From a virus: a stretch of 5,040 bases of DNA. Position numbers and translations under genes: made by a program. The DNA lies in the IMG/VR virus record IMGVR_UViG_3300045988_023854, positions 1-5,040 of that record; one strand, written 5' to 3'. The notes under the pieces are model-generated. The model was not told where the DNA came from. It did not search any database and was given only the letters and a program-made list of their open reading frames with translations. Of this stretch, positions 1 to 5,040 are shown one piece after another; the stretch's first letter is position 1, and each line of letters begins with the position of its first letter.

Positions 1-55
1 GCAGAAGTGAAGTAATCATGACGCTTCCCGCGAGGAGGACAGGCATGACCAGGTA
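1..55. repeat. Terminal direct repeat, copy 1 (circular-genome assembly overlap)
   Basis: Bases 1-55 (gcagaagtgaagtaatcatgacgcttcccgcgaggaggacaggcatgaccaggta) are identical to 4986-5040. The capsid reading frame is continuous across the implied junction (659+1069 = 1728 nt, divisible by 3). Confidence 0.95.
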
Positions 56-659
56 CTATAGTAGTACCTGCACTGAACACCCATGAAGGCTGTTCAGCAG
101 CACGGGAAGAATCCAATATTTCATTGGCGTCGCCTTTCTGGATCTTGACGGACTTCTGGAGATTTTCGTCTCTGTACCATTCGTTCCAGATCAGATAGAC
201 AGCGCGGAATGGAAGAGCATTAATGCCAGATATGTCACCAGACGTATTCACGGGTAAGCCGAAATAGTCCCATAGTGAACCTACATAATTATTATCACTG
301 TTGGCAGTAGCAGTAACAGTAGGGATGACATAATCAGTACTATCGTCAGGGTCTTCCTGCTCAAAGCAGAAGTTTTGCCAATGATCCCAAACGAGGCGGT
401 TGGGTACAAAAAAGAAAAACCAGTCCAGATAAATATTATCCATAATAGGCTTAATGGGGGTAGCGAGACGAGCGAAGTAATTGACAGACATCCTAGTAGT
501 ATCGCCAGGCAGTACTTCATCGACGAATACAGGTATGAGCTTGCCTGAATTGAAAGTCGTCTTATAGACGTGCGAGCGGTCGAATTTCGTCCGGCGCATA
601 TACATTGCAGGAGCATCGCTGAAACGATGTCCTCGAACTCTTATTTTTTTTCGAGCCAA
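1..659 (-). CDS. VP1: Major capsid protein VP1 (phiX174 F-like), N-terminal part; continues across the circular junction into 3917..4985
   Basis: Hand translation of the minus strand from 659 gives (M)ARKKIRVRGHRFSDAPAMYMRRTKFDRSHVYKTTFNSGKLIPVFVDEVLPGDT...DWFFFFVPNRLVWDHWQNFCFE...LPFRAVYLIWNEWYRDENLQ...HACPPRGKRHDYFTSALPWTQKG. There is no stop down to base 1. These are hallmark Microviridae capsid motifs. The ORF track misses this part because it runs off the window edge. Proposed start is TTG at 659-657, preceded by AAGGTGA plus 4 nt, the same SD spacing as VP3. The upstream in-frame stop is TAA at 687-685. Confidence 0.93.
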   Translation of the reverse strand, partial: MARKKIRVRGHRFSDAPAMYMRRTKFDRSHVYKTTFNSGKLIPVFVDEVLPGDTTRMSVNYFARLATPIKPIMDNIYLDWFFFFVPNRLVWDHWQNFCFEQEDPDDSTDYVIPTVTATANSDNNYVGSLWDYFGLPVNTSGDISGINALPFRAVYLIWNEWYRDENLQKSVKIQKGDANEILDSSRAAEQPSWVFSAGTTIVPGHACPPRGKRHDYFTS

Positions 660-733
660 AATTTCACCTTCTTCGAAGTGTAAACTTAATAATTAAACTA
701 AAGCAAATTATTATTAGGTTCTAGATTATTTTT

Positions 734-782
734 GCGTCACCTACGCCAGTTACATCAAGTAAGTAACTGGCTTCGGTGACGC
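734..782 (-). other. Compound stem-loop in the VP3-VP1 intergenic region; candidate viral-strand replication origin (nick site in loop)
   Basis: Outer stem is 734-741 gcgtcacc paired with 775-782 ggtgacgc (8 bp). There is a 3x3 internal loop. Inner stem is 745-753 gccagttac paired with 763-771 gtaactggc (9 bp). The 9-nt loop at 754-762 reads TTACTTGAT on the minus (viral) strand. The structure starts immediately after the VP3 stop codon (785-783). Confidence 0.6.
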
Positions 783-1265
783 CTATTTTTGTGTTTCTTC
801 ATTATTTTGTTCTAAAGTGTTACTTTTTTCTTGTGTTTGTTTACTACTTACGGACTGTTGTGGTTCATCAAAGGTATCATTGCTGCTATACAGACCTTGT
901 TGTTGGAGATATTCGAGCGTTGCAGGATCATTCAATTGATTGATGAAATTCATAGGATCGTGACCGAATTTTGCTCGAACATAAGCGGGCAGGCTGTAGA
1001 ATTCTTCACGAACTCCGGACACAAGCTCAAGCGCTGTACTGTAGTCGCCAGGGAGCGTTGCATCTCCGAACTGCAGATAAGCGTATTGCGAACTATCGCC
1101 GAGATCAAGAGTCATAATACCTTTCTGACCGTCTGCATACTTATTTACGATGTAATTGATATCAGTTTCATCTTTCTCGTCCTGAACGGCAAGAGAGGGC
1201 ATAGTAAACTCAATGCCACAATGATCATGTTCTTCTACGGGATCATAAGCTGTCTTAAATTTCAT
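783..1265 (-). CDS. VP3: Internal scaffolding protein VP3
   Basis: 160-aa ORF. ATG at 1265 is preceded by AAAGGAGGTGA (1280-1270) with a 4-nt spacer. The sequence is gokushovirus-VP3-like: DETDINYIVNKY ... FGDATLPGDYSTALELVSGVREEFYSLPAYVRAKFGHDPMNFINQLNDPATLEYLQQQGL, followed by an acidic, Q/S-rich tail. Confidence 0.85.
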   Translation of the reverse strand: MKFKTAYDPVEEHDHCGIEFTMPSLAVQDEKDETDINYIVNKYADGQKGIMTLDLGDSSQYAYLQFGDATLPGDYSTALELVSGVREEFYSLPAYVRAKFGHDPMNFINQLNDPATLEYLQQQGLYSSNDTFDEPQQSVSSKQTQEKSNTLEQNNEETQK

Positions 1266-1313
1266 ACTTTCACCTCCTTTCGCAGGCGCCTAGACGCGGC
1301 GGGCGTAGCGTAC

Positions 1314-1348
1314 AAAAAAAGGGCGATCTCCATGAGATCGTCCTTTTT
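1314..1348 (-). terminator. Bidirectional rho-independent-terminator-like hairpin between the VP5-like ORF and VP3
   Basis: 1321-1330 gggcgatctc pairs with 1334-1343 gagatcgtcc (10 bp with one G.T/A.C position, 3-nt loop). It is flanked by A7 (1314-1320) and T5 (1344-1348). On the coding strand it reads GGACGATCTC-ATG-GAGATCGCCC-TTTTTTT. Confidence 0.65.
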
Positions 1349-1365
1349 CTGATACGCTCTTTATT

Positions 1366-1394
1366 AGATTATCATTTAGTAGAATCATTGTCAA
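1366..1394 (-). promoter_or_regulatory. Sigma70-type promoter candidate P3 (upstream of the hairpin/VP3 leader)
   Basis: The minus strand reads TTGACA (1394-1389), 17 nt ending in TGA, then TAATCT (1371-1366). This is a perfect -35 with a TGn-extended TAnnnT -10. It overlaps the 3' end and TGA stop of the VP5-like ORF. Predicted start is near 1359. Confidence 0.45.
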
Positions 1395-1662
1395 CAGTCT
1401 GCACATATTCTATGGCGCGACCAACCAAGACAGGAACGTGGGACTCGTCACAATTCTCAATGTAATAGCGACCGTCGCTGTCACCGAGATTGCCAACATA
1501 ATACAAAGTAAAATCTTCAGGGTATTTTTTAATAAGCATTTTATCATCGTTAACTATACCTTCAAAAGCTCGCAGAGCAAGCAAATCATTGTGGTAAACC
1601 TGTGGAGGACTGAACTGTTCAGCCTTAGAATCATAAATGGAATAAAGTCTCAGCGGAACCAT
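1372..1662 (-). CDS. VP5-like small non-structural protein (putative; 96 aa from ATG 1662)
   Basis: The ORF reads MVPLRLYSIYDSKAEQFSPPQVYHNDLLALRAFEGIVNDDKMLIKKYPEDFTLYYVGNLGDSDGRYY.... From memory, the pattern (L-Y-x-I-Y-D-x-K-A-E-x-F, A-L-R-x-F, Y-P-E-D-F-x-L-Y-x-V/I-G) matches the small protein encoded next to rep in gokushoviruses. The start is uncertain: AAGGAG directly abuts ATG 1662, and the track's TTG 1680 has only a weak AGGT upstream. Confidence 0.75.
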   Translation of the reverse strand: MVPLRLYSIYDSKAEQFSPPQVYHNDLLALRAFEGIVNDDKMLIKKYPEDFTLYYVGNLGDSDGRYYIENCDESHVPVLVGRAIEYVQTVDNDSTK

Positions 1663-1870
1663 CTCCTTTTCTAAACGCAATTAGATACCTACGAATCATG
1701 AGATATAGCGTAGCTGATATAACATAATAGTCATTATCAAGGCGAATAACTCTAGAATCATCAGGTTTAAGGCGATAAGCGGCATATTTGCTGCCACTAA
1801 AAGAATAATTAAAAAGAATATTACGATTGTTACAGAACTTTTCAACAGCTTCAAGTTCGCGAATAAGCAT
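1631..1870 (-). CDS. Hypothetical protein, 79 aa (orphan ORF between VP4 and the VP5-like gene)
   Basis: ATG at 1870, stop TGA at 1633-1631. It fills an otherwise non-coding gap. Its first ~50 codons show the same strong T-ending codon preference as the recognised genes (CTT ATT ... GCT GTT ... TGT AAT CGT AAT ATT CTT TTT AAT TAT TCT TTT AGT). It overlaps the next gene by 32 nt. I recognise no family motif. GAGGTG abuts the ATG with zero spacing. Confidence 0.5.
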   Translation of the reverse strand: MLIRELEAVEKFCNNRNILFNYSFSGSKYAAYRLKPDDSRVIRLDNDYYVISATLYLMIRRYLIAFRKGDGSAETLFHL

Positions 1871-1878
1871 CACCTCAT

Positions 1879-1890
1879 TTCTGACTTAAT
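1879..1890. repeat. 12-bp inverted-repeat arm A (ttctgacttaat) at the P2 -10/+1 region
   Basis: It is the exact reverse complement of 2841-2852. It lies in the 30-nt gap between the VP4 stop and the orphan ORF start. Confidence 0.8.
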
Positions 1891-1917
1891 GATAACACAG
1901 TCACAATACCTTGTCAA
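1889..1917 (-). promoter_or_regulatory. Sigma70-type promoter candidate P2 (drives the orphan ORF and the VP5-like gene)
   Basis: The minus strand reads TTGACA (1917-1912), 17 nt ending in TGT, then TATCAT (1894-1889). This is a perfect -35 with a 5/6 -10 carrying a TGn extension. It overlaps the VP4 3' end and stop. Predicted start is near 1882, giving a leader of about 12 nt before ATG 1870. Confidence 0.6.
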
Positions 1918-2812
1918 GTTTTCTGCCAAGAAAATGTTTATACTTACCTTCCTGAACACGGCACCGATCAACCAAACGCTCAAAAGTATTGTTCTCCAGA
2001 TTATGAAGCATCTTCTCAATACGGTTATTACGAATAAACTCCATCCAGTGAGGATGCGTTTCATCAAATTTCTTGTCATAATAACGAGGAGGACGCATCT
2101 TCTTACCGTTAATAACAACATAATCATTGGCATAGCATTCTTCGCCATGATCTTCGAGCCATTTTGCACCTATGCCAGGACGATTAGAAGCAATCATGAA
2201 TTCAGGAATGCGACCTTTATAGTGAGAAGGAGCGTCTTTACCTGTCTGTTTTTTAACTATATAGCGAGCGACATAGGCAGCAGAATCAAAGCTAAACTCA
2301 CCAATAAGATGCATACCGTATTTCCATACTTTGGCAAAACGAGAAGAAGTATAAGTATTATAACCGTCTGTACGGAACCGAAAAACTTTGTCATCAAAAT
2401 CAATATTAAACAAAATGTAATGATAATGGGGGCGACCATAAAGTTCACCATATTCACCACAGCCGAGAAAGCGAATGCCACTGCCATACTCTCGACGAAG
2501 ATTTTTCATGAAAGTCTGATGAAATTTCTTACTTAAGCTTTTATCACGTGGCAAATGATAATCGTCGAAAGTGCAAGTAACGAAATAAGCAGAAGACGAA
2601 GAACGGGCTTCGTGAACAGCACGGACAGCCCACTGTCTACTATTTTCGAGGCGACAACCGATACATTGTTTACAAGAACAACGAATGAAACGGCTATCGC
2701 CAGCAAGCTCAGGGTGAGAGGCAAGGCTACCGTAAAAACTATAATGTTGTTTTCCATTCTTCGTAATTGCTCCTTCAACTGGATACATAAGAATAGGATT
2801 GTAACAAACCAT
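1901..2812 (-). CDS. VP4: Replication initiation protein VP4 (HUH rolling-circle endonuclease, phiX174 A-like), 303 aa
   Basis: HUH-superfamily motifs are present: AYFVTCTFDD (motif 1), RPHYHYILFN (H-u-H, motif 2) and AAYVARYIVKK (Y-x-x-x-Y, two catalytic tyrosines as in phiX174 A). There is also a CSCKQCIGCR cysteine cluster. I prefer ATG 2812, preceded by AGGTGA plus 5 nt, over the track's GTG 2821. Stop is TGA at 1903-1901. Confidence 0.93.
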   Translation of the reverse strand: MVCYNPILMYPVEGAITKNGKQHYSFYGSLASHPELAGDSRFIRCSCKQCIGCRLENSRQWAVRAVHEARSSSSAYFVTCTFDDYHLPRDKSLSKKFHQTFMKNLRREYGSGIRFLGCGEYGELYGRPHYHYILFNIDFDDKVFRFRTDGYNTYTSSRFAKVWKYGMHLIGEFSFDSAAYVARYIVKKQTGKDAPSHYKGRIPEFMIASNRPGIGAKWLEDHGEECYANDYVVINGKKMRPPRYYDKKFDETHPHWMEFIRNNRIEKMLHNLENNTFERLVDRCRVQEGKYKHFLGRKLDKVL

Positions 2813-2829
2813 ATTAATCACCTGTACCG

Positions 2830-2858
2830 ATTGTATCAGGATTAAGTCAGAATGTCAA
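2830..2858 (-). promoter_or_regulatory. Sigma70-type promoter P1 for the rep gene (VP4)
   Basis: The minus strand reads TTGACA (2858-2853), 17 nt (ttctgacttaatccTGa), then TACAAT (2835-2830). This is a perfect -35 with a 5/6 -10 carrying a TGn extension. Predicted start is near 2823, so the ~11-nt leader begins at the AGGTGA SD. Confidence 0.7.
2841..2852. repeat. 12-bp inverted-repeat arm B (attaagtcagaa) inside the P1 spacer
   Basis: It is the exact reverse complement of 1879-1890. On the coding strand it reads TTCTGACTTAAT immediately after the P1 -35 hexamer. Confidence 0.8.
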
Positions 2859-2920
2859 ATCCTAAATCCACCTCGTCCTACTCTTTTAAAATTTCTGCGA
2901 CGAGATCTGGAGGTACGCCG

Positions 2921-2961
2921 AAAAAGACGGCGAGAACCTCGTTTAGACAAGCGACGCCGTC
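2921..2961 (-). terminator. Terminator-like hairpin closing the VP3-VP1-VP2-TM ORF (structural) unit
   Basis: On the coding strand, directly after the TGA stop (2964-2962), GACGGCG (2961-2955) pairs with CGCCGTC (2932-2926). This 7-bp GC stem is followed by TTTTT (2925-2921). The 22-nt loop can partly pair internally (2939-2944 with 2949-2954), so this is a weaker terminator than 1314-1348. Confidence 0.45.
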
Positions 2962-3201
2962 TCATTTAGCATCCCTCCAAGAACCGAAAAAACGGCTAGT
3001 TTTTTTAGAATCATTCTTATTAGCAACTGGCTCAACAAGTTGCGCAACATCGGTTTGAAAATCCGAGGCAACCTTTTTAGCAGTAACAGTATTCGAAGAA
3101 GCTTTACCTTTCAGAGCTTCAATTAGATCTACAACTTCTTGAATGAATGGGACAACAACAGTGACAATGAAAGTCAGAATCATAGTAGTTTTATTAGACA
3201 T
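2962..3201 (-). CDS. Small membrane-anchored protein, 79 aa (N-terminal transmembrane helix, charged C-terminal domain); candidate lysis protein
   Basis: ATG 3201 is preceded by AAGGAG (3216-3211) with a 9-nt spacer. The SD overlaps the VP2 stop TAA (3217-3215). The protein is MSNKTTMILTFIVTVVVPFIQEVVDLIEALKGKASSNTVTAKKVASDFQTDVAQLVEPVANKNDSKKTSRFFGSWRDAK. Residues ~5-24 are hydrophobic with Pro18, and the remainder is hydrophilic (11 K/R against 8 D/E overall). The track's longer 102-aa version (start 3270) lies inside VP2 and has no SD. Confidence 0.7.
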   Translation of the reverse strand: MSNKTTMILTFIVTVVVPFIQEVVDLIEALKGKASSNTVTAKKVASDFQTDVAQLVEPVANKNDSKKTSRFFGSWRDAK

Positions 3202-3214
3202 ATTATTGCACTCC

Positions 3215-3901
3215 TTATTTGAAAATATAGCCAATACCGCGAAGGATATGACCGAGGCCTGAATTGCCAAGGCCTAAAGAGTCATAGAAATCAGCTTCCT
3301 GCTTCGAAAGACGAGCGTTCTGAACCGCGAAGCTCGCGGCAGAATTAGACTGATTAGCTGAAGCGATATTAGAGAGTATGCCAGAGCTCAGATATGATCC
3401 TTGAAGCCTGAGATTCTTCAGCTCCTGATCCATGCGCTGAAGCTCATAGCTGAGACGTTTTTCGTAAGTCTGTTCGGCCAAATTTAAATTATTAGCCTTG
3501 ATGCCGTTATCAATAACTATTCCATGGGTTGCCTGACGCGTAGAATCGGCTTCTGCGACGTTTTTATCAATTTGCGAAACTGCAAGGTGCTCGGCATTCT
3601 TCGCCTGCCGTTCAGCGGCACCAGCAGCTCTAGCAGAGTTCATGGTAGAACCGATATCACTCATACCTACTGAAGCGGCTGAAGCTCCAGATATAGAACC
3701 GCCTATACCATTGGTTGCAGCAAGAACAGGATTAAGACCAGCGGCGCGCATATCATCGACAGCCCACTGATAACGATGCTTATAGTTTTCAACGTTCCAC
3801 GCGTTAGCCTGTGCGGCGTTAGCGGAATTATAATGATTCTGAACTGCGGATCCGAGAACGGAACCAGCAATACTACCTAATGTATTAGAAAGCCATGACA
3901 T
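3215..3901 (-). CDS. VP2: Minor capsid / DNA pilot protein VP2 (phiX174 H-like role), 228 aa
   Basis: ATG 3901 is preceded by GAGAGGAG (3915-3908), which begins one base after the VP1 stop TAG (3919-3917). There is a Gly/Ser/Ala-rich N-terminus. The motif NYKHRYQWAVDDMRAAGLNPVLAA is typical of gokushovirus VP2. A coiled-coil-like central part follows (AERQAKNAEH..., YEKRLSYELQRMDQELKNLRLQ). Confidence 0.85.
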   Translation of the reverse strand: MSWLSNTLGSIAGSVLGSAVQNHYNSANAAQANAWNVENYKHRYQWAVDDMRAAGLNPVLAATNGIGGSISGASAASVGMSDIGSTMNSARAAGAAERQAKNAEHLAVSQIDKNVAEADSTRQATHGIVIDNGIKANNLNLAEQTYEKRLSYELQRMDQELKNLRLQGSYLSSGILSNIASANQSNSAASFAVQNARLSKQEADFYDSLGLGNSGLGHILRGIGYIFK

Positions 3902-3916
3902 ATAACCAACTCCTCT

Positions 3917-5040
3917 CTAGAAGTGGTCGACAAGGCCGGGTGTGCCGAACATAGGTATAGGACGCACGGTAGTATAACGGAACCCTACATCAAGAAGGAA
4001 CTCAGGCTCATCCTGAACCGCAACAATGCGCTTGATAGGTGGGTTCTCCGTAATGAATTCCTCGTTCAGAGTAGGAGCATTGTTGAAGAACTGAGACAGG
4101 TGCCATACGTCGAGATTACCACCGGATACAGAGCTACGGAATTTCCCAGTAATCTGCGAAGGTTTATAGCGATATTCGGCATAACGCTCCTGATAGCCGA
4201 AAACAGTAGTATCAGCGTCAGTACCCTGAGCATAGATCTCGCGAAGCTCAATAGCCTGTTCGCTAAGGTGGGCGAATGTCGGCCAATAGAGATCGTAGAC
4301 CGTAGAGCGAAGCCACATCTTATTGATGCCCTGCTGATAAGTAAGATCGGCACGGGCGCATACGAAGCCTATGATGTAACCATGCTCGACGAATGACTTA
4401 GTGAAACCATGGAATTTGGACGCAGTAACGCCATAAGCTGAAAGATTGCCCTGAGGAGAGGTGTTGTCGGTCGCGGAAGTCTGAGCTATTGGATTGACAT
4501 TAACCATCTTTGTGAAGGAACCTAAGAATTCAGGACGCTGCAGTCTTGCGTCAGGAGAAACCACGCCGAAGAAAGAGCGAAGCACTTCTGTATAACGGCT
4601 ACCACCGCGAGCAAGGCGTTCGTAGAACTTCTGCATCTGAAACGCAGTGCGAAGACTGTTAATCGTGAAGAGGCTGGAAGAATCCAGATCGGCGTAAGTG
4701 TTCTTGGAAAACCATGAATTACCAGAAATAGCTTTAGCAGTAGCAGTTCCTAATCCTTTTACAGAATGGCCAACTATAGTAGCGTCATAACCACCACCTT
4801 GATATTGCAAAGTACCATTAGCAGTGAAAATATCATGTACACCACCGTCTTTAGAAAGTTGAGCAGCGGCAAGGTTGCCAGTCTGTTGCTGAACAAAATA
4901 TCCAGTTATAGGCGAAGGATCAACAAGCTTAGCAGTACCAGCTAAGCCTATAGATACACCAGGACCTTTTTGAGTCCAAGGAAGCGCAGAAGTGAAGTAA
5001 TCATGACGCTTCCCGCGAGGAGGACAGGCATGACCAGGTA
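3917..5040 (-). CDS. VP1: Major capsid protein VP1, C-terminal part (4986-5040 duplicates 1-55); the whole gene is 1,728 nt / 575 aa on the circle
   Basis: The frame of ORF 3917..4810 stays open upstream to the window end: ...PGHACPPRGKRHDYFTSALPWTQKGPGVSIGLAGTAKLVDPSPITGYFVQQQTGNLAAAQLSKDGGVHDIFTANGTLQYQGGGYD.... The track's 'M' at 4810 is an internal TTG (Leu). Stop is TAG at 3919-3917. C-terminal motifs are F-protein-like (RLQRPEFLGS, NLSAYG, WHLSQ). Confidence 0.93.
   Translation of the reverse strand, partial: PGHACPPRGKRHDYFTSALPWTQKGPGVSIGLAGTAKLVDPSPITGYFVQQQTGNLAAAQLSKDGGVHDIFTANGTLQYQGGGYDATIVGHSVKGLGTATAKAISGNSWFSKNTYADLDSSSLFTINSLRTAFQMQKFYERLARGGSRYTEVLRSFFGVVSPDARLQRPEFLGSFTKMVNVNPIAQTSATDNTSPQGNLSAYGVTASKFHGFTKSFVEHGYIIGFVCARADLTYQQGINKMWLRSTVYDLYWPTFAHLSEQAIELREIYAQGTDADTTVFGYQERYAEYRYKPSQITGKFRSSVSGGNLDVWHLSQFFNNAPTLNEEFITENPPIKRIVAVQDEPEFLLDVGFRYTTVRPIPMFGTPGLVDHF
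4986..5040. repeat. Terminal direct repeat, copy 2 (circular-genome assembly overlap)
   Basis: Exact 55-nt copy of bases 1-55. This implies a circular unit length of 4,985 nt. Confidence 0.95.

Follow-up and report, generated by a model that had tools for sequence, protein, structure and literature searches.

A phiX174-like nick core in the loop of a conserved intergenic hairpin: the probable plus-strand replication origin of gokushoviruses

A compound hairpin located immediately behind the VP3 gene of a nearly complete gokushovirus genome most probably represents the plus-strand rolling-circle origin of this phage and, in homologous form, that of the Gokushovirinae as a whole, judging from the comparative sequence analyses presented here. 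Origins of this general kind are known, both in the form of viral-strand origins cut by phiX-type Rep proteins and in that of HUH origins with a hairpin loop that presents the nick motif. What seems to be new is the identification of a gokushovirus origin, the finding of the phiX core in a hairpin together with a second conserved box at the phiX distance from it, the near-universality of the element, and the existence of lineages in which it is inverted. No description of a gokushovirus origin or of this motif was found in the searchable open-access literature; a mention in a subscription journal is possible. Gokushoviruses rank with the most abundant ssDNA phages of gut and environmental viromes.

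The window, i.e. the whole 5,040-nt stretch of viral DNA that was analysed (positions 1-5,040 of the record IMGVR_UViG_3300045988_023854), carries every gene on the minus strand and has GenBank relatives of 85-91% identity annotated as "Human gut gokushovirus" and Microviridae sp. from human, pig and dog faeces. The gene of the major capsid protein VP1 runs from 659 to 1 and then from 5040 to 3917 (Pfam Phage_F, E 3e-54); its start is a TTG codon at 659 preceded by AAGGTG, the position to which the VP1 start of the GenBank annotation of KX513872 maps. VP2 (3901..3215), VP4/Rep (2821..1901), a VP5-like gene (1680..1372; Phage_ORF5) and the VP3 scaffold gene (1265..783; Pfam Chlamy_scaf, E 5e-23) make up the remainder. 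VP4, for which 7808 homologues were found, matches Pfam PF23343 (E 3.5e-17) and possesses both an HYH motif and the two-tyrosine motif YVARYIVKK that a first-pass annotation of this DNA had pointed out; it is a rolling-circle Rep of the HUH type and is proposed here as the protein that would cut the loop of the hairpin. The stop codon of VP3 (TAG, 785-783) directly adjoins the hairpin, which forms the 5' part of a 123-nt spacer and is separated from the VP1 start by 74 nt. The same annotation, which had placed the hairpin exactly between the VP3 stop and the VP1 start, was thus right on the VP3 side and inexact on the VP1 side. Its description of the spacer as the largest non-coding region is not confirmed, as the gap between VP2 and VP4 (3214..2822) measures 393 nt, unless an unannotated 102-aa open reading frame in that region (3270..2962), which has no family matches, is real.

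On the minus strand the hairpin (734..782) reads 5'-GCGTCACC GAA GCCAGTTAC TTACTTGAT GTAACTGGC GTA GGTGACGC-3' and, folded as single-stranded DNA, consists of an 8-bp outer stem, a 3x3 internal loop inside which one A-T pair is possible, a 9-bp inner stem and the 9-nt loop TTACTTGAT (754..762), in full agreement with the architecture first noted for it. The two arms of the inverted repeat (734-753 and 763-782) are 20 nt long each and 90% complementary, with GCGTCACC (775..782) facing GGTGACGC (734..741) in the outer stem and GCCAGTTAC (763..771) facing GTAACTGGC (745..753) in the inner one. The predicted folding energy of -19.7 kcal/mol compares with -5.2 +/- 2.0 kcal/mol for 200 shuffled sequences, none of which was as stable (z = -7.3). 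The loop holds the phiX174 nick core ACTTG|AT, which the first-pass annotation had likewise read on the coding strand; the 7-mer ACTTGAT lies at 760..754 (minus strand) and is found once in the window. With 0.9 copies expected by chance on both strands of a 5-kb window, the bare 7-mer is not beyond chance, and its weight derives from its position in the loop and from its conservation. By analogy with the cleavage of phiX174 at G4305|A4306, the nick is predicted to fall at G756|A755 (755..756, minus strand). A search of Rfam 15 returned no match at the gathering score, its two hits being at chance level (25 bits for a gathering score of 88, 22 bits for one of 66).

Conservation was assessed among close relatives in a set of 80 IMG/VR contigs whose VP3 is 94-100% identical to that of the window, all of which have the loop core unchanged. 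Their stems have undergone compensated changes (GCC..GGC to ACC..GGT or GAC..GTC), and in some of them the 3x3 internal loop is closed to full pairing (TAC/GTA). Per-site variation across 68 of these contigs revealed 15 consecutive invariant bases, TACTTGATGTAACTG (761..747, minus strand), which cover the greater part of the loop, extend into the start of the 3' arm and are bordered by positions that vary. The 3' box GGTGACGC, which doubles as the 3' arm of the outer stem, is almost invariant in the same contigs and the 5' arm is much more variable, to the point that uncompensated variants of the outer stem 5' arm, such as GCGGCACC, are found. This pattern of variation indicates a constraint on the sequence itself in the loop, the 3' arm and the box, and one mainly on pairing in the 5' arm. 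The 14-mer ACTTGATGTAACTG was retrieved from at least 120 IMG/VR contigs, mostly of 4-6 kb, a count to be read qualitatively as a 14-mer has chance matches in that collection.

Outside the window's own clade, the identity of VP4 drops straight below 60%, and distant genomes were gathered around two Reps (P0003 and P0009), their VP4 proteins being 32-98% identical to the query. When the genomes were scanned for perfect hairpins without reference to the motif, the longest one in many of them, diverse as they are, proved to be ...CAGTTAC-(Y)ACTTGAT-GTAACTG..., with outer stems that differ from one to another. Even where the identity of VP4 is as low as 32-55%, a (Y)ACTTGAT loop is usually found on the strongest hairpin, borne on differing, covarying stems; variants of the loop core encountered in distant genomes are ACTAGAT, CCTTGAT, TCTTGAC and CTCGTT. 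The comparison brought to light a second conserved box 3' of the hairpin, (A/G)(C/G)TGACACC, of which the first-pass annotation had made no mention. This box, TGAC(A/G)C(C), is found 3' of the putative nick at a distance of 18-19 nt and corresponds in the window to the 3' arm of the outer stem (family consensus RSTGACACC); it is a candidate Rep-binding ("key") sequence.

An alignment (A1) of 72 distinct elements, drawn from genomes with VP4 proteins 32-98% identical to the query Rep P0009, allowed the selective constraints on the element to be told apart. The inner helix is paired in 86.8% of cases, with double-sided changes at 10 of its 10 pairs. Its covariation score of 0.347 compares with 0.118 +/- 0.009 for shuffled alignments, none of 500 of which reached it, and with values of 0.109 or less when the partner was slid by 1-3 columns; RNAalifold independently predicted the same helix. 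Across the elements the arms measure 9-20 bp and the loop 8-13 nt, the commonest loop form being TACTTGAT. Column frequencies show the 3' arm of the inner stem to be conserved in sequence as well as in pairing, whereas its 5' arm, with its compensatory changes, is constrained mainly by pairing. The loop is thus under selection for sequence and the stem under selection for pairing. The outer helix of the window's clade is paired in 42.5% of cases across the 72 elements and is clade-specific, its 5' arm serving there as the pairing partner of the 3' box; pairing of the box as a general feature was rejected on this ground, an inverted copy of the box being present nearby in 17 of the 72 elements only. 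The seed pattern from which the alignment was built fixed T32, G34 and TGA, together with a spacing of +18 to +20 and a stem of at least 6 bp, so that seed selection itself accounts for the invariance of the T32, G34 and TGA columns and for some of the spacing result, a bias that the motif-blind scan and the hold-out search described below lessen without removing all of it. The check that the first-pass annotation had suggested, an alignment of relatives, therefore came out in favour of its proposal: the loop motif is conserved among relatives with similar Reps and the stems beneath it covary, in 68 close relatives as in 72 distinct elements.

Of 94 diverse gokushovirus genomes searched with a covariance model (R1), about 88 yielded one copy of the element each; in the window, the model matched positions 729-786 of the minus strand (56 bits, E about 1e-12). 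Applied to 76 further genomes that had been fetched with a different Rep (P0101) and kept outside model building, it matched 74, all on the VP4-coding strand, with E values from 4e-15 to 4e-4. Among the cultured phages of the 94-genome set, the element was found in Chp2 between VP3 and ORF8/ORF4 (2895-2953; TCTACTTG|ATCTGTTATACGCTAGGTGATAGC; E 4e-4), in phiMH2K directly after VP5 (3287-3345; CCTACTTG|TTGTAAGTAGCCGAACTCACAG; E 1e-5) and, as a weak match, in SpV4 (near 513-549; ATTACTTG|TTATAATATGCCCCATTGACGAC). The conserved sequence is thus common to phages of Chlamydia, Bdellovibrio and Spiroplasma and to gut and environmental lineages, and its persistence across such different hosts suggests that a conserved phage protein, and not host factors, recognizes it. 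Together with the hold-out result, these matches lend support to the first-pass view of the hairpin as a strong candidate for the plus-strand origin. R1 also matched the Aravirinae-like genome Fen418_41. It gave no match, even with filters off, in four larger and distant microviruses of 5.7-6 kb (a Rhizobium phage, MG945282, Dulem virus 213 and mar40), which indicates that the element is not family-wide, and none in phiX174. Within the gokushovirus panel, five genomes had no detectable element (L114, L168, L170, L306, L328) and three had a diverged one (L156, L160, L161).

The element is intergenic in 92 of 92 occurrences and never lies within VP4 or another core gene. VP3 precedes it in 77 of these 92 occurrences. 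Most lineages have VP4 as the next gene and the window's wider clade has VP1, yielding the two orders VP3-[element]-VP4 and VP3-[element]-VP1; with VP3 ahead of it in both, the element has stayed behind VP3 while the gene order changed. Two genomes, L110 and L112, have two elements and two VP4 genes each. Their interpretation as evidence of an origin-Rep module was rejected in favour of probably chimeric assemblies joined at the element: L112 continues into a second VP5 and VP1, and both contigs are devoid of a terminal repeat. The conservation of the element may, in this manner, cause assemblers to join different genomes.

In L134 and L135, which are sisters, and in L151, L157 and L164, the whole element including its box lies on the strand opposite to the genes while retaining its usual intergenic position. 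The nearest relatives of the inverted genomes have it in normal orientation, so that at least four independent inversions have taken place. All five inverted-element genomes are among the 7 of 94 with the lowest coding-strand T-A skew, their coding strands being among the most A-rich. The four inverted lineages also differ from 85 normal genomes when the 4-fold degenerate sites of VP1, VP2 and VP4 are compared (Mann-Whitney p = 8e-4). Phylogeny and GC content both confound this association, and some genomes with the element in normal orientation, such as phiMH2K, are just as rich in A. The link between orientation and skew fits an element that decides which strand spends time single-stranded. 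We tentatively raise the possibility, which we regard as rather doubtful at this stage, that the hairpin is the ancestral, subfamily-wide gokushovirus origin, that its orientation sets the packaged strand, and that the inverted lineages package the antisense strand. Were this true, L134/L135, L151, L157 and L164 would be of negative sense in a family that is positive-sense by definition, and local flips of an origin element of roughly 60 nt would repeatedly have brought about the switch of strand.

A plausible course of events at the proposed plus-strand origin can be outlined by reference to phiX174. In the supercoiled replicative form the inverted repeat may extrude as a cruciform, and on the ssDNA product it would simply fold; either way, YTACTTG|AT would be presented as single-stranded loop DNA. 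VP4, as a phiX174-A-like HUH endonuclease with two tyrosines, would recognize the loop, the sequence-conserved 3' arm ATGTAACTG and the TGAC(A/G)C box 18 nt downstream, cut the minus strand between G756 and A755 and become linked to the 5' phosphate, leaving a free 3' OH from which a host polymerase could prime synthesis. After one round, the second tyrosine would cut the regenerated site, and the displaced strand would be ligated to a circle for packaging.

Other functions may be considered for a hairpin in this location. The most serious rival is a complementary-strand (minus) origin, since such an element must also sit on the packaged strand; the hairpin would then recruit the host primosome, primase or RNA polymerase for the conversion of ssDNA to the replicative form, in the manner of the phiX174 PriA site, the G4 oric and the ssoA elements of plasmids, the last of which have conserved loop motifs too. 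A strong intergenic hairpin on the presumed packaged strand is in keeping with this role, which hairpins of small microviruses have been tentatively assigned (PMC9865509). As a minus origin would also track the packaged strand, the inversion and skew results do not separate the two readings. What does speak against it is the nature of the conserved sequence, which is the nick core of the phiX174 plus origin accompanied by a box at the phiX spacing, and which bears no resemblance to any known priming signal; moreover, the same 15-25 nt recur across very different hosts, where sites for host factors would be expected to diverge. The minus-origin hairpin of phiX174 is not known to be conserved in such a manner. 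We thus consider a minus origin unlikely. A binding or packaging site for another phage protein (e.g. VP5, a DNA-binding protein), or a dif-like XerCD recombination site, in place of a nick site, would account for a conserved sequence with a flanking box that is always intergenic, and the origin region of phiX174 is also needed for packaging. The match of the element to a known Rep cleavage site is nevertheless specific, and a coupling of packaging to the origin would belong to the explanation favoured here and not compete with it; we hold this reading to be quite improbable. As for recombination, Kirchberger and Ochman are said to have described in 2020 that some gokushoviruses integrate through dif-like sites. 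Such sites track the dif sequence of the host and have an 11-6-11 layout without a long hairpin, and a dif-like XerCD site was rejected on the architecture of the element, with its 9-20-bp arms and 8-13-nt loop, and on its invariance across hosts.

An element acting mainly as RNA, be it a terminator, an attenuator or a stabilizer of mRNA 3' ends between VP3 and the next gene, would agree with the location of the hairpin directly behind a stop codon and with its strong fold as RNA (z -5.2), and phiX174 has intergenic terminator hairpins, one of which overlaps a replication signal (10.64898/2026.07.25.740675). The coding strand is nevertheless without a U-tract: the stem is followed by A's in the window, which had led the first-pass annotation to discount a canonical terminator in the coding direction, or else by the TGACACC box. 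A terminator scan agreed in not calling the hairpin, although it did call a terminator at 1340-1324; this one and another at about 2908-2979 (both minus strand) are canonical, with a hairpin and a T-run. Nor does a terminator need an invariant loop, a 3' arm more conserved than its partner or a box at fixed distance, and there would be no reason for inverted copies of one to go along with the strand skew of the whole genome. A terminator acting in the antisense direction, with a T-run past the hairpin on the non-coding strand, was rejected as well, the upstream A-run being VP3 coding sequence and unconserved in distant relatives. We hold a mainly RNA-based function to be very unlikely; a secondary RNA role for the hairpin is possible. 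The coincidence of a functionless palindrome with a 7-mer that is expected about 0.9 times per 5 kb on both strands is excluded by the stability of the fold (z = -7.3) and by conservation with covariation in more than 160 genomes.

The assignment of the hairpin as the probable plus-strand origin bears on several practical matters. A defined 58-nt element with a predicted nick reduces the question of the gokushovirus origin to a simple experiment. The element offers a natural point, one with biological meaning, from which to number thousands of circular metagenomic genomes, as well as a marker of the packaged strand. It may also represent the cis-acting part needed for gokushovirus phagemids or vectors, directed for instance at Chlamydia or gut anaerobes.

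Foremost among the systems to which the element can be compared are phiX174, G4 and alpha3 (Bullavirinae), which belong to the same family and have the same type of Rep, with YVAKY in place of the YVARY found here. The 30-nt phiX174 origin in NC_001422 reads CAACTTG|ATATTAATAACACTATAGACCAC, with the rep_origin feature at 4306; its core ACTTG|AT is identical to that of the window and is likewise on the mRNA-sense strand, 7 of the 10 bases of CAACTTG|ATA being present in the window. Cleavage of phiX174 DNA at G4305|A4306 is carried out by Tyr343/Tyr347 of protein A (bioRxiv 10.64898/2026.07.25.740675). The 72 distinct elements share the core CTTG(A/T)(T/C), in part because the seed pattern prescribed it. 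The likeness exceeds the 7-mer originally noted in that the distance of 18 nt between the putative nick G and the TGAC box of the window is also that at which phiX174 has GAC (+18..+20). Among the 72 elements the G of this GAC is at +18 from the putative nick G in 63 and at +19 in 9, part of this regularity stemming from the seed pattern; with GAC as the only letters shared, the match is weak when taken alone, as chance alone, with a 1-nt shift permitted, would make 3 nt coincide in roughly 1 case out of 20. The general layout also appears alike, with a putative cleavage core and a downstream conserved box at fixed distance; in phiX174, the downstream "key" or binding part of the origin is situated about 18-28 nt from the origin start, beyond an AT-rich spacer. 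In a saturation mutagenesis of phiX174, synonymous changes in protein A codons Q107-D115, which correspond to origin nt 4299-4325 and end with the GAC (D115), were found to be detrimental (10.64898/2026.07.25.740675). The two origins differ in their setting: that of phiX174 lies inside gene A and has no inverted repeat, whereas the gokushovirus element is an intergenic hairpin with the core in its loop, and the spacer that is AT-rich and unpaired in phiX174 is replaced by the G+C-containing 3' arm of a hairpin. Beyond the core and the GAC, the sequences match no better than chance. The complementary-strand origin of phiX174, i.e. the PriA site, which overlaps the terminator T_F, is another intergenic hairpin on the packaged strand of a microvirus (10.64898/2026.07.25.740675). 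It is recognized by host PriA, lacks a nick motif and is not known to be conserved in the family, whereas the gokushovirus element carries the motif of a plus origin.

The origins of CRESS-DNA viruses (circo-, gemini- and nanoviruses) resemble the element in likewise presenting a nick motif in a loop of about 9 nt, atop a G+C-rich intergenic hairpin near rep. Their nonanucleotide NANTATT|AC is cut between loop positions 7 and 8, as would be the loop of the window if cleaved by analogy with phiX174. The motif itself is another one, homology at the sequence level is not expected, and the Rep lineage differs too, combining a single tyrosine with an SF3 helicase; iterons stand beside the stem of CRESS origins in contrast to the single TGACACC box of the gokushovirus element. 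A search for iterons, which was non-exhaustive, revealed no direct repeats, and inverted copies of the box within 50 nt were confined to 17 of 72 elements. Rolling-circle plasmids, which have plasmid Reps, may provide further parallels: the pC194/pUB110 family has a phiX-like CTTG|ATA nick sequence and an HUH-type Rep, and the pT181 family has its nick site in a hairpin loop or cruciform. A putative nick motif in the loop of a conserved and covarying inverted repeat places the gokushovirus element alongside hairpin-loop HUH origins. The element may accordingly be viewed as linking the hairpin-less origin of phiX174 to this group, the same core being displayed in two presentations within one virus family.

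At least four independent lineages carry the whole candidate plus-strand origin (in the window, the hairpin at 734-782 on the minus strand with its 3' box) in inverted orientation, so that it and the genes lie on opposite strands (L134, 2053-2110; L135, 411-447; L151, 1807-1863; L157, 2279-2336; L164, 3038-3095). Within the genome set, coding strands are richest in A in the inverted-element genomes, with a T-A skew of -0.30 to -0.37, a combination that raises the possibility of antisense-strand packaging in L134, L135, L151, L157 and L164. A diverged form of the element is present in one sub-lineage (L156, about 1757-1790; L160, 1197-1220; L161, 2819-2842), whose stem reads TACAGTTG/CAACTGTA and whose loop is either CTACTTGATA or CATAGTTCATA, with TGGTCT replacing TGACAC in the box. 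Further afield, the element was found in the Aravirinae-like peat-soil microvirus Microviridae Fen418_41 (L297, 3701-3757), where it reads TTCTTG/ACAT...GGTGACAC, with the box repeated downstream in inverted orientation. Searches of four microviruses with larger genomes, 5.7-6 kb (L294, L295, L296 and L298), a cultured Rhizobium phage among them, did not detect it.

Two contigs of 6.2 kb each, L110 and L112, contain two different elements (264-322 and 4637-4695 in L110; 71-128 and 4569-4626 in L112) as well as two genes for the rolling-circle Rep protein VP4, the paired copies being about 50% identical. L112 extends further, into another VP5 and the first part of another VP1. Both L110 and L112 lack a terminal repeat, and they resemble assembly chimeras fused at the conserved element. 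In the close clade, many IMG/VR contigs (L013, L016, L024, L027, L036-L038, L053 and L066) stop exactly 143 nt past the last VP3 codon, within the A8 homopolymer at the VP1 start (window 643-650, minus-strand A8 run), which is probably an artefact of assembly or linearisation. A Rep protein 47% identical to VP4 (P0101) is annotated on a 1.29-Mb contig of Phascolarctobacterium faecium; its location indicates that gokushovirus relatives are integrated in gut Negativicutes, and provides a hint at host range.

Elsewhere in the window, a canonical intrinsic terminator lies on the minus (coding) strand at 1324-1340, between the VP5-like gene and VP3, and reads CGATCTCATGGAGATCG followed by CCCTTTTTTT. 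Because an A-run flanks it (the inverted repeat, I3, spans 1313-1351), this terminator looks bidirectional. The VP2-VP4 gap holds a second large imperfect hairpin (2908-2979, minus strand) with 25-nt arms and a DNA fold z of -3.2, whose inner stem, AGACGGCG/CGCCGTCT, precedes TTTTT; placed after VP2, it is terminator-like and could also be a candidate priming site for the complementary strand. Part of the same gap is occupied by a TTG-initiated ORF of 102 aa (2962-3270, minus strand) that overlaps the VP2 end and has no match in Pfam. An extra ORF is annotated in some GenBank relatives, and the identity of the largest non-coding spacer depends on whether that of the window is real. Two near-consensus sigma-70-like promoters, each with 11/12 matches and an extended TG, are also found on the minus strand, one just upstream of the VP4 start (2830-2858, TTGACA-17-TACAAT) and the other at the VP4 end (1889-1917, TTGACA-17-TATCAT).

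Directly 3' of the hairpin lies a second conserved box, RSTGACACC, which is family-wide (L094-L170 and the hold-out genomes L300-L375) and reads GGTGACGC in the window (734-741, minus strand). The distance between the G of its GAC and the putative nick G is 18-19 nt, independent of stem length, and the phiX174 origin likewise has a GAC at this same distance from its nick.

What the first reader, a model, noticed from the sequence alone, without database searches (positions are those of the whole stretch)
2962..3201. Stand-alone 79-aa transmembrane ORF at the end of the structural operon: candidate single-gene lysis protein
Seen in sequence: the ORF is well signalled (AAGGAG, 9 nt, ATG). It sits in its own frame directly after VP2 and is followed immediately by a terminator-like hairpin, so it would be co-expressed late with the capsid genes. 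It encodes one N-terminal hydrophobic helix (TTMILTFIVTVVVPFIQEVV, with Pro18) and a charged soluble tail. Established knowledge: phiX174 lyses its host with protein E, a 91-aa protein of the same architecture (N-terminal TM helix with an essential proline, basic C-terminal part) that blocks MraY. Microviruses carry no endolysin, and to my knowledge gokushovirus-type phages have no E homologue and no generally established lysis gene. Inference: this is the best lysis (amurin-type) candidate in the genome. Unlike E, it is not embedded in another gene. Alternative roles are superinfection exclusion or a membrane tether for DNA delivery or replication.
Basis: partly seen in the sequence, partly recalled or inferred. 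Interest (0 to 1): 0.75.

Follow-up and report, generated by a model that had tools for sequence, protein, structure and literature searches.

The report
Conserved small membrane-type gene in gut gokushoviruses
The 79-codon ORF is a real, strongly conserved accessory gene found in only one clade of gut gokushoviruses; it encodes a small protein with a membrane-type N-terminal helix and is a reasonable but unproven candidate for the missing lysis gene of these phages.

Summary
**Observation: confirmed, with one correction.**
- ORF79 (window 2962-3201, minus strand) has an ATG start, an AAGGAG Shine-Dalgarno (SD) site 9 nt upstream, and lies 13 nt after VP2.
- It was intact in all 88 relatives retrieved by ORF79 and present in 80/80 relatives retrieved independently by VP4.
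- It is the most constrained gene measured (pN/pS 0.06; VP1 and VP2 could not be measured).
- It equals phrog_23638 (unknown function).
- Invariant features: a 16-residue apolar core (ILTF...PF, Pro18), Asp25, and a C-terminal Arg-Phe. The linker between them varies.

**Correction.** ORF79 is not the last gene of the operon. Its stop overlaps (ATGA) the start of a conserved 36-aa Arg-rich VP8/J-like gene, whose SD lies inside ORF79. The "terminator" hairpin lies inside that gene and is not conserved.

**Interpretation: partly supported.**
- No homology to phiX174-type E, phiMH2K orfN, Pfam, PDB or BFVD entries.
- The family is narrow: 24 clusters at 50% identity among 1.84 billion representatives.
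- It is absent from 108 diverse gokushoviruses, where free TM-type ORFs are no commoner than on the non-coding strand.
- Overprinted hydrophobic ORFs inside VP4 show no selection.

ORF79 is therefore the best stand-alone lysis candidate in this genome (about 0.4). Rivals are a VP2/VP8-linked virion or assembly role and a phiX174 K-like or exclusion membrane role. Its strong RBS, coupling to VP8 and acidic post-helix flank differ from E.

The parts
2962..3201 (-). ORF79 coding sequence (79 aa plus TGA stop); member of phrog_23638
3211..3216 (-). Shine-Dalgarno AAGGAG, 9 nt before the ATG; overlaps the VP2 stop codon (3215-3217)
   Evidence: SD-type motif present in 88/88 loci, AAGGAG itself in 83
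3109..3201 (-). Conserved N-terminal module (residues 1-31): K4, 16-residue apolar core T5-I20 with invariant I8 L9 T10 F11 P18 F19, then an acidic amphipathic stretch with invariant D25
   Evidence: pN/pS 0.041
3001..3108 (-). Variable polar linker (residues 32-67); varies in length and sequence between distant relatives; low AF2 confidence
2974..2997 (-). C-terminal motif SRFFGSWR (residues 69-76); R70 and F71 are invariant across the family
2974..2978 (-). GGAGG Shine-Dalgarno for the downstream Arg-rich gene, formed by the W75-R76 codons of ORF79; synonymous diversity collapses here (pS 0.014)
2855..2965 (-). 36-aa Arg-rich (50% R+K) VP8/J-like DNA-binding protein gene; its ATG overlaps the ORF79 stop (ATGA)
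   Evidence: pN/pS 0.084; homologues located before VP4 in L003, L004 and L210; weak phrog_10695 hit
2924..2963 (-).
3215..3901 (-). VP2 (DNA pilot protein), the upstream neighbour
   Evidence: phrog_8693, E 1.7e-78
2830..2858 (-). Sigma-70-like promoter match (TTGACA-17-TACAAT, with TG) just upstream of VP4; consistent with the end of the late unit after the Arg-rich gene
   Evidence: consensus match only

Best explanation
ORF79 is a genuine accessory gene of one clade of gut gokushoviruses, under strong purifying selection.

**Shown**
- It sits between VP2 and a VP8/J-like gene and is made together with the late (structural) genes from a strong RBS.
- In the main clade the VP8-like gene is translationally coupled to it.
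- Its product has an N-terminal helix with an invariant-length 16-residue apolar core (ILTF...PF) bounded by K4 and Q/R21-E/D22, an acidic amphipathic continuation, a variable polar linker and a short conserved Arg-Phe C-terminal motif.

**Inferred**
- The protein is a small single-pass or anchored membrane protein. Weak flank-charge evidence favours N-in/C-out.
- The sequence-specific conservation of the helix points to a defined helix-helix contact rather than generic membrane insertion.
- The most likely job is to bring about or time host lysis as a single-gene lysis (Sgl-type) protein. It would act either by blocking a membrane step of cell-wall precursor supply (as E, LysM and related Sgls do) or by membrane damage that triggers autolysis.
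- This genome has no lytic enzyme and no other selected non-core membrane-type ORF.
For: **Real gene**
- Intact in 88/88 loci with an ATG and an SD.
- pN/pS 0.06, the lowest among the genes measured; VP1 and VP2 could not be measured.
- Present in 80/80 relatives retrieved by VP4.
- 493 clusters at 90% identity in metagenomes.
- Synteny VP2-ORF79-Arg-rich-VP4 is kept in distant members; VP2-ORF79-VP4 adjacency is kept in L211.

**Membrane-type helix**
- KD 2.07 and Wimley-White -6.2 in the window; KD 1.58-2.07 and negative Wimley-White sums in every member tested.
- Confident AF2 helix over residues 1-30.
- Invariant I8 L9 T10 F11 P18 F19 D25.
- The conservation pattern (helix conserved, tail free to vary) resembles that of E, whose TMD carries the activity (established knowledge of E).

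**No competitor**
- Pfam and PHROGs assign every other ORF to VP1-VP5, and no lysin or peptidase domain is present.
- The +1-frame ORFs in VP4 are open by default (shuffle P = 0.63), closed in L003 and L005, and show no synonymous depression.

**Context**
- Lysis of gokushoviruses is unexplained (PMC7062461).
- Lysis-associated accessory genes of other microviruses sit in the VP1/VP2-VP4 interval (PMC9239249; PMC3394797).
- Sgl genes arise de novo and are clade-specific in ssRNA phages (PMC7693330).
Against: - No experiment or homology links ORF79 to lysis.
- The family is narrow (24 clusters at 50% identity).
- It is absent from 108 diverse gokushoviruses (none of their VP2-to-VP8/VP4 free ORFs resembles it) and from 50 VP4 neighbours (HMM search). 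These presumably lyse without it, so the ancestral lysis function probably lies elsewhere.
- Free TM-type ORFs are not enriched on the coding strand of gokushoviruses (24/179 versus 17/159 on the control strand).
- The apolar core is only 16 residues, and a crude Hessa-scale sum is positive (+2.3 to +3.9), so membrane spanning is probable but not certain.
- The RBS is as strong as those of the structural genes, and the coupling to VP8 suggests near-stoichiometric, high expression. E, by contrast, is made at low level (established knowledge).
- Constraint as tight as pN/pS 0.06 along the whole length is unusual for young, fast-evolving Sgls.
- Base rate: only 33 of 293 tested candidate ORFs were active in E. 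coli, and 178 TMD-bearing candidates showed no effect.
Confidence: 0.4

Rival explanations
1. Virion, assembly or DNA-delivery accessory protein. ORF79 would work with its neighbours: with VP2 (pilot protein) in forming the DNA conduit, or with the Arg-rich VP8-like protein in packaging. The hydrophobic helix would insert into the host membrane on entry, or pack inside an oligomer or the capsid.
For: - It lies inside the structural module, 13 nt after VP2, and is coupled by ATGA to VP8 in 84/88 loci.
- Its RBS is as strong as those of VP3 and VP2.
- AF2 gives one long helix over residues 2-55.
- An N-terminal TM segment plus a long helix are the features Roux et al. ascribe to VP2-like proteins (PMC3394797).
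- The conserved C-terminal aromatic/basic motif RF(F/L) could be a docking peptide.
- The very tight constraint (pN/pS 0.06) fits a protein with a conserved viral partner.
Against: - No similarity to any pilot or structural PHROG.
- The other gokushoviruses sampled assemble and infect without it.
- The coupling to VP8 is lost in distant members, which have a 10-220-nt gap.
- VP2 itself is hypervariable (only 4 ungapped homologues), whereas ORF79 is nearly invariant. That argues against tight co-evolution with VP2.
Confidence: 0.25
2. Non-lytic membrane modulator. ORF79 would be a phiX174 K-like burst-size or fitness factor, or a superinfection-exclusion or host-takeover protein sitting in the host membrane.
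For: - Same small bitopic architecture.
- Clade-restricted accessory status.
- The predicted N-in/C-out orientation would expose the tail outside the cell, as in known Sie-type membrane proteins (the comparison rests on established knowledge).
- The weak PADLOC hit (4TM effector, E 0.0018) is compatible only with generic membrane character.
Against: - A dispensable modulator would be expected to be lost sometimes, yet ORF79 is present in 80/80 relatives and has the lowest pN/pS among the genes measured.
- Late-operon position and a strong RBS are atypical for exclusion genes.
- No homology to K or to any Sie family was found.
Confidence: 0.2
3. The lysis function lies elsewhere and ORF79 is unrelated to it. 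It could be an overprinted +1-frame ORF in VP4 (e76 at 2257-2487 or e81 at 2533-2778, minus strand), as proposed for phiMH2K orfN. Alternatively a core protein could moonlight, as Qbeta A2 does.
For: - phiMH2K orfN, embedded in the same part of Vp4, is annotated 'similar to phiX174 E and K'.
- e76 is open in 79/79 close relatives, starts with ATG and is very hydrophobic.
- More than half of the functional ssRNA-phage Sgls are embedded in rep in the +1 frame.
- Six-gene gokushoviruses such as EC6098 lyse E. coli without any ORF79-like gene.
Against: - The +1 frame of VP4 is open by default under synonymous shuffling (P = 0.63).
- Only 6 of 146 synonymous changes could create a stop in e76.
- The frame is closed in L003 and L005.
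- There is no SD.
- VP4 third-position diversity in the e76 region (0.131; 4-fold 0.172) equals the genome norm, although every such change is non-synonymous in e76.
Confidence: 0.15
4. Chance ORF or annotation artefact.
For: - The ORF is short, lies in an AT-rich genome, and is unannotated in several GenBank relatives.
Against: - 88/88 loci intact; codon-position variation 23/9/54; pN/pS 0.06.
- Full-length PHROG match at E 5e-51.
- Conserved synteny at 34-60% identity.
Confidence: 0.01

Closest known systems
phiX174 protein E (amurin; MraY inhibitor; Bullavirinae)
   Same: - Small microvirus protein (75-91 aa) with an N-terminal hydrophobic helix carrying a conserved proline.
- The helix is the conserved part and the remainder is free to vary.
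- The genome has no muralytic enzyme.
   Different: - No sequence similarity: BLASTP found no alignment at E <= 100 against the E of an alphatrevirus, and there is no Pfam hit.
- ORF79 is stand-alone, not overprinted in another gene.
- It has a strong SD.
- Its apolar core is 16 residues versus 29.
- The flank after the helix is acidic, which suggests the opposite topology.
- The tail is not consistently basic.
Single-gene lysis proteins of ssRNA phages (LysM, MS2 L, and the metagenomic Sgls of Chamakura et al. 2020)
   Same: - Meets the operational screen used to find them: at least 25 codons, an SD and a TMD-type segment.
- Clade-specific and without homologues, consistent with de novo origin (PMC7693330).
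   Different: - Those genes are mostly embedded in other genes, weakly conserved and weakly expressed.
- ORF79 is free-standing, has the lowest pN/pS among the genes measured, and carries the RBS of the next gene.
phiX174 protein K and phiMH2K orfN (small hydrophobic accessory proteins of microviruses)
   Same: - Small hydrophobic microvirus proteins of uncertain role.
- orfN is the only published E/K-like suggestion in a gokushovirus record.
   Different: - Both are overprinted, whereas ORF79 is not.
- hhalign of the ORF79 family against orfN gives probability 0.1%.
Holins and pinholins of tailed phages
   Same: - Small late-expressed membrane proteins with a charged tail, made at high level.
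   Different: - No endolysin partner anywhere in this genome.
- Only one short hydrophobic segment.
VP2/H-type pilot proteins
   Same: - N-terminal hydrophobic segment followed by a long helix; adjacent to VP2.
   Different: - No homology to any pilot PHROG.
- About a third of the size (79 aa versus 228 aa for VP2).
- Nearly invariant, whereas VP2 is hypervariable.

Membership tests
phrog_23638 (PHROG of unknown function) | Full-length profile match | tested here: met
   E 4.8e-51, residues 1-79 against profile positions 1-79 of 79
phiX174 E / Microvirus lysis protein | Detectable sequence homology to E | tested here: not met
   No Pfam family at E <= 0.1; BLASTP against the E of alphatrevirus Lilleven found no alignment at E <= 100
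phiX174 E / Microvirus lysis protein | N-terminal transmembrane helix with a conserved proline | tested here: inconclusive
   The hydrophobic helix with invariant P18 is present. The apolar core is only 16 residues and no dedicated TM or topology predictor was available
phiX174 E / Microvirus lysis protein | Gene overprinted within the scaffolding gene D | tested here: not met
   Stand-alone ORF in the interval between VP2 and the VP8-like gene
phiX174 E / Microvirus lysis protein | Inhibition of MraY and dependence on SlyD | not testable with these tools
   Needs expression and genetics in a host
Sgl (operational class, Chamakura et al. 2020) | ORF of at least 25 codons with a Shine-Dalgarno site and a predicted TMD | tested here: met
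   79 codons; AAGGAG 9 nt upstream; KD 2.07 and Wimley-White -6.2. The TMD call rests on hydropathy scales only
Sgl (operational class) | Expression alone causes lysis or growth arrest | not testable with these tools
   Experimental. In PMC7693330, 33 of 293 tested candidates were functional
Holin-endolysin cassette | Adjacent or co-encoded muralytic enzyme | tested here: not met
   All other ORFs are VP1-VP5 or have no family match; no lysin or peptidase domain
Gokushovirus core gene set (VP1-VP5, VP8) | Present across Gokushovirinae | tested here: not met
   None of the free ORFs between VP2 and VP8/VP4 in 108 diverse genomes resembles it; 0/50 VP4 neighbours by family HMM; 20 of 2932 VP4-bearing phage records
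VP8 / phiX174 J-like DNA-binding protein (the downstream ORF, not ORF79) | Very small, highly basic protein encoded before VP4 | tested here: met
   36 aa, 18 R+K, conserved in 84/88 loci; phmmer recognises VP8 homologues in 101 of 108 survey genomes; only a weak phrog_10695 hit, E 0.004
Intrinsic terminator after ORF79 | Conserved GC-rich stem followed by a U-run, lying outside coding sequence | tested here: not met
   Lies inside the Arg-rich gene; z-score -1.65; 6 of 58 distinct relatives keep all pairs; no covariation

The most novel reading that the evidence does not exclude
ORF79 would be a new, unrelated class of microvirus single-gene lysis protein. It would be free-standing, highly expressed, and oriented with its tail outside the cytoplasm. 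It would act through the invariant ILTF...PF helix on a conserved envelope-synthesis protein of a still unknown gut host, possibly a Firmicute. That would make it the first lysis gene identified in any gokushovirus.
Probability: 0.3. Interest if true: 0.7.

Novelty: new member of a known kind. Interest (0 to 1): 0.45.

Why it matters
How gokushoviruses leave their hosts is an acknowledged gap. Gokushoviruses are among the most abundant ssDNA phages in guts and oceans. They lack E, and most have no lysin (PMC7062461).

This gene has three useful properties:
- It is stand-alone.
- It is strongly selected.
- It has a short list of invariant residues (I8 L9 T10 F11 P18 F19 D25 R70 F71).

Together these make a clean, synthesisable test object. 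If it is lytic it would define a new protein antibiotic and its target. If it is not, it points to an unrecognised virion or assembly factor tied to VP8.

The value is limited by the narrow clade and the unknown host.

The analysis also adds an unannotated VP8/J-like gene to these genomes. It shows that free-standing TM-type ORFs are not a general gokushovirus feature.

Tried and rejected
- **Homology routes, all empty or noise.**
  - Pfam.
  - NCBIfam: VapB at E 0.08.
  - PADLOC: 4TM effector at E 0.0018 and 15 bits, treated as hydrophobic noise.
  - PDB profile search: a designed repeat protein at E 0.34.
  - Foldseek against BFVD: 0 hits.
  - BLASTP against E.
  - hhalign against phiMH2K orfN.
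- **Terminator reading: rejected**.
- **Overprinted +1-frame ORFs in VP4 and VP5 as better lysis candidates.**
  - Tested by intactness, synonymous shuffles, mutation simulation and synonymous diversity.
  - Not supported. e76 cannot be formally excluded within the close clade, because few synonymous changes could create a stop in it.
- **'A small TM ORF after VP2 is a general gokushovirus trait': rejected** by the 108-genome survey with an opposite-strand control.
- **Bacterial homologues or prophages.** There was one hit, a 'Clostridiales MAG' contig that is itself a 5.5-kb microvirus. It is only a weak binning hint about the host.
- **A 103-aa ORF in L104** that looked like an M15 peptidase by eye gave no Pfam hit. 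The idea was dropped.
- **Procedural failures.**
  - My guessed accession for EC6098 (MK629527) was wrong. It is an alphatrevirus, which I then used as the source of an E sequence.
- **One JGI record names a family member 'nucleoside diphosphate kinase'**. I regard this as a mis-annotation.

Full report
**What the window is.** The 5040-base window is a complete gokushovirus genome with all genes on the minus strand.
- Its first and last 55 nt are identical, so the circle is 4985 nt.
- Pfam and PHROGs identify VP1 (Phage_F), VP2 (pilot protein, 3215-3901), VP4 (Rep, 1901-2821), VP5 (1372-1680) and VP3 (scaffold, 783-1265).
- The closest GenBank records are 'Human gut gokushovirus' and pig, dog and human faecal Microviridae at 85-91% nucleotide identity.

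**Checking the observation.**
- The ORF runs from 3201 to 2962 on the minus strand and encodes 79 aa.
- AAGGAG (3216-3211) lies 9 nt before the ATG and overlaps the VP2 stop codon, so ORF79 follows VP2 after 13 nt.
- Pro is residue 18.
- The hydrophobic segment scores Kyte-Doolittle 2.07 (19-residue window) and Wimley-White octanol -6.2 kcal/mol, both on the membrane side.
- However, the uncharged core is only 16 residues (T5-I20). A phiX174-type E protein extracted from an alphatrevirus record scores 2.79 and -17.3 with a 29-residue core. A crude Hessa-scale sum is slightly positive.
- AlphaFold2 with a 20-sequence alignment gives a helix over residues 2-55, but it is confident (pLDDT 89-97) only for residues 1-30.
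- No dedicated TM predictor was available. I call the helix a probable but marginal membrane span or anchor.

**Is it a gene? Yes.**
- tblastn finds it at 95-100% amino-acid identity in genomes that are only 85-90% identical in DNA.
- In 88 loci (GenBank plus IMG/VR) it is always intact, always starts with ATG and always has an SD.
- Variable sites by codon position are 23/9/54. dN/dS is 0.06 in its own frame and >=0.9 in four of the five other frames; the antisense frame that shares its wobble positions gives 0.12.
- On a common set of 38 genomes its pN/pS of 0.060 is the lowest measured: Arg-rich gene 0.084, VP4 0.087, VP3 0.14, VP5 0.22. VP1 and VP2 were not in this comparison.
- When relatives were retrieved by VP4 instead of ORF79, 80 of 80 carried it.
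- It matches phrog_23638 (unknown function) end to end at E 5e-51. Some GenBank records annotate it as 'hypothetical protein' and others leave it unannotated.

**Correction to the observation.** ORF79 is not the last gene of the operon.
- Its TGA overlaps the ATG (ATGA) of a 36-aa ORF, MRRRRLSKRGSRRLFRRTSRSRRRNFKRVGRGGFRI, which is 50% Arg+Lys. This ORF is conserved in 84 of 88 loci with pN/pS 0.084.
- It is the VP8/J-like DNA-binding protein of the gokushovirus gene order VP4-VP5-VP3-VP1-VP2-VP8 (PMC7062461).
- Its SD, GGAGG, is formed by the Trp75-Arg76 codons of ORF79. Synonymous diversity in the last 12 codons of ORF79 collapses to pS 0.014, against about 0.2-0.3 elsewhere.
- The 'terminator-like hairpin' lies inside this gene. 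Its folding z-score is only -1.65 and the terminator scan missed it.
- Only 6 of 58 distinct relatives keep all nine stem pairs, with no compensatory change. It looks like a by-product of Arg-codon repeats.
- In distant relatives the Arg-rich gene follows ORF79 after a 10-220-nt gap rather than overlapping it.

**Anatomy of the family.**
- An exhaustive HMMER scan of 1.84 billion 50%-identity representatives finds only 24 clusters at E <= 1e-3.
- By contrast there are 493 clusters at 90% identity and 261 IMG/VR loci. The family is abundant in gut samples but phylogenetically narrow.
- Alignment of members down to 34% identity shows invariant M1 K4 I8 L9 T10 F11 P18 F19 D25 R70 F71.
- The apolar core is exactly 16 residues in every member.
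- After the core comes an acidic amphipathic stretch, a polar linker of variable length and sequence, and a C-terminal (S)RF(F/L) motif.
- The 'WR' that follows this motif in the main clade is at least partly a nucleotide constraint (the SD of the VP8-like gene) and is lost where the genes do not overlap.
- Flank charges are 0 to +1 on the N side and usually -1 to -2 in the 15 residues after the core. This weakly favours N-in/C-out, the opposite of E.
- The net charge of the sequence after the core ranges from -1 to +2, so a basic tail is not a family trait.

**Relation to known proteins.** There is none by sequence or fold.
- Pfam, NCBIfam, PADLOC, PDB and BFVD searches gave nothing meaningful.
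- BLASTP against E found no alignment.
- hhalign against phiMH2K orfN gave probability 0.1%.

**Is it the best lysis candidate in the genome?**
- No ORF has a lysin or peptidase domain.
- The gene strand carries several overprinted, very hydrophobic ORFs, notably e81 and e76 in the +1 frame of VP4.
- This is the region where the phiMH2K record annotates orfN as 'similar to phiX174 E and K'. It is also the context in which most functional ssRNA-phage Sgls lie (PMC7693330).
- These ORFs stay open in close relatives. However:
  - the +1 frame of VP4 is open by default under synonymous shuffling (P = 0.63);
  - only 6 of 146 possible synonymous changes would create a stop in e76;
  - the frames are closed in L003 and L005, which keep ORF79;
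  - they have no SD;
  - VP4 third-position diversity across e76 (0.131; 4-fold 0.172) equals the genome norm, although each such change hits codon position 2 of e76.
- The other unassigned ORF, o80 (1631-1873), has no hydrophobic segment (maximum KD 1.14), pN/pS 0.41, and no similarity to the ORF at the same slot in L003.
- ORF79 is therefore the only selected non-core ORF with a membrane-type segment.

**Is this a general gokushovirus solution? No.**
- I sampled 108 diverse gokushovirus genomes from IMG/VR (VP1 about 50-60% identical to phiMH2K and Chp2) and identified their core genes with phmmer.
- Free ORFs with a TM-type segment occur in 18 genomes. The rate is 24/179 on the coding strand versus 17/159 on the non-coding control strand.
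- Nothing resembling ORF79 lies between VP2 and VP8 in these genomes.
- None of 50 genomes retrieved with the VP4 of the distant member L003 has the family.
- Only 20 of 2932 VP4-bearing phage records have it.
- Six-gene gokushoviruses such as EC6098 lyse E. coli without such a gene. The ancestral lysis function therefore probably resides in core or overprinted sequence, or lysis genes turn over by clade, as in ssRNA phages.

**Mechanism.**
- *Shown:* a late-expressed, strongly constrained, clade-specific small protein whose conserved part is a hydrophobic helix with sequence-specific invariants. The VP8-like gene is translationally coupled to it.
- *Inferred:* membrane insertion; a specific helix-helix contact; and a role in lysis (about 0.4).
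- *For lysis:* the lack of any other candidate, the E-like pattern of conservation, and the fact that other microviruses place lysis-associated accessory genes in the VP1/VP2-VP4 interval (PMC9239249; PMC3394797).
- *Against lysis:*
  - RBS strength equal to the structural genes and the coupling to VP8 suggest high, stoichiometric expression;
  - constraint is very tight along the whole length;
  - the apolar core is short;
  - the gene is absent from most gokushoviruses;
  - the experimental base rate for such candidates is low (33 of 293).
- *Rivals:* a virion, assembly or DNA-delivery accessory working with VP2 or VP8 (0.25); a K-like or exclusion-type membrane modulator (0.2); and lysis encoded elsewhere (0.15, not exclusive of the other two).

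**Host.**
- Strong SDs on VP3, VP2, ORF79 and VP8 fit hosts that use SD-led initiation, which from general knowledge is less typical of Bacteroidota.
- One family member sits on a 5.5-kb contig binned with a Clostridiales MAG, but that contig is simply a microvirus genome. This is a hint only.

**Verdict.**
- The family is already catalogued as a protein of unknown function. If it is lytic, it would be a new, unrelated member of the single-gene lysis class.

Noticed in passing
window 1-55 and 4986-5040: An exact 55-nt terminal direct repeat, so the window is a circular genome of 4985 nt with an assembly overlap. Naive circularisation of all 5040 nt breaks the VP1 frame.
   Followed up: yes
window 2855-2965 (-): A 36-aa Arg-rich VP8/J-like gene. 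It is not among the annotated features of the five GenBank relatives whose full feature tables were read here. It is conserved in 84/88 loci, its ATG overlaps the ORF79 stop (ATGA), and its GGAGG Shine-Dalgarno lies inside the last codons of ORF79.
   Followed up: yes
window 2257-2487, 2533-2778 and 1870-2169 (-), inside VP4; 1410-1547 (-), inside VP5: Very hydrophobic overprinted ORFs; the three inside VP4 are in its +1 frame. They are open in most or all close relatives, in the same region of Rep as phiMH2K orfN ('similar to phiX174 E and K'). For the VP4 ORFs, shuffling and synonymous-diversity tests give no evidence of selection; e81 shows a slight dip (pi3 0.108). For the VP5 ORF only a mutation simulation was run.
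   Followed up: partly
window 1631-1873 (-): An 80-aa GTG-start ORF between VP4 and VP5. It is open in 70/70 relatives but has pN/pS 0.41 and no family hits. It has no similarity to the annotated hypothetical ORF at the same slot in MG883714 (L003 920-1195). Its coding status is uncertain.
   Followed up: partly
window 2830-2858 (-), 1889-1917 (-), 1324-1340 (-): Two near-consensus sigma-70-type promoter matches (11 of 12, with TG), one immediately upstream of VP4 and one at the end of VP4. There is also a terminator-like hairpin with a T-run between VP5 and VP3. Together they suggest separate early (VP4; VP5) and late (VP3-VP1-VP2-ORF79-VP8) units. VP4 has no SD and may be nearly leaderless.
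   Followed up: no
L133 2566-2733, L194 3014-3181, L122 3476-3664: Unrelated environmental gokushoviruses share a small ORF after VP1 (L133/L194: 55 aa, ATG, SD-preceded, MDIKWNIV...LWLMSHG...; L122: a 62-aa GTG-start variant without SD) with a hydrophobic segment. This may be another clade-specific small membrane protein.
   Followed up: no
L134 3138-3236: A gut gokushovirus with the same gene order as the window. In the slot after VP2 it has a 32-aa SD-preceded amphipathic ORF (MIDAILKFVNVLLNSGSAIWEAFKAVKKLLKK), which is not homologous to ORF79.
   Followed up: no
L210 (SFFE01000042.1, 'Clostridiales bacterium' MAG): A 5.5-kb contig binned into a bacterial MAG is a complete microvirus carrying VP2, an ORF79 homologue, the Arg-rich gene and VP4. 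It is likely a binning artefact and gives at most a weak host hint.
   Followed up: partly
(VP4 tblastn against phage records): VP4 identity drops from at least 80% (10 records) straight to below 60% (2922 records). The ORF79-bearing main clade is sharply isolated among the deposited microviruses.
   Followed up: no
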